From: an uncultured Actinomycetota bacterium
GTDB lineage: Bacteria; Actinomycetota; Actinomycetes; JAHEKZ01
DNA length: 64,000 bases
NCBI GenBank assembly: GCA_963743915.1
Contig: CAVURN010000001.1
Span: 832,001-896,000, forward strand
Reading direction: 5' to 3'
This document shows, piece after piece, positions 1 to 64,000 of this stretch. How positions within the stretch are numbered: the first letter of the stretch is position 1; each line of letters opens with the position of its first letter. Position numbers and translations under genes: made by a program. The notes below the pieces were generated by a model. The model was not told where the DNA came from. It searched no databases and saw only the letters and a list, made by a program, of their open reading frames with translations.

Positions 1-615
1 TACCTCGGCATCATCGACCGGGTGCGCGCCGCGATCCCGGAGGCCGCGATCACCACTGACATCATCGTCGGCTTCCCCGGGGAGACCGAGGCCGACTTCG
101 AGCAGACGCTCGACGTGGTCCGCGAGGCGCGGTTCGCCGGCGCCTTCACCTTCCAGTACTCGCAGCGGCCCGGGACGCCGGCAGCGACGATGGACGACCA
201 GGTGCCGGCGGACGTGGTCAAGGAGCGCTACCAGCGGCTCACCGCCCTGGTCGACGAGGTCGCCTGGGACGAGGCCAAACGCCAGGTGGGGCGCACGCTC
301 GAGGTCCTGGTGGCCGAGGGGGAGGGTCGCAAGGACGACGCGACGGGGAGGCTGAGCGGCCGAGCCCCCGACAACCGGTTGGTGCACTTCGCGGTGACCG
401 GAGGGGACGTGCCGCGTCCGGGCGACGTGGCGACCGTCGAGGTCACCTACGCCGCGCCCCACCATCTGGTGGCCGACGGACCCCTCCTCGGCGTCCGGCG
501 TACCCCTGCCGGCGACGCCTGGGAGGGCCGACGGCTCGACACCGACTCGTGCGGCGCCGACGGCGCCGGTGCCACCGTCGGGCTGGGATTGCCCACGGTG
601 CCGGTGGCCCGCTGA
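1..615 (+). CDS. miaB: tRNA-2-methylthio-N6-dimethylallyladenosine synthase MiaB, C-terminal part (starts upstream of window)
   Basis: [15 protein letters not shown] and [12 protein letters not shown] radical-SAM C-terminal motifs plus TRAM domain ([11 protein letters not shown]); near miaA. Confidence 0.93.
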
Positions 616-1329
616 ATGCTGGTCGCCGCTGCGGTGCTCCCGCACCCTCCGCTCCTTGTCCCGGCGGTCGCCGCGGGCGCAGCTGCTCAGCTCGACGAGC
701 TGCGAGCGGCCTGCCACAAGGCGGTGGAAGCGGTGCTGTCGGCCGAGGTCGACGGTGTGCTGGTGGTCGGTGCCGGACCGCGGCGCGCGACGTTCGGGCC
801 TGGCGCCCGCGGCACCCTCAGCGGGTTCGGCGTCCCCATGGATGTCGGGGTGCCGGGAGCCCCGCCGTCCGGCGAGCCCGTCCTGCCGCTGTCGGCAACG
901 ATCGGCTGCTGGCTGCTCGCCGACCTCGTCGTGCCGGCACCGACCAGGGTCGAGGTCGTGCCAGAGGACGCCGCGCCGCACGATGCGGTTGCCCTCGGCG
1001 CCGAGCTGGTGGCCCCAGCCGGTCGGTGGGCTCTCGTGGTCATGGGGGACGGGTCGTCGGCGTTGACCGCCAAGGCTCCCGGCTACGTCGTGGAGGGCGC
1101 GGCCGGCTGGCAGGCAGAGGTCGAACGCATGCTGGCGACCGCTGACGTCGAGGGGCTGGCCGCGCTGTCACCGACGGAGGCGTCCCGCTTCCACGCCGCT
1201 GGCCGCGCTCCGTGGCAGGTGCTCGCCGGTGCCGCAGCCGACGGCACGTGGCAGAGCACGCTGCTGGCTGCCGAGGCTCCGTACGGCGTCGGCTACGTGG
1301 TCGCGACGTGGCTGCGTGGCACCGCATGA
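616..1329 (+). CDS. Class III extradiol dioxygenase subunit B (LigB)-like protein
   Basis: PHPPLLVP start, MGDGS and [10 protein letters not shown] motifs typical of the actinobacterial gene between miaB and miaA; ATG directly follows the miaB stop. Confidence 0.75.
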
Positions 1330-2177
1330 CGCGGTGTGTCGCCGTCGTCGGCCCCACTGCCGCCGGCAAGTCCGACTGTGCACTGGACCTGGCCGAGACC
1401 CTCGGCGGTGAGGTGGTCAACGCCGACTCGATGCAGCTCTACCGGGGCATGGACATCGGGACGGCGAAGCTCCCGGTCGCCGAGCGACGCGGGGTGCCCC
1501 ACCATCTGCTCGACATCTGGCCCGTGACGCGGACGGCGACGCTCGCGGAGTACCAGACGCTGGCGCTGGAGGTGGTGGACGACATCGCTGGACGCGGTGG
1601 CGTGCCGATCCTGGTCGGTGGCTCGGGCATGTACGTCCACGCGGTGGTGGACCGCTGGGACATCCCCGGCACCGACGAGCGCGTGCGTGAGCGGTTGGAC
1701 GCCGAGCTCGCGGAGGTCGGACCCGAGGCGTTGCACGCGCGCCTGGCCGAGCGCGACCCGATCGCCGCGGCCGCGATCCTGCCGACGAACGGACGCCGCA
1801 TCGTGCGCGCACTGGAGGTGGTCGAGATGCGGGGGTCGTTCTCCGCGACCCTGCCACGGTTCGAGCCCAACCCCGACTGGCAGCTGATCGGCTTGCGAGT
1901 CACCAGGGACGAGCTCGACGAACGCATCGCGCGTCGGGTCTCCCACATGTGGGACGCCGGGCTGGTCGACGAGGTCCGCGGACTCGAGCGCGAGGGACTG
2001 CGCGAGGGCCGCACGGCGTCCCGCGCGCTCGGCTACGCCCAGGTGCTCGACGTCCTCGCGGGGGAGTGCAGCGAGGACGAGGCCCGCGAGGAGACGGTGC
2101 GCGCCACCCGTCGGTTCGCGCGTCGGCAGGAGTCGTGGTTCGGTCGCGACCCCCGCATCGAGTGGCGTCCGGCGTAG
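1326..2177 (+). CDS. miaA: tRNA dimethylallyltransferase
   Basis: GPTAAGKS P-loop, [35 protein letters not shown]; ATGA overlap with upstream gene. Confidence 0.96.
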
Positions 2178-2188
2178 GCTCCGGTGCC

Positions 2189-3005
2189 GTGAGCGCGACG
2201 GGACCGGCTTTCCTCAAGGGCCACGGCACCGAGAACGACTTCGTCGTGATCCTCGACCCCGACGGCACCCACGGACTCACCTCGAGCCAGGTCAGCGACC
2301 TGTGCGACCGTCGTCGTGGGCTCGGCGCCGACGGCGTCCTGCGTGCTGCGCCCGGTGAGTCCGGCTGGTTCATGGACTACCGCAACGCCGACGGCAGTGT
2401 CTCGGAGATGTGCGGGAACGGGGCGAGGCTCTTCGCGCTGGCGCTGCGGGACGCGGGCCTGGTGACCGAGGCGACCTTCGCCGATCGAGACGCGTGGCGG
2501 CGTCCGCACCGCCACCGTGGAGGACAGCGCGGTGACGGTGTCGATGGGACGCGCCACCTCGGTGGACGTCGTGGCGGAGGTCCGCACGGAGCGCGGAACC
2601 TGGTCGGCGACGCCGGTGTGGGTGCCGAACCCGCACGCCGTGACCTGGGTGGACGCTCTGGACGACGCGGGATCGCTCACCGAGCCGCCCGCCGTGACGC
2701 CCGCCGACGTCTATCCCCAGGGCGTCAACGTCGAGTTCGTCGTCGGTCTGTCCGACCACCACATCGCGCTCCGGGTGCACGAGCGAGGCGTCGGCGAGAC
2801 CCGATCGTGCGGCACCGGCGCCGTTGCCGCGGCCTGGGCCTGGCGCCGACGGACGGGTCGCCCCGACGCGTCCATCGAGGTGGACGTCCCCGGCGGGACG
2901 GTCCACGTCACCGAGCACGCCGACGGCGAGCTCGACCTGCGAGGCCCTGCAGTGATCGTCGGACGCGGAACCATCGACGCCCGCTGGTGGAAGGAGCACG
3001 CGTGA
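2189..3005 (+). CDS. dapF: Diaminopimelate epimerase (one frameshift near 2483, probably a sequencing error)
   Basis: [10 protein letters not shown] and EMCGNGAR in one frame; [22 protein letters not shown] in the next. Confidence 0.92.
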
Positions 3006-3748
3006 CCGGCATGAGTGCGCGCGAGACCGCCGTCGCCGCCAAGGGGCCGATCGGCAGCCTCGGGGGCGCCTGGATGACCTCGGACGCCGAGGAGCAGGCC
3101 ACCGTCGACGCCGGGCTCGAAGGCTGGCAGCTGTACTTCCTGGCCCGGCACGGGGTCCTCGGCGACGTGGATGCCGACGTCGTGCTCGCGTCCGCGTACG
3201 TGTTTCCCGCCGACCACCTGCGCCGCCAGTGGGACGCTGCGCGACGGGTGATGACGCCCGATGCGGCGGTGGGCCGCTACCTCGACCTGCTGCACGACTG
3301 GGGCGCACAGCACCTGTCCGGCTTCGCCGGCGCTGCACGGCTCGCTGAGCTCGGCCAGCGGGTCATCGACGGGTCCGACGTCGTGGCGCTGCCACTCTTC
3401 GCCGGCTGGCGCGCCCTGCCGGTGCCCTCGTCAGCGCCGGAGCGCTGCGCCCACGTCTGCCAGGTGCTGCGCGAGCACCGCGGGGCATGCCACGGCGTCG
3501 CGCTGGCGGCGCTGGGGATGCCCCCGCTGACCGCCATCCTCACGAACATCGGAGGCGAGGCGAACGCCCTCGACTACGGCTGGGAGCCCCCGTTCCCGGA
3601 GCCGACCGACGCCGAGCGAGAGCTCCGGGTCCGGGTCGAGGAGCTGACCGACGACGTGGCGGCTCCGGCCTACGCCGCGCTCGATGACGCTGAGCAGGCT
3701 GAGCTGGTGAGCCTGCTGGACGCCGCCTCCACCCACGCCTTTGGCTGA
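3002..3748 (+). CDS. SCO6745-family protein
   Basis: [34 protein letters not shown] motifs; GTGA overlap with dapF. Confidence 0.7.
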
Positions 3749-3901
3749 GCCACCCACGCCTGCCCGCCTGCCGGTGATCGGAGCAGAATCGTCATCTGGA
3801 GCCATCGATCAGCCCGCGAAAGTGACTGAGATGCTCCGATCACCGCGGCGGGCTTGGCGAAGGGGAAACCGACTTGCTGGGACATGAGATCCTGGGAACC
3901 G

Positions 3902-5350
3902 ATGGATCCCACCCCGGTCGGCGCCGCCGACTCCTCTGACACCGCGTCCGCGGACCCCGTGCCCCTGCACAGGGCCGGCGTGCCGGACACCGGCACCCTC
4001 GACCTCGAGGACCGCTCCGCGCTGCGCCGCGTCGGGGGCTTGTCCACCGAGCTGCAGGACGTCTCCGAGGTCGAGTACCGGCAGGTGCGGCTCGAGCGGG
4101 TCGTCCTGGTGGGCGTCTGGACGCAGGGGACCGTGACCGACGCCGAGAACTCGCTGCGCGAGCTGGCCGCGCTGGCCGAGACCGCGGGTGCCGACGTCCT
4201 GGACGGGGTGATCCAGCGCCGCGACAAGCCGGACGCCGCCACCTACATCGGGTCCGGCAAGGCGCGTGAGCTGCGGGACATCGTGATCGAGCACCAGGCC
4301 GACACCGTGATCTGCGACGGGGAGCTGACTCCCGGCCAGCTGATCCAGCTCGAGGACGTCGTCAAGGTCAAGGTGGTCGACCGCACCTGGCTGATCCTGG
4401 ACATCTTCGCCCAGCACGCCAAGAGCCGTGAGGGCAAGGCGCAGGTGTCACTGGCGCAGATGCAGTACCTGCTGCCGCGCCTCCGCGGCTGGGGTGAGTC
4501 ACTGTCACGACAGGCCGGTGGGCGCGCCGGTGGTGCCACCGGTGGGGTCGGCACACGTGGTCCCGGTGAGACCAAGATCGAGACCGACCGGCGTCGGATC
4601 CGGGACAAGGTGGCCAAGCTCCGCCGCGAGCTACGGGTCATGGAGACGTCCCGTGCCACCAAGCGTGGACGTCGACGCGCCAACCGCGTTCCGGCGGTGG
4701 CGCTCGCGGGCTACACCAACGCGGGCAAGTCGAGCCTGATGAACCGGCTCACCGGCGCCGGTGTGCTCGTCGACAACTCGCTCTTCGCCACGCTCGACCC
4801 GACCGTGCGCAAGGCGTTCACCGACGACGGTCGGCTGTACACGATCGCCGACACCGTCGGGTTCGTCCGCCACCTGCCCCACCAGCTGGTCGAGGCGTTC
4901 CGCTCCACGCTGGAGGAGGTCACCGAGGCGGACGTCGTGCTGCACGTGGTCGACGCCTCGGACGCCGACCCGGAGCGCCAGCTGCTGTCGGTGCGCGAGG
5001 TCCTCGACGAGATCGGGGCCGCGAACCTCCCGGAGATCGTCCTCATCAACAAGGCCGACCTCGCCGACGCGATTACGATCGCTCGGCTGCGCCGGCTCGA
5101 ACCGGGCGCGGTGGTCGTCTCAGCCCGCACCGGCCAGGGCATCGACGAGCTGCGCGCGCGGATCGAGGGCGCGCTCCCGCACCCCCCGGTGAACGTCGAG
5201 GTCCTGGTGCCCTACGACCGCGGCGACCTCGTGTCACGTCTGCACTCCGAGGGCGAGGTGCTGGGCGAGGAGCACCGCCCGGACGGCACCCTCGTGACGG
5301 CGCGCGTCCACCCCGACCTGGCGGCTGCCCTGCAGCCCATGCGCGTCTGA
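3902..5350 (+). CDS. hflX: Ribosome-splitting GTPase HflX
   Basis: GTRGPGETKIETDRR, GYTNAGKSS, LFATLDPT, DTVGF, NKAD; start codon approximate. Confidence 0.96.
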   Translation: MDPTPVGAADSSDTASADPVPLHRAGVPDTGTLDLEDRSALRRVGGLSTELQDVSEVEYRQVRLERVVLVGVWTQGTVTDAENSLRELAALAETAGADVLDGVIQRRDKPDAATYIGSGKARELRDIVIEHQADTVICDGELTPGQLIQLEDVVKVKVVDRTWLILDIFAQHAKSREGKAQVSLAQMQYLLPRLRGWGESLSRQAGGRAGGATGGVGTRGPGETKIETDRRRIRDKVAKLRRELRVMETSRATKRGRRRANRVPAVALAGYTNAGKSSLMNRLTGAGVLVDNSLFATLDPTVRKAFTDDGRLYTIADTVGFVRHLPHQLVEAFRSTLEEVTEADVVLHVVDASDADPERQLLSVREVLDEIGAANLPEIVLINKADLADAITIARLRRLEPGAVVVSARTGQGIDELRARIEGALPHPPVNVEVLVPYDRGDLVSRLHSEGEVLGEEHRPDGTLVTARVHPDLAAALQPMRV

Positions 5351-5356
5351 CCGCCG

Positions 5357-6514
5357 TCAGAGGCCACGGACGGCGTTGAAGGCGTCCTGGTAGCGGGTCT
5401 CCTCCTCCTCGTCGAGGGCGCGGAAGATGTGGCCCTGCGCCAGGAACTCCTCGCTCGGGAAGATCAGCTCGTTGTCGGCGAGCTCCGGATCGGTCTTGGC
5501 CAGCACCTCCTGTGCGCCGTCCACCGGGGTGATGAAGTTGACCCATGCCGCCACCTGGGCCGCGACCTCGGGCCGGTAGTAGTAGTCGATCCACTTCTCG
5601 GCGTTGGACTGGTGCAGCGCGCCGACGGGCACCAGCAGGTTGTCCGACCAGAGCACGAACCCGGACTCCGGGATCACCAGGGTGAGGTCGGGGTTGTCGA
5701 TCTGCAGCTGGTTGATGTCGCCGGAGTAGGTCATGGACGCTGCGAGGTCGCCCTTGGACAGCGCCTGCCCGTAGTTGGCGTCGGCGAACTGTCGGATGTG
5801 CCCGCTGTCCGCGGCGTCCTGCAGCAGGCCGAGCGCGGCGTCGAACTGCTCGTCGGTGAAGTCGGAAGGGTCGGCGCCCTGGTCGAGCATGATCAGGCCG
5901 ACGGTGTCGCGCATCTCGGTGAACACCGCCACCTTGCCCGCCAGATCAGGTCGGGTGAGCATCTCGGTGATGGACGCGATGGGGCTGTCGATCACCGACC
6001 CGTTGTAGGCGACGGAGGTGAAACCGGACTGCCAGGGCATCGACAGGCTCCGGTCCGGGTCGAACTCCGGTGACGCCAGCGACGGGATGAGGTTCTTGGC
6101 GTTCGGGATGGCGCTGCGGTCCAGCTCGTTGACGAAGCCCAGGCGGATGAGCCGAGCGGCCATCCAGTCGGTCAACACCATGAGGTCCCGTCCGATGCCC
6201 TCGCCCGACACCAGCTGCGGCCGCACCTTGGCGAAGAACTCGTTGTTGCCGGTGATGTCCTCGGTGTAGGTGACGTCGATGCCGGTCTCGTCCTCGAAGG
6301 CGGCGACGGTGGGGAAGGGATCGGGTCCCTTGCGGTCGGTGTCGATGTACAACGCCCAGTTCGAGACGCTCAGGGTGTTGTCGACCTCGGACATGTCCTC
6401 GGGAGCCGGCGCCGGCTCCTTCTGGCCGCAGCCGGCCAGCAGGGCCGAGGCTCCGGCGACGCCGCCGAGGAACGCGCGTCGGCCCAGGCGGGGGGAGTGA
6501 AGAGACGAGGACAT
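5357..6514 (-). CDS. PotD/PotF-like polyamine ABC substrate-binding lipoprotein, Tat-exported
   Basis: RRAFL twin-arginine signal and LAGC lipobox; SNWALYID, PWQSGFT, WSDNLLVP motifs. Confidence 0.88.
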   Translation of the reverse strand: MSSSLHSPRLGRRAFLGGVAGASALLAGCGQKEPAPAPEDMSEVDNTLSVSNWALYIDTDRKGPDPFPTVAAFEDETGIDVTYTEDITGNNEFFAKVRPQLVSGEGIGRDLMVLTDWMAARLIRLGFVNELDRSAIPNAKNLIPSLASPEFDPDRSLSMPWQSGFTSVAYNGSVIDSPIASITEMLTRPDLAGKVAVFTEMRDTVGLIMLDQGADPSDFTDEQFDAALGLLQDAADSGHIRQFADANYGQALSKGDLAASMTYSGDINQLQIDNPDLTLVIPESGFVLWSDNLLVPVGALHQSNAEKWIDYYYRPEVAAQVAAWVNFITPVDGAQEVLAKTDPELADNELIFPSEEFLAQGHIFRALDEEEETRYQDAFNAVRGL

Positions 6515-6531
6515 GGAACTCCTTTCGATGA

Positions 6532-6571
6532 CCGGTATTGAATCAGATTCAAGAATGCGATTCAATACCGG
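6532..6571. promoter_or_regulatory. Nested palindromic operator in the divergent promoter, likely bound by the downstream TetR/BetI-like regulator
   Basis: CCGGTATTGAATC (6532-6544) and GATTCAATACCGG (6559-6571) form a perfect inverted repeat; inner palindrome TTGAATCAGATTCAA at 6538-6552. Confidence 0.7.
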
Positions 6572-6586
6572 ATGAGGGGAGGCGTG

Positions 6587-8203
6587 ATGGACACGTTGCT
6601 GCGGGGCGGCAGGGTCTGGTCCGGTCGGGTCGACGGCTCCCGGCCTCGAGCGGGTGCCCTGCTGGTGCGGGGCGGTCGCATCGTGTGGATGGGGTCGGAC
6701 GCCGACGCCGCTGACCTCGCGTACGACGAGGTGATCGACCTCGGCGGCCGACTGGTCACGCCGGGGATCGTCGACGCCCACAACCACGTCCGGCTCGGCA
6801 CCGGCTCGGACGCGGTTCAGCTCGCGGGCGCCACCAGCCTCGCGGAGATCCATCGGCGGATCGACACCTGGCTGCACGCCCATCCCGGCACCCCCTGGGT
6901 GCACGGTGAAGGCTTCGACTACGCGGCGCTCCCGGACGCGCGGCACCCGCGGGCCGCGGACCTCGGTGACGCCGGCGGTGGCCGACCGGTGATGCTGCTC
7001 GACTACTCGGTGCACGCTGCCTGGCTGAACCGGCCGGCGTTGGAGGCGTTCGGCATCGGCGAAGGGTCGGGTGACGTGCCCTGGGGGACGGTCGAGCGGG
7101 ACGCGTCGGGGCGTCCGACCGGCTACGTCGCGGACTTCGCCGTCAAGGGGATCTCCGACGCGGGGCAGAAGGCGCTGCAGCAGGTCTCGCCGGCCTACTC
7201 GCTGGAGGCGCAGTACGGGCGAGTGGTGGCCGGGCTGCAGATGGCCGCCCGGTACGGGATCACCACCGTGGTCGAGCCCCAGAATGCCGTCGACGACCTC
7301 GCCTTGTTCGCCCGGGCGCGCGAGGAAGGACGCGCCCCCGTGCGGGTGGTGGCCGCGCTCTTCCATCCGGCCGGCACGACGGCGTCCGAGCTGGACGCGT
7401 TCGAGGAGGCGCGCCGTCGCCACGACGACGACTGGCTCAGGGTGGGCGCGGTCAAGCTCTACATCGACGACATCGTCGAGCCTCACACCGCAGCGATGTT
7501 CGAGCCGTACGCCAACCGACCTGACACCCGCGGACACACCTACTACGACCCGGCCGAGTTCGCCGACGTCGTCACCGAGCTCGATACGCGAGGCTTTCCC
7601 TGCTTCGTGCACGCCACCGGCGACCGCGGCATCAGCACCGTCCTGGACGCCTTCGCGGAGGCACGTCGACACAACGACAGCGACCTGCGTCACCAGGTGG
7701 TCCATGTCGAGTGCGTCACCGAGCGTGACCTGGACCGCTTCACCGCGCTCGGCGTCGTGGCCTGCATGCAACCGCGTCACTGCGCACCCGAGATCGTGCA
7801 GCAGTGGCGTGCCAACGTCGGCGAGCAGCGGTGGCGCTACGCGTGGCCGATGCGGAGCCTCGCAGAGCGCGGGGCCACGCTGGCGTTCTCCAGCGACTGG
7901 AACGTGGCCGAGATGGATCCACTCGTCGGCCTGTACACCGCGCTCACCCGCTCCGACCTGTCGGGCGCGCAGACCTGGGTGCCCGAGGAGCGGGTCGACC
8001 TGGCCACCGCGCTCCATGCCTACACCTGGGGCAGCGCCTACTCGGTGCACGCCGAGCGTGACCGGGGCCACCTGTCGGTGGGGGCCAGCGCAGACCTCGC
8101 GGTGTTCTCTCGCGACCTGTTCGCGCTCGAGCCGGCCGAGCTGCTCGAGACGCAGGTCGACCTGACGATGGTCGGTGGCGAGATCGTCCACCGTACGGTG
8201 TGA
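6587..8203 (+). CDS. Amidohydrolase (YtcJ-like, amidohydro_3)
   Basis: PGIVDAHNH, KLYIDD, HATGDRG, VHVE, SSDWNV metal-binding motifs; GGGAGG RBS. Confidence 0.9.
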   Translation: MDTLLRGGRVWSGRVDGSRPRAGALLVRGGRIVWMGSDADAADLAYDEVIDLGGRLVTPGIVDAHNHVRLGTGSDAVQLAGATSLAEIHRRIDTWLHAHPGTPWVHGEGFDYAALPDARHPRAADLGDAGGGRPVMLLDYSVHAAWLNRPALEAFGIGEGSGDVPWGTVERDASGRPTGYVADFAVKGISDAGQKALQQVSPAYSLEAQYGRVVAGLQMAARYGITTVVEPQNAVDDLALFARAREEGRAPVRVVAALFHPAGTTASELDAFEEARRRHDDDWLRVGAVKLYIDDIVEPHTAAMFEPYANRPDTRGHTYYDPAEFADVVTELDTRGFPCFVHATGDRGISTVLDAFAEARRHNDSDLRHQVVHVECVTERDLDRFTALGVVACMQPRHCAPEIVQQWRANVGEQRWRYAWPMRSLAERGATLAFSSDWNVAEMDPLVGLYTALTRSDLSGAQTWVPEERVDLATALHAYTWGSAYSVHAERDRGHLSVGASADLAVFSRDLFALEPAELLETQVDLTMVGGEIVHRTV

Positions 8204-8815
8204 GCGTGAGCATCCAGGGCGACGACAGCGCCGACCGGCCCGACCAGCGTCGGCGGGTGCTGCTGGCGGCGGTGGACGCGTTCGCCGAGCGCGGCGCGGA
8301 CGGCGTCCGGCTGAAGGACATCTCCGACCGGGTCGGCGATGAGCCCGGGGCACATCCTCTACTACTTCGGCCGCAAGGACCGGGTGCTGCTCGAGACGCT
8401 CCGCTGGAGCGAGACCGAGCTCGCCGAGCAGCGACGCGCTGAGCTCTCCCGGTTCCGCTCCCCGTGGCGAGCGGTCCAGCGGTTCGTCGACCTCTACCTG
8501 CCGGTGGCGTCGGACGACCCCCGCTGGAACCTCTGGGCGCAGGTCAGTGCCCGGCCGCCGGGCGACGCTCCCGGCCAGGCGCAGATCGCGGCGCTGGAGC
8601 AGGGCTGGGTCGACGACCTCGCCGACTGGGTGGCGAGAGGCGTCGACCGCCGTGACTTCGCCGCGGTGGACGCCGGTGCGTTCGCGCTGCGCTGGGTGCT
8701 GCTCATGAACGGGGTCGCCGAGCAGGTGCGGCTGCAGGTGCCGAGCCATGATGCGTCGTGGGCGCGGGGCTACTCGCTCGCCGGGATGGCCACCGAGCTC
8801 GGCGTCGACCGCTGA
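8200..8815 (+). CDS. TetR-family regulator, BetI-type C-terminus (frameshift near 8337)
   Basis: N-terminal HTH split over two frames (LKDISDRVG / MSPGHILYYFGRKD). Confidence 0.85.
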
Positions 8816-8869
8816 TGCGGCGTCTGTGGACGCCGCACCCTCCGCCGAGCGGCCCCCTACGCTGAAGCG

Positions 8870-11343
8870 GTGTCCGACACCCCCTCCGTGAACGCCCTGC
8901 TCGAGGCGGCCGTCGCCGCCATCGGCGGGACCCCGCGCGAGGGCCAGCAGCAGATGGCCGAGGCGGTGGCGGACGCGCTCGAGACCGGTGAGCACCTGCT
9001 GGTCCAGGCGGGCACCGGCACCGGCAAGTCGCTCGCCTACCTCGTCCCGGTGCTCGCCCACCACGACCGCGCCACGGTGGCCACGGCCACCATCGCGCTG
9101 CAGCGCCAGCTGGTCGACCGCGACCTGCCTCGGCTGGTCGAGGCGCTCGCCCCGCTGCTCGGACGGCGTCCGACCTTCGCGATGCTCAAGGGACGCAGCA
9201 ACTACCTCTGTCTGCACCGGCTGCGGTCGGGGGAGCAGGCGCCGGACGAGGAGGACGCGCTCTTCACGCCTTCGCCCACCTCCAAGGCGGGTCGCGACGT
9301 CCTGCGGATCCGTGAGTGGGCCGAGTCCACCGAGACCGGCGACCGGGACGAGGTCGTCCCCGCACCCGACGACCGAGCGTGGCGGAGCCTGTCGGTGACG
9401 CCTCACGAGTGTCTCGGTGCTCAGCGGTGCCCGTTCGCCGACGAGTGCTGGACCGAGGTCGCTCGCGAGCGCGCCCGCGACGCCGACGTCGTCGTCACCA
9501 ACCACGCGATGCTCGCGATCGACTCGCTCTCCGACGCCCGGCTGCTGCCCGAGTCCGACGTCGTCGTGGTCGACGAGGCGCACGAGCTGGCCGACCGCGC
9601 GACGGGAGCCGTCACCGACGAGCTCACCGCTGCCATGGTGGAGCGCGCCGCACGTCGCGGCCGGAAGTTCGCCGGCGAGGACCCCACCGAGCGGCTGCTG
9701 GACGCGGCGGCCGCCCTCGAGGGAGTGCTGGCCGAGGCACCGGAGGGACGGCTCACCGAGGTCACCGGGCGGCTCTTCGACGTGCTCGTCGCGGTGCGCG
9801 ACGCCGGGCACGATTCGCTGAGCGCGATCGGCACCGCCAAGGGCGGCGACGACGACCTCGCCACCCGCGTCCGCGCGCGCGCCGCGGTCGAAGAGGTGCA
9901 CGAGGTCGCCGGGCGCCTGGTGGTGGCCGGCGAGCAGGACGTCGTCTGGCTCAGCAAGCCCGAGCGGCGTCCGCCGACCCTCTACCGCGCGCCGCTCTTC
10001 GTCGGCGGCCTGCTGCGCGGGGGGCTCTTCGAGGAGCGCCGGGTGATCCTGACCTCGGCCACCCTCGAGCTCGGCGGCGGGTTCGAACCGCTGGCGCGCG
10101 GCGTCGGCCTGACCGGCGAAGGCGCGCCGGCATGGCGGGGGCTCGACGTCGGGTCGCCCTTCGACTACGGCAGGCAGGCGATCCTCTACATGGCGGCGCA
10201 CCTGCCCCAGCCCGGCCGCGACGGGCTCGCCGAGGAGACGCTCACCGAGCTCGCCGAGCTGGTCGAGGCGGCAGGCGGACGCACGCTCGGGCTGTTCTCG
10301 TCGATGCGAGCGGCACAGCAGGCCGCCGAGGCCATGCGCGAACGGCTCGACCTGCCGATCCTCTGCCAAGGGGAGGACGCCACTCCTGAGCTGGTGCGGG
10401 CCTTCGCCGCCGACGCCCGCACCTGCCTGTTCGGAACGCTCTCGCTGTGGCAGGGGGTGGACGTGCCGGGGTCCGCGTTGCAGCTGGTGGTCATCGACCG
10501 GCTGCCGTTCCCCCGTCCGGACGACCCGTTGGCCTCGGCCCGGGCGAGGTACGTCGAGACGCACGGGGGCAACGGGTTCATGGCGGTCTCCGCGACGCAG
10601 GCGGCGCTGCGGCTGGCGCAGGGCTCGGGGCGGCTGATCCGCTCCGCTGACGACCGCGGCGTCGTGGCCGTGCTCGACTCGCGGCTCGCCCGCGCCCGGT
10701 ACGCCGACTTCATCCGGGCGTCGCTGCCCCCGATGTGGCCCACGACCGACGGCGCCCTCGTGCGGGCGTCCCTCGCCAAGATCGATGCCACAGCACCCCC
10801 GGTGCTCCCCGTCCCCGAGCGCGTCCTGGGTGCTGCCTCCGCCGCGACGTCGGAAGCCAGCGACACCGGCAGCCGCCAGGGACGCCGCTGGACCGATGAG
10901 GAGGACGCCCAGCTCTCCGCCGGGTTCGCCGAGGGCACGCCCCGCGGCGCTGCTGGCCGACGAGCTGGGACGGACGCGATCGGCGATCGGCGGTCGGCTG
11001 AAGGCGCAGGGACTGGTGGCGCGGGTGGTCTGGCGCGACGGCGTCGCCGTGCCCAGCACCGACAAGGCCCTGGCGTACGCGCTGACCGAGGTGCCTCCGC
11101 CGCTGCGCACCTCCGTCGATGGCGGTCGCCGAGGCGCTCGAGGCCGACGACTGGGGTGTCGAGCCGGAGGGTGCGGCGCTCCGCGTGACCACCGACCCCG
11201 CCGGTGAGGAGCTCGACGCCCTGGTGGCGGTGGAATCGGCCGACCCGCTGCTGATGGGTCAGGCGTCCAGCCGGATCCTGGTGGCCGAGCTCGACGTGTG
11301 CCCGCCGGGCACGGACGCCGTCGTCGCGCCGCGACCCCGCTGA
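8870..11343 (+). CDS. dinG: DinG-family ATP-dependent helicase with a C-terminal extension (frameshifts near 10940 and 11115)
   Basis: QAGTGTGKS, KGRSNYLC, Fe-S cysteines, DEAH, TSATL, QGSGRLIR; coding-like sequence continues in other frames to 11343. Confidence 0.88.
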
Positions 11344-11384
11344 TGGCCACGCGACGATCCGGCCGGGCATGGCGACGGGCCCGA

Positions 11385-11400
11385 CGTGACGCGTCTCACG
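11385..11400. promoter_or_regulatory. CRP/GlxR-like binding site
   Basis: CGTGA-cgcgtc-TCACG matches the GTGA-N6-TCAC core, ~95 bp upstream of the methyltransferase start. Confidence 0.5.
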
Positions 11401-11495
11401 TGCCCTCGGCGTCAAGACCGGTCCGGGCGCGGTCGAGAACGTCGCTGACCGGATCTGTTGACCGGCCCACCCAACCTGCAAGGACCCCCTCTTCC

Positions 11496-12352
11496 ATGAC
11501 GTACGAAACCCTGGAGCACGACGTGCTCGAGACCCCCGCTGACACCGACCGTCGCCCCGGCCGCACCCGGGCCGATCGCCTTCGCCGACGAGTACGCCGA
11601 CCCGGCGCGCTACGACCTCGAGTACGGCGCGCCCGGCCTCGACGTGCCGTTCTACCTGGCGCTCGCCGAGCAGACCGGTGGTCCGGTGCTCGATGTCGCC
11701 ACCGGCACCGGACGCGTCGCCCTCGCCCTGGCCGAGGCTGGCCACGAGGTCACCGCGGTCGACATCGCTCCTGCCATGGTGGCGTTCGCCGCGGCCAAGG
11801 ACGAGAACGACACCGTCGCCTGGCTCGAGCAGGATGCCCGTGAGCTGAAGGTGCGCGGCCGCTTCGGCCTGGCCGTCATCGCGGGCAACGCGCTGCAGCA
11901 GTTCCTGAGCAACGCCGACCGCGCCGAGGTGCTCAAGGCGGTCTACCGGCACCTCACCCCGGGCGGCACGCTCGCCCTCGCGATCCGCTTCCCGCACGCC
12001 GCCGAGCTCGCCCGACAGGTCGAGACGCCGGTGATCTGGCACTCGTACACCGACGCAGCCGGCAGCCAGGTCGTGGTGTCCGGAACGCAGCGCTACGACG
12101 CCGCCACCCAGGTGATGACGCACGAGACGTACCGGCAGTTCGCCGTCGACGGCACGCCCGCCGCGACGCCGACCGCCACCGCCGTCCGCTACTCGTACCC
12201 GCAGGAGCTGGTCGCGGCACTGACCGCGGCTCGCTACGAGGTCGAGGGTCGTCTACGCCGACTTCGCCGGCACGCCCCTGACGGCCGAGACGGCCGCAAC
12301 CGCGTCCGCGCTCGTGGTGGTGGCGCGCAAGCCGGAGACCACCAAGCGCTGA
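11496..12352 (+). CDS. Class I SAM-dependent methyltransferase (frameshifts near both ends)
   Basis: YDLEY...VPFY, VLDVATGTGR motif I, HLTPGG; C-terminus YADFAGTPL in an alternative frame. Confidence 0.85.
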
Positions 12353-12466
12353 GGCTCCCAGACCGAAACGCATCGAGTGGCGCGAGACGGGGCACCTGAC
12401 AGCACGTCAGTCACCAGTTTCGCGCCACTCGGCGTTGGCCTCCGGCGTAGACGCCGCGCTGACGCG

Positions 12467-13146
12467 TCAGACGCTGCGGAGCACCGCCGTCACCTTCCCG
12501 ACGACGACGGCGTCGTCGCCGAGGATCGGCTCGTAGTCGGCGTTGTGCGGCATGAGCCACACGTGGCCGTCCCGCTTCTTGAAGGTCTTGACGGTGGCCT
12601 CGCCGTCGAGCATCGCCGCGACGATGTCGCCGTTCTCGGCCGTCGGCTGCTGGCGCACGACCACCCAGTCGCCGTCGCAGATCGCGGCGTCGACCATCGA
12701 GTCGCCGACCACCTTGAGCAGGAAGAGCTGGCCGTCGCCGACCAGCTGCTTGGGGAGCGGGAAGACGTCCTCGACGGCCTGCTCGGCGAGGATCGGCCCA
12801 CCGGCGGCGATCCGGCCCACCACCGGCACGTAGGCGGCGGCCGGGGCGGCGTTGCCGCTGTCGGTGAGGTCGACCGGGCGTCTCCGCGGCGTCCGGCAGC
12901 CGGACCTCGATCGCCCGGGGACGGTTGGGGTCGCGCCGGATGTAGCCCTTGCGCTCCAGCGACGCCAGCTGGTGCTTGACGCTGCTCGGGCTGGTCAGGC
13001 CCACGGCGTCGCCGATCTCGCGCATGCTCGGCGGGTAGCCGCGCTCGGTCGACCGAGCGGTGGATGTGCTCGAGCACGAGTCGCTGCCGCTGGGTGAGGC
13101 CGTCGTCGGCGACAGGGCCGTCGGGCATCTCGTGGACTCCGCTCAT
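12467..13146 (-). CDS. lexA: SOS repressor LexA (two frameshifts)
   Basis: LTQRQ...[22 protein letters not shown]; VGRIAAG cleavage site; GDSM and TVK catalytic motifs. Confidence 0.95.
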
Positions 13147-13271
13147 GGGCTCATCTCCTGCGGTCGGCGGGGTGGCTGCGGCGTGCTCGGCGATCGGGTG
13201 GGTCCGGGTTGTCAGACCCGGCGTGCACGGTGGACCCATGCCCTCCGTGACAGTGGTGACGCTAGCGCGAA

Positions 13272-13378
13272 TCGAACGCCTGTTTCAAACACCTGTTCGA
13301 TTTTGTGCGCGTGTGTCGTGACTTTCGCGGAGTCATGGTGTACACATCGTACAGACGTTCGATCGAACACCCGTTCGA
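13272..13378. promoter_or_regulatory. Four LexA (SOS) boxes
   Basis: TCGAAC-N4-GTTCGA: perfect at 13363-13378; near-perfect at 13272-13287, 13285-13300 and 13347-13362. Confidence 0.9.
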
Positions 13379-13398
13379 CCCTTCCCCCGGAGGTCCCC

Positions 13399-13752
13399 AT
13401 GAGCAGCACCACCGCCGCCATCCGCCATCGACGCCACCGGCCTGACCGCCGGCGGCGTCCGGCTGACCCGTCGGGGCCGGCTCGCCCTGGTGGCTCCTCG
13501 GTCGCGGCGACTGGCGCTTCGCGCTCCTCTCCCTCGGTCCAGGTGGCCGTCCCAGGCCGGCGACGACCGCGCGGACGCCAGCGCGGCCGGCACCGCGTGG
13601 GTGGTGCAGCCGGGGGAGACGCTCTGGGTGATCGCCGAGCGGGTCGACCCGCAGACCGATCCCCGCGAGACGGTGGCCCGCATCGTGCGCGATGAACGAC
13701 CTGCCCAGCTCGTCGGTCGTGCGCCGGCCAGGAGCTCGTCGTTCCCGCCTGA
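13399..13752 (+). CDS. LysM membrane protein, SOS cell-division inhibitor of YneA/ChiZ type (frameshifted)
   Basis: RLTRRGR plus hydrophobic segment, then VVQPGETLWVIA...DPRETV...MNDL...GQELVVP; divergent from lexA. Confidence 0.8.
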
Positions 13753-13848
13753 CCTGCGGTGATGGGGGAGTGCTGGGCGAGGCGACACGCCGACGCGAGA
13801 AAGTTGCCGCCCAACCCTTGCCAGGGTCGGGTGCCGAAGCGTACGGTA

Positions 13849-13896
13849 CCCCTACATCTAGTAGTTACATCCCTGTAAGTCCTCCACAGATTGTGG
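13849..13896 (+). promoter_or_regulatory. Tandem NrdR boxes
   Basis: CCCCTACATCTAGTAG (13849-13864) and CCTCCACAGATTGTGG (13881-13896), 32 bp apart, upstream of nrdR-nrdJ. Confidence 0.75.
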
Positions 13897-14031
13897 TCTG
13901 GTGTCCCCAGGTTTTCCCGGGTTCTCCCCAGGAAATCCCCAGGATCCGTCCCCAGACCGCCCGCGAGGCGGTCCGACCAGGGATCGGCGGCACGGTCCTG
14001 CGGAGGGCCGGCGGAGAGGAGGGCGTCAGCC

Positions 14032-14518
14032 ATGTACTGCCCCTTCTGCCGGGCCACCGAGACCCGGGTGGTCGACTCCCGCACCGCGGACGACGGGGCC
14101 GCGATCCGGCGTCGGCGCCAGTGCGCGGAGTGCGGCCGACGGTTCACCACCGCCGAGAACGCCACCCTGGTCGTGGTCAAGCGGAGCGGGGCCACCGAGC
14201 CCTTCAGCCGGCCCAAGGTGATGGTCGGCGTCCGCAAGGCCTGCCAGGGCCGTCCGGTCACCGAGGACGACCTCGCCCTGCTCGCGCAGCGCGTCGAGGA
14301 GACGGTCCGGGCCACCGGCGCCGCCGAGATCGACTCGCCACGAGGTGGGCCTGGCCATCCTCGGCCCGCTCCGCGAGCTCGACGAGGTCGCCTACCTGCG
14401 CTTCGCCTCGGTCTACCGGAGCTTTGAGTCCCTCGAGGACTTCGAGGCCGAGATCACCCTGCTCCGCGCCGAGCACGAGCCGGTCGGCGTCGAGCCACCG
14501 GCCGCCCCCAGCCCGTAA
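14032..14518 (+). CDS. nrdR: Transcriptional repressor NrdR (frameshift near 14337)
   Basis: [28 protein letters not shown]-cone; [13 protein letters not shown] in the second frame. Confidence 0.95.
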
Positions 14519-14588
14519 ACAGCCAAGAACCCATCCAACCCGACACCGTACCCCGTTCGTTCACTGTCCACCAGGAGGGGCAGCACCG

Positions 14589-17472
14589 ATGACCGAAGCC
14601 GCAAGCGACGTATCCCAGGACTCCACCGACCGACCGGAGGTGATCCGTCACGGCATGAGCATGGAGCGGATCTACACCACCCCCGGCGTGCACCCCTACG
14701 ACGAGGTGACCTGGGAGCGTCGTGACGTCGTCCAGAACAACTGGAAGACCGGCGACGTCGTCTTCGAGCAGCGCGGCGTCGAGTTCCCCGACTTCTGGTC
14801 GGTGATCTCCTCCACGATCGTCACCACCAAGTACTTCCGCGGCGCTGTCGGCACCGACGTCCGCGAGTGGTCGCTGCGGCAGCTGATCGACCGCGTCGTG
14901 CTCACCTACCGCCGCGCCGGCGAGGAGCACGGCTACTTCGCGACGCCCGAGGACGCCGAGATCTTCGAGCACGAGCTCACCTACGCGCTCCTGCACCAGA
15001 TCTTCAGCTTCAACTCCCCGGTGTGGTTCAACGTCGGGACGCCGGCGCCGCAGCAGGTCAGCGCCTGCTTCATCCTCGCCGTCGACGACTCGATGGACTC
15101 GATCCTGAACTGGTACCGCGAAGAGGGGATGATCTTCAAGGGTGGCTCGGGGGCCGGCCTGAACCTCTCCCGCATCCGCTCCAGCAAGGAGCTGCTGTCC
15201 TCCGGCGGCACCGCATCCGGCCCGGTCTCCTTCATGCGCGGGGCGGACGCGTCCGCCGGCACCATCAAGTCCGGTGGCGCCACGCGGCGCGCGGCCAAGA
15301 TGGTCGTCCTCGACGTCGACCACCCCGACATCGAGGAGTTCATCGAGACCAAGGCGCGCGAGGAGGACAAGATCCGCGCGCTCCGCGACGCCGGCTTCGA
15401 CATGGACCTCGGCGGCAAGGACATCGCCAGCGTCCAGTACCAGAACGCCAACAACTCGGTCCGGGTCAGCGACGAGTTCATGCGAGCGGTCGAGGAGGGC
15501 GACGAGTTCGGGCTCCGCGCACGCGCCGACGGCTCGGTGATCGAGACCGTCGACGCCAAGGGGCTCTTCGACAAGATCGCGCAGGCGGCCTGGGAGTGCG
15601 CCGACCCCGGCATCCAGTACGACGACACGATCAACGACTGGCACACCTGCCCCGACTCGGGCCGGATCACCGCGTCGAACCCGTGCAGCGAGTACATGCA
15701 CCTCGACAACTCGTCCTGCAACCTCGCCTCGCTCAACCTGATGAAGTTCCTGCACGAGGACGACACCTTCGACGCGTCGACGTTCTCCAAGGTCGTCGAG
15801 CTCGTCATCACCGCGATGGACATCTCCATCTGCTTCGCCGACTTCCCGACCGAGGCGATCGGCGACACCACGCGCAAGTTCCGCCAGCTCGGGATCGGCT
15901 ACGCCAACCTCGGCGCGCTGCTGATGGCGTCCGGCCTGCCCTACGACTCCGACGCCGGGCGGGCGCTCGCCGCGTCCATCACCTCGCTGATGACCGGCAC
16001 CGCCTACAAGCGCTCGGCCGAGCTCGCCGCGGTCGTCGGGCCCTACGAGGGCTACGCCCGCAACGCCGAGGCGCACAAGCGGGTCATGCGCAAGCACGCT
16101 GCGGCCAACGACGCGGTGCGCACGTTCTCCTCGCTCGACAAGGACGTCCACGCCCACGCCACGAAGGTCTGGTCCGACGTCATCGCGCTGGGCGAGAAGA
16201 ACGGCTACCGCAACAGCCAGGCGTCGGTGCTCGCGCCGACCGGCACCATCGGGCTGATGATGGACTGCGACACCACCGGCATCGAGCCCGACCTCGCCCT
16301 GGTGAAGTTCAAGAAGATGGTCGGCGGCGGCTCGCTGCAGATCGTCAACAACACCGTGCCGCGTGCGCTGCGCAAGCTCGGCTACACCGAGGAGACGATC
16401 GAGGCGATCGTCGAGCACATCGCCCAGCACGGCAACGTGGTGGACGCCCCAGGCCTGCGGCCCGAGCACGAGTCGGTGTTCGACTGCGCCATGGGCGCTC
16501 GCACCATCGGACCGATGGGTCACGTGCGGATGATGGCCGCCGCCCAGCCGTTCCTGTCCGGTGCGATCTCCAAGACCGTGAACATGCCGGAGACGGCCAC
16601 GGTCGAGGAGATCGAGGAGGTCTACTTCCAGGGGTGGAAGCTCGGCCTGAAGGCGCTGGCCATCTACCGCGACAACTGCAAGGTCGGCCAGCCGCTGTCC
16701 GACGCCAAGGGCACCAGCCGCGACAACGGGGTCAGGGCGCAGGCGACGCCGCGAGACGGTCATCGAGTACCGGCCGACCCGCAAGCGGCTCCCGAAGAGC
16801 CGGCCGGCGTCCACCACGTCGTTCACCGTCGGCGGTGCCGAGGGCTACATGACCGCCTCGCGCTACCCCGATGACGGTCTCGGCGAGATCTTCCTCAAGA
16901 TGTCCAAGCAGGGGTCGACCCTCGCGGGGATGATGGACGCCTTCTCGATCGCGATCTCGATCGGCCTGCAGTACGGCGTCCCGCTCGAGACCTACGTGAA
17001 GAAGTTCGTGAACATGCGCTTCGACCCGGCCGGTCTCACCGACGACGCCGACGTCCGGATGGCGCAGTCGATCATGGACTACATCTTCCGCAGGCTCGCC
17101 CTCGACTACCTGCCGTACGACAGCAGGGCGGGGCTCGGCATCTACACCGCCGAGGAGCGCACCCGGTACGTCGAGACCGGCTCCTACGAGCAGGCCGAGG
17201 CGATCGAGTCCGGTGACGACGCCGAGGCGGTCGCTGCCGAGCTCGAGACGCTGGCGCAGTCCGCACCGGTCACCGAGGCTCCGACGGCCGACGCCGAGGC
17301 TCCGCCCGCTGCGGCCACGGTGACGTCGGCGCACTCGTCGACCGAGCTGCTCGAGGCCATGCAGGGCACGGCGTCCGACGCGCCGATGTGCTTCACCTGC
17401 GGCACCAAGATGCGGCCGGCCGGCTCGTGCTTCGTCTGCGAAGGATGCGGAGCCACCAGCGGCTGCAGCTGA
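14589..17472 (+). CDS. nrdJ: Vitamin B12-dependent class II ribonucleotide reductase (frameshift near 16750)
   Basis: FNSPVWFN, SACFI, SNPCSEY, APTGTIG, GAISKTVN; C-terminal domain ending CEGCGATSGCS lies in the next frame. Confidence 0.95.
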
Positions 17473-17482
17473 GCCGCCTTCC

Positions 17483-17520
17483 AACGGAGCGTTGCCCGCC
17501 GATGCAGGCAACGCTCCGTT
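17483..17520 (+). terminator. Hairpin terminator after nrdJ
   Basis: AACGGAGCGTTGCC / GGCAACGCTCCGTT 14-bp perfect stem. Confidence 0.75.
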
Positions 17521-17641
17521 CGGCGTTGTCCCAGTAGGCTGGCGGGCGTGATCGACGCCGCCCACCCTCCGACCGACAAGGTGGATCGGCAGGCACAGCG
17601 GCCCGTGGTCGCGGCACTCCGTCACCACGAGGGAGCCTGAC

Positions 17642-18571
17642 ATGCCCAAGTCGGTCATCATCACCTGCGCACCCACGGGCGGCATCCACACGCCGACGAT
17701 GTCGCCGCACCTTCCGGTGACGCCGGACGAGATCGCGGTCGCCGCGATCGAGGCGGCTCGTGCGGGGGCCGCGATCATCCACCTGCACGCCCGCAACCCG
17801 GAGACGGGTCAGCCTGACCCCCGTCCGGAGCTGTTCGGTGAGTTCATGCCGAAGATCGCCGCTGACTGTGACGCCGTGCTCAACGTGTCGACCGGTGGTG
17901 GGCTCGGCATGTCGCGTGAGCAGCGGCTGCGGGCGGCGGTCGCGACCTCGCCGGAGATGGCGTCGCTCAATGTCGGCTCGATCAACTTCGGCATCTTCCC
18001 GCTGCTGCAGAAGTACTCGGAGTGGAAGCACGAGTGGGAGCCGGAGTTCCTCGAGATGACGCGCGACTTCGTCTTCAAGAACACGTTCGCCGATCTCGAG
18101 TACGTCGTGAAGGAGCTGGGCCAGGGCCACGGAACCAAGTTCGAGTTCGAGTGCTACGACCTGGGCCACCTCTACAACCTCGCCTGGTTGATCGACCAGG
18201 GGTGGCTGGAGCCACCGTTCTTCGTGCAGATGGTGTTCGGGATCCTCGGGGGCGTCGGTGCAGACCTCGACAACCTGATGCACATGCACACGATCGCCGA
18301 CAAGCTCTTCGGTGACTCCTACGAGTGGTCGGTCCTCGCGGCCGGACGCCATCAGATGGGCTTCGCCACCGAGGCCGCGATGCTCGGTGGCAACCTGCGG
18401 GTCGGCATGGAGGACAGTCTCTACATCGGACCTGGTGAGCTGACGCCGTCCAACGCCCACCAGGTGCGGAAGATCCGCGGCATCATCGAGTCCCTGGGGT
18501 ACCAGGTCGCCACGCCGGCGGAGGCGCGTGAACGTCTCGGGCTCAAGGGCGCCGACCACGTCACCTTCTGA
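17642..18571 (+). CDS. Beta-keto acid cleavage enzyme (BKACE/DUF849)
   Basis: IITCAPTG, IHLHAR, STGG, ECYDLGHL, RVGMEDSL. Confidence 0.92.
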   Translation: MPKSVIITCAPTGGIHTPTMSPHLPVTPDEIAVAAIEAARAGAAIIHLHARNPETGQPDPRPELFGEFMPKIAADCDAVLNVSTGGGLGMSREQRLRAAVATSPEMASLNVGSINFGIFPLLQKYSEWKHEWEPEFLEMTRDFVFKNTFADLEYVVKELGQGHGTKFEFECYDLGHLYNLAWLIDQGWLEPPFFVQMVFGILGGVGADLDNLMHMHTIADKLFGDSYEWSVLAAGRHQMGFATEAAMLGGNLRVGMEDSLYIGPGELTPSNAHQVRKIRGIIESLGYQVATPAEARERLGLKGADHVTF

Positions 18572-18777
18572 GAGCGCGGAGTGGGCGGACCCCTCGACCG
18601 TCTCGCACGTGGCCGCCCTCGGCGACTGGTTGACCACGGAGCGCGACCGGCTGCTCACGGCGGCCGTGACTTCTCCCGGAGAGCGTCCGATTCGTGACGC
18701 CGATCATGCCCAGATGGCTGCGGAAGGGCCCCCCAGCGTCTAGCCTCGCGTCGTTCAACCCCCTACAGGAGGTATCG

Positions 18778-19570
18778 ATGCGCAAGCTCGTGCTCGCGGC
18801 CATCACCGCGCTGCTCGCCCCCCTTGTCCTGCTGCCAGGAACGGCACAGGCCATCCAGTTCGGAACACCCGACGGAGACGGTCACCCGTACGTCGGTCTG
18901 GTGGTCCTCTACGACGACGGCATCCCCCAGTGGCGCTGCACCGGCGCCCTGATCTCACCCACCGTCTTTCTCACCGCGGGTCACTGCACCGAGGCACCGG
19001 CCGACGAGGCGCGGATCTGGTTCTCGTCCGGCCCCATCGACGCGGACAGCGGCTACCCGCTACACCGGGTACGACGCCGCCGGCACGCCCGTCCCTGAGC
19101 CTCGCTACGCCGGGCTCACGCTGCCTGCGACCTATGACATCGGCGTCGTCACCCTCGACGCGCCTGTTGTGATGGATGACTACGCCCAGCTGCCGACGGC
19201 CGGGTTGCTCGACAAGCTGGCCAGCAAGCGCGGCCAGCAAGAGGTCACCATGACGGTGGTGGGCTACGGCCTGCAGAGCGTGAAGCCGGTGGAGTCCTCG
19301 ATCCGCGAGCGGATGGTCGCGACCACCAAGGTCGTCCAGCTCAAGAATGCGCTGACCGACGGCTACAACGTCCGACTCTCCTCCAACCCGGGCAACTGGT
19401 CCGGCGGCACCTGCTTCGGCGACTCCGGCGGACCGGTTCTGTACAACGACACCGACATCGTCGTCGCGGTGAACTCGTTCGTGCTGAACTCCAACTGCAA
19501 GGGGTCCGGCTACGGGTACCGGGTCGACACCGCGGCATCACTGGCGTTCGTTGACCAGTACATGAGCTGA
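18778..19570 (+). CDS. Secreted trypsin-like serine protease (frameshift near 19060)
   Basis: Signal peptide; LTAGHC, YDIGVV, CFGDSGGP catalytic triad motifs. Confidence 0.88.
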
Positions 19571-19586
19571 CACGCTCACCGCACCT

Positions 19587-19630
19587 CTCCGAGGGTGGGC
19601 CTTCGTCCCACGACGGGCTCACCCTCGGAG
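19587..19630. terminator. Probable bidirectional hairpin between convergent genes
   Basis: CTCCGAGGGTG...CACCCTCGGAG inverted repeat. Confidence 0.65.
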
Positions 19631-19637
19631 GGTCGCG

Positions 19638-20123
19638 TCAGGCAGCGAGGACTCCGTCGATCTGGCCCATCGCCGCTCGGAGTCCTTCCTCCATGCCCAT
19701 GGCGATCAGCTGCTCCATCGCGGCGAGCGACGGGAAGGTCGAGGTCATCGTCATGGTGACCCCACCGGTCCGGTCGGTGATCTCCATGCGCATGTGGGTC
19801 GTCGGCATGCCGTCGGCCGGTTCGCCGGAGTCGTCGGCGAAGCCGTCCTGCAGCACCAGCAGGCGCGGCGGAGCGGCCTCCAGGATCTTCCACCAGCCGT
19901 GGAACTTCTCCCCGTCGGGGCTGGTCATGTAGTAGTTGACCGCACCACCGGGTGAGAGGTCATGGTCGACGACGGTGGCCGGGTACGTGGGCGGTCCCCA
20001 CCAGCGCTCGAGCTGGCGCGGGTCGTTCCACAGCTGCCAGGCGCGCTCTGCCGGCACGTCGTACTCGGCGACGACAGTCATGGTCAGGCGCTCGGGGTCT
20101 TTGGTCATGCTCGTGACACTCAC
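19638..20123 (-). CDS. SRPBCC/AHSA1-domain protein
   Basis: WNDPRQLERWWGP, GMEEG. Confidence 0.85.
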   Translation of the reverse strand: MSVTSMTKDPERLTMTVVAEYDVPAERAWQLWNDPRQLERWWGPPTYPATVVDHDLSPGGAVNYYMTSPDGEKFHGWWKILEAAPPRLLVLQDGFADDSGEPADGMPTTHMRMEITDRTGGVTMTMTSTFPSLAAMEQLIAMGMEEGLRAAMGQIDGVLAA

Positions 20124-20470
20124 GGATCTCTCCTCTGTTCGTCCTCAGCCAGCAGCTCCTGCATACGGTCGACGCGTCCGCGCCAGACCTGCTCGAGCGT
20201 CTCGAGCAGGCGCTGCGCCCGCTGGATCGCCTCCATCTGTCCCACCACCCGTGTCTCGCGTCCCTGCCTCCGCTTGGTGACCAGTCCTGCCTGCTCGAGG
20301 ACGGCCACGTGCTTCTGGACTGCGGTCAGGCTGACGGGGTACCGACGGGCGAGCGTCGAGACCGACAGCTCGGTGTCGAGGGCCGTCCGGACGATGTCGC
20401 GCCGGGTGGGGTCGGCCAGCGCATGGAAGAGCCGGTCGACGTCTGTGTCAGCGATCACATCTACAACCAT
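20120..20470 (-). CDS. ArsR/SmtB-family regulator
   Basis: FHALADPTRRDIV, VQKHVAVLEQAGLV. Confidence 0.88.
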   Translation of the reverse strand: MVVDVIADTDVDRLFHALADPTRRDIVRTALDTELSVSTLARRYPVSLTAVQKHVAVLEQAGLVTKRRQGRETRVVGQMEAIQRAQRLLETLEQVWRGRVDRMQELLAEDEQRRDP

Positions 20471-20482
20471 TTGGTTGTAGAT
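20459..20482. promoter_or_regulatory. Palindromic operator over the ArsR start codon
   Basis: ATCTACAACCA-tt-TGGTTGTAGAT, 11-bp perfect inverted repeat. Confidence 0.75.
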
Positions 20483-20645
20483 TACCCGGGAACCCGACAG
20501 TGTCAAGGAATCCGAATTCACCACGGTTGTCCCGTGTTCGGCTGGACCCAGAGCCCGACAGGCCGCAGGATGGGCGGGGCAATCACAGGGGGAGTGGCGT
20601 CGGCGCCTGGCGGGGCGGCACGCCGGGGGTGGCGAGGAGAGTCGC

Positions 20646-21926
20646 GTGGACGCTGTGCGACGCACGGTGTCGGTGGCTGCCGTCGGGCTTCTGGTCACGA
20701 TGCTGATCCCGGTGGGATCGGCCCACGGGTCGCTGGCCCACGACTCGGTCGTGCAGGCCGACCCGGCGGACTTCACCCCCAACGTCGAGTCCGGCAGCTC
20801 GTACGCGACGACCACCGTGCTCGCCCTGGCGCAGGGTGACGACACCATCTACGCCGGCGGCTTCTTCCACACCGTCACCGACGCCGACGGCAGCACCACC
20901 TACCGGCGCGACAACCTGATGGCGTTCAGTGCCACCACCGGTCAGATGCGGCCGTTTGCGCCGAACGTGAACGGCAAGGTCTGGGCGGTCGAGGAGCACG
21001 ACGGAGCCCTCTTCGTCGGCGGGGAGTTCACGTCGGTGGACGGCGTGCCGCGTCCGGGCCTGGTCAAGCTCGACGCCACCACGGGCAGGGTGATCACCCA
21101 GTTCCGTCCGCGGTTCTCGGAAGGGGACGTGACCCAGGTGCGCATGGTCGGCCGTCGGTTGGTGGTCGGCGGCACCTTTCCGGGAAAGCTGCGCGCGCTC
21201 GATCCCCGAACCGGTGCCGACACCGGATTCATCCGGCTGGCCATCACCGGGAGCGTTGCGGACAACGCGGGGCTCACCAACGTCTACCGGTTCGACGTGA
21301 GTCCTGCGGGGACCCGTCTGCTTGCCATCGGCAACTTCACCTCCGTCGGGGGCGTGCCGCGTCGACAGGCGTTCATGCTCGACCTCAGCGGACGCAAGGC
21401 GCGCGTCGACAGCTGGTTCTACCGCGGCCTGAACAACAAGTGCCGAGGACCGAGGACGCCGGCCTTCCTCCGCGACGTCGACTTCTCGCCCGATGGCAAG
21501 TACTTCGTCGTGGTGGCAGCGGGTTACGTTCCCCGGACGCGAGGACTGGGGCGGGACATCTGTGACGCCGCCGCGCGGTTCGAGACCCGCATTGCCAAGC
21601 CCTACCGACCGACGTGGATCAACTACACCGGAGGGGACACGCTGCACTCGGTGGCCGTGACGGGACGAGCCGTGTACGTGCAGGGCCATCAGCGCTGGCT
21701 CGACAACCCGCTCGGCCGCGGCGAACCGGGGCCCGGAGCGGTGTCGCGCCCGGGCATCGGAGCGATCCAGCCGCGCGGCGGGAAGGCTCTGGCGTGGAAC
21801 CCCGGCAAGACGCGTGGTGTCGGAGGCAAGGACTTCCTGGTCACCCACGCCGGACTCTGGGTCGGCAGCGACGGCACTCGGTTCGCCGGCGAGTATCGCG
21901 CAAGGATCGCTTTCCTGCCCCTGTAG
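20646..21926 (+). CDS. Secreted beta-propeller-like protein
   Basis: Signal peptide; repeated (Y/F)xGGxF motifs; DVDFSPDG. Confidence 0.7.
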   Translation: MDAVRRTVSVAAVGLLVTMLIPVGSAHGSLAHDSVVQADPADFTPNVESGSSYATTTVLALAQGDDTIYAGGFFHTVTDADGSTTYRRDNLMAFSATTGQMRPFAPNVNGKVWAVEEHDGALFVGGEFTSVDGVPRPGLVKLDATTGRVITQFRPRFSEGDVTQVRMVGRRLVVGGTFPGKLRALDPRTGADTGFIRLAITGSVADNAGLTNVYRFDVSPAGTRLLAIGNFTSVGGVPRRQAFMLDLSGRKARVDSWFYRGLNNKCRGPRTPAFLRDVDFSPDGKYFVVVAAGYVPRTRGLGRDICDAAARFETRIAKPYRPTWINYTGGDTLHSVAVTGRAVYVQGHQRWLDNPLGRGEPGPGAVSRPGIGAIQPRGGKALAWNPGKTRGVGGKDFLVTHAGLWVGSDGTRFAGEYRARIAFLPL

Positions 21927-22003
21927 GTCTCTGGGCTCTGGCCCTGTTCTGCTGGTCGCTCTAGCGTGGTGGGGTCGACGATCCCTTCCGCGGGGAGGTT
22001 CAG

Positions 22004-22159
22004 ATGCTCGATCGAATCAAGCGCCTCTTGGGCCGCGCACATGACAGCGAGACGTGCCCAGACTGCGGAGCAGGCGGCCAACAGACCTACTGCTCGGTGT
22101 GCGGGTACGACCTCATCAACCAGACGCGGGCCGCGAAGCGTCAACCTCCGTCCACCTGA
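22004..22159 (+). CDS. 51-aa zinc-ribbon microprotein (below the ORF-track cutoff)
   Basis: GGGGAGG RBS; MLDRIKRLLGRAHDSETCPDCGAGGQQTYCSVCGYDLINQTRAAKRQPPST with CxxC-x8-CxxC. Confidence 0.65.
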   Translation: MLDRIKRLLGRAHDSETCPDCGAGGQQTYCSVCGYDLINQTRAAKRQPPST

Positions 22160-22228
22160 ACGTCGAGGCGACGGCCTCTGACGGTGGCGCGGGAGCGCCG
22201 CCGCAGCGTCGCGTGGTGGTCGTCGCGC

Positions 22229-22696
22229 TCAGGCGCCGAGCACCTCGTCGAGCTTCTCGTACCCTTCGCGGATCCCCTGCTCCATGCCGCTGGCGACGAA
22301 GGCGTCCCGCGCCTCGAACGAGTCGACCAACGACGTGGCCACGAGTCGGCAGCGTCCGCCGTCGAGCTCCTCGAGGGTGAGCCGTTCCAGCGAGACGCTG
22401 TCGGGGAATCCTTCGTAGGTGAACGTCTGCACGATGGTGTCGGGCTCGCGCACCTCGTGGAAGCTGCCGTAGAACGCGTACTCCTCGTCGCCCCGCGAGT
22501 GCAGGTAGCGGTACGCACCACCGGTGCGGCACTCGTAGTGGTCGACGGTCATGGTCAGGTCACGCGGGCCGAGCCACCTGCTGAGCAGGTCGGGGTCGGT
22601 GTGAGCGCGGAAGACCTTCTCGGGCGGGGCGTCGAACTCGCGGACGATGCGCACCAGCGGCACCTTCTCGTCGAGGATGATCTCGGTCTGATTCAT
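22229..22696 (-). CDS. SRPBCC/AHSA1-domain protein
   Basis: REFDAPPEKVFRAHTDP, WLGP, SGMEQG. Confidence 0.87.
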   Translation of the reverse strand: MNQTEIILDEKVPLVRIVREFDAPPEKVFRAHTDPDLLSRWLGPRDLTMTVDHYECRTGGAYRYLHSRGDEEYAFYGSFHEVREPDTIVQTFTYEGFPDSVSLERLTLEELDGGRCRLVATSLVDSFEARDAFVASGMEQGIREGYEKLDEVLGA

Positions 22697-23046
22697 CAGC
22701 TGTCTCCTGTTGTCGGGGTCGTGGGGGAGTCGGGCATCTCCTGCAGCAGCGTGTCGAGCCGTCGGTACCGCTCCTCCGCCTGCTGTCGATAACGCTCGAT
22801 CCACTTGGTCATGAGGTCGAACACCTCCGCCTCGAGGTGGACCGGACGCCGCTGGGCGTCCCGACTGCGCGTCACCAGTCCGGCATCCTCGAGCACCTTC
22901 AGGTGCTTGGAGACCGCTTGCAGAGAGACGTCGTACGGCGCCGCCAGCGCGGTCACCGTCGCGTCGGCAACCGACAACCGCGCCACCAGGTCGCGGCGCG
23001 TGGGATCGGCGAGGGCGGAGAAGACGCGGGACAGCGAGTCGGCCAC
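22696..23046 (-). CDS. ArsR/SmtB-family regulator
   Basis: FSALADPTRR, VSKHLKVLEDAGLV; AGGAGG RBS. Confidence 0.88.
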   Translation of the reverse strand: MADSLSRVFSALADPTRRDLVARLSVADATVTALAAPYDVSLQAVSKHLKVLEDAGLVTRSRDAQRRPVHLEAEVFDLMTKWIERYRQQAEERYRRLDTLLQEMPDSPTTPTTGDS

Positions 23047-23059
23047 CAGTACCTCCTGT

Positions 23060-23120
23060 TCAACCAGTCGGTTGAGCACAAGGTAGAGGCTTCTTGCTCC
23101 TTGGTCAACCGCCTGGTTGA
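23060..23120. promoter_or_regulatory. Two TCAACC-N4-GGTTGA operators
   Basis: Palindromes at 23060-23075 and 23105-23120, upstream of the second ArsR gene. Confidence 0.72.
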
Positions 23121-23569
23121 GCACTCCGGATGACCCGTACGGCGAAGCAGCCCGGCCCGGCGTTGTGGACGTGAACGAATGCGGTCAGGGGATCGGCAAA
23201 CTGCCGGTGGAGGGCGTCGGCGAGCGCGACCCCGTCGACGATCTCGGCCCGGCGCATCATCGCGTCACCGTCGTAGCCACGGACCGACAGCACTCGTCGC
23301 CGTTGCTGCTCGGGGATGGCGTGGCCCGCGTAGACCGGGCACGGTTCGGCGTGAACGTAGACCGGGCTGGCACCGCGGTACGGGCTGTCCGTGACGAAGG
23401 GGTCGTAGCTGACCAGATGGACCCGTTCGCCAGGTTCGGCGTCGCGCAGACAACGGCGACAGGGAGTCGAGCAGCGCTCGGTCACGAGGACCGGGTCGGA
23501 GCCGGTCACGTCGATGTCCGCCGCCCCGGTCAGGAGGTAGCCCGTGGTCGTCATGGTCGTGGTCGCCAT
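23105..23569 (-). CDS. DUF1203 protein
   Basis: PCRRCLRDA, SPY...PVYVHAEPC, HVHNAGPGCF. Confidence 0.85.
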   Translation of the reverse strand: MATTTMTTTGYLLTGAADIDVTGSDPVLVTERCSTPCRRCLRDAEPGERVHLVSYDPFVTDSPYRGASPVYVHAEPCPVYAGHAIPEQQRRRVLSVRGYDGDAMMRRAEIVDGVALADALHRQFADPLTAFVHVHNAGPGCFAVRVIRSAQPGG

Positions 23570-23672
23570 GGCATCAGCGTGCCGTTCCTGGAACCAGGGG
23601 GCTGGCGGGAATCGGACGCGGCACCCAGTACGTGGAGGGCCGCAGCCGCCTCCGCGCGTCCGTTGAGGTCAG

Positions 23673-24596
23673 TCACGCTCGCGGCGCGAGTGCGGTGAGG
23701 ACGCGCTCGGCGTGGTCGAGGGCCGCTGCGGCGTCGATGTCGTCCGACACCGTCTCCGGGTCCCAGTTCAGGTCGAGGAACACCTCCGTGACACCAGCCG
23801 ACGCCAGGACGACCAGGTCGCGGCGGATCTCGTCGCTCGTCCCCTGGAGCGGCGCTCGATCCGGAGACGACCCGGGTATCCAACCGCACCACGCCGCGGG
23901 TGACGAATCGAAGTGCGTCGGGATCGCGTCCTCGCTTCAGCTGCGGCATCCCGCACGACGTCGATCGACCGGCCGATCGCGGTGAGGTCGGTGCGGCTGC
24001 TGCTGATCCATCCATCGGCGATCCGACCGATCCGACGCAGCGCCGTCTCGACGGTGCCACCCATGAGCAGGGGCGGGTGGGGTCGCTGAACCGGCTTGGG
24101 GTCGACTCGGCTGCGGGGCAGCTCGATAGTAGGCGCCGCTGAACTCCACCTCGGGCTGCGTCCAGATCGCCTTGAGGCAGGCGACGAACTCCTCCGCCCG
24201 CGCCCCACGTCCCTCCATCGGCACGCCGACCGCCTCGAATTCCTGAGGGGCCCAGCCCAGCCCCAGGCCGACGTCGAGGCGACCGGCGGACACGATGTCC
24301 ACGGTCGTGAGCGCCTTCGACAGCACCAACGGTGAGTAGAAGGGAAGGTTGACGACGGCGAGTCCCAGACGGATCCGTGAGGTGAAGCCTGCCACGTAGG
24401 CAAGTGCGGTGACCGGGTCCACCACGCCGTGGTAGACCGAGCCCCAATCCTCGTCGACCGGGTGGAGCAACCTCTGGAAGGACCACAGCGACGTGTATCC
24501 GAGCTCCTCGGCACGCTCGGCCACGTGGCGCATGTTCTCCGGGGTCGCCCACGCGCCGGAGACGGGCAGCCCGAGTCCCAGCCGAGGGGTGGTCAT
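23673..24596 (-). CDS. LLM-class (probably F420-dependent) oxidoreductase (frameshifted)
   Basis: AEELGYTSLW, TSRIRLG, GRLDVGLGLGW, PKPVQRPHPPLLMGG, FLDLNWD spread over several frames. Confidence 0.82.
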
Positions 24597-24598
24597 CG

Positions 24599-25111
24599 CT
24601 ACTCGTCCAGCTGTCGGCCCGCGAAGTACATCAGCGGATCGCTGAGCAGCTCCAGACCGATGCCGTCCGGATCCCTGAAGTACAGGGACTCCGGAATGCC
24701 TCGGTCCGGACCGACGTACTCGATGCCGGCCTCGTCGAGGCGCGCACGCAGCCGCTCCCACCTGTCGCGCGGAACCGAGATCGCGATGTGCTGCACCGCG
24801 CCGATCGACTCGACGCCTTGTTCGAGCCCCAGTCCCGGGAAGTCGAAGAAGCCCAGGAGCGTCTGGTTGCCGACGTCGAAGAAGAAGTGTGAGGACCCCG
24901 GGTAGTCGCGGTTCTCGACGAGCTCGACCAGCGGGAAGCCCAGGAGCTCCTGGTAGAACCGGATCGTGCGCTCGACGTCCGAGCAGATCAGTGCTGCGTG
25001 GTGGATCCCCCGACCGGGTGTCTGTGGTCGGTCGGCGACCACTCTCTGGTAGCGCCTTCGCAGGTCGGCGCGACGTTCCTCGAGCTCGACCAGCTCGGCA
25101 TCGGTCGGCAT
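24599..25111 (-). CDS. VOC/glyoxalase-family protein
   Basis: GIHHAALI, QHIAI, SLYFRDPDGIGLEL. Confidence 0.87.
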   Translation of the reverse strand: MPTDAELVELEERRADLRRRYQRVVADRPQTPGRGIHHAALICSDVERTIRFYQELLGFPLVELVENRDYPGSSHFFFDVGNQTLLGFFDFPGLGLEQGVESIGAVQHIAISVPRDRWERLRARLDEAGIEYVGPDRGIPESLYFRDPDGIGLELLSDPLMYFAGRQLDE

Positions 25112-25176
25112 GGCGCCTCCAGGGGCCGCGTTCGTAGCTCGGACTGTAGTGCCGGGACCGCCCGGCGGGGGAGTGG

Positions 25177-25602
25177 CTAGTCCTCGTGCCCTCGTCGCAG
25201 ACGCTTGACCTCCGAACGTCGCTTCTTGGCGGAGAGGCGGCGCTCCACCGCGTTCCTCGACGGCTTGGTCGGACGGCGCGGCCGCGCAGGAGGCGCCGTC
25301 GCCGCACGCAAGGTGTCGGCCAGCCGCTGCTCCGCGGCCCGACGGTTGAGGTACTGCGACCGTTCCGTGGAGGCCGTGATCCGCAGCACGCCGTCCACCA
25401 GTCGGTCCCCGAGACGCTCCACCGCGCGCCGACGCCAGACTTCGGGAAGAGAGGGAGAACGGGCGACGTCGAAGATCAGCTCGACGCGCGAATCAGTTGT
25501 ATTCACCGACTGGCCGCCAGGGCCGGACGATCTCGAGAACTTCCAGCGCAGCTCGTGGGCGGGAATCACCACCGACCCACGGACCGGAATGTCGTCTGGC
25601 AC
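25177..25602 (-). CDS. arfB: Alternative ribosome-rescue peptidyl-tRNA hydrolase ArfB
   Basis: SRSSGPGGQSVN, RSQYLNR, basic tail RRPTKPS...KKRRSEVK. Confidence 0.93.
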   Translation of the reverse strand: MPDDIPVRGSVVIPAHELRWKFSRSSGPGGQSVNTTDSRVELIFDVARSPSLPEVWRRRAVERLGDRLVDGVLRITASTERSQYLNRRAAEQRLADTLRAATAPPARPRRPTKPSRNAVERRLSAKKRRSEVKRLRRGHED

Positions 25603-25639
25603 GAGTCGATCATCGGTCCCCTCTCCTGCCCCTCGTCAA

Positions 25640-25706
25640 GGATCGGAGGATTCTGCACCGAAATAGGCCTGCTGGAGGCGCGAAAGCGCGTGGAATCCTC
25701 CGATCC
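25640..25706. repeat. Intergenic inverted-repeat (REP-like) element
   Basis: GGATCGGAGGATTC / GAATCCTCCGATCC 14-bp arms; related arm at 62027-62041. Confidence 0.55.
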
Positions 25707-25723
25707 TCCGGAATGCTGGGCGG

Positions 25724-26296
25724 GTGGCTCCCGACGTCGTGCTGATCGGTCCGCTGGCCGTCGGCAAGACGACCGTCGGCGCGGCACTCGCCGCCCGGCT
25801 GGGTCACCCCCAGGTCTCGATGGACGACGTCCGCTGGGACTTCTACGACGAGCTCGACTACGACGCCGTCGAGGCGGAACGGCGGTTTACCGCGGGCAGG
25901 ACGATCCCCGACAAGCTGGCGTACGGACGACCGTTCGAGGTGCACGCCGTCGAGCGCCTCATGGAGGAGACCAGCCGCGGTGTCGTCGACTTCGGGGCGA
26001 GCAACTCGGTCTTCGATGACGAGCAGATGTTGGCCCGAGTCGAGTCGGCTCTGCTGCCTGTGACGGTGGTCCTGCTGATGCCCTACCCCGACGCCGAGGC
26101 GTCCATCGAGCTGCTGGTGGACCGCTTGACGCAGATCGTGGCCGCGAAGGGTGAACCGATCTCCCGGACCCTGCTGCAGCTGAACGAGTACTTCGTGCGA
26201 CACCCGGCCAACCGACGGCTGGCCGATGTCGTCGTCCACACCGGTGAGCGGACGCCGGACGAACTGAGCGATGACATCGTCCACCGCCTCCGCTGA
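25724..26296 (+). CDS. Shikimate-kinase-like P-loop kinase
   Basis: VLIGPLAVGKTT, VVDFGAS. Confidence 0.7.
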   Translation: MAPDVVLIGPLAVGKTTVGAALAARLGHPQVSMDDVRWDFYDELDYDAVEAERRFTAGRTIPDKLAYGRPFEVHAVERLMEETSRGVVDFGASNSVFDDEQMLARVESALLPVTVVLLMPYPDAEASIELLVDRLTQIVAAKGEPISRTLLQLNEYFVRHPANRRLADVVVHTGERTPDELSDDIVHRLR

Positions 26297-26354
26297 GCGC
26301 TGGGGTCGGGTAATCCGCGAGCACCGAACGCGCGGGGCGTGGCACAGTTCGGAC

Positions 26355-27209
26355 ATGACGACGACTCCCGACTTCTCCGGTGACAATCTTCCCGAGTACG
26401 TGCGACTCAACCGAGCCAGCTGGGACGAGCGTGCCGCAGCTCACGCGGCATCTCCCGACTACGGCGTGCAGCAGTTCATCGACGACCCCAGTTACTTGTC
26501 CGGCGTCGTACGCTTCGACCTGCCCCGGTTGGGTTCGGTGGACGGGCTGCGAGGCGTCCACCTGCAGTGCCACATCGGCACCGACACGCTGTCCCTGGCC
26601 CGCCTGGGCGCCCACATGACCGGACTGGACTTCTCGGCCGAGTCGTTGGCCGAGGCCCGCAAGCTCAGCGCCGCTGCTGGTCCCGAGGTCACGTACGTCG
26701 AGGGGAACGTGTACTCCGCAGCCAGTCTGCTCGGGTACGGCGCGTTCGACTTCGTCTTCACCGGGATCGGCGCCATCTGCTGGCTGCCCAGCATCGCCGA
26801 GTGGGCGCAGGTCGTGTCCGACCTGCTGCGTCCAGGAGGGCGGCTCTTCATCCGTGAGGGCCATCCGATGCTGTGGGCGCTCGACGAGGCGCAGACCGAT
26901 CGGGTGGTGGTCGACTACGCGTACTTCGAGATGGAGGAACCCCTCGTGGCCGACGAGGAGGGCACCTATGTCGCCACCGAAGTCGAGTTCCGCCACAACC
27001 TCACCCACAACTGGAACCACGGACTCGGCGAGACCGTGACGGCATTGCTGGCCGTCGGCATGCAGGTCACCGCCTTGACTGAGCACGACTCGGTGCCTTG
27101 GGAGGCGCTACCGGGCCAGATGGTCGTGGACGATCTCGGGGAGTGGCGCCTCAGAGAGCGACCGGAACGCCTCGCGTGCAGCTACACGCTGCAGGCCGTC
27201 AAGCTCTGA
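26355..27209 (+). CDS. Class I SAM-dependent methyltransferase
   Basis: NRASWDERA, HLQCHIGTD, LRPGG. Confidence 0.88.
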   Translation: MTTTPDFSGDNLPEYVRLNRASWDERAAAHAASPDYGVQQFIDDPSYLSGVVRFDLPRLGSVDGLRGVHLQCHIGTDTLSLARLGAHMTGLDFSAESLAEARKLSAAAGPEVTYVEGNVYSAASLLGYGAFDFVFTGIGAICWLPSIAEWAQVVSDLLRPGGRLFIREGHPMLWALDEAQTDRVVVDYAYFEMEEPLVADEEGTYVATEVEFRHNLTHNWNHGLGETVTALLAVGMQVTALTEHDSVPWEALPGQMVVDDLGEWRLRERPERLACSYTLQAVKL

Positions 27210-27217
27210 CGACCGGT

Positions 27218-27874
27218 TCAGCCGACCACGCGCGCAAGCACGAATCCGTCGTAGCCCTTGCTGCCGACGGTCTGGATCGCCGTCGCCTGGACACGAGGCT
27301 CGTCCCGGACGGCCGCGTACAGCGCGCGGGTCCCTTCGGTCGTCGGATCCGTACGCTCGGGGTCGACCACCGCCCCGCCCCGGACGGTGTTGTCGACCAC
27401 GATCAGGGAACCGGGCCGACTCAGGTCCAGAGCGGCGCGGAAGTAGTCGGGATTGTGCTCCTTGTCAGCGTCGATGAAGGCGAAGTCGAAGGGGCCCGAG
27501 AGCGTGGGCAGGGTGTCGAGCGCCGGCCCGATCCTGATGTCGACCAGCTGTCCGACACCGGCGTCGTCGAGGTTCTGGCGCGCGACGAGCGCGTGCTCGT
27601 TCGAGTACTCGCAGGTCACCAGCTCGCCGTCGTCGGGGAGCGCGCGGGCCAGCCAGATGGTGCTGTAGCCGCCGAGCGTGCCGATCTCGAGAATGCGTCG
27701 CGCGCCGACCGTCTGCGCGAGGAGCATCAGCAGCTTGCCCTGCGGTGGTGACACGGCGATCTCGGGGAGACCGGCCTGGACGCTGGCAGTGAGCGTGGCG
27801 TCCAGCATCGGATCGGACACCCCGACGTGCTCGCCCAGGTAGGCGTCCACCCGGCTCCAGAGTGACTCGTCCAC
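27218..27874 (-). CDS. O-methyltransferase (Methyltransf_3)
   Basis: LEIGTLGGYS, FIDADK, VVDN, KGYDG. Confidence 0.9.
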   Translation of the reverse strand: MDESLWSRVDAYLGEHVGVSDPMLDATLTASVQAGLPEIAVSPPQGKLLMLLAQTVGARRILEIGTLGGYSTIWLARALPDDGELVTCEYSNEHALVARQNLDDAGVGQLVDIRIGPALDTLPTLSGPFDFAFIDADKEHNPDYFRAALDLSRPGSLIVVDNTVRGGAVVDPERTDPTTEGTRALYAAVRDEPRVQATAIQTVGSKGYDGFVLARVVG

Positions 27875-27928
27875 GACAGCCTCCAAAATCCGGTGGGATG
27901 GCTGAGTGTATGTCGCTACCGTCAGCGG

Positions 27929-28888
27929 GTGCCCACCGTCGCCTTCACACCCGAGCACATCGAGCCAGCGGCGCAGCTGCTGGCCCGACGTCACGCCGAC
28001 CACCGCAGGTCCGAGCCGCTGCTCGACCCGGCATACGAGAGCCCGGAGGTCTGCGCCACCGACCTCGAGGTGCTGCTGAAGACGCCGGACGCCTCCGGCG
28101 CGATCGTGCTGGAGCGCGAAGGACCGGTCGCGTTCGTGCTCGGTGCGCCGCGGGAGCCGTCGTGGGGCGACCACATGTGGGTCACGGCTGCCGGTCACGC
28201 GACGCAGGATGCCGAGGCGCTGCGGGACGCGTATGCCTGTGCCGCCCAACGGTGGTACGACGAGGGCCGTACTTCCCACTACGCCCTGGCGCCCGTGCAC
28301 GACGCCGGCGCGCTCGAGGCCTGGTACCGACTGGGTTTCGGGCAGATGCATGCGCACGCGATCCGGGAGAGCGCGCCGATGACCCCGGTCGTCACCAACG
28401 GGGTCCTGCGCCGGCCGACCCGCGACGACATCGACCAGATCGTCGAGCTCGAGTTCGTCCTCCCCGACCACCAGGCGCGCAGCCCGGTGTTCTCGGCCGG
28501 ACCCTCGTGGACTGCCGAGGAGCTGCGGGCCGACTGGGAGGAGGACATCGATGACCCGAAGTACCGCCACTTCGTCATCGAGCGGGACGGCGCCCTCGTG
28601 GCGTTGGCCACCGCATGCGCGGCGACGGTCTCGAGCATGCACAGCGGCATCGTGGGCGCCCCGGACGGTGGCTTCCTGGGCCATGCCGCCGTGCGACCGG
28701 AAGCCCGCGGCCATGGCTACGGTCGCGCCTTGGGGGAGGCGGTCATCGGCTGGTCTCACGACCAGGGGTTCGCGAGCGTCGTCAACGACTGGCGGGTCAC
28801 GAACCTGCTCGCCTCCCGCAGCTGGCCGCGTCTTGGGTGGCGCACCACCTTCCTTCGCCTGCACCGGACCATCGGCCCTGCCGGTTGA
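27929..28888 (+). CDS. GNAT acetyltransferase
   Basis: AVRPEARGHGYGRAL acetyl-CoA motif. Confidence 0.82.
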   Translation: MPTVAFTPEHIEPAAQLLARRHADHRRSEPLLDPAYESPEVCATDLEVLLKTPDASGAIVLEREGPVAFVLGAPREPSWGDHMWVTAAGHATQDAEALRDAYACAAQRWYDEGRTSHYALAPVHDAGALEAWYRLGFGQMHAHAIRESAPMTPVVTNGVLRRPTRDDIDQIVELEFVLPDHQARSPVFSAGPSWTAEELRADWEEDIDDPKYRHFVIERDGALVALATACAATVSSMHSGIVGAPDGGFLGHAAVRPEARGHGYGRALGEAVIGWSHDQGFASVVNDWRVTNLLASRSWPRLGWRTTFLRLHRTIGPAG

Positions 28889-28919
28889 TCGAAGCCCTCG
28901 CGACCGGTAGGACGGACGC

Positions 28920-30050
28920 ATGACGACGATGCACGCGGCCGTGTTCCGCGGAGCCGACCAGCCCATCGAGGTCCGTGAGGTCACCCTGGCACCACCCGGC
29001 CCGCACGAGGTCGAGGTCGCGATCGCTGCGGCCGGCGTGTGTCACAGCGACCTGCACATGGTGAAGGGGGAGTGGGAGCACCGCACTCCGGTCGTGCTCG
29101 GCCATGAGGGGTCGGGCGTCATCACCGCCCTCGGTGACGGTGTCCAGGACCTCGCGGTCGGCGACCACGTGGTGCTGTCGTGGGTGCCGTCGTGCGGGGA
29201 ATGCCGCTACTGCCGCGCGGGGCGTCCCGCGCAGTGCCTGCCCTCCATGCAGGTGATCGCCGCCGGCGGCACCCTGTTCGACGGAACGCCGCGCCTCTCG
29301 GTCGACGGCGAACCCTGCTTCCACTACCTCGGCGTCTCCTCGTACGCCGAGCGCGCGGTGGTCCCGGCGTCCGGTGCGATCAAGGTGCGGGCCGATGCCC
29401 CGCTGGACGTGATCGCCATCGTCGGCTGCGCGGTCGCGACCGGCGTCGGGGCGGTCCGCAACACGGCGCAGGTCTGGCAGGACGCGACCGTCGCCGTCAT
29501 CGGCTGCGGCGGGGTCGGACTCTCCTGCGTCCAGGGTGCGCGGCTCGCAGGCGCCAGTCGGATCGTTGCGGTCGACCTGGTGCCCGAGAAGCTCGAGCTC
29601 GCGCGCAGGCTGGGAGCCACCGACACCGTCGACGGTCGCAGCGGGCAAGTCGTCGCGCAGCTGCGGTCACTGGTGCCGGAGGGACTCGACTTCGTCTTCG
29701 ACGCGATCGGTGCCATCACGACCACCGAGCAGGCGATCGGTGCTCTGGGACTCGGTGGCGCCGCGGTGGTGGTCGGCCTTCCCCCGGCCGGCGCGGAAGC
29801 ACGCTTCCAACCGCTCGCACTCGCCGAGGCCGACCAACGCATCCTCGGCTCCAACTACGGCTCGTGCGTCCCCCACCGGGACATCCCCGACCTGGTGGAG
29901 AGTTACATGGCCGGCGAGCTCGATCTCGAGGCGATGATCTCGGCCCGTCGTCCGTTGGACGAGGCCTCAGCGGCACTTGACGACCTCGCCACCGGATCTG
30001 CCCTGCGTCAGCTGCTGCTGCCCAACCCTGACCTCGTCAACGTCCCCTGA
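28920..30050 (+). CDS. Zn-dependent alcohol dehydrogenase
   Basis: CHSD, GHEGSG, CGECRYC...C, GCGGVG. Confidence 0.93.
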   Translation: MTTMHAAVFRGADQPIEVREVTLAPPGPHEVEVAIAAAGVCHSDLHMVKGEWEHRTPVVLGHEGSGVITALGDGVQDLAVGDHVVLSWVPSCGECRYCRAGRPAQCLPSMQVIAAGGTLFDGTPRLSVDGEPCFHYLGVSSYAERAVVPASGAIKVRADAPLDVIAIVGCAVATGVGAVRNTAQVWQDATVAVIGCGGVGLSCVQGARLAGASRIVAVDLVPEKLELARRLGATDTVDGRSGQVVAQLRSLVPEGLDFVFDAIGAITTTEQAIGALGLGGAAVVVGLPPAGAEARFQPLALAEADQRILGSNYGSCVPHRDIPDLVESYMAGELDLEAMISARRPLDEASAALDDLATGSALRQLLLPNPDLVNVP

Positions 30051-30246
30051 CGGTCAAGTCGGCCAGCAGCGTGGACGTTGCGGCGGCCACGGCGTCGACC
30101 GCCTGGTCGAACGCCTCCCGGTTGTGCGCAGCCGGCGCCCGGAAGCCGGAGATCTTGCGCACGTACTGCAGGGCGGCGGCGCGGACGTCCTCGTCGGTGA
30201 CGGTGTCGGCGAAGGGAGGGCGGAGCGTCTTGATGCTGCGGCACAT
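30037..30246 (-). CDS. DUF2277 protein
   Basis: MCRSIKTLR...AAALQYVRKISG. Confidence 0.85.
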   Translation of the reverse strand: MCRSIKTLRPPFADTVTDEDVRAAALQYVRKISGFRAPAAHNREAFDQAVDAVAAATSTLLADLTVRGR

Positions 30247-30379
30247 GCCGCCACGCTAGCCGCTTCCCGGCACCACGACGCCCGGACGTCAGCGAATCGT
30301 AAGGACGTCCGACGACGCTCTTCGGTGGCTCCGACCCGCCGGCTCAGGTCTACTGGAGTCCCCGAGCTCTGGAGCGGCG

Positions 30380-31099
30380 ATGGACGGCACCGACACCCTT
30401 GACTCGCGCGAGACCGCACCGACAAGGCGCCCAGCAGGTCGGTGGTGGGCACTGCCCGTGGTCGCGCTCGTGGTGGCGCTCGGGGTATGGGTGACCGGCG
30501 GCCTGCTCACCGACGACGAGCAGGTGGCGAGGGTTCTCACCGGACTATGGTTCGGCGCCTCCGGTCTCGTCGCAGCGGTGGTCGCGTGGCGCCACCGGTG
30601 GTTGGCCGCGCCGGTGATGGCGGGCTACCTGCTGGTCGCGGTCGGTCTGGGTGGTTTTCTCGCCTACACCAGCACCGTCGACCAGGTCGTCGACGAGGAT
30701 GTCGTGGTCGCGGAGCCGGCGCCGACAACCTCGAAGGGAAGCGCCGGACAGCAGCAGGACGAGGCGGAGCAGGAGAACGTGCTGCTGGCCCGCGGGGACT
30801 TCGAGGCGCAGGCGCACCCCACGGCGGGTACCGCGTCGGTCATCCAGACGCCGAAGGGGTCAGTGCTCACGCTGACCGAGTTCGAGACCGATCCCGGCCC
30901 CGACCTACGGGTCTACCTGGTGGCCGCTGGTGCTTCCGGGGTCGAGGGAGGAACCGATCTCGGGGCGATGAAGGGCAACCAGGGAAACCAGCAGTACGAA
31001 GTGCCGGACGCCGCGGCACGGGGGGATCTGTCAGGAACCAAGGTCGTGATCTGGTGCCGGGCTTTCAGCGTGGCCTTCGGTACTGCGCGTCTGTCCTGA
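30380..31099 (+). CDS. Membrane-anchored DM13-domain protein
   Basis: Three TM segments; GPDLRVYL, KGNQGNQQY, IWCRAFSVAFG. Confidence 0.85.
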   Translation: MDGTDTLDSRETAPTRRPAGRWWALPVVALVVALGVWVTGGLLTDDEQVARVLTGLWFGASGLVAAVVAWRHRWLAAPVMAGYLLVAVGLGGFLAYTSTVDQVVDEDVVVAEPAPTTSKGSAGQQQDEAEQENVLLARGDFEAQAHPTAGTASVIQTPKGSVLTLTEFETDPGPDLRVYLVAAGASGVEGGTDLGAMKGNQGNQQYEVPDAAARGDLSGTKVVIWCRAFSVAFGTARLS

Positions 31100-31112
31100 G
31101 AGCCGTCTGCGC

Positions 31113-31757
31113 TCAGTCGACCCGGACGGTGCCGTGAGGGGTCGCGAAGTGCGCTGCGACCAGGCCCACCTCGTCGCTGGTGGGGGTGAGCCACTCGACC
31201 TCGACGTCGTCGAGCGGGTCGTCGTCGCCCCCGCCGAGCCAGCCGCACACCGTGTCACGGTCGCCGGCGATCTCGAGCTTGACGATCCGGATCTCGGTGC
31301 CGTTGCCGTGACCGGGGCGCTCCTCCGGCTCGCTGTCCCACTGGATGAAGTACGGCAGTGAGGGATCCTCGAGCAGCTCGTTCAGCCCGATCTGATGCCA
31401 GCGCAGGTCGAAGCCGTCGGGGCGCCGGCGGTGGCCCTCGACCGAGCCGCGTCCGAGGCGGCTCTCGACGGTGGCCATCTCCGGAACCTCGACGACCCAG
31501 CCCAGCCAGCCGCCGCCGTCAACGGCGCGCTGCTTGACCGCGCGTCCGAAGGGTGCGTTGTCCGCCGCGGGGTGGTCGAGTGCCGCCACGACCTCGAGGT
31601 ACGAGCCACCAGCCAGCGGGAGCACGAAGTTGCGGGTGCCGAACCGGGGGTGCATCCCTCCGTCGGTGAAGCCAGCACCCAGGCGGGAGCCGATTCGCTG
31701 GACGACGTCCGCGAGGTGATCGGTCGGCGCCGCGTAAGACAGGTGATCCAGCCGCAT
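31113..31757 (-). CDS. VOC family (Glyoxalase_3) protein
   Basis: MRLDHL, GGMHPRFGTRN, LPYFIQW. Confidence 0.87.
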   Translation of the reverse strand: MRLDHLSYAAPTDHLADVVQRIGSRLGAGFTDGGMHPRFGTRNFVLPLAGGSYLEVVAALDHPAADNAPFGRAVKQRAVDGGGWLGWVVEVPEMATVESRLGRGSVEGHRRRPDGFDLRWHQIGLNELLEDPSLPYFIQWDSEPEERPGHGNGTEIRIVKLEIAGDRDTVCGWLGGGDDDPLDDVEVEWLTPTSDEVGLVAAHFATPHGTVRVD

Positions 31758-31924
31758 ACTCCGAATCTTGCCCAACCCCGATTCCCACCCCGCAACCGGG
31801 GTCGGAGGTCTGGTCGCAGGCGCTGCGCGCGGGTCACAGTGTGACCACGTTCTGTGTCACACAGGTGCACATCGCGTAGCGCTAGTGCAAGGGTGTCGCC
31901 GACACCGAGTACTCGGAGGCCACC

Positions 31925-33514
31925 GTGGACGATCTCGATCGCTCCGCGTACCCGGAACCACCGCTGCTGCTCCGAGGCCTCGACCCCGCCCAGGCGTGGA
32001 AGCTGCTCTCACGCTCATCGAGTCAGATGCCCGCGGTGCCGTACATCGACGTGCCGGACGAGGGTCTGACGCTGTACGTCGGCCCGCAGGCCAAGTCCCT
32101 GCTCGGCATGGCCCCGGACGACATCGCCAACCTGGAGCCGGGACCAGATCGTCGACCACCTGCACCCGGACGACCGTGAGCGTGCCCTCCGGGAGACGGC
32201 ACGGCTGATGGCGGCCGGTGGCGGGTCGCAGGAGTGGCGTTTCATCCGGCCGGACACCGGGGAGACGCTCTGGATCGAGGAGCGCCTGGCAGCGCGGAGG
32301 TCGACGGTCGACCGGTGTCGCCCGGTCTTCTCGTCGACATCACACCGCAGAAGCAGCAGGAGGAGGAGATAGCCAGCTACGTGAAGGCGCTCGAACGCGT
32401 CAACCTGATCTCCAAGACCTTCACCGAGCTGGTCGTCGGCAGCGGTGATGTCACGGCGATCCTCGACCTGCTCGCTGAGCTCGTCGACTGCTCCGTGGTC
32501 CTGACGGACGCGACGGGCAACTCCACCGCGCGGGCAGGTCGCCCGGAACCGAGCGACCACGAGGTGAGGCTCGAGCGCGAGGTGCGGCTCCGGGGCGAGG
32601 GCTGGGGCCGGCTGATGGTGACGTTCGATCGTCCCATCGAGACGGCTGACGAGATCGCCGTGGACCGTGCTGCGACCGCCGTGGCCCTCGCCCTGTTGCT
32701 TGAGCGTGAGGCACACCTCGTGGAGGAGGCCGCCCGCGCAGCGCTCGTCAACGACGTGGTGATGGAGCGCATCACGAGCGGTCGAGAGTTCCGACGTCGA
32801 GCACGAGCGCTCGGGGTCGACCTGGGACGTCGCCCGCTCCGCGTGCTGGTGGCCGAACCAGTCGCAACTGGCGGCCGGCAGGACAGCAGACGCGCGCGCA
32901 GCCAACGGCGACTCCGCGAACAGCTCGAACGGGACCTCGTCGCCTGTGGCTGCACCGCACTGGTCGGATCGGAGGGGGACCGTGTGGTGGGCGTGGCGGC
33001 CGTCCGTGGCGACCTGAGCCGGTCCGAGCTCGACGCCGTCGTGACGGCGCCTGCGGCGCGGATCGGCATCAGCGAGCTGGTCCACGGTGATGACCTGTTG
33101 CGCGCGTACCAGCATGCCGTCGATGCGGTGGAGCATGCGGCGCGCCGGCTGCCGGACGGCGGATCCGGCACCGTGGTCCACTTCGACGACCTCGGGCTCT
33201 CCCATCTGCTGTCGCGGCTCGCCGACGGCCCCGAACTGGCCCGGTTCGTGGAGAGCGAGCTGGGCAGCCTGGTGCAGCACGACCGCACCCACGGCGCGAA
33301 CCTGCTGGCCACGCTCTCGGCCTACCTGGCCGAGAACGCGTCCAAGACGGCGACGGCCAAGCGGCTCGGCGTCGAGCGCCGGACCGTGTACTACCGGCTG
33401 GACCGCATCGGCGCCCTGCTCGGCCGCAATCTCGACGACCCGGAGGCTCGACTCCGTCTCGATGTCGCGCTGCGGGGCTGGGAGGTCGTGCAGCACCTCG
33501 GAGGAGACGACTAG
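31925..33514 (+). CDS. PAS-domain PucR/CdaR-family regulator (frameshifts in the N-terminus)
   Basis: PAS fragments (HPDDRE, WRFIRPD), C-terminal LLATLSAYL...TAKRLGVERRTVYYRL. Confidence 0.82.
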
Positions 33515-33535
33515 CGAGCCCGTGCGGCCACCTCG

Positions 33536-34117
33536 TCAGAGCCGGGTGGCGTCACCCCGTCGGTAGCGAAGCGCGAAGTAGACATGACCCGCCACCGCCA
33601 GGGTGAGGGCGAACGCGGTCCAGTCGTGCACCCAGGTGGCGTCCGTGCGGGTCTGGGTCGGCGCCGACCACAGCCAGCCGACCATGATCGTTCCCGTGCC
33701 GATGAGGACGACGAGTGCCCCCATCGTCAGCGCCGCGTTCAGCTTCTGTCCGGCGTTGAAGCGATGGACGGGGATGCGTCCGCTCCTGCGGTCGCGGGCC
33801 CGCAGCCACTCGACGTCTTGGTCGGTCCACGCCTCGAGCCGCACGACGTCGGCGCGGAAACGGGTCGAGAGCAGCCCGAGTGCGAGAGGGACGGGGGCCA
33901 GCAGCCCTGCAGCCAGGTGCACGGTGCGCAGCAGGTCTCGGCGCCCGACCGCCACAGAGAGCGGGTCCACCCACATCACCACTGCCGTCGCGATGCCGAC
34001 CCCCACCAACGCGGCGAACGAGGCGTGGACCACCACCTCGGCCCGGGAGAAGCGGCGCTCAGGCGATCGGGTCGTCGCTGCGGCCGTTGGACGCCCCGAC
34101 GTAGGCATCGACGTCAT
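33536..34117 (-). CDS. Cytochrome b/b6 (FdnI-like) membrane subunit
   Basis: Heme-ligand His in TM helices; FNAGQKLN; WVHDW. Confidence 0.82.
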   Translation of the reverse strand: MTSMPTSGRPTAAATTRSPERRFSRAEVVVHASFAALVGVGIATAVVMWVDPLSVAVGRRDLLRTVHLAAGLLAPVPLALGLLSTRFRADVVRLEAWTDQDVEWLRARDRRSGRIPVHRFNAGQKLNAALTMGALVVLIGTGTIMVGWLWSAPTQTRTDATWVHDWTAFALTLAVAGHVYFALRYRRGDATRL

Positions 34118-34787
34118 ATCCGCGCTCCTCCCAGTAGCCCGGGTCCACCGCGTCCACGAGCTCGATGCGGCTCAACCACTTGAGTGACTTGTACCCGTAC
34201 ATCGGAACAACGACCAGTCGGACCGGGCCCCCGTGCGCCTGCGTGACCACGTCCCCGTCGAGGTGGGTCGCGACGAGCACCTCGTCGTCGAGCGCCTGCT
34301 CCAGCGTCAGGGACTCGGTGTAGACGCCGTCGTGCGAGTGGAATGTGACCGCTCGGGCGCTGTCATCGATTCCGGCTTCGGCAAGCAGGTCGCGCAGCTG
34401 CACGCCCTCCCACATCACGTCGTCCACCCTCCATCCCGTGACGCACTGGAAGTCGCGCGTCCACTGGGTGCGCGGCAGGGCGCGCAGGTCGTCCCAGGAG
34501 AACGTCATGGGCCGGTCGACCAGGCCGTCGAGGCGCAGCGTGTAGTCGGCCGTGGTCAGGACGGGCTGCTCCGCGGTCACCGAGTAGTAGCGCCACCCAC
34601 CTTCGCCCGGTACCAGGTCGGTGAGACCCGTGGGGTCCGCCCGGCGCACGGGGGCGAGCACGGCGTCGATGCCTTGCTGCAGCGGTCGGCCGAGCACGAC
34701 GCCGAGGGCTCCGAGGGCCGCGACGGACAGCACGATGCGGCGTCCGACCGGTCGGGTCGCCGGCGCTGGGTCGGGGCTCTCACTCAC
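34059..34787 (-). CDS. Molybdopterin-dependent oxidoreductase (sulfite-oxidase/YuiH type)
   Basis: DFQCVTGW, HGGPVRL, YGYKSLKW, GYWEERGY. Confidence 0.9.
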   Translation of the reverse strand: MSESPDPAPATRPVGRRIVLSVAALGALGVVLGRPLQQGIDAVLAPVRRADPTGLTDLVPGEGGWRYYSVTAEQPVLTTADYTLRLDGLVDRPMTFSWDDLRALPRTQWTRDFQCVTGWRVDDVMWEGVQLRDLLAEAGIDDSARAVTFHSHDGVYTESLTLEQALDDEVLVATHLDGDVVTQAHGGPVRLVVVPMYGYKSLKWLSRIELVDAVDPGYWEERGYDVDAYVGASNGRSDDPIA

Positions 34788-34935
34788 GTGTCCAGCATGA
34801 GCCGCCAGTGCCCGCCCGGCCACTCCGACATCCTTACGAGTCGATGATGTCCACAGCCGGCTCGGTGCCGGTTCGTCCACAGATGGGAGGCCGGACGCCC
34901 CAGGACGAGGTCCGGCTGCGGCACGGTCTCGCCCC

Positions 34936-36049
34936 ATGAGCCTTCCGACGCCGGCCGGCGACCCGGCCCCAGCCCCCGCCCTCAGCAGCGATCCCTGCTG
35001 CACCGGTCCCCACGCTCCGCGCCAGCGGCCCTGGCGAGGTCCTGCAGGTGGTCCCGTACCTGCTCGGGTTCCGTCCCGAGGAGAGCGTGGTCCTGATCGC
35101 CCTGCGGGGCCGCCGCATCGCGGTCTCTGCCCGGTACGACCTCGAGGCACCCCCGGAGATGGCCGTCCCCTGGATGGTCGCCGCGGCCCGGGAGGGGGCG
35201 ACCTCCGTCCTCGTCGCCGTGTACAGCGCCCTCCTGGACGGCCCGCCGCTCGCCCACCGGGAGCACGCGGACCGGCTCGCCGAGCTGGCGGCCGAACGTG
35301 AGCTGACCGTCACCGATCGCCTCGCGGTGGGGGCGGACCGCTGGTGGTCCTACGACTGCTCCAACCCGCACTGCTGTCCGCCCGAGGGCACCCCTGTCGA
35401 CCCGACCGGTGCGGTGGCCGTCGGTGCGGTGGCCGAGGGTCTGGTGTCCCTGCCTCGGCGCTCCGATCTCGAGGCCGAGCTCGCACCGCTTCCCGTCCGG
35501 GTCGCCGAGGTGTCCGGTGCGCTCGACCGGGCGGACGAGGACACGCCGGTCGACCTGAGCCCCGAGGACCTTCGCGCCCGCGACTGGGCGACGGTGCGTC
35601 GGTTCGTCCGGGAGAGCGAGCGACGCCAGGGGCCGATTCCCGCGGAGGAGGCCGCAGCGGTGCTCTGGGCGCTGCTCGACCTGCACGTGCGGGACGCGAC
35701 GCTCGGCTACCTCGTCGACCGCCCCAAGCCCGAGGTGACCGGTGCCTGGCGCGAGCTGGTCAACGTCGCACCCCCGTTGTGGCGCGCACCGGTCGCCACG
35801 CTGTACGCCTTCTGGTGCTATGCCGCCGGACAGGGCGCTCGCACGAACGTGGGGATCGAGGTCGCCCTCGCGGCCGATCCGGACTACTCCATGGCCCATC
35901 TGCTCGACCAGCTGGTCGCGTCCGGCGTCAACCCGCTCCGGTTCATCCCCGACCTCGCCAAGGAGTGCCGACCCATCGCCCGGCGGATCGAACGGAGACG
36001 ACCACCGGGCGGACGGGGAAAGGCTCGACGCGGGAGGGCAGACGGGTGA
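34936..36049 (+). CDS. DUF4192 protein (frameshift near 35000)
   Basis: VPYLLGFRPEESVV, RWWSYDC...CCPPEG, ADPDYSMA. Confidence 0.87.
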
Positions 36050-36074
36050 TGCCCGCTGGCGGTAGCGTTCGCCC

Positions 36075-36380
36075 GTGGCCGAGCAGTGGACGCTTCTCAC
36101 CAACCACGGTCGGGTCCTCCTCATCCTGGCGAGCGACCCGGACGTGCGGCTCCGCGACGTCGCGGCGTCCGTCGGCATCACCGAGCGGTCGGTGCAGATG
36201 ATCGTGGCCGACCTCGAGGACGCCGGCTACATCACGCGCGAGCGGCGCGGTCGACGCAACCACTACGTGGTGCACTCCGACATGAGCTTTCGCCACCCCC
36301 ACGAGGCCGAGCACCGGGTGGGCGAGCTGATCGAGGTGTTCGGTGGCCTCAATGGCTCGCGCGGGGGCCTGGGCCGGTAG
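36075..36380 (+). CDS. Winged-helix regulator
   Basis: WTLLTNHGRVL, GITERSVQ, GRRNHY. Confidence 0.85.
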   Translation: MAEQWTLLTNHGRVLLILASDPDVRLRDVAASVGITERSVQMIVADLEDAGYITRERRGRRNHYVVHSDMSFRHPHEAEHRVGELIEVFGGLNGSRGGLGR

Positions 36381-36514
36381 CACCTCCGTGCTCGGCCCGG
36401 CACGAAGGGTGACGTCGCTGGTCCGTCCGGGGTCGCACCCTGTGGATCATCGGCCCCCGGCCCCCAGCAGCCCCTAACCTCCCGGCCAGACCCGCGCATC
36501 CAGGGGAGGTGCTC

Positions 36515-37379
36515 ATGCGTTCGGCCATCGTCACCGCTGTCGGGGGAGTCGCCATCCTGACACTCGCCGCCGGCGTCCTGGCCCTCACCGGCGGAGCGTC
36601 AGCGGCCGAGCCGTGCGAGGGGGCGGACTGTGAGGTGGTCCCCGATCCCGACGAGGCTGCGTACGTGGGCAGCGGGGGGCTGCTTCTTCCCGCCGACTCC
36701 TTCACCGGGAGCGCGCAGGACCGGGCAGATGCCGCCACCTGCGAGGGGTGCCGCTGGGCCCTGGTGCCCATGTGCCGTGGCCCGGGGCAGGGGGGCGGGG
36801 TCGCCTGCGGGCCCGCTGCCACGTCCTGCCCGCCGGGGGAGTTCCGTCGCATCGTGCTGCTCCTGCGGCCGGGGGACGCCGACTGGCGCGAGGTCGGGCT
36901 GGTCTGCCTGGTCGGTGGCGCCCCGACGACGGTCGACGACCTGGCTGACCGGCTCTCGGACGTGGTGGTGGAGCGGGTCCCTGCACTCCACCCGACGTTC
37001 CAGCCGCAGGGCGGCACGGTCATCGGGCTTCCGGCCGTCTTCGCCACCAACCAGCCCCGCGGTCTGGGCGAGCGCACCTTCTCGCTGGTGGGGTTCACCA
37101 TCGTGATGGACGGTCGTGCCACGTGGACGTGGGACTTCGGCGACGGCACGACGCTTCGTGAGCGACGAGCCGGGAGGCCCGTGGCCGAACGTCGACGTGG
37201 CACATGCCTACGACCGAGCGGGCGAGTACTCCGTCACCGCCGAGGCAGCCTGGGAGGCCTGGTTCACCGTCGACGGCTTGGGCCCCTGGCCGGTCGAGGG
37301 CGACCCCGTGGTGCAGGTGGCTGATCCCCTGGGCATCCGCGTGGCGCAGGCGCGGGCCGAGCTGGTGGTCGGGCCGTAG
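36515..37379 (+). CDS. Secreted Cys-rich PKD-like protein (frameshift near 37160)
   Basis: Signal peptide; WTWDFGDG; HAYDRAGEYSVT. Confidence 0.7.
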
Positions 37380-37499
37380 CGTGCTCCCAGGTGGCGCCGG
37401 GGCCGGGAGCATCGCCAGGGGGGCCGGATTGGGGTAGCGTCCGGCCAGCCGACCGATCGTCGGACCGTCCGGCCCGGCGACGCTGCCGAGGAGGTTTGC

Positions 37500-37904
37500 A
37501 TGGGGACGATCGTCGTGGGCTACGTGCCGAGCCCGGAGGGCGAGGCGGCGCTCGACCGTGCGGTCGACGAGGCCAGGCTCCGCGGCAGCAGCCTGCTCGT
37601 GGTCAACTCCCAGCGGGGTGGCCGCACCGCCGACTACCACGAGCTGGCCCTCACCGACGAGCAGGTCGAGGCCATCCATGCCCGCCTGCACGACGCCGGT
37701 GTGGAGCACGACGTCCGTGGCCTGGTGCGAGGCAACGACCCGGCCGACGACCTGGTGGGCATCGCCGACGAGGTGGGCGCCGAGATGATCGTGATCGGCC
37801 TGAGGCGGCGGACGCCGGTCGGCAAGCTGATCATGGGGAGCAACGCGCAGCGGATCCTGCTGGACGCCAGCTGTCCGGTCCTCGCGGTCAAGAAGGCCGA
37901 CTGA
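37500..37904 (+). CDS. Universal stress protein
   Basis: IVVGY, IVIGLRRR...MGSNAQRILLDASCPVL. Confidence 0.92.
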   Translation: MGTIVVGYVPSPEGEAALDRAVDEARLRGSSLLVVNSQRGGRTADYHELALTDEQVEAIHARLHDAGVEHDVRGLVRGNDPADDLVGIADEVGAEMIVIGLRRRTPVGKLIMGSNAQRILLDASCPVLAVKKAD

Positions 37905-38097
37905 CCCGCACGTCCAGGCGTCACGGCGGGGGAAGAGCAGGCGGACCACCAGCGTTGACTACAATGTCATCTGCTGCACCACACGACGTCCGGCCCTCGG
38001 GGCCGCATCGCAACCCCGGCAGCAGCGGAAACCTGTACCCCACGTCCTGCGTCCCCGCTTGACGGCTGTCCGCACCGGCAAGGAGGCACCCGCTCCT

Positions 38098-39551
38098 ATG
38101 AGCGCTGCTCGCTCGACCACCGCCAAGAAGGCCCCGGCCAAGAAGGCGGCCCCGAAGTCCAAGACCACGGCGAAGCCCTCTGCCAAGAGTGCCGCCACGG
38201 CTGCCAAGAAGCCCGGCAAGGCGGCCGTGAAGAAGGCGACGGCCAAGCCGGCGACCAAGAACGCCACCGCAAAGGCGACCGCCAAGAAGACGGCTGCGAA
38301 GAAGCCCGCCAAGGCAGCCGTGAAGAAGGCTCCGGCCAAGGCCGCGTGAAGAAGGCCCCCGCCAAGGCGCCAGTCAAGCAGTCCGCCGCGAAGAAGGACG
38401 AGCCGGCGAAGAAGACGTCCTCCAAGAAGACCGCCGGCAAGGCAGCTGCCACGACAGCCGCCCCGGCGAAGGGTGCCGGAGCCGGCGAGGCACTGGTCGA
38501 GATCCCTGTCGCCGATGACGGTCTGCCGGTCAGTGACGAGGAGATCGCCGAGGAGCTGGCGAAGGAGCCGGAGGAGCAGGGTTTCGTCATCTCGCACCGC
38601 GACGAGTCCGACGAGCCCGTCCAGCAGGTGACCGTCGCCGGCGCCACGGCCGACCCGGTCAAGGACTACCTCAAGCAGATCGGAAAGGTCGCCCTGCTCA
38701 ACGCCGAGCAGGAGGTCGAGCTTGCCAAGCGCATCGAGGCCGGACTGTTCGCGGAAGAGAAGCTGAACGGCACCAAGAAGCTGTCGGCGAAGATGCACCG
38801 TGAGCTCGAGTGGATCGCCGAGGACGGTCGTCGCGCCAAGGACCACCTGCTCGAGGCGAACCTTCGCCTGGTCGTCTCGCTGGCCAAGCGCTACACCGGA
38901 CGCGGCATGCTCTTCCTCGACCTCATCCAGGAGGGCAACCTCGGCCTGATCCGCGCCGTCGAGAAGTTCGACTACACCAAGGGCTACAAGTTCTCGACGT
39001 ACGCGACCTGGTGGATCCGTCAGGCGATCACGCGCGCCATGGCCGACCAGGCCCGCACCATTCGTATCCCGGTGCACATGGTCGAGGTCATCAACAAGCT
39101 CGCCCGTGTCCAGCGCCAGATGCTGCAGGACCTCGGCCGCGAGCCGACGCCCGAGGAGCTCGCCAAGGAGCTCGACATGACGCCGGAGAAGGTCGTCGAG
39201 GTGCAGAAGTACGGCCGCGAGCCGATCTCGCTGCATACGCCTCTCGGCGAGGACGGTGACAGTGAGTTCGGTGACCTCATCGAGGACTCCGAGGCTGTCG
39301 TTCCCGCGGACGCCGTGTCCTTCACGCTGCTTCAGGAGCAGCTGCACGCGGTGCTCGACACGCTGTCGGACCGTGAGGCAGGCGTGGTGTCGATGCGGTT
39401 CGGGCTCACCGACGGACAGCCGAAGACGCTCGACGAGATCGGCAAGGTCTACGGCGTGACTCGTGAGCGCATCCGTCAGATAGAGAGCAAGACGATGAGC
39501 AAGCTCCGTCACCCGAGCCGCTCTCAGGTTCTGCGCGACTATCTGGACTAA
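38098..39551 (+). CDS. sigA: Principal sigma factor (SigA/HrdB/RpoD) with Lys/Ala-rich N-terminus (frameshift near 38346)
   Basis: [57 protein letters not shown]; AAGGAGG RBS. Confidence 0.95.
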
Positions 39552-39639
39552 GGAAATTCAGAGAAGACTGTAGAAACCTAGACAGAATATGGGCTTTCGA
39601 CGTTCTCTGGGTTGTGACTTGACGGGCACAGCGCTCTCA

Positions 39640-40074
39640 GTCATCTCCTGGGGTCAGGAGTCCATGTCGACGACGACAGTGCCGAGCGCGTCTTGGACCT
39701 GTGGTCCAAGAGCGAGGCAGCTTCATGGACAGAGGGAGTGAGCCTGCCCACCGAGGAGGGCGGAGCGGTGTACGCCGAGGGCGGCGTGCCCTTGTGATCA
39801 CCAACCGCTATGAGCAAGATCCCAAGGTGCGCGAGGCGTGCATCGCGCACCACGGCACAACCTGCACCGTGTGTGGGTTCGACTTCGAAGCCGCCTACGG
39901 GGAGCGGGAGCCGGATTCATCGAGGTGCACCACCTGGTCCCGCTGTCCGAGCTGGACGGCACCACCGAGGTCGACCCGGTCACCAACATGCGACCGCTCT
40001 GCAGCAACTGCCACTCGATGATCCATCGCGGCGACCTGATCAGCCCCGACGAGCTCAAGAAGCTCCTGCTCTGA
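39640..40074 (+). pseudogene. McrA-like HNH endonuclease, N-terminally truncated and frameshifted
   Basis: NRYEQDPKVREAC, CTVCGFDFEAAYG, FIEVHHLVPLS, PLCSNCHSMIH; no clear start; shifts near 39785 and 39905. Confidence 0.78.
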
Positions 40075-40423
40075 CCATCCGGACGGTGATCGCTCACTCC
40101 GCTGCACCTGCCAGCCCCACGTCGGTCTGGGCCACGTCCAGGGGCACCACCACGAGCACCCCGCTGAACGTGTCTGTCCCCACCAGATACGTGGTTCCGC
40201 TGTCGTGCACCATGACCCCAGTATCGCCACGGTGACTGACACCATCGGTAGACCCCGCTGAGCCAGAGGACGTAGGACCCGATACACCGCCCCAGATTCG
40301 CGGTAGCGAGGTCAACTCCCGTAAATCGGACGCCGTCCGATTTACGGCGACTTGGGTTACCTGCTCGGCGGTACTGCGAGCGCTAGCGACTGTCGATAGT
40401 TGCTGGAGAACGGGGGTTCTCAC

Positions 40424-41842
40424 ATGGACGTTCCTTGGCGAACGCTTGTCTGGGTACTGAGGGCTGGTCACTCGGCGATGCTGCTCCTGCACGATGACGG
40501 TCGCGTTCGCTGGGGCAATCGGGCCGCTCGACGGCTGTTCGCAGACGCCCGGCTCCGCACAGGTGCCTTCTCCGATCTGTTCAGCGACTCAGTCGCAGCG
40601 ACCGCGTTCCTCAATGCGGTGCGGGCCGCCCCGATCGGCTACAGCGCAGGATGGCGCACTTTGCACCGCCATCGTGATGGATGGGTTCAGGAGTTCTTCG
40701 TAGAGGCCAGCCGCATCGATGACCCCGAAGGCACCGGCATCCTGGTCACGGTGACCTCCCCTCCAGTGGAGATGCTCGAAACCGACTCGCTGACCGGCTG
40801 CCGAACTCGCCGCGCCCTGGATCGCGATCTCGCCGCGGTCAACGGGGTCGGCTGCCTGGCGTTCGCAGACCTTGACGGCATGAAATCCGTCAATGAGACC
40901 TACGGACACGTCGCAGGCGACATGGTCCTGATCCATGTCGCTGACCGGCTGCGTCGCAGCCTTGCCGGTGAAGGAGCGGTCTATCGGATCGGTGGTGATG
41001 AGTTCGCCATCGTGCTGAACACGCCCGATGTGAAAGTTGCGAACAATCAGGTGCGGGCAGCCCTTCACGAGATGTCCCAGCCGGTGGAGGTCCAGCCTGG
41101 GATAGAGAAGGTCATCACAGCAGGGGTGGGAATCGTTTCCCTGGAGTCAAAGTCACGCATCGAAGCCATGCGTGAGGCAGACATCGCGCTGTATCACGGC
41201 AAGGCCCATGGGCCCAACACCGTGGTGGTCGGGAGTGATCTGCCGGAATGGGCCCGTGACCGCAGGTCGCTTGTCCTGACTGCGGCGAATCTGGCCGAGG
41301 AGCGCGATCGCCTCGCCGAACTGGCCCGAACCGACCCGCTCACCGAGCTGGCCAACCGTCTGGCGCTCAACGAGGATTCGTTCCGCTTGTTCACCACAAG
41401 CCGACGCAACGGCCGACCGTACTCGGTGCTCTTCGTCGACATTGACCTCTTCCACCACTACAACAAGAACCACGGCGATGCAGCAGGCGACAAGGCGCTC
41501 ATCGAGGTGGGCAGGATCATGCAGTCGGTCTGTCGATCGGAAGATCGTGTCTTCCGCAAAGGCGGCGAGGAGTTCATCGTGCTGCTTCCTGAGACTAGCC
41601 TCGCCGAGGCCGCCGCAATCGCAGAGCGTCTACGTCTTGCGGTGTTCGAGCGACAGATTCCGCATGAGAAGCGCCCAGACGGCGCGGAGATTCTCACGGT
41701 GGTCGTAGGCGTCGCCGAGAGCGAAGAAGCCGACCAGAAACCAGAGCAAGTGTGGGAGCGGGCTGCTGCCCCACTGATGGCGGTCAAGCGCGACCCAGCC
41801 GCCCCGAGGAACTGCGTCCGAGTTCACGGCGTTCAGGGGTAG
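40424..41842 (+). CDS. PAS plus tandem GGDEF-GGDEF diguanylate cyclase-like protein
   Basis: PAS-like N-terminus; TDSLTG...RIGGDEF; helical linker; TDPLT...RSEDRVFRKGGEEF. Confidence 0.88.
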   Translation: MDVPWRTLVWVLRAGHSAMLLLHDDGRVRWGNRAARRLFADARLRTGAFSDLFSDSVAATAFLNAVRAAPIGYSAGWRTLHRHRDGWVQEFFVEASRIDDPEGTGILVTVTSPPVEMLETDSLTGCRTRRALDRDLAAVNGVGCLAFADLDGMKSVNETYGHVAGDMVLIHVADRLRRSLAGEGAVYRIGGDEFAIVLNTPDVKVANNQVRAALHEMSQPVEVQPGIEKVITAGVGIVSLESKSRIEAMREADIALYHGKAHGPNTVVVGSDLPEWARDRRSLVLTAANLAEERDRLAELARTDPLTELANRLALNEDSFRLFTTSRRNGRPYSVLFVDIDLFHHYNKNHGDAAGDKALIEVGRIMQSVCRSEDRVFRKGGEEFIVLLPETSLAEAAAIAERLRLAVFERQIPHEKRPDGAEILTVVVGVAESEEADQKPEQVWERAAAPLMAVKRDPAAPRNCVRVHGVQG

Positions 41843-41859
41843 CAGTGGGATCAGAGCAC

Positions 41860-42129
41860 ATGTGGGCGTATGAGTGTCCCGTCCATTGCCGAAGGGGATG
41901 TCACTCCGCGTATCGAGGCTGTGGTGGACCCACCTACGGGCTCGTGTTCGACAAGATCCCGGGTCAAGGCGTGGTCAGTTACACAGTCTGCAAAGCGCAC
42001 TACGGTCCAGGCATCGTCCGAGTGACCCCCGTTGAACCGTGGTACGACAACAAGCGCATCTATGACCGGCCCGGACCGAAGACGTGCGAATGCTCGAACC
42101 CGGACGAGTTCGCCCGAGGCCGTTACTGA
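41860..42129 (+). CDS. Cys/His-rich hypothetical protein A (89 aa), putative zinc-binding
   Basis: CPVHC-x10-C-x22-CxxH...TCEC; starts 17 nt after the cyclase stop. Confidence 0.65.
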   Translation: MWAYECPVHCRRGCHSAYRGCGGPTYGLVFDKIPGQGVVSYTVCKAHYGPGIVRVTPVEPWYDNKRIYDRPGPKTCECSNPDEFARGRY

Positions 42130-42581
42130 TGGCCGAGATCGACGACGAGGCCTGCCCCATCCATTGCTCCGGAGGGATCATTAAATGCCGCCGCCCACCC
42201 GTCGCCACAGGCATCGGACCCGGCATTGGTTCAGGCTCCGCTTCTCGCTCTCTATGTGCCAACCACGTGAAGGGATGGTTACGCGCCATTCGACGAGGAC
42301 GGGACTATCGAACGATCTGGGGGTGGCTTTCGTGGCCAGGCTGGCAGGCAAGCGATGAGACGTGGGTTGTCTGGGGGATCATCCATTGCGACACCTGCTG
42401 CTGCGACCGGTCCAACCTTCCGCTGCTTCGCGGCCCGATCGTGCCATGGGAACGACCCGGCACTCCGTACGAGGGCGTGCGGCAGGGAAAGATTGAGGTT
42501 GGCGTGCTCGGGGACAGGCCTGACGGTAGGCGCGGACTATGCGAGCCGGGAAGAGTGCCCTATCCACCGCCGGTGGGGTGA
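42129..42581 (+). CDS. Cys/His-rich hypothetical protein B (150 aa), apparent paralog of A
   Basis: CPIHC-x6-C-x22-CxxH...TCCC; TGATG overlap with A. Confidence 0.65.
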   Translation: MAEIDDEACPIHCSGGIIKCRRPPVATGIGPGIGSGSASRSLCANHVKGWLRAIRRGRDYRTIWGWLSWPGWQASDETWVVWGIIHCDTCCCDRSNLPLLRGPIVPWERPGTPYEGVRQGKIEVGVLGDRPDGRRGLCEPGRVPYPPPVG

Positions 42582-42838
42582 ATGGGGGCGCGTTGGCGCC
42601 GCAACGAAAGGGGGGGTGATGCACCGAGAGATGAAGCGCCCCGAGTCCTTCTCCGAGATTGCCGACGATTGGTCGGCGATCTGTTGGCATATCTCAGGTG
42701 TACCTGCCTATCGCCATCCGGTGGGAACGAACTCCGCTACTAAGGAAGAGGAAGCCAGGAAGGCAGGGCGTTCTCCTACCATTGCCATCTCAGGCAGACC
42801 GTGACGACCGTACTCACCCACCGACCAGGGGAGATGTC

Positions 42839-43075
42839 ATGAACGACGTGAGCTTGGCGGCGTTGATCTCCGCATGCGGAACCGTGGGGGCCTTCATGCT
42901 CGTGTACCACCTCGGTAAGCGGGTCGGACGCCGAGAAGAACGAACTGAACGCCACTTGCGCATGGCGAGAGAGGACAAACTCCAACGACTGCGCGAACTT
43001 ACCTGGCACCAGGAGCGCGCCTGGCACCAGGAACACGGCCGCTCGTCAACCCCCGATACACCGTGGCGCGACTGA
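42839..43075 (+). CDS. Small single-pass membrane protein (78 aa)
   Basis: AGGGGAG RBS; N-terminal hydrophobic helix followed by a basic/charged helix. Confidence 0.6.
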   Translation: MNDVSLAALISACGTVGAFMLVYHLGKRVGRREERTERHLRMAREDKLQRLRELTWHQERAWHQEHGRSSTPDTPWRD

Positions 43076-43092
43076 GCAGCCACTGCTCAGTC
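43070..43092 (+). terminator. Hairpin at the end of the island transcript
   Basis: GACTGAGCAG-cca-CTGCTCAGTC perfect 10-bp stem. Confidence 0.6.
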
Positions 43093-43289
43093 CAGGATTC
43101 TGCACCGCACAGCGCTCGTGACCTGCACGTTTGCCGAGCACGGTCGTACAGCGCTCGGGCGTTTCGAGTGCGCGACTATCTGGACTAAGGTCCGGCGCGG
43201 CCAGTACCACGCCGTCACGATTGGCTGTCAGCAGGTTGCGCCCATCCATCTGCCAGGAACGGCTGCTGGGGATACAGCTGGTCGCAGCG

Positions 43290-44204
43290 TTAGGAGAAGA
43301 TGGAGACGCGACGCACCTCGTCGGGGGCCGGGTGAGTGAGCGAGTCTGCAGATCCGCCCTCTGCGTACTCCACGCGGTACTCAGCCGCTCTCAGGCCGTC
43401 GAGCATGCCTTCGATCATGGTGTTCGTGTCGACCTTCGTCACCTCGACGTCCTTGCCGCTGAAGCTCAACGATTGGGGGAGCCCGTTCTCGATCACGGTC
43501 ATGACCGCAGTGGTTCCCTCGTACGCCTCCTGCGGCAGGGAACCCCCGAAGTCAGTTCCCAAGAGCCTGAGGGCAAGGCCGCTGGGGAGGCTCCCGTGGA
43601 TCGTCGTGGTCGAGCCGGTCTGCTCAGCTGCGATCGGCTCGAACTCCGCCAGACCAGCGATCCACTGCTCCTCAAGGTTGGACTCGACCTTCTCGGTGGT
43701 GTCGGTGATGTCAGCGGTGATGTCGGACCACTTGGTCGGTGGCCCCGCGATTCTCTGCCATCGTGCGTAGTAGCGACCCTCGACATGGAGGTACTCGATC
43801 AACGTGTCGCCCGCTGGATCGTCGGCACGAGAGGAAGCGTGAAAGGCACCGGTCGCCGGCATCCAGAGGATCTCCGCGAGCATCGGGATCGGGAGGTCCC
43901 ACGACCCTTGGTCGTTGTGCATCGTGACATCGACCGCCTCCAGGTGGTTCATGGCCGCCATGGCATCGGCCAGCTGACGTTCAGCAGCTGCACTGTCGAG
44001 CTGGACCGTCTCGCCCTCCGGGGGCGTGGTGGCACTCGACGGCACTGCGGTCGGCGATGCTGGTGTCGACTGGGTCCCTGCGTCCACTGAGGCTGCGATG
44101 TCAGTCGGGCTCGTGGGTGACTCAGCCTCCCCGCACCCTGCGGTCAGGCCAGCTGTCAGGACCGCCATGGCAGCGACGGAGCGCAAGCGTCCGGGCATGG
44201 TCAT
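43290..44204 (-). CDS. Lipoprotein, possibly LppX/LprG-like fold
   Basis: LTAGC lipobox, Ser/Thr/Pro linker, beta-rich body; fold assignment is tentative. Confidence 0.65.
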   Translation of the reverse strand: MTMPGRLRSVAAMAVLTAGLTAGCGEAESPTSPTDIAASVDAGTQSTPASPTAVPSSATTPPEGETVQLDSAAAERQLADAMAAMNHLEAVDVTMHNDQGSWDLPIPMLAEILWMPATGAFHASSRADDPAGDTLIEYLHVEGRYYARWQRIAGPPTKWSDITADITDTTEKVESNLEEQWIAGLAEFEPIAAEQTGSTTTIHGSLPSGLALRLLGTDFGGSLPQEAYEGTTAVMTVIENGLPQSLSFSGKDVEVTKVDTNTMIEGMLDGLRAAEYRVEYAEGGSADSLTHPAPDEVRRVSIFS

Positions 44205-44295
44205 GGTCACCCCCGTCGCTGTCGAGGGGCCCAGGGTACGCGCGAGGTGCCGTGAGTTGGAGCGGAATCGCGCACTCGAAGAGCAGGATTGGCGC

Positions 44296-44988
44296 ATGGT
44301 GACTGCAGCGGTCCGCCGCGTCGACTTCGGGCACTTCGTCCGTCCGGTCCGGGAGACGGGTACGGGGGCTCCACGTGTCGAGGCCCTGCTGGGGTACGTG
44401 GTCGAGCATTCCGGTGGCGTTCTCCTCTTCGACACGGGGATGGGGAGCCGTGCCGATGTCGACGCGCACTACCGCCCGACACGAACGGGTCTACCGCAAG
44501 CCTTGCGAACAGTCGGGTACCGGCTCGATGAGATCACCGAAGTAGCCAACTGTCACCTTCACTTCGATCACTGCGGCGGCAACCCAGTGCTCGCCGGGCG
44601 ACCGTTCTTCGCCCAGGCCACCGAGCTGGAGGTGGCCAGGCACGCGGAGGGCTACACAATCGAAGGACTCGTGGACCCAACGGGGTGCCGTTGGCAGGAG
44701 CTGGACGGCGAGACAGAGATCTTGCCCGGCGTCACGCTCATCCCGACACCCGGGCACACGGATGGCCACCAGTCGCTCGTGGTCCGCGGCCGCGATGGAG
44801 TCGTCATCGTCGCGGGACAGAGCCACGAGAGTGCGAGTGGGTTCGCGAGTGATGTCCTCGCCCTGAGGGCACACCGCGACGGCGTCAGCGAGCCCTTGCC
44901 GGTTGCTCCTGAGTGGATGTCGGTGCTCCTGGCGATGGATCCCGCATACGTCGTATTCGCGCACGACCACTCAATCTGGAGGCCCTGA
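44296..44988 (+). CDS. MBL-fold hydrolase, N-acyl-homoserine-lactonase family
   Basis: LFDTG, HLHFDHCGG, TPGHTDGHQS, FAHD. Confidence 0.83.
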   Translation: MVTAAVRRVDFGHFVRPVRETGTGAPRVEALLGYVVEHSGGVLLFDTGMGSRADVDAHYRPTRTGLPQALRTVGYRLDEITEVANCHLHFDHCGGNPVLAGRPFFAQATELEVARHAEGYTIEGLVDPTGCRWQELDGETEILPGVTLIPTPGHTDGHQSLVVRGRDGVVIVAGQSHESASGFASDVLALRAHRDGVSEPLPVAPEWMSVLLAMDPAYVVFAHDHSIWRP

Positions 44989-45546
44989 CCGAATCCGCTC
45001 GCCGGGGCGGTTGAAGATGCTGATCAGCTCTACGGGTCCGGCTCCCGTGCTGCCGAACCAGTGCGGCACCTGGGTGTCGAACTCAGCGGCCTCACCGACC
45101 GCCAGGACGCGGTCTTCCTCGGCCACGATGAGGCGCAGTGCTCCGGACAGCACAAAGAGCCACTCGTTGCCCTCGTGGCTTCGCCGACGAGGTTCGGACA
45201 GGCTGGAAGGGATGACGATCTTCCAGGCCTGGACCGCGTTCGGTTCTGTGGTCAGCGGAATCACCGTTCGCTCCTTCACGCGGCGGGGGCGCATCCAGAT
45301 GCGCGGATCGCCGCTGTCGGGAGCACCCACAAGGTCGTCCAGCGGGATGCGATACGTCCATGCAAGGGGAAGAAGGAGCTCGAGACTGGGTCGTCGCTGA
45401 CCGGTCTCGAGACGTGACAGCGTGCTCTTGGAGATGCCGGTCGCCTCGGACGCCTCGACGAGCGTCAGACCGCGAGTCTTCCGGATACCGCGGAGCCGGC
45501 GACCGACGCCGGTGAGGGAAGCATCGATCTGGCTAGCCTGATCCAT
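44971..45546 (-). CDS. XRE-HTH/cupin regulator
   Basis: GISKSTLSRLETG; HEGNEWLFVLSG; FDTQVPHWF. Confidence 0.9.
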   Translation of the reverse strand: MDQASQIDASLTGVGRRLRGIRKTRGLTLVEASEATGISKSTLSRLETGQRRPSLELLLPLAWTYRIPLDDLVGAPDSGDPRIWMRPRRVKERTVIPLTTEPNAVQAWKIVIPSSLSEPRRRSHEGNEWLFVLSGALRLIVAEEDRVLAVGEAAEFDTQVPHWFGSTGAGPVELISIFNRPGERIRSGPPD

Positions 45547-45623
45547 GGGGTCATTCCATCGGTTCGTTCCCAGGAATGGCAACAAACGTTGTTCACTGGC
45601 TGGGTCCCCAGCACGCTGGGCTC

Positions 45624-46558
45624 ATGGATGAATACGACGTCGTAGTGATCGGCGGAGGGGCCGCAGGGCTCTCGGCCGCGCTGGTGCTCTCCCGGGCACG
45701 CCGGGCGGTGGCCGTCGTGGACGGCGGAGCGCCGAGAAACGCCCCTGCAGCTCACATGCACGGGTACCTCTCCCGCGACGGCCTCCCACCCAAGGACCTC
45801 CTGGAGATCGGTCGCCGGGAGGTGCAGACGTACGGCGGAACTCTCCTCGACGACTCCATCGCTGACGCAGCGATCCGACCCACGGGCCATGGGACACCCG
45901 CCTTCGAGCTGGCCAGAAGCGATGGGCCCACCCTGAGGGCGAGGCGGGTCCTGGTGGCCACCGGCCTTCGCGACGTCATCCCCGAGATCAAGGGAGCCCC
46001 CGAGCGGTGGGGACGAGACTTTCTCCACTGTCCGTACTGCCACGGGTACGAAGTCCGCGACCAGCCGTTGGCCGTCATCGGAGGCTCGGCAGAGGCAGTG
46101 CAGCATGCCTTGCTCATCCGCCAATGGTCCTCCGACGTCGTGCTCCTGACCCATGGAGAGGAGCTCACCTCGGAGTCAGAGCGACTGCTCGCCGCCAGAG
46201 GCGTCCCTGTTGTGCGTGGACCAGTAGATCGGCTCGTCGTGCAGGACGACCAGTTGGCCGCGGTTGAGCTTGCCGGCGGTCGCCAGGTGCCGGTGAAGGC
46301 AGCGTTCGTCCGCCCCAGCTTCGTGCCGAACGATGCCCTCCTCTCCGGTCACTGGGCTGCGAACGAGACGGCGCCGGTTGGGTCGTCACGGACCCGGTGG
46401 GTCGCACCTCGGTCGCAGGCGTGTGGGCGGCGGGGAACGTGGTCGACCCACGTGCCCAGGTGATCACTGCGGCTGGTCAAGGATCGGCAGCCGCCATCGC
46501 ACTGAACGCAGACCTCATCGAAGAGGACATCGCAAGAGCAGTCGCTGCCCGCGCCTAG
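45624..46558 (+). CDS. Thioredoxin-reductase-like FAD oxidoreductase (frameshift near 46350)
   Basis: GGGAAG, HCPYCHGYE, GVWAAGNV. Confidence 0.87.
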
Positions 46559-46610
46559 CTCTCCGTCAGCAATCGCAGTCGACCAATCGCAAGAGTTGGG
46601 AGAAACCACC

Positions 46611-46880
46611 ATGCACAGCAATGCCCCGGCGGGCCCGTTGCCACCGCCCTCCAAGCACCAGATGGCCATGATGATCTGGCTCGCAGTGTTCCCCACGCTG
46701 CTGGCCTTGAACCTCACCGTGGGCAAGGTCATCGACGATCTGCCCATGACGGCGCGAACGTTCGTTCTCGCCACCATCGCGGTACCGATCGTCATCTATG
46801 GTCTGATGCCGCAGCTGCACCGTCTTCGGGCGCGACTCGTAGCGGCACGGACCTCTCCCTCGCGCGCGAGGGCTGCCTAA
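46611..46880 (+). CDS. Small two-TM membrane protein
   Basis: PPSKHQMAMMIWLAVFPTL; GGAGA RBS. Confidence 0.7.
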   Translation: MHSNAPAGPLPPPSKHQMAMMIWLAVFPTLLALNLTVGKVIDDLPMTARTFVLATIAVPIVIYGLMPQLHRLRARLVAARTSPSRARAA

Positions 46881-47051
46881 GATTTCGCCGTGCGCTCCTG
46901 ATTACGCGGCGTGACATTTGTGGTCCGTGCGGTGGAGTGAACCGTGGTTTTCCGGACGTTGGTCTCGCGTGATGTCACTCTCTGTGTTGGCGGGACGAGG
47001 TCCTGCTCTCGGGGCAGGGAATCGACGATCGGCCAACGACCAGGAGAATTC

Positions 47052-47411
47052 ATGAAGCGCTTCGCCATCTACACCGTGGCTGCGGCCACCGCACTGACCG
47101 GAACCGTGTTGCTCGGAACCGGTGCGCAGGCCACGACCGACCACTGCGACTCGACGCTCTACCCGAACAAGGTGGAGCTCGACAACGGTGGCACCTCAGT
47201 CGACACCGGACTTGCTGAGGGCACGGAGGTCTGCATCAAGGCCGGCACGAAGACGGTCGTCGTGTTCGTCGACGGCGACGGGTTCATCACCCAGAGCACC
47301 ATCAAGAACAAGCCCGGCAACGCCTTCCTCGGCATCAGCTACTACGCCTACGGGGACGAGGAGTGCGAGAACACCGACTCGTACTCCGGCGACTGCGATG
47401 ACCCTTCCTGA
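47052..47411 (+). CDS. Small secreted protein
   Basis: CAGGAG RBS, signal peptide ending AQA, four Cys. Confidence 0.75.
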   Translation: MKRFAIYTVAAATALTGTVLLGTGAQATTDHCDSTLYPNKVELDNGGTSVDTGLAEGTEVCIKAGTKTVVVFVDGDGFITQSTIKNKPGNAFLGISYYAYGDEECENTDSYSGDCDDPS

Positions 47412-47422
47412 ATCGCGACGAC

Positions 47423-47454
47423 TGCCGGCTCCCTCAGCCTCGGGGGAGCCGGCA
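47423..47454 (+). terminator. Hairpin terminator
   Basis: TGCCGGCTCCC / GGGAGCCGGCA. Confidence 0.7.
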
Positions 47455-47518
47455 ATCGCATGTCTGTGCCTGCCGCTGAAGGATTGCCGTGGCGTGGGGA
47501 CGGTGCCAGGGTGACCCG

Positions 47519-49332
47519 GTGACCGAAGACATCCCTCGCTGGGAACAACGCATCCGGGCTCCGCAGCTGCTCTCCTTCAGCCTGCTCGGCCCTCCCGTGT
47601 CCTGGGCCACCGACCGCTCCGATCGCGGAGTGCTGCTCTCGACACTGGGCGGTCGGGCGGAGGTCTTCGCCTTCGATGCGTCGTCGGTCCCGGCGTCCCT
47701 GACGAAGATCACCGACCGGCCCCAGGGCACCATGGGAGCAGCCATCTCTCCCGACGGCTCGGCGGTGTTCTGGTTCGACGACAGTGCCGGAGACGAGGTG
47801 GGGCGTTGGCGGCGTCACGATCTGCGCGACGGTGCTGAGGTCACGCTGCTCCCGGAGCAGCCGGCGACGTACGGCGCGGGAATCCACCCCTTGCCCGAGG
47901 GAGGCGCCGTTCTCGGACGCCTGCTCGACGAGGGATTCGAGATTAGCCGTCGTGGACGCCACCGGATCGGGTCGGGTGGCCTACAGCCTCGGGGAGCCTG
48001 CCTTCCTGGTCGACGCCACCTCTGACGCCTCGCTGGCGTTGGTGGGCTTCGCCCCTGGCGGTGACTGGCTCCATCTGGGGGCTCGTGTCGTCCGGCTCTC
48101 CGACGGTGCGGTGATCGCGGAGCTGGCACGTGAGGGCAAGAACCTGGAGGCAGTCGGCTTCCACCCCAAAGACCCTTCGCGCGTGCTGCTGGGCCACGAG
48201 CCCGACAGCCGCGTGGTGCCGATGATCTGGGACACGACCACCGGGGCCTGCGGTGACGTGTCAACGGGGCTGGACGGCGACGTGTCGGCTCACTGGTCCC
48301 CGGATGGCACCGCTCTGCTCCTCACGGCGCTTCGCAATGCCCGGCACACCCTCCACCGGCTGGACCTCGAGTCCGGCCAGGTGACCGCAGTACCCCTCCC
48401 GACGGGATCAGTCTCGGTGGCCTCCGCCCGGCCCGACGGCTCGGTGCAGGCTCTGATGTCCAGCGCGGATCGTCCGACCTCGCTCATCCGCATCGACGAG
48501 CGACGGCGCGGTCACCGACCTCGTCTCCCTCCCGGGGGCGGCGCCACCCGAGAGCGTGGCCGCCGAGGACGTCTTCGCCGAAGGGCCGGACGGGCAGGTC
48601 CACGGCCTGCTGTACCGGCCGCGCGAGGGCGACTGCCCCGTACCCGACCGTGTTCGCGATCCACGGCGGCCCGACGGCGCAGGACTTCGACTCCTGGAAC
48701 GACACCATTGCCGCCTACGTCGACCTGGGATACGCGGTCGTGCGGGTCAACTACCGGGGCTCGACCGGCTACGGGGCTGCCTGGCGTGACGCTCTGCACC
48801 GTCGCGTGGGCTTCATCGAGCTCGAGGACATCAGCGCGGTCCGCGAGGCCCTCGAGTCCGAGGGGATCGTCGACCCTGGCCGGGTGAGCATCGCCGGCGG
48901 TTCGTGGGGTGGGTACCTGACGCTGATGGCACTCGGACTGCAGCCGGAACGCTGGCGCTCAGGAGTGGCGCTGGTGCCCCTTGCCGACTGGTTCACCGCC
49001 ACCGAGGACTCGCCCCCCTTCATGAAGGCGTACGACCGGTCGCTGTTCGGGGCGGGCATCGAGGAGATCCCCGACGTCTACCGTGACTCGTCACCGCTCA
49101 CATACGCGGACAGGGTCACCGCACCCGTCTTCGTCACGGCCGGCGAGAACGACCCACGCTGCCCGGTCGACAGGTCGACCTGTACGTCGAGGCCCTGCGT
49201 AAGCGTGGTCACGACGTCCGCTACGACCGCCTCGAGACGGGTCATGCGATGCCGGACCTCGACATGAAGGTCACCGAGATCCGCCGCGTGCTGGAGTTCC
49301 TGACGGAGACGAACCCGAGCTCGACGGCATGA
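47519..49332 (+). CDS. S9 prolyl-oligopeptidase/acylaminoacyl-peptidase (several frameshifts)
   Basis: IHGGP, NYRGSTGYG, GGSWGG nucleophile motif, GENDPRCP, TGH. Confidence 0.85.
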
Positions 49333-50535
49333 GTGACGTCTATGTGCACATCGGTCTGCCCAAGACCGGTACGACCTCGATCCAGCTGGCCCTGAAGGAG
49401 AGCGCTCCGGCGCTGGCTGCACACGGTGTCGAGCTCAGCGGGGGCAGGCACCGGGTGCAGCGACTGGCGGTCTACGACCTGCTCGGCAGGCGGATCGAGG
49501 GTGATGAGGTGCACGACGTCGCGGGTGCTTGGAAGCACCTCGTCGAGCAGATCGACGCGTCAGCGGCACCGACGGCGATCCTCTCCGAGGAGCTCTTGAC
49601 GGTGAGCCGACCTCGGCAGATCCGGAGCCTCGTCAAGTCCCTCTCGGCTCATCGAGTCTTCGTGGTCATCGGTGTGCGCGACTTCGGACGGTCGATCCCG
49701 TCGGCGTGGCAGCAAGAGGTGGTCAAGGGGCACAGCTTCACGTGGAGCGAGTTCGCTGCCGCGATTCGCGATCCTGTCGGAGGGCCCGGCGACCGCCGGT
49801 GTGTCCTTCCGCCTGCGGTTCGACCTGTTGCGCATCCTCGACACCTGGGAGCGCGTCATACCCCGCGAGCGGATCCGGCTGGTGACGGTCCCCCCGCCGG
49901 GCAGCCCCTCAGACCTCCTGCTCGACCGGTTCGGGGAGGTGCTCGGTGTTCCTCACGGAACCCTGCGGGGGCAGGTCCAGAAACGCAACGAGGCGCTCGG
50001 GGCCGTCGAGGTCGAGGTTCTGCGGCGGCTCAACACGATCCTGAAGTCCGAGCTGAGCCCCGCTCAGCACATCGCGGTCGTCCAAGGTGCGCTCCGCACC
50101 GGACTTGCCGGACGCGAAGGGTCACGACGCCTGACGCTGCCTCAGGAGGAGCTGCCCTGGGTCGAGGAGTGGACCAAGGACCTGGTCGCCGAGCTGTCGG
50201 CACGTGCTTACCGGGTGCACGGGGACCTGACAGACCTGGAGCCGGTCCTCGGGAGCCCTGGGGAGCGATCCCTCGACGACGTCACGGAGGCCGAGCTCCT
50301 CGAACCCACCGAGGCGGCGCTGCGCGCGCTGTCCTTCTCCTATGCGTCCCTGTGGAAGCGGCACCAGCGACTCAAGGGGCGCCAGGAGGGCGACGCATCG
50401 GTGGCGACACGGCTGACCAGCTCGGCCCGAGCGGCCTCGTTCGGCGTCCGGATGTCTGCGTTGGACCAGGCCGACCGGAATCGTTTCCTCGGCTGGCTGT
50501 CGCGCGTCTACCTGCGCGTCACGTCGCGTCGCTGA
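49329..50535 (+). CDS. Sulfotransferase-like P-loop protein (frameshift near 49780)
   Basis: VHIGLPKTGTTSIQ, ILSEE, SAWQQ; ATGA overlap with the peptidase. Confidence 0.75.
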
Positions 50536-50566
50536 CCAGCATCCGCTGGGACGGACAAGAGTTCGG

Positions 50567-51322
50567 TCAGACCGTCGCCGAGACCGTCCAGGCACGCGCT
50601 CGGGTGGTGAACGGCCCCCTGCCCATCGACGAGAGGCACCGTTCACGCAGCTCGAGTCGGGCTTCGGGGGACAGCTGGGCCACGAAGTGCCCGGCCGGTC
50701 CGACGCCGAGAGTGAAGGGCTCCCACCATTCCTCGAACGATTCGTGGTGCACCTCCACCGTCAACGCGGTCGATCGAGCGACACGCAGACCCGAGCGTTC
50801 GAAGAGGAGCTCGAGCGATCCCTCGGCGACCCCTGCGAGCGTCGACTCGTCGTCGATGTCCACGCACATGTGCCGAGCGCTGTTCCAGAAGGGCTCGAGG
50901 GGGCCAGTCGATCCGCCACAGTCCCAGACGTTCGCTGCCACCTGCCCACCCGGACGCGTCACCCGCGCCATCTCGGACAGACCGACGACCGGGTCGGCCA
51001 TGAAGTGGATCACCAGCTGCGCCAGTGCCAGGTCGAAGGACGCGGTCGCGAAGGGCAGCTCTTCGGCGGGAGCCAGCTGCGAGTCAACTCCCGGGTACTG
51101 GCGGTGGATCGCATCGATGAAGGATGCGGAGGGATCCACCGCGGCGACCGAGGGCTCTCCGAGGAGAGCCACGAGCGTCGACGTGAGGGCACCGGGACCG
51201 CACCCCACGTCCAGCACACGCTGACCGGGGCTGACGCCGACGAACGCGATGAACTCGTGAGCCAAGGGCTCGGAGAATCGCCCCATGAAGCGCGTGTAGG
51301 CCTCGGCACTGACATCGAACAC
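50567..51322 (-). CDS. Class I SAM-dependent methyltransferase
   Basis: YTRFMGRFS, LDVGCGPG, VTRPGG. Confidence 0.9.
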   Translation of the reverse strand: MFDVSAEAYTRFMGRFSEPLAHEFIAFVGVSPGQRVLDVGCGPGALTSTLVALLGEPSVAAVDPSASFIDAIHRQYPGVDSQLAPAEELPFATASFDLALAQLVIHFMADPVVGLSEMARVTRPGGQVAANVWDCGGSTGPLEPFWNSARHMCVDIDDESTLAGVAEGSLELLFERSGLRVARSTALTVEVHHESFEEWWEPFTLGVGPAGHFVAQLSPEARLELRERCLSSMGRGPFTTRARAWTVSATV

Positions 51323-51381
51323 ACCGACATGCTCGCCCCTACTGGCAGTGACGTCCAGCGTGCAGCGGCTAGGGTCTGGCC

Positions 51382-52131
51382 GTGCTCGACTGGTACCAGC
51401 AGAACATCGGCGACAGTGGCCGCTCGGCTGCGCTCTTCGCCCTGATCGGGTTCCTGGTGACGTACGGCGTCACCAGATGGATCACTCTGCGGATTCGGGG
51501 CCGCAAGTCCTCGTCGGGGTCCGATGCTGGTGCGGTCAAGGACGTCTACATCGGTGGTGTGCACATCCATCATCAGGTGTGGGGGATTCTCCTGGTGCTC
51601 GTCGTCGGCCTCCTGGAGCTCCGGTTCCGGCCAGACGCTCCGTGGGTTGAGGTCCTGGCGCTGCTCTTCGGGGTGGGCGCAGCGTTGGCGCTCGACGAGT
51701 TCGCCCTCTGGCTCCACGTGGAGGACGTCTACTGGAGCGAAGAGGGACGCAAGTCGATCGACGCCGTCATGGTGGCTGTCGTGGTGGGCCTGGCGCTCCT
51801 GGCAGGAACCTCTCCGATCGGCGTGGACTCCAGCACCATCGACTCCGAAGGCTGGGTCGCCGCGGCCGTGATCATCCTGGTCCACATCGGATACACGGTG
51901 GTCTGTCTGTTGAAGGGGAAGATCGCCACCGGGTTGATCGGCCTGCCCGTCCCCACGCTGTCCTTCATAGGATCGATCCGTCTGGCCAAGCCGACGTCGT
52001 ACTGGGCCAAGCGCTACTACTCCGAGGCCAAGATGGCGAGGTCGCTCGCCCGCTTCGATGAGCAGCACCAGGCCCGCATCGAGAGGCTGCGCGACGTCGT
52101 CTCTGGTGGTTCCGGCCGCGCCACCGATTGA
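51382..52131 (+). CDS. Integral membrane protein (HIHH motif)
   Basis: GGVHIHHQVWG, LDEFALWLH..DVYW. Confidence 0.78.
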   Translation: MLDWYQQNIGDSGRSAALFALIGFLVTYGVTRWITLRIRGRKSSSGSDAGAVKDVYIGGVHIHHQVWGILLVLVVGLLELRFRPDAPWVEVLALLFGVGAALALDEFALWLHVEDVYWSEEGRKSIDAVMVAVVVGLALLAGTSPIGVDSSTIDSEGWVAAAVIILVHIGYTVVCLLKGKIATGLIGLPVPTLSFIGSIRLAKPTSYWAKRYYSEAKMARSLARFDEQHQARIERLRDVVSGGSGRATD

Positions 52132-52202
52132 CGGTGGATGTCGAGGCCAGCGGGCCTCACGGACGCGAGACATGTGACGCCAGGGTCGGGCATGCTTCGT
52201 CG

Positions 52203-53219
52203 ATGCCACTGCAACTGTCTGACCGAGTCCTGCCCGACGAACAACGACGTACCGTCGACGAGCTGCGTGACGACCTGGACCTGACGGCCGGCGACACACG
52301 GGCCAAGGTGTCGGCGTTCTGGACGATGCTCACGCTCTCCGCTGTGATCGCTGCGGCCGGGGTCCTGACGGACTCGACGGCGACCGTGATCGGCGCCATG
52401 ATCATCGCGCCGCTGTCGACGCCGATCATGGGGATCGCTCTCGGGATCGCCCGGCGAGACCAGAGAACGACGCGTCACGCGACGCGCTACGCGCTCCTGG
52501 GTGGTGGGCTGGTGATTCTCATCGGAGTCGCGTTCTCGTTCGCCTTGCCCGGCTCGTTCGACCTCCTCGGCAACTCCCAGATCGCCGGGCGCACGTCGCC
52601 GGGGCTGCTCGACCTCGTGGCTGCCGTCGCCACCGGGTTCGCCGGGGCGGTCGCGCTGGCACGGCGCGACGTCGCCGCCGTCCTCCCCGGCGTCGCGATC
52701 GCGATCTCGTTGGTCCCTCCGCTGGCGGTGGTCGGTGTGTGCCTCGGTCAGGGGGCGATCGCGTTGGCCGTCGGGGCTCTCATCCTGTTCGCCTCGAACC
52801 TGCTCGCCCTCGTGCTGGCCGGGACCCTGGTGTTCACCGCCGTCGGGTATGCCACCGAGGGTGAGCCCTCGGCAGGAGGTGCTCGGCGGCGGGCCTACCT
52901 CGCGATCGGCGTCATGCTCACGGTGGTGCTGGTCCCACTCGTGGCCAACACCGTGAGCACCCTTCTGGTCACGGTCTGGACGGGTCGGGTGCAGACGATC
53001 GCGGATGACTGGGCATCGTCAGTTCCGGGCGCGACCGTCAGGGACGTGACCTTCACCTCGACCGACTTCTACGTGGAGGTGCAGACACCGGAGGACGTGC
53101 CTCCCGTCGAGGATCTCCTGTCAGAGCTCGAGGGTCAGGTGCCCAACGGCTTCGGCGTCGTGGTCAGCACGTCCGTCGGCCGGGAGATCGACGTGGGCAC
53201 GATCGGCGCAGACTCGTAG
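52203..53219 (+). CDS. DUF389 membrane protein
   Basis: VIGAMIIAPL, PGVAIAISLVPPL. Confidence 0.87.
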   Translation: MPLQLSDRVLPDEQRRTVDELRDDLDLTAGDTRAKVSAFWTMLTLSAVIAAAGVLTDSTATVIGAMIIAPLSTPIMGIALGIARRDQRTTRHATRYALLGGGLVILIGVAFSFALPGSFDLLGNSQIAGRTSPGLLDLVAAVATGFAGAVALARRDVAAVLPGVAIAISLVPPLAVVGVCLGQGAIALAVGALILFASNLLALVLAGTLVFTAVGYATEGEPSAGGARRRAYLAIGVMLTVVLVPLVANTVSTLLVTVWTGRVQTIADDWASSVPGATVRDVTFTSTDFYVEVQTPEDVPPVEDLLSELEGQVPNGFGVVVSTSVGREIDVGTIGADS

Positions 53220-53238
53220 AACCTCGCGACTCCGTTGA

Positions 53239-54402
53239 TCAGGTCAGCGAGTCGCCGGTCGAGGGACTCGGCCTGTGGGTCCCGGTGAGCACGTTGTACC
53301 GGTCCATGAGGTCGTCGAACTCCATGTAGACGTCCTGCAGGTGCCGGGCGCCGCTCTGGGGGTCGAAGGCCATGCGACCGTGCAGGACCCGGTGCGAGTG
53401 GACTGTGAGCAGATCACCTGTCTCAGACCTGAACGCGACCTTGTACGTGGGACTGTCGAGCATCCTGCCCAGCGTGCGGTACGCGTCGTAGAACGGCTCG
53501 ACGTCGTCGAACGGCACCTGCAGTGGCAGGGCGAGCTGGTTGGAGAACCGGAACGTGCGCACCCGCCCCGACGTGTCCAGCTGGACGAGCGGAGCAGTGG
53601 CCCGGGTGTCCTCGTCGTCGCTGAAGAGCTGGAACGTCACCGGAACTCGGCACAGCGTGTCGAACGCGTCCGGGTCCTGCCTGCGCAGGTCCGCCAGGAC
53701 GGACCAGCCGTCGACCACCGTGCTCTCGCCACCCTGTGAGTCGTTCACCAGGAAGTGGAGGAGCTGGATGCTGGGCGGCCAGTGGTAGCTCGGAAGGTCG
53801 GTGTGCGGCTTCAGCTCCAGCGCCGTGTGAGCCACGTTGTAGCCCTGGGGGTCATGGCGGACGTTGTGCACGCGTTCGAAGGCGGTCTCGCGCACGTGAC
53901 CGATGGTCTCGGCAAAGCGCTCCACCTCACGGTCCGACGACGGGGTGTGGGTGACGACGGCGACGCCGTACTGGCGCAGGGCGGTCAGGTAGGCCAGCTG
54001 GACGGCAGGCTCTCCCACGACTCCCGCGTGGTCGAACCGGGGGATCTCGGCCAGGTCCGACCGCCAGTGGACCACTGGCGGCTCGGGCTCGCGGGCCCCG
54101 TTGGAGTAGTCGTGGGCCATGAGCCATTCGACGCTGTACGTCGAGGCATGCCCGTCGCTCCAGTCCACCTGCACCGCCTGCCCGTCGGGAACCAGCAGCG
54201 CGTCGACGGCGGAGAGCTCCTGCGGAATGTCGGCGGTGTAGATCCGCCGTTCACCGGTCTGCAGGACCCGGCACTCACCGCACCAGCAGTTGTCCCGCAG
54301 CCAGACAAAGTGGAAGCGCGACTGCCGACCATCGGTGGCCAACGTCAGATGGCGCTCGGCGAGCGACAGGGTCGCGGTCGGGTGGGACGTCTGCTGGGTC
54401 AT
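53239..54402 (-). CDS. Gamma-butyrobetaine/trimethyllysine-dioxygenase-like TauD enzyme
   Basis: WLRDNCWCGEC...WSDGH zinc domain; PHTD; RVLHGR. Confidence 0.87.
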   Translation of the reverse strand: MTQQTSHPTATLSLAERHLTLATDGRQSRFHFVWLRDNCWCGECRVLQTGERRIYTADIPQELSAVDALLVPDGQAVQVDWSDGHASTYSVEWLMAHDYSNGAREPEPPVVHWRSDLAEIPRFDHAGVVGEPAVQLAYLTALRQYGVAVVTHTPSSDREVERFAETIGHVRETAFERVHNVRHDPQGYNVAHTALELKPHTDLPSYHWPPSIQLLHFLVNDSQGGESTVVDGWSVLADLRRQDPDAFDTLCRVPVTFQLFSDDEDTRATAPLVQLDTSGRVRTFRFSNQLALPLQVPFDDVEPFYDAYRTLGRMLDSPTYKVAFRSETGDLLTVHSHRVLHGRMAFDPQSGARHLQDVYMEFDDLMDRYNVLTGTHRPSPSTGDSLT

Positions 54403-54533
54403 GCACGGCTCCTCGTCGTCCAGGCAAGTGTCGTCCCGCTCCCAGGCTCTGACAAGGAACTTGCGGGGATCTGGGCATTCCGCATCCCACCCGGTCGCAT
54501 CGGGGCTAGATTCACCCGAAAGCGCGACGAGGG

Positions 54534-55499
54534 GTGATGCACGTGAACCGACTCGTGGTCCTCGGCGCTGCCGCCGTGACCGTGACGGGCCTGGCCAGCG
54601 CCCTCACACCGGCCCAGGCCGTTGCCCCCACCATTCCCGATCCGGTCATCGCTGCGGTGGGTGACATCGCGTGCAAGAACCCTCCTGGCAACAACAGGAA
54701 GGTCTGCCAGTACGACGACGTGGCGGCGCTGATCGAGCGACGAGGCTACGACCGGTTTCTCGCGCTTGGAGACATCCAGTACGAGAGCGGCGGCTACCGG
54801 GACTTCCGGCAGAACTACGACGTGTACTTCGGTGACCTCCTGAGCATCACCGAGCCGGTCCCCGGCAACCACGAGTACGGCACCGAGGGAGCCGCCGGCT
54901 ACTACCGGTACTTCGGTGACCGCTCTCGTGGTGCCGACGGCTACTACTCCTACGACCTCGGTGCGTGGCATGTCATCGCGCTCAACTCCGCGATCTGCCC
55001 TGCGGGAACGGGGTGCGGACCTGGAGACCCGCAGTACGAGTGGCTCAAGGACGACCTGGCCGCAAACCCTGCGCCGTGCACGTTGGCGTACTGGCACCAT
55101 CCGCGCTTCGACTGGCTGAAGTACCAGAAGGCCGACTGGACTGATGACTACGAGTTCCAGAAGTCGGCGCCGTTCTGGACGCTGCTCTACGACAACGGGG
55201 CGGACGTCGTCCTGAGTGGTCACAACCACAACTACAGCCGCTGGCTTCCGATGGACGCCGAGGGTCGGTTCGACCCACGACGCGGCATGGTCCAGTTCGT
55301 GTCAGGGGCCGGTGGACGGAACCTGAACGCGTTCGGTGGGCCGCAGACCCGCCCGGCGACCTTCGCCACTGGTCAATCGGCCGAGTTCGGGATCCTCGAG
55401 CTCACGTTGCACGACACCAGCTACGACTACCGCTTCCGGTCCACGCTGGGTGCTCGAAGCGCCTACATCGACCAGGGGTCGAACATCCGCTGCCACTGA
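54534..55499 (+). CDS. Secreted metallophosphoesterase
   Basis: GDIA, LGDIQY, PGNHEY, WHHP, GHNHNY. Confidence 0.88.
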   Translation: MMHVNRLVVLGAAAVTVTGLASALTPAQAVAPTIPDPVIAAVGDIACKNPPGNNRKVCQYDDVAALIERRGYDRFLALGDIQYESGGYRDFRQNYDVYFGDLLSITEPVPGNHEYGTEGAAGYYRYFGDRSRGADGYYSYDLGAWHVIALNSAICPAGTGCGPGDPQYEWLKDDLAANPAPCTLAYWHHPRFDWLKYQKADWTDDYEFQKSAPFWTLLYDNGADVVLSGHNHNYSRWLPMDAEGRFDPRRGMVQFVSGAGGRNLNAFGGPQTRPATFATGQSAEFGILELTLHDTSYDYRFRSTLGARSAYIDQGSNIRCH

Positions 55500-55603
55500 C
55501 GCGCCTGAGGAAGGTCGTCCCCTCGCGGCGCGTGATGCTGGCGGCCCCAGGCCGGGGCGACTAGCGTGAGCGCACGCGCAACACCCGGACGTGAGAGGAC
55601 ACC

Positions 55604-55879
55604 ATGAGCGGCGACCAGCCCATGAGCCAGCCCGCACCCCCTGCGGACATCAACTCCAAGAAGATCCTGTGCGGTGTGCTGGGAATTCTGTTGGGCGGGT
55701 TCGGTGTGCACCGCTTCCTGCTCGAGGACGTGTCGGGCGGCATCATCCGGATCGTCATCACCGTCGTCACCTGCGGAATCGGGTCGATCATCGGCCTGAT
55801 CGAGGGAATCATCTACCTCACCAAGTCGGACCAGGAGTTCTACCAGACGTACATGGTCGAGAAGAAGGCCTGGTTCTAG
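55604..55879 (+). CDS. TM2-domain protein
   Basis: GILLGGFGVHRF, IEGIIYL. Confidence 0.88.
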   Translation: MSGDQPMSQPAPPADINSKKILCGVLGILLGGFGVHRFLLEDVSGGIIRIVITVVTCGIGSIIGLIEGIIYLTKSDQEFYQTYMVEKKAWF

Positions 55880-55926
55880 TCCGACGCTGACGCGACCGCG
55901 GGCGGGGCCGTTGTACGCTCCGCCGC

Positions 55927-57447
55927 ATGAATCTCGTCGAGTGTGTTCCGAACTTCTCCGAGGGGCGGCGACCTGAGGTCGTCGACGCCATCGTCGACGC
56001 CATCTCGACCGTCGTCGGTGTCACCGTCCTCGACGTCTCCTCCGATGCCAGCCACAACCGGTCCGTGGTCACCTTCGTGGCCCATCCGGACATCGCGGGA
56101 GAGGCGGCCTTCCAGGGGATCGCGAAGGCCGCCGAGCTGATCGATCTCACGGTCCACGAAGGGGAGCACCCGCGGATCGGCGCCACGGACGTCTGTCCCT
56201 TTGTTCCGCTCGGTGACACGACCATGGAGCAGTGCGTCGAGCTCGCCCGGCACCTTGGGCAGCGGGTCGGTGACGAGCTCGACATCCCCGTCTTCCTCTA
56301 CGAGCGGGCGGCGACGCGTCCGGACCGCCAGAACCTGGTCGACGTGCGACGTGGCGAGTTCGAACGCGCCAGCAGCGAGATCGGGACAGACCCCGACCGG
56401 ACGCCAGACTTCGGCCCGAACGCGATCCACCCGACCGCCGGGGCCACGATCATCGGTGCCCGCCCCTTCCTGGTGGCCTACAACGTCTACCTGGGCGGTG
56501 TCGAGAACGTCGAGGTGGCCAAGGCGGTGGCCAAGGCGGTGCGGGGCTCCAGCGGTGGCCTCCGGTACGTCAAGGGGCTGGGTCTGGAGGTGGACGGGCA
56601 GGCGCAGGTCTCCATGAACCTGGTCGACACCGACCGGACGCCGCTGCACCGCGCCTACGACATGGTGCGCATGGAGGCGGAGGCGCGAGGTGTCACCCCG
56701 ACCAAGAGCGAGCTGGTCGGCCTGGTGCCCGAGCGGGTGCTGTTCGACGCCGCCGCGCACCACATCCGGCTTCCCGACTTCTCCACCGACATGGTCCTGG
56801 AAACCCAGGTGCGGGCTGCGACGACGACGGCACCGTCGCTCGGTGAGTTCGTCGCGAGCGTCGCTGGTGACGCACCGGTCCCCGGCGGCGGAAGTGTGAG
56901 CGCGCTGGCCGGGCAGCTCGCTGCGGCGCTGGCGCAGATGGTCGCGGGACTGACGGTGGGCCGCAAGAAGTACGTCGACGTGGAACCTGAGATGCGGGAG
57001 CTGGCACGGCAGGCACAGGCATTGGCCGACCGCCTTGGTCGGCTCGTCGAGGACGACGCTGACGCGTACGCACTGGTGAGTGACGCCTACCGGCTGCCGA
57101 AGGACGACGACGCGGCCGCCGCCGCTCGCGAGACCGCCATCCAGACAGCCCTGCGCACGGCCGCCGACGTGCCGTTGGAGACCGCTCGCGCGTGCCGAGA
57201 CGTGGCGCAACTCGCGGCCATCTGCGCGGCCAAGGGCAACCAGAACGCCGTCACCGACGCAGGCGTGGCGGCCCTTCTCGCCGAGGCCGGCTGTCGAGGG
57301 GCGGCCTACAACGTGCGCATAAACGTCGCGTCGATGTCGGACCGCTCCGCCGGGGAGGCGCTCTCAGCCGAGGTGGCCGGCCTGGTCGAGGCGACTCACG
57401 CCGCGGCCGTCGAGGCGACGACCCGGGTCGAGGCCGCGCTGGGCTGA
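55927..57447 (+). CDS. ftcd: Bifunctional glutamate formiminotransferase/formiminotetrahydrofolate cyclodeaminase
   Basis: ECVPNFSEGR, HNRSV, GEHPRIGATDV, QVSMNL fused to PVPGGGSVSA...NVRIN. Confidence 0.9.
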   Translation: MNLVECVPNFSEGRRPEVVDAIVDAISTVVGVTVLDVSSDASHNRSVVTFVAHPDIAGEAAFQGIAKAAELIDLTVHEGEHPRIGATDVCPFVPLGDTTMEQCVELARHLGQRVGDELDIPVFLYERAATRPDRQNLVDVRRGEFERASSEIGTDPDRTPDFGPNAIHPTAGATIIGARPFLVAYNVYLGGVENVEVAKAVAKAVRGSSGGLRYVKGLGLEVDGQAQVSMNLVDTDRTPLHRAYDMVRMEAEARGVTPTKSELVGLVPERVLFDAAAHHIRLPDFSTDMVLETQVRAATTTAPSLGEFVASVAGDAPVPGGGSVSALAGQLAAALAQMVAGLTVGRKKYVDVEPEMRELARQAQALADRLGRLVEDDADAYALVSDAYRLPKDDDAAAAARETAIQTALRTAADVPLETARACRDVAQLAAICAAKGNQNAVTDAGVAALLAEAGCRGAAYNVRINVASMSDRSAGEALSAEVAGLVEATHAAAVEATTRVEAALG

Positions 57448-57464
57448 GGGCCTGGACTCGATGG

Positions 57465-57821
57465 TCAGCCACGGCGCCAAGGCGCGCTGACGGCGCGTGC
57501 GGCGACGAGGGCGAGGATGACGGCGGCGACGGCCCAGACCATGCGTGCGGGGTCGATCGCGGGTTGCCAGCTCACCTTGCCGTGGTCGATGACGTAGGCG
57601 CCGGCGGGCTTGGCCATCATGCCGAACCCGCCCCCTTCCCCTTCCGGCCCGCCTTCGTCCTGACCGGTGCCGGCTCCGCCACCTCCGGCGACGCGTGCCG
57701 CCGGGATGACAGTGATCCCGTCCTGCTCGACCGCAGGGCCGTAGACGGTCGTCACGGACAAGGTGTCGCGGGCTTTGCTCAGCAGCTCTTCGACCTTCAC
57801 GAGTGGGCCTCCGTCCTGCAT
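57465..57821 (-). CDS. GerW/YtfJ-family protein
   Basis: VYGPAVEQDGITVIPAA, GGGFG...PAGAYVI. Confidence 0.8.
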   Translation of the reverse strand: MQDGGPLVKVEELLSKARDTLSVTTVYGPAVEQDGITVIPAARVAGGGGAGTGQDEGGPEGEGGGFGMMAKPAGAYVIDHGKVSWQPAIDPARMVWAVAAVILALVAARAVSAPWRRG

Positions 57822-57888
57822 GCCGATGCTCCTCCGTCCAGTCAACCGCCGGGACGCAGCGCGGACAAGGCCACTGGTCCCCTCTGCC

Positions 57889-58611
57889 ATGATCGACGAC
57901 ATGGCACACGAGACTCCCGCCGCACAGAGCCGACAACGTCGCCCTTGGGTGCCCTTGGGGGTCGCTCTGCTCATCCTCGGCCTGCTGGGGGGCGCGGCCG
58001 GCGGCGTGGCGCTCGCTGCTCAGGTGGGCGGTGACCTGGTGCGGGCCTTCAGCGCCGACCCCCAGGTCACACCCGTGCAGCTGGACCTCGACCTCAACGA
58101 GGGGACGTACATCGTCTACGAGTACACGGGCTCCGCCCGGTCGTCCGGTCCGATCACGACAGAGAGCTTCCGCGGCCTCACGGTCGCGGTCGGCGACGTG
58201 ACGGTGACCGCGCCCGACGGGTCGGACGTGCCGCTCTCCGTCCCGCGCTTCGACGAGACGCTCACCCGTGGTTCGTCGACCTACACCGGAGCCGTGAGCT
58301 TCGAGGCCGAGGACGAAGGCGTGTACCGGATCAGTGTCACGACACCGGACACGAGGATTCTCGTGGCACCGAGTCTGACGTCGATGTTCACCGGCTCGAT
58401 CGTCTGGATCGCGCTGCTGTGCCTGAGCGGGATCGTGTTCGCCGTCGGGGTCGTGCTCCTCGTGGTCGGTCTCGTCCGGAAGGCGCCGACGCCCGTCACG
58501 GCCGTGCAGTCGCCAGCAGTCGCGACCCCGGCCGGCTGGTACGCCGATCCGCACGGCCTCGCAGCGCTCCGGTGGTGGGACGGGCAAGCATGGACCGACC
58601 ACGTGCACTAG
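57889..58611 (+). CDS. Membrane protein with C-terminal DUF2510
   Basis: Two TM segments; PAGWYADP...LRWWDGQAWT. Confidence 0.82.
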   Translation: MIDDMAHETPAAQSRQRRPWVPLGVALLILGLLGGAAGGVALAAQVGGDLVRAFSADPQVTPVQLDLDLNEGTYIVYEYTGSARSSGPITTESFRGLTVAVGDVTVTAPDGSDVPLSVPRFDETLTRGSSTYTGAVSFEAEDEGVYRISVTTPDTRILVAPSLTSMFTGSIVWIALLCLSGIVFAVGVVLLVVGLVRKAPTPVTAVQSPAVATPAGWYADPHGLAALRWWDGQAWTDHVH

Positions 58612-58621
58612 TCGTTCGGCC

Positions 58622-59248
58622 TCACTCGAGATCGATCAGCTCGCCCTCCCAGGCCTCGATCCCCTCACGGATGGCGAACACGGCGATGACGAACCCTGCG
58701 GCCGGGTCCAGCCAAGAGGCACCGGTGAGCGCGTAGAGCCCGAGTCCGGCGAGGGTCGACAGGCTGAGCACGATGCAGATCTCGGTCTGGCGGGCATCGG
58801 TGAGGATGAGCCGGTCGTCGCCGAGAGCGTGCCCCACGCGCCGTTTGGCCACTGCCAGCACCGGCATCACCACGAGCGAGACGCCCAGGATCGCCAGGCC
58901 GAAGGGCGAGCTCTCCGGTTCGGCGCCGGAGACGAGCGCACGGCCACCCTCGATGACGACGTAGCCGGCGAGCACGAAGAAGCTGATCGCCACTCCGCGC
59001 AGAGCGCGCTGTTCCTTCACCGGGTCTGCGGCGCCGTGCCGGAGGCGCGCCGAGAGGCGCAGGCCGACCAGGACGGCGGAGACCGACTCGATCGCCGAGT
59101 CGAGACCGAAGCCGACGAGGGAGACGAGCCCGGCGGCCAGGCCGATGCTGACCGCCAGGACACCCTCGGCCACGTTGTACGCGACGGTGAACTGCGCAAG
59201 CCGCAGACCCCACCGCGTCAGCCGGGTGACCTCGTCGTCGGGTGGCAC
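58622..59248 (-). CDS. Cation-efflux-family transporter
   Basis: YNVAEG, GFGLDSAIE, WLDPAAG. Confidence 0.82.
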   Translation of the reverse strand: MPPDDEVTRLTRWGLRLAQFTVAYNVAEGVLAVSIGLAAGLVSLVGFGLDSAIESVSAVLVGLRLSARLRHGAADPVKEQRALRGVAISFFVLAGYVVIEGGRALVSGAEPESSPFGLAILGVSLVVMPVLAVAKRRVGHALGDDRLILTDARQTEICIVLSLSTLAGLGLYALTGASWLDPAAGFVIAVFAIREGIEAWEGELIDLE

Positions 59249-59295
59249 GGCGTCCGGTTGGGGCTCAGGCGTGGTGCTGGATGAGCGGCCCGCGC

Positions 59296-59922
59296 CTACG
59301 GCTGGGGAGTCCAGCGGAGGTAGGGCTTGACCTCTTCGACCTCACCGAACTTGGCCTTGGCGTCCTCGGTCGACATCGCCGGAGAGACGATCACCCGCTG
59401 GCCCGGTGTCCAGTCCGCGGGGGTGGAGACCGGCTGGGCATCGGTGAGCTGCAGGGCGTCGACCACTCGCAGGATCTCGTCGAAGTTGCGGCCGACCGAC
59501 TTGGGGTACGTCAGCGTCAGACGGACCTTGTTGCTCGGGTCGATGATGAAGACCGAGCGCACGGTCGAGGTGTCGCCCTCACCGGGGTGGATCATGTCGT
59601 AGAGCTCAGAGACCTTGCGGTCGGGATCGGCGATGATCGGGAAGTTGAGGGGGATGCCGCCGACGTCCTTGATGTCGGGCGCCCAGCCCTTGTGGTCCTC
59701 GACCGAGTCGACCGACACGGCGATCGTCTTGACTCCGCGCTTGCCGAACTCGTCGCTGAGTCCCGCGGTGCGACCGAGCTCGGTGGTGCACACCGGAGTG
59801 AAGTCAGCCGGGTGGCTGAAGAGGACGGCCCAGGAGCCGTTCTTCCACTCGTGGAAGTCGATCTGGCCCTCGGTGGTGTCGGCGGTGAAGTTCGGAGCCT
59901 CGTCGCCCAGGTGGATGCTCAT
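59296..59922 (-). CDS. 1-Cys peroxiredoxin (Prx6)
   Basis: FSHPADFTPVCTTELG, GRNFDEILR. Confidence 0.93.
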   Translation of the reverse strand: MSIHLGDEAPNFTADTTEGQIDFHEWKNGSWAVLFSHPADFTPVCTTELGRTAGLSDEFGKRGVKTIAVSVDSVEDHKGWAPDIKDVGGIPLNFPIIADPDRKVSELYDMIHPGEGDTSTVRSVFIIDPSNKVRLTLTYPKSVGRNFDEILRVVDALQLTDAQPVSTPADWTPGQRVIVSPAMSTEDAKAKFGEVEEVKPYLRWTPQP

Positions 59923-60089
59923 GGTGCCTCCTCGCACGCGTGTGGACGGGACACGTCCATTCTTCCCCCAGGGGGTCGCCGGCCCCGCGGCGGGGGGACC
60001 GTCGTGGCATCACGGCGAGCGGCCCATGTCTCGGTAGGGTCGGCGGGTCCGTCAGGGACCACGACATCGCGCAGCGAGGGGCGTCACGC

Positions 60090-61164
60090 ATGGAGGAAAC
60101 CGTCTTCGTCACGGTGCTGCTCGTCCGGTTCTTCCTGCCCTTCACCATCCTGCGATATCCGCTGCCCGGCGTGGTCGCCTGCCTGGTGGTCGACGGGATC
60201 GACCAGTCGATCTTCCAGGCCTTCGGCTTCGACCCGCCCTTCTACCAGTCCTACGACAAGGCGATGGATGTCTTCTACCTCGGAGTCGCGTACATCTCGA
60301 CGATGCGCAACTGGGTGAGCCTTCAGGCCTTCGAGGTCTCGCGCTTCCTGTTCTTCTACCGCCAGGTCGGTGTGGTCGCCTTCGAGCTGACCCAGGTGCG
60401 CACGCTGCTGCTGATCTTCCCGAACACCTTCGAGTACTTCTTCATCGCCTACGAGGGGATTCGGGCGCGATGGAACTCGGTCCGGTTCCAGATGAAGTTC
60501 TGGGTGGTGGTTGCCGCCCTGATCTGGATCTTCATCAAGCTGCCCCAGGAGTACTGGATCCACGTCGCCCAGCTGGACTTCACCGACACCGTCAAGGAGG
60601 TGTCCTGGTTCCTCCCGCTGATCGTGGTCGGCAGCCTGATCCTGCTGGCCATCCTCTGGTTCGTGGTCCGTCCCCGCCTCGACCCCGCCGATCACGGGTG
60701 GCAGATCAAGGCGCCGCCGTTGCCGGAGGGAATCGACGACGCCGGAGAGCGAGCCTCCTTCATGGCGCAGTACGGCCGGGTCTGGTCGGTCGCGTCGCTG
60801 GAGAAGGTCTTTCTCATCGGCTTGCTCTTCATCATCTTCAGCCAGGTGCTGCCCAACGTGGACGTGAGCAACCTTGCCCTGTTCCTCTGGGTCGCGGTCT
60901 TCGTGCTTCTCAACGCGATTCTCAGTCTCTGGGTGGCGCGCAAGGGATGGAGCACCGAGTCGGTGCTCAGCACCTTCGTCGCACGACTCGTGGTCAACGG
61001 CGTGATCCTCTTCGTCATCGACCTGTTCTTCTTCGAGCGGCTGGTGCTGGGCGCGGCGCTCTTCTTCCTGCATGCTGTTCAGCGTCCTGATCACGCTGTA
61101 CGACCGCTATCGTCCGGTCCATGAGTTCCGCTTCCACTCAGGACGGGTAGCGGACGCGACATGA
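60090..61164 (+). CDS. Multi-pass membrane protein (frameshift near 61070)
   Basis: YQSYDKAMD, FPNTFEY, KLPQEYWIH; restored frame ends in an ATGA overlap with the next gene. Confidence 0.75.
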
Positions 61165-61868
61165 CCCGTCCCGTCATCGGCATCTCCGCCTACCGCGAGC
61201 AGGCGCGCTGGGGGGTCTGGGACCAGCCCGCCGTGCTGATTCCGGCGACCTACGTCGACCAGGTGGCGGCTGCCGGTGGACTGCCCGTCGTGCTGCCGCC
61301 GTCGACCGGCCCGGACCCCCAGGTGCTCGAGCTGCTGGACGGGCTGGTGCTGGCAGGTGGCGCCGACCTCAACCCGGAGCGCTACGGCCAGGCACCCCAC
61401 GCCGAGACCGCTGGATGGCGGGACGACCGTGACGCCGGAGAGCTCGCCCTCGTCGACGGTGCGCTGGAGCGCGACCTCCCCGTGCTCGGGATCTGTCGCG
61501 GGCTGCAGATCATGACGGTGCACGCCGGGGGACGCCTCGAGCAGCACCTGCCCGACGTCGTAGGCCACGAGGGGCATCGCCCCGAACCCGGGGTCTTCGG
61601 CATCCATGACGTCACGCTTGCGTCAGGCTCACGGGTGCACGCCGTCCTGGGTGACCAGGTCAGCGTCAAGAGCTATCACCACCAAGGAGTTGGCGACGCC
61701 GGATCGCTCCACGTCACCGGCCATGCCCCCGACGGCTCGATCGAGGTGGTCGAGGTGCCGGGCAAGCGGTTCGCCGTGGGCGTCCTGTGGCATCCCGAGG
61801 CAGGGGAGGACCCTCGGCTGTTCGAGGCTCTTGTGGCTGCCGCTTCCACAGCGAGGGGGAGTCGATGA
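61161..61868 (+). CDS. Gamma-glutamyl-gamma-aminobutyrate hydrolase (PuuD/peptidase C26)
   Basis: LAGGAD, LGICRGLQ, SYHHQ, WHPE. Confidence 0.9.
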   Translation: MTRPVIGISAYREQARWGVWDQPAVLIPATYVDQVAAAGGLPVVLPPSTGPDPQVLELLDGLVLAGGADLNPERYGQAPHAETAGWRDDRDAGELALVDGALERDLPVLGICRGLQIMTVHAGGRLEQHLPDVVGHEGHRPEPGVFGIHDVTLASGSRVHAVLGDQVSVKSYHHQGVGDAGSLHVTGHAPDGSIEVVEVPGKRFAVGVLWHPEAGEDPRLFEALVAAASTARGSR

Positions 61869-62044
61869 GTCACGACGATCGAAACCTGTTGCGCACCTTC
61901 ACCGCCGTGGATCGACGGGCCGACCTACTGGTCGGGGTCCTGTCGTCAGGCGACTGACGGGCACCGCACACGATCCTCCATTGGAGGATCGGCTGCGTTC
62001 CGGAAACGTCAGGATCCCAACCGCAGGGAATCCGCCGATCCGGG

Positions 62045-62810
62045 TCACAGAGGGGTGACGTAGGCCCCGGAGATCCCGCCGTCGACCAGGAAGTTCGACG
62101 CCGTCATGAAGGAGGCGTCGTCACTGGCGAGGAACGCCACCGCGGCCGCGATCTCCTCCGGCTCACCGAAGCGGCCCATCGGCACGTGCACCAGGCGACG
62201 CTGGGCGCGCTCGGGATCCTTGGCGAACAGCTCGATGAGCAGGGGGGTGGCCACCGGGCCGGGGGAGACGGCGTTCACGCGGATGCCCTCGCGCGCGAAC
62301 TGGACGCCGAGCTCACGGGTCATGGCGAGCACGCCGCCCTTGCTGGCGGTGTAGGAGATCTGCGAGGTCGCTGCACCCATGGTAGCGACGAACGACGCGG
62401 TGTTGATGATCGATCCCTTGCCCTGACGCTGCATGTAGGGGATCACGGCCTTGCAGCCGAGGTAGACCGACGTGAGGTTGACCTCCTGGACGCAGACGCC
62501 ACGCTTCCAGGTCGGTCTCGAGGATCGAGTCGTCCTGAGGGGGTGAGATCCCGGCGTTGTGGAAGGCGATGTCGACGCTTCCGAAGGCGTCGACTGTCTC
62601 CGCATACATCCGCTGGTTGTCGTCCGGGCTCGTCACATCGGCATGGATGTACTTGCCGCTCACTGCTGCAGCCGCGGCCTCGCCGGCCTCGTCGTTCATG
62701 TCGACGATGACGACGGTGGCACCCTCCGAGGCCATCCGCTTGGCGGTGGCGAGTCCGATCCCGCTCCCCCCACCGGTGATGACGGCCACCCGGCCCTGGA
62801 GTCGATCCAC
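62045..62810 (-). CDS. Short-chain dehydrogenase/reductase (frameshift near 62495)
   Basis: TGGGSGIG, HNAG, YTASK. Confidence 0.9.
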
Positions 62811-62815
62811 CCTGA

Positions 62816-64000
62816 TCACCCTTCCGAAGTGATGAAGACGTTCTTGACGTCGGTGAAGGCGTCAAGGGCATCCGGCCCGAGCTCACGGCCGAGCCCGGAC
62901 TGCTTGAAGCCGCCGAACGGCGTCCAGTAGCGCACCGACGAGTGCGAGTTGACCGAGATGGCGCCGGTGTCGACGGCGCGCGACACCCGGATGGCCCGCG
63001 CGACGTCGCGCGTCCAGATCGAGCCGGAGAGCCCGAAGTCGGAGTCGTTGGCGAGGCGGATCGCGTCGGCTTCGTCCTCGAACGGGACGACGACGACCAC
63101 CGGGCCGAAGATCTCCTCGCGGAAGGTGCGGTCCGACGCGCTCACCGGCGCCAGGACGGTCGGTGCGAACCAGAAGCCAGGGCCGTCCGGTGCGGATCCC
63201 CGGAAGGCGACCGGTGCCTCCTCCGGGACGTAGGAGGAGACGGTCTCCCACTGACCTCGGCTGATCAGCGGTCCCATCTCGGCGGTGTCGAGTGACGGGT
63301 CCTCGACCCGGACACCCTTGACCGCCGGCTCGAGCAGTTCCATGAAGCGGTCGTAGACGGTGCGCTCCACGAGGATCCGCGAGCGGGCGCAGCAGTCCTG
63401 CCCTGCGTTGTCGAAGACTCCGTAGGGCGCGGTGGCCGCAGCCTTGTCGAGGTCGGCATCGGCGAAGACGACGTTGGCGCTCTTGCCGCCGAGCTCGAGC
63501 GTGACCCGCTTGACGTGGTCTGCCGCTCCTCGCATGACGCGCTTGCCGACATCCGTCGAGCCGGTGAACACCAGCTTGCGCACGGCTGGGTGGGTAACGA
63601 AACGTTCTCCGACGATGGATCCCTTGCCGGGGATCACGGTGAAGACGCCCTCGGGCAGCCCTGCCTCGAGGGCCAGCTCGCCGATCCGCATCGCCGTCAG
63701 GGGAGTGAGCTCCGCGGGTTTGAGCACGACCGTGTTGCCGGCAGCCAGCGCGGGTGCGAAACCCCAGCCGGCGATCGGCATGGGGAAGTTCCAGGGCACG
63801 ATGACGCCGACGACGCCGAGTGGCTCCTTGAACGTGACGTCCAGCCCGTTCGGCACCGGGATCTGGCGACCGAAGAGCCGCTCAGGTGCGGCCGAGTAGT
63901 AGTTCAGGACGTCCCGGACGTTGCCCGCCTCCCAGCGGGCGTTGCTGATGGTGTGGCCGGCGTTGACCACCTCGAGCCGCGCCAGCTCCTCGACGTGGGC
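62816..64000 (-). CDS. Aldehyde dehydrogenase (starts beyond the window)
   Basis: PWNFP, FTGST, LELGGK, GQDCCA, EEIFGP, FGGFKQSG. Confidence 0.93.
   Translation of the reverse strand, partial: AHVEELARLEVVNAGHTISNARWEAGNVRDVLNYYSAAPERLFGRQIPVPNGLDVTFKEPLGVVGVIVPWNFPMPIAGWGFAPALAAGNTVVLKPAELTPLTAMRIGELALEAGLPEGVFTVIPGKGSIVGERFVTHPAVRKLVFTGSTDVGKRVMRGAADHVKRVTLELGGKSANVVFADADLDKAAATAPYGVFDNAGQDCCARSRILVERTVYDRFMELLEPAVKGVRVEDPSLDTAEMGPLISRGQWETVSSYVPEEAPVAFRGSAPDGPGFWFAPTVLAPVSASDRTFREEIFGPVVVVVPFEDEADAIRLANDSDFGLSGSIWTRDVARAIRVSRAVDTGAISVNSHSSVRYWTPFGGFKQSGLGRELGPDALDAFTDVKNVFITSEG

What the first reader, a model, noticed from the sequence alone, without database searches (positions are those of the whole stretch)
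40424..43092. Candidate undescribed nucleotide-signalling module: PAS-GGDEF-GGDEF, two novel zinc-finger paralogs and a small membrane protein
Seen: co-oriented genes inside the att-bounded island. The cyclase ends at 41842, protein A starts 17 nt later, protein B follows through a TGATG overlap, and a single-TM ORF and a hairpin come after a ~260-nt gap. Known: mobile defence islands often pair a nucleotide second-messenger synthase with small effectors, as in CBASS and Pycsar. Inference: a self-contained cyclic-dinucleotide system (anti-phage or lifestyle switch) in which the Cys/His proteins act as sensors or effectors. I do not recognise this combination. A defence role is speculative.
Basis: partly seen in the sequence, partly recalled or inferred. 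Interest (0 to 1): 0.8.

Follow-up and report, generated by a model that had tools for sequence, protein, structure and literature searches.

The report
Diguanylate cyclase operon on mobile cassette
An ordinary-looking c-di-GMP synthase gene, tightly coupled to a tiny, almost unique cysteine/histidine protein, is the cargo of a small mobile cassette inserted at the stop codon of the main sigma-factor gene, a site where related bacteria stack many such cassettes.

Summary
The sequence features are real. A PAS-like/GGDEF/GGDEF gene (40424-41842) is followed by small Cys/His ORFs and a single-pass membrane ORF. All sit inside a 3.6-kb low-GC insert bounded by a perfect 22-nt direct repeat of the 3' end of the hrdB-like sigma gene.

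The cyclase belongs to a small actinobacterial tandem-GGDEF family. Both GG(D/E)EF motifs and one RxxD site are invariant in the 10 sequences aligned. Protein A is a real gene with 8 invariant Cys/His, but it is extremely rare: 2 hits in 1.84 billion representatives. It probably starts at GTG 41845, 2 nt after the cyclase stop.

B has no relative anywhere and weak coding signal. Its likeness to A is at motif level only (ECP[VI]H). A third ORF in the "gap" carries the same motif.

The two cyclase homologues I could inspect in other genomes have no A/B neighbours. No defence model matches any of the genes. I read it as a c-di-GMP lifestyle-signalling operon carried as cassette cargo, not a CBASS-like defence system.

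The more unusual finding is the context. The insert ends in a ~105-nt conserved element found in 14 of 20 genomes of the family, in co-oriented arrays downstream of hrdB, with no recombinase nearby.

The parts
38346..39551 (+). hrdB-like principal sigma factor gene; its last 20 nt plus 2 nt beyond form the left repeat (insertion target)
   Evidence: ORF and translation. 79-92% nt identity over its 3' 650 nt in 20 of 20 relatives searched, apart from the window's own genome.
39532..39553 (+). Left copy of the 22-nt direct repeat (end of the sigma gene)
39701..40074 (+). HNH endonuclease gene, broken into two frames (39701-40021 and 39838-40074)
   Evidence: Pfam HNH E 9.4e-8 on the second frame. 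PADLOC mREase_IV E 1.2e-4. One environmental variant contig has single-base indels at 39783 and 39905 (table 4).
40424..41842 (+). Sensor diguanylate cyclase: PAS-like N-terminus, GGDEF domain 1 (RIGGDEF, no RxxD), GGDEF domain 2 (RSED...GGEEF)
   Evidence: Both motifs are invariant in the 10-sequence family alignment.
41845..42129 (+). Protein A, 94 aa from GTG 41845 (89 aa from ATG 41860); small Cys/His protein
   Evidence: Homologues P0005/P0007/P0008 (91-97% identity) and P0006 (56-58%). C6 H9 C10 C21 C44 H47 C76 C78 and the C-terminal GPKTCEC.NPDEFARGRY are invariant. GC by codon position 0.58/0.54/0.71.
42129..42581 (+). ORF B, 150 aa, start overlapping A's stop; doubtful gene or decayed paralogue
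   Evidence: Shares CP[VI]HC...C-x22-C-x2-H spacing with A, but the HMM E-value is 1.7-6. No homologue. Not in the gene-call collection. GC by codon position 0.63/0.61/0.69. A ~90% variant contig has a 10-nt insertion at 42515.
42493..42804 (+). Third ORF frame carrying ECPIH (TTG starts 42493/42499), or a short form from ATG 42622 (60 aa) behind a G-rich ribosome-binding site
   Evidence: The GC3 phase switches to this frame from about 42440. The variant contig has -1 at 42566 and +1 at 42615 but no indel after 42615.
42839..43075 (+). Single-pass membrane ORF, 78 aa
   Evidence: Hydrophobic residues 4-22, mean KD 2.09. Called by NCBI/ENA pipelines, cluster of one. Found in 0 of 19 other family genomes.
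43070..43092 (+). 10-bp hairpin spanning the stop codon of the membrane ORF and the first bases of the conserved element
   Evidence: Not a T-tract terminator.
43086..43190 (+). ~105-nt conserved cassette-end element; its last 22 nt are the right direct repeat (43169-43190)
   Evidence: 13 copies aligned with 85% mean column identity. Model R1 hits 14 of 20 family genomes.

Best explanation
The stretch is the cargo of one 3.6-kb mobile cassette inserted at the stop codon of the principal sigma-factor gene.

The cargo is an operon. Its lead gene is a cytoplasmic sensor diguanylate cyclase of a small actinobacterial PAS-GGDEF-GGDEF family. Both catalytic motifs are intact. Two GGDEF domains in one chain could form the catalytic pair that condenses two GTP into c-di-GMP. 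The second domain carries the RxxD product-inhibition site.

The cyclase is translationally coupled to protein A, a real but nearly unique 89-94-aa protein with eight invariant Cys/His. A is probably a metal- or Fe-S-binding partner that modulates the cyclase or reads its product. That role is inferred, not shown. Two further ORFs (B and a third frame) look like diverged or decaying copies of A's N-terminal module. A single-pass membrane ORF ends the cassette.

The most likely output is an accessory input into c-di-GMP lifestyle signalling, not phage defence.
For: Cyclase:
- Two GGDEF domains at 200.9 bits.
- They align to solved active cyclases; domain 2's RSED aligns on WspR's RSSD, followed by GGEEF.
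- GGDEF, GGEEF, the metal/base-contact residues and the C-R-x-x-D site are invariant in 10 family members down to 35% identity.
- The same two-GGDEF architecture occurs in G029 and in a named Nocardioides protein.

Operon:
- 2-nt or 17-nt gap between the cyclase and A, and a stop/start overlap between A and B.

Protein A as a real gene:
- A 58%-identical homologue keeps all eight Cys/His and the C-terminal 18 residues.

Shared module:
- 3 of the 4 CP[VI]H motifs in the six-frame window lie in the three consecutive ORFs.

Cassette:
- 22-nt repeat.
- GC dip.
- ~105-nt terminal element shared with arrays downstream of hrdB in relatives.
- The cassette was not found in the 13 other genomes of the genus (the only other match is a diverged copy in G004 at another locus).

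No defence signature: PADLOC has no credible hit for the cyclase, A, B, the third ORF or the membrane ORF.
Against: - No expression data exist for any of these genes.
- The roles of A, B and the third ORF are pure inference.
- Structure models are unusable (pLDDT 48.3 for A, 37.0 for B).
- The neighbouring HNH gene is frameshifted, so the cassette may be decaying.
- The only same-genus cyclase homologue (G004) is itself broken by a stop and a frameshift.
- B has weak codon-position signal, and a variant strain shifts its frame near the end.
- The PAS assignment is below Pfam's cut-off in this protein.
- Cyclase homologues without A show the enzyme does not need A.
Confidence: 0.5

Rival explanations
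1. The genes share a cassette but not a function. Only the cyclase (if anything) is functional. A is an unrelated small selfish or orphan gene. B and the third frame are dead remnants of tandem duplication, and the whole cassette is eroding.
For: - The HNH gene is broken in two places relative to a variant contig.
- B is absent from all gene-call collections and has no homologue.
- B's codon-position GC is weak.
- The variant strain has indels in B's tail and in the third frame.
- Cyclase homologues lack A/B.
- No cyclase homologue's list has a longest contig of 4841, the length of the contig that carries the A homologue P0006. This is weak evidence: contig lengths only.
Against: - The 2-nt gap with a good ribosome-binding site and the stop/start overlap are what selection for coupled translation produces.
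- The cyclase and A are both intact and conserved in at least three near relatives.
- GSEH, upstream of A's ATG, is conserved at 58% overall identity.
Confidence: 0.3
2. A cyclic-nucleotide anti-phage system. The tandem-GGDEF enzyme makes a signal on infection, and the Cys/His proteins and/or the membrane ORF act as effectors, as in CBASS or Pycsar.
For: - It sits in a mobile cassette at a recombination hot spot.
- It lies beside an HNH nuclease with a weak type-IV-restriction-like hit (E 1.2e-4).
- It has a small membrane ORF at the end.
- Its small proteins are novel.
Against: - No PADLOC model matches the cyclase credibly (best E 0.0036 on the N-terminus), and none matches A, B, the third ORF or the membrane ORF.
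- The cyclase is a canonical GGDEF with an RxxD feedback site, not a CD-NTase or Pycsar cyclase.
- Other cassettes at this site in relatives mostly carry surface or secreted and metabolic proteins, not defence genes.
- A-family proteins were not found in viral contigs.
Confidence: 0.08

Closest known systems
Sensor diguanylate cyclases of the GGDEF family (WspR, PleD; 'sensor domain-containing diguanylate cyclase' of Nocardioides mesophilus, P0021)
   Same: GGDEF fold, GG(D/E)EF active site and RxxD inhibitory site in domain 2. An N-terminal PAS-type sensor is present in family members. P0021 has the same length and two-GGDEF layout at 35-36% identity.
   Different: There are two apparently catalytic GGDEF domains in one chain, rather than one GGDEF with or without EAL. 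It is carried on a mobile cassette and coupled to an orphan Cys/His gene.
CBASS / Pycsar cyclic-nucleotide defence systems
   Same: A nucleotide cyclase followed by small genes, including a membrane ORF, on mobile DNA.
   Different: The cyclase class is wrong (GGDEF, not CD-NTase or class III-like cyclase). No known effector domain is present, no PADLOC match was found, and a product-feedback site is present.
Integron cassette arrays (attI / attC)
   Same: - Arrays of short gene cassettes, each ending in a ~105-nt site whose two ends are 13-14-nt inverted repeats. The outer repeat matches the array's entry site, here the hrdB stop region.
- The same cassette sits at position 1 in G010 and position 2 in G009, as expected if new cassettes enter at the hrdB end.
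   Different: - No integron integrase or any recombinase lies next to the entry site.
- Cassette genes lie in both orientations.
- The element is conserved in sequence with no covariation, and its fold is only z -2.2.
- Passages of Cury et al. 2016 (PMC4889954, read with 'find') state that Actinobacteria genomes lacked complete integrons.
Tandem island accretion at the 3' end of a target gene (tRNA-targeting islands; tycheposons of Prochlorococcus, recalled, only the listing seen)
   Same: Repeated partial copies of the target gene's 3' end separate successive cargo blocks, and many blocks lack their own integrase.
   Different: The target is a protein-coding essential gene (the principal sigma factor). 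The blocks are very small (0.7-4 kb). Each keeps a conserved ~85-nt arm beside the repeat.
Actinobacterial c-di-GMP effectors BldD and RsiG-WhiG (recalled, not tested here)
   Same: They would be the expected downstream readers of c-di-GMP in this phylum. A has an invariant R-x-Y-D-R stretch that recalls RxxD-type c-di-GMP contacts.
   Different: No sequence similarity was detected between A or B and any known family.

Membership tests
GGDEF diguanylate cyclase (PF00990) | Domain model match above the curated cut-off | tested here: met
   200.9 bits against 23.8, two stretches. TIGR00254 scores 196.4 bits against 37.4.
GGDEF diguanylate cyclase (PF00990) | Intact GG(D/E)EF active-site motif | tested here: met
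   RIGGDEF in domain 1 and KGGEEF in domain 2. Both are invariant in 10 family members.
GGDEF diguanylate cyclase (PF00990) | RxxD inhibitory site five residues before the motif (common, not obligatory) | tested here: met
   Domain 2's RSED aligns to WspR's RSSD. Domain 1 has AGEG there instead.
GGDEF diguanylate cyclase (PF00990) | Synthesis of c-di-GMP from GTP | not testable with these tools
   Needs an enzyme assay.
PAS sensor domain | Domain model match above the cut-off | tested here: inconclusive
   PAS_4 scores 19.9 bits, below 23.1. Homologues P0019, P0021 and P0022 carry precomputed PAS families.
CBASS / Pycsar / other catalogued defence systems | Cyclase of the CD-NTase or Pycsar class, or any PADLOC model match | tested here: not met
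   Only a chance-level Cas8/Csf1 hit (E 0.0036-0.01) on the cyclase N-terminus. Nothing for A, B, the third ORF or the membrane ORF.
CBASS / Pycsar / other catalogued defence systems | Recognisable effector (nuclease, phospholipase, TIR, multi-pass membrane protein, SAVED/CARF sensor) | tested here: not met
   No family match for A, B or the third ORF. The membrane ORF has one helix only.
Known zinc-finger families | Match to a described zinc-binding domain model or solved structure | tested here: not met
   Pfam, NCBIfam and PHROGs gave none. PDB sequence search gave 0 hits for the A profile and only E >= 0.54 for B.
Known zinc-finger families | Conserved Cys/His ligand set | tested here: met
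   For A, 8 Cys/His are invariant in 5 sequences. For B there is nothing to compare with.
Integrative island bounded by att repeats | Direct repeat duplicating the 3' end of the target gene | tested here: met
   22 nt, two copies, 0 of 100 shuffles reach two matches.
Integrative island bounded by att repeats | Own integrase inside the island | tested here: not met
   No recombinase ORF lies between the repeats. The genome's 4 tyrosine and 1 serine recombinase genes lie elsewhere.
Integron | IntI-type integrase beside the entry site | tested here: not met
   None lies near hrdB in the own genome. None of the recombinase matches lies on an hrdB contig near the array. G010 has 5 element copies and no serine recombinase.
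Integron | attC-like folded site with structure kept by covariation | tested here: inconclusive
   Terminal inverted repeats are present. DNA fold z -2.21. Only 3 of 28 predicted pairs show a double change, and the covariation term is +0.59.

The most novel reading that the evidence does not exclude
The stop-codon region of the principal sigma-factor gene serves, in this actinobacterial family, as the entry site of a previously undescribed gene-cassette platform. Small cassettes, each ending in a ~105-nt attC-like element that regenerates the last codons of hrdB, are inserted and stacked by a recombinase acting in trans. This would be a functional analogue of integrons in a phylum reported to lack them. 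The cyclase/Cys-His operon would be one such cassette, and protein A would be a new metalloprotein partner or reader of c-di-GMP signalling.
Probability: 0.3. Interest if true: 0.7.

Novelty: new variant of a known kind. Interest (0 to 1): 0.42.

Why it matters
Taken alone, the cyclase operon is a modest addition: one more sensor diguanylate cyclase with an orphan partner. If A proves to bind a metal and to control or read the cyclase, it would add a new small component to actinobacterial c-di-GMP signalling.

The context matters more. A recombination hot spot at the end of an essential, highly conserved gene, filled with short cassettes that share a ~105-nt end element and move between genera, would show how small-genome freshwater and sediment actinobacteria trade accessory genes without carrying integrases in each element. 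It would also give a sequence handle (model R1) for finding such arrays elsewhere.

Tried and rejected
Searches for relatives of A and B that found little or nothing:
- Word-indexed search of 5.8 billion proteins: A gave 1 cluster, B gave none.
- Full HMMER scan with A: 2 hits.
- Metagenome contigs with A, then with the cyclase: no relative of A, and one 35% cyclase fragment, L031.
- Genome contigs with B: one 19-residue match in a Phycisphaera MAG, L010, which I take as chance.
- Viral contigs with A and with the A alignment: none.
- 400 genomes of the class with the A profile: self only.
- 60 relatives with B: only E >= 0.011, mostly with internal stops.
- Family genomes with the membrane ORF and the third ORF: none. 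One E 0.0045 hit in G008 lies antisense to a trpC-like gene (my reading of its translation; no family search was run on it) and was rejected.
- ESM Atlas: best score 0.83 for A, no usable hit for B.

Structure and binding:
- AlphaFold2 models of A and B were too poor to use (pLDDT 48.3 and 37.0), so no fold search was run.
- Complex prediction of the cyclase with A: 'no answer', score 0.00. This is not evidence either way.

Other checks:
- Rfam on the island: only a chance miRNA hit, E 0.21.
- Sequencing runs: no RNA holder listed.
- Laid contigs of 4 DNA runs showed identical low-depth fragments of the island and both junctions, but no joint skipping the island. Parts without cover are not interpreted.
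- Idea rejected: the ~105-nt element as a structured RNA or attC-type hairpin kept by covariation. No covariation was seen.
- Idea rejected: Xer/dif-type site. I saw no resemblance by eye and made no test.

Literature:
- Searches for an hrdB, rpoD or principal-sigma attB and for 'tandem GGDEF' gave listings with nothing relevant. Only listings and abstract starts were seen.
- That this hot spot is not in print rests on those two searches alone.

Unpublished genomes:
- G042, G048, G050 and G060 are among the 60 relatives. They contribute only to the negative result for B.
Full report
WHAT IS THERE

The window is part of contig C1 of a 2.9-Mb, ~69% GC genome in 5 contigs, 90% complete. An hrdB-like principal sigma gene (38346-39551) ends in a 22-nt sequence that recurs, perfectly, at 43169-43190. 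There are two copies in the window with up to 3 mismatches allowed, and none of 100 shuffles reached two. There are two copies in the whole genome. Between the copies GC falls to 0.62-0.64, against about 0.67-0.74 elsewhere.

On the + strand the insert holds:
- an HNH endonuclease gene split over two frames (Pfam HNH E 9.4e-8);
- the cyclase gene, 40424-41842;
- protein A;
- ORF B;
- a third small ORF frame;
- a 78-aa single-pass membrane ORF;
- a 10-bp hairpin.

No recombinase lies inside the insert.

THE CYCLASE

It has two GGDEF domains (200.9 bits, two stretches). The motifs are RIGGDEF and KGGEEF.
- Domain 2 aligns to WspR with its RSED on WspR's RSSD inhibitory site.
- Domain 1 aligns to other solved cyclases but has no RxxD.
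- The N-terminal 110 residues give a sub-threshold PAS_4 hit. More distant homologues carry PAS families.

The family is small:
- 33 proteins at E <= 1e-40 among the 8000 candidates scored;
- 3 of 401 genomes of the class at E <= 1e-50, self included;
- 2 of 14 genomes of the genus, self included.

In a 10-sequence alignment down to 35% identity, both GG(D/E)EF motifs, the upstream D-x-D and N...G-D residues of both domains, and the C-R-x-x-D site are invariant. So both domains are under selection as catalytic domains. A single chain with two such domains could supply the dimer that GGDEF catalysis needs. That last point is inference from established GGDEF enzymology, not a result.

PROTEIN A

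A full HMMER scan of 1.84 billion representatives found two proteins, P0005 (91% identity) and P0006 (58%). Two more near-identical members are P0007 and P0008. Across the five sequences C6, H9, C10, C21, C44, H47, C76 and C78 and the last 18 residues are invariant. Residues 12-18 are a variable patch.

P0008 and P0006 both start five residues earlier with GSEH. In the window that corresponds to GTG 41845, 2 nt after the cyclase stop, with AGGGG five bases upstream. I therefore place A at 41845-42129.

A is a real gene of a new, very rare family. Eight conserved Cys/His suggest two metal sites or an iron-sulfur cluster (inference). No known family or solved structure matches. The AlphaFold2 model is unreliable (pLDDT 48.3).

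ORF B AND THE THIRD FRAME

B starts on A's stop codon. It has no relative in any search. It is not among the gene calls of the collection in either of two start variants. Its codon-position signal is weak and its model has pLDDT 37.0.

Against A, BLASTP finds only CP(V/I)HC..G (E 0.075). By eye, and in the HMM alignment, B also keeps Cys, 22 residues, then C-x-x-H, as A does. The score is not significant (E 1.7-6 among 1001 ORFs).

The 257-nt 'gap' holds a third frame that reads ...REECPIH.... This is the best non-self hit of the A profile in the window (E 0.013). CP[VI]H occurs 4 times in 116,190 six-frame residues of the window, and 3 of those are these adjacent ORFs. So a tandem triplication of A's N-terminal module is the simplest reading.

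Whether B and the third frame still encode proteins is open. One ~90%-identical environmental contig has a 10-nt insertion at 42515, a 1-nt deletion at 42566 and a 1-nt insertion at 42615, and then no indel to 42784. That pattern changes B's tail and breaks the long form of the third ORF. It leaves the short form from ATG 42622 untouched.

IS IT ONE SYSTEM?

- The cyclase and A share contigs only in near-identical relatives, judged from equal contig lengths of 5907 and 46790.
- The G004 homologue (48-59% identity, itself interrupted) abuts the end of a ribonucleotide reductase gene, with no room for A/B.
- The G029 homologue (39%) is followed by a convergent gene.
- No defence model matches. 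A-like proteins were not found in viral contigs.

I therefore favour an accessory c-di-GMP signalling operon (0.5). The alternatives are chance or decaying cargo (0.3) and a defence system (0.08).

THE CONTEXT, WHICH IS THE LESS ORDINARY PART

The last ~105 nt of the insert (43086-43190) form a conserved element. BLAST of the region against relatives showed many copies. Thirteen copies from five genomes align at 85% mean column identity.

A sequence-only model (R1) finds it in 14 of 20 genomes of the family and in 5 of 5 genera, at 1-12 copies each. In 9 of those 14 (G000, G004, G005, G006, G008, G009, G010, G012, G016), at least one copy lies downstream of, and co-oriented with, hrdB on the same contig. 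G004 has seven in a row over 14 kb.

Features of the element:
- Each copy ends with the hrdB stop region.
- Most of the differences between copies there are synonymous in the hrdB frame: the end still reads R-D-Y-L-D-stop in 11 of the 13 copies aligned.
- The first 13-14 nt of each copy are the inverted repeat of its last ones.

Cassettes are 0.7-4 kb. They carry beta-propeller/Ig-like surface proteins, DUF3592, Wzz-like, RTX, glyoxalase and PNPOx-like genes and unknowns, in both orientations.

Cassettes are shared between genomes at different array positions. A Wzz-like cassette is first in G010 and second in G009. A 632-aa gene follows an element in both G004 and G014, which belong to different genera.

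No recombinase sits at the site:
- The own genome's four tyrosine recombinase matches and one serine recombinase lie elsewhere.
- G010 has five element copies and no serine recombinase.
- Small serine recombinases do lie inside the hrdB-proximal cassette of G006 and 4.3 kb from an element in G017. They are candidates only.

The element shows no covariation and only a modest fold (z -2.21). I therefore read it as a double-stranded recombination site, not a proven attC-type hairpin.

COMPARISON WITH KNOWN SYSTEMS

The cyclase meets all testable criteria of a GGDEF diguanylate cyclase. The block fails the testable criteria for catalogued defence systems. The array resembles integrons and tandem tRNA-end islands in layout but lacks their defining integrase and, for integrons, cassette orientation. 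Passages of PMC4889954 state that Actinobacteria lacked complete integrons.

LIMITS

- There are no expression data.
- The negative result for B includes four unpublished genomes.

Noticed in passing
window 43086-43190; L023 (G004:C11:146500-163500); L025; L026; L027; L038: A ~105-nt conserved element ending in the hrdB stop region marks the ends of stacked cassettes downstream of hrdB. It is found in 14 of 20 family genomes, with up to 7 in a row. No recombinase sits beside the site.
   Followed up: yes
window 39701-40074: The HNH endonuclease gene lies in two frames. One environmental contig differs by single-base insertions at 39783 and 39905, so the gene may be intact in some strains and broken (or mis-assembled) here.
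   Followed up: partly
L024 (G004:C11:126500-133000), 3069-4575 minus strand: The only same-genus homologue of the cyclase is interrupted by a stop and a frameshift. It sits tail-to-tail with a ribonucleotide reductase gene.
   Followed up: partly
L027:6590-7300 (G006) and L037:1069-1815 (G017); own genome C1:258613-259164: Related small serine recombinases (Resolvase + HTH_7). One lies inside the hrdB-proximal cassette of G006, one lies 4.3 kb from an element copy in G017, and a 53%-identical one lies far from hrdB in the window's genome, next to a tyrosine-recombinase fragment at C1:264951.
   Followed up: partly
L038:9462 (G016): A third copy of the hrdB-end core stands 1.5 kb after the full element without a detectable element beside it. 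This suggests decayed or minimal cassette ends.
   Followed up: no
window 38098-38471: The 5' part of the sigma gene is a run of Lys/Ala-rich 12-15-nt-phased repeats (10 copies of a 48-nt family).
   Followed up: no
window 18619-18705: ARAGORN calls a tRNA-Val(CAC) of 87 nt with the anticodon at position 38, which is long for a tRNA-Val.
   Followed up: no
G009:C78 and G009:C27: G009 has two hrdB-like 3' regions (both 89% identical to the window's), each followed by element copies. This points to strain mixture or duplication in that assembly.
   Followed up: no
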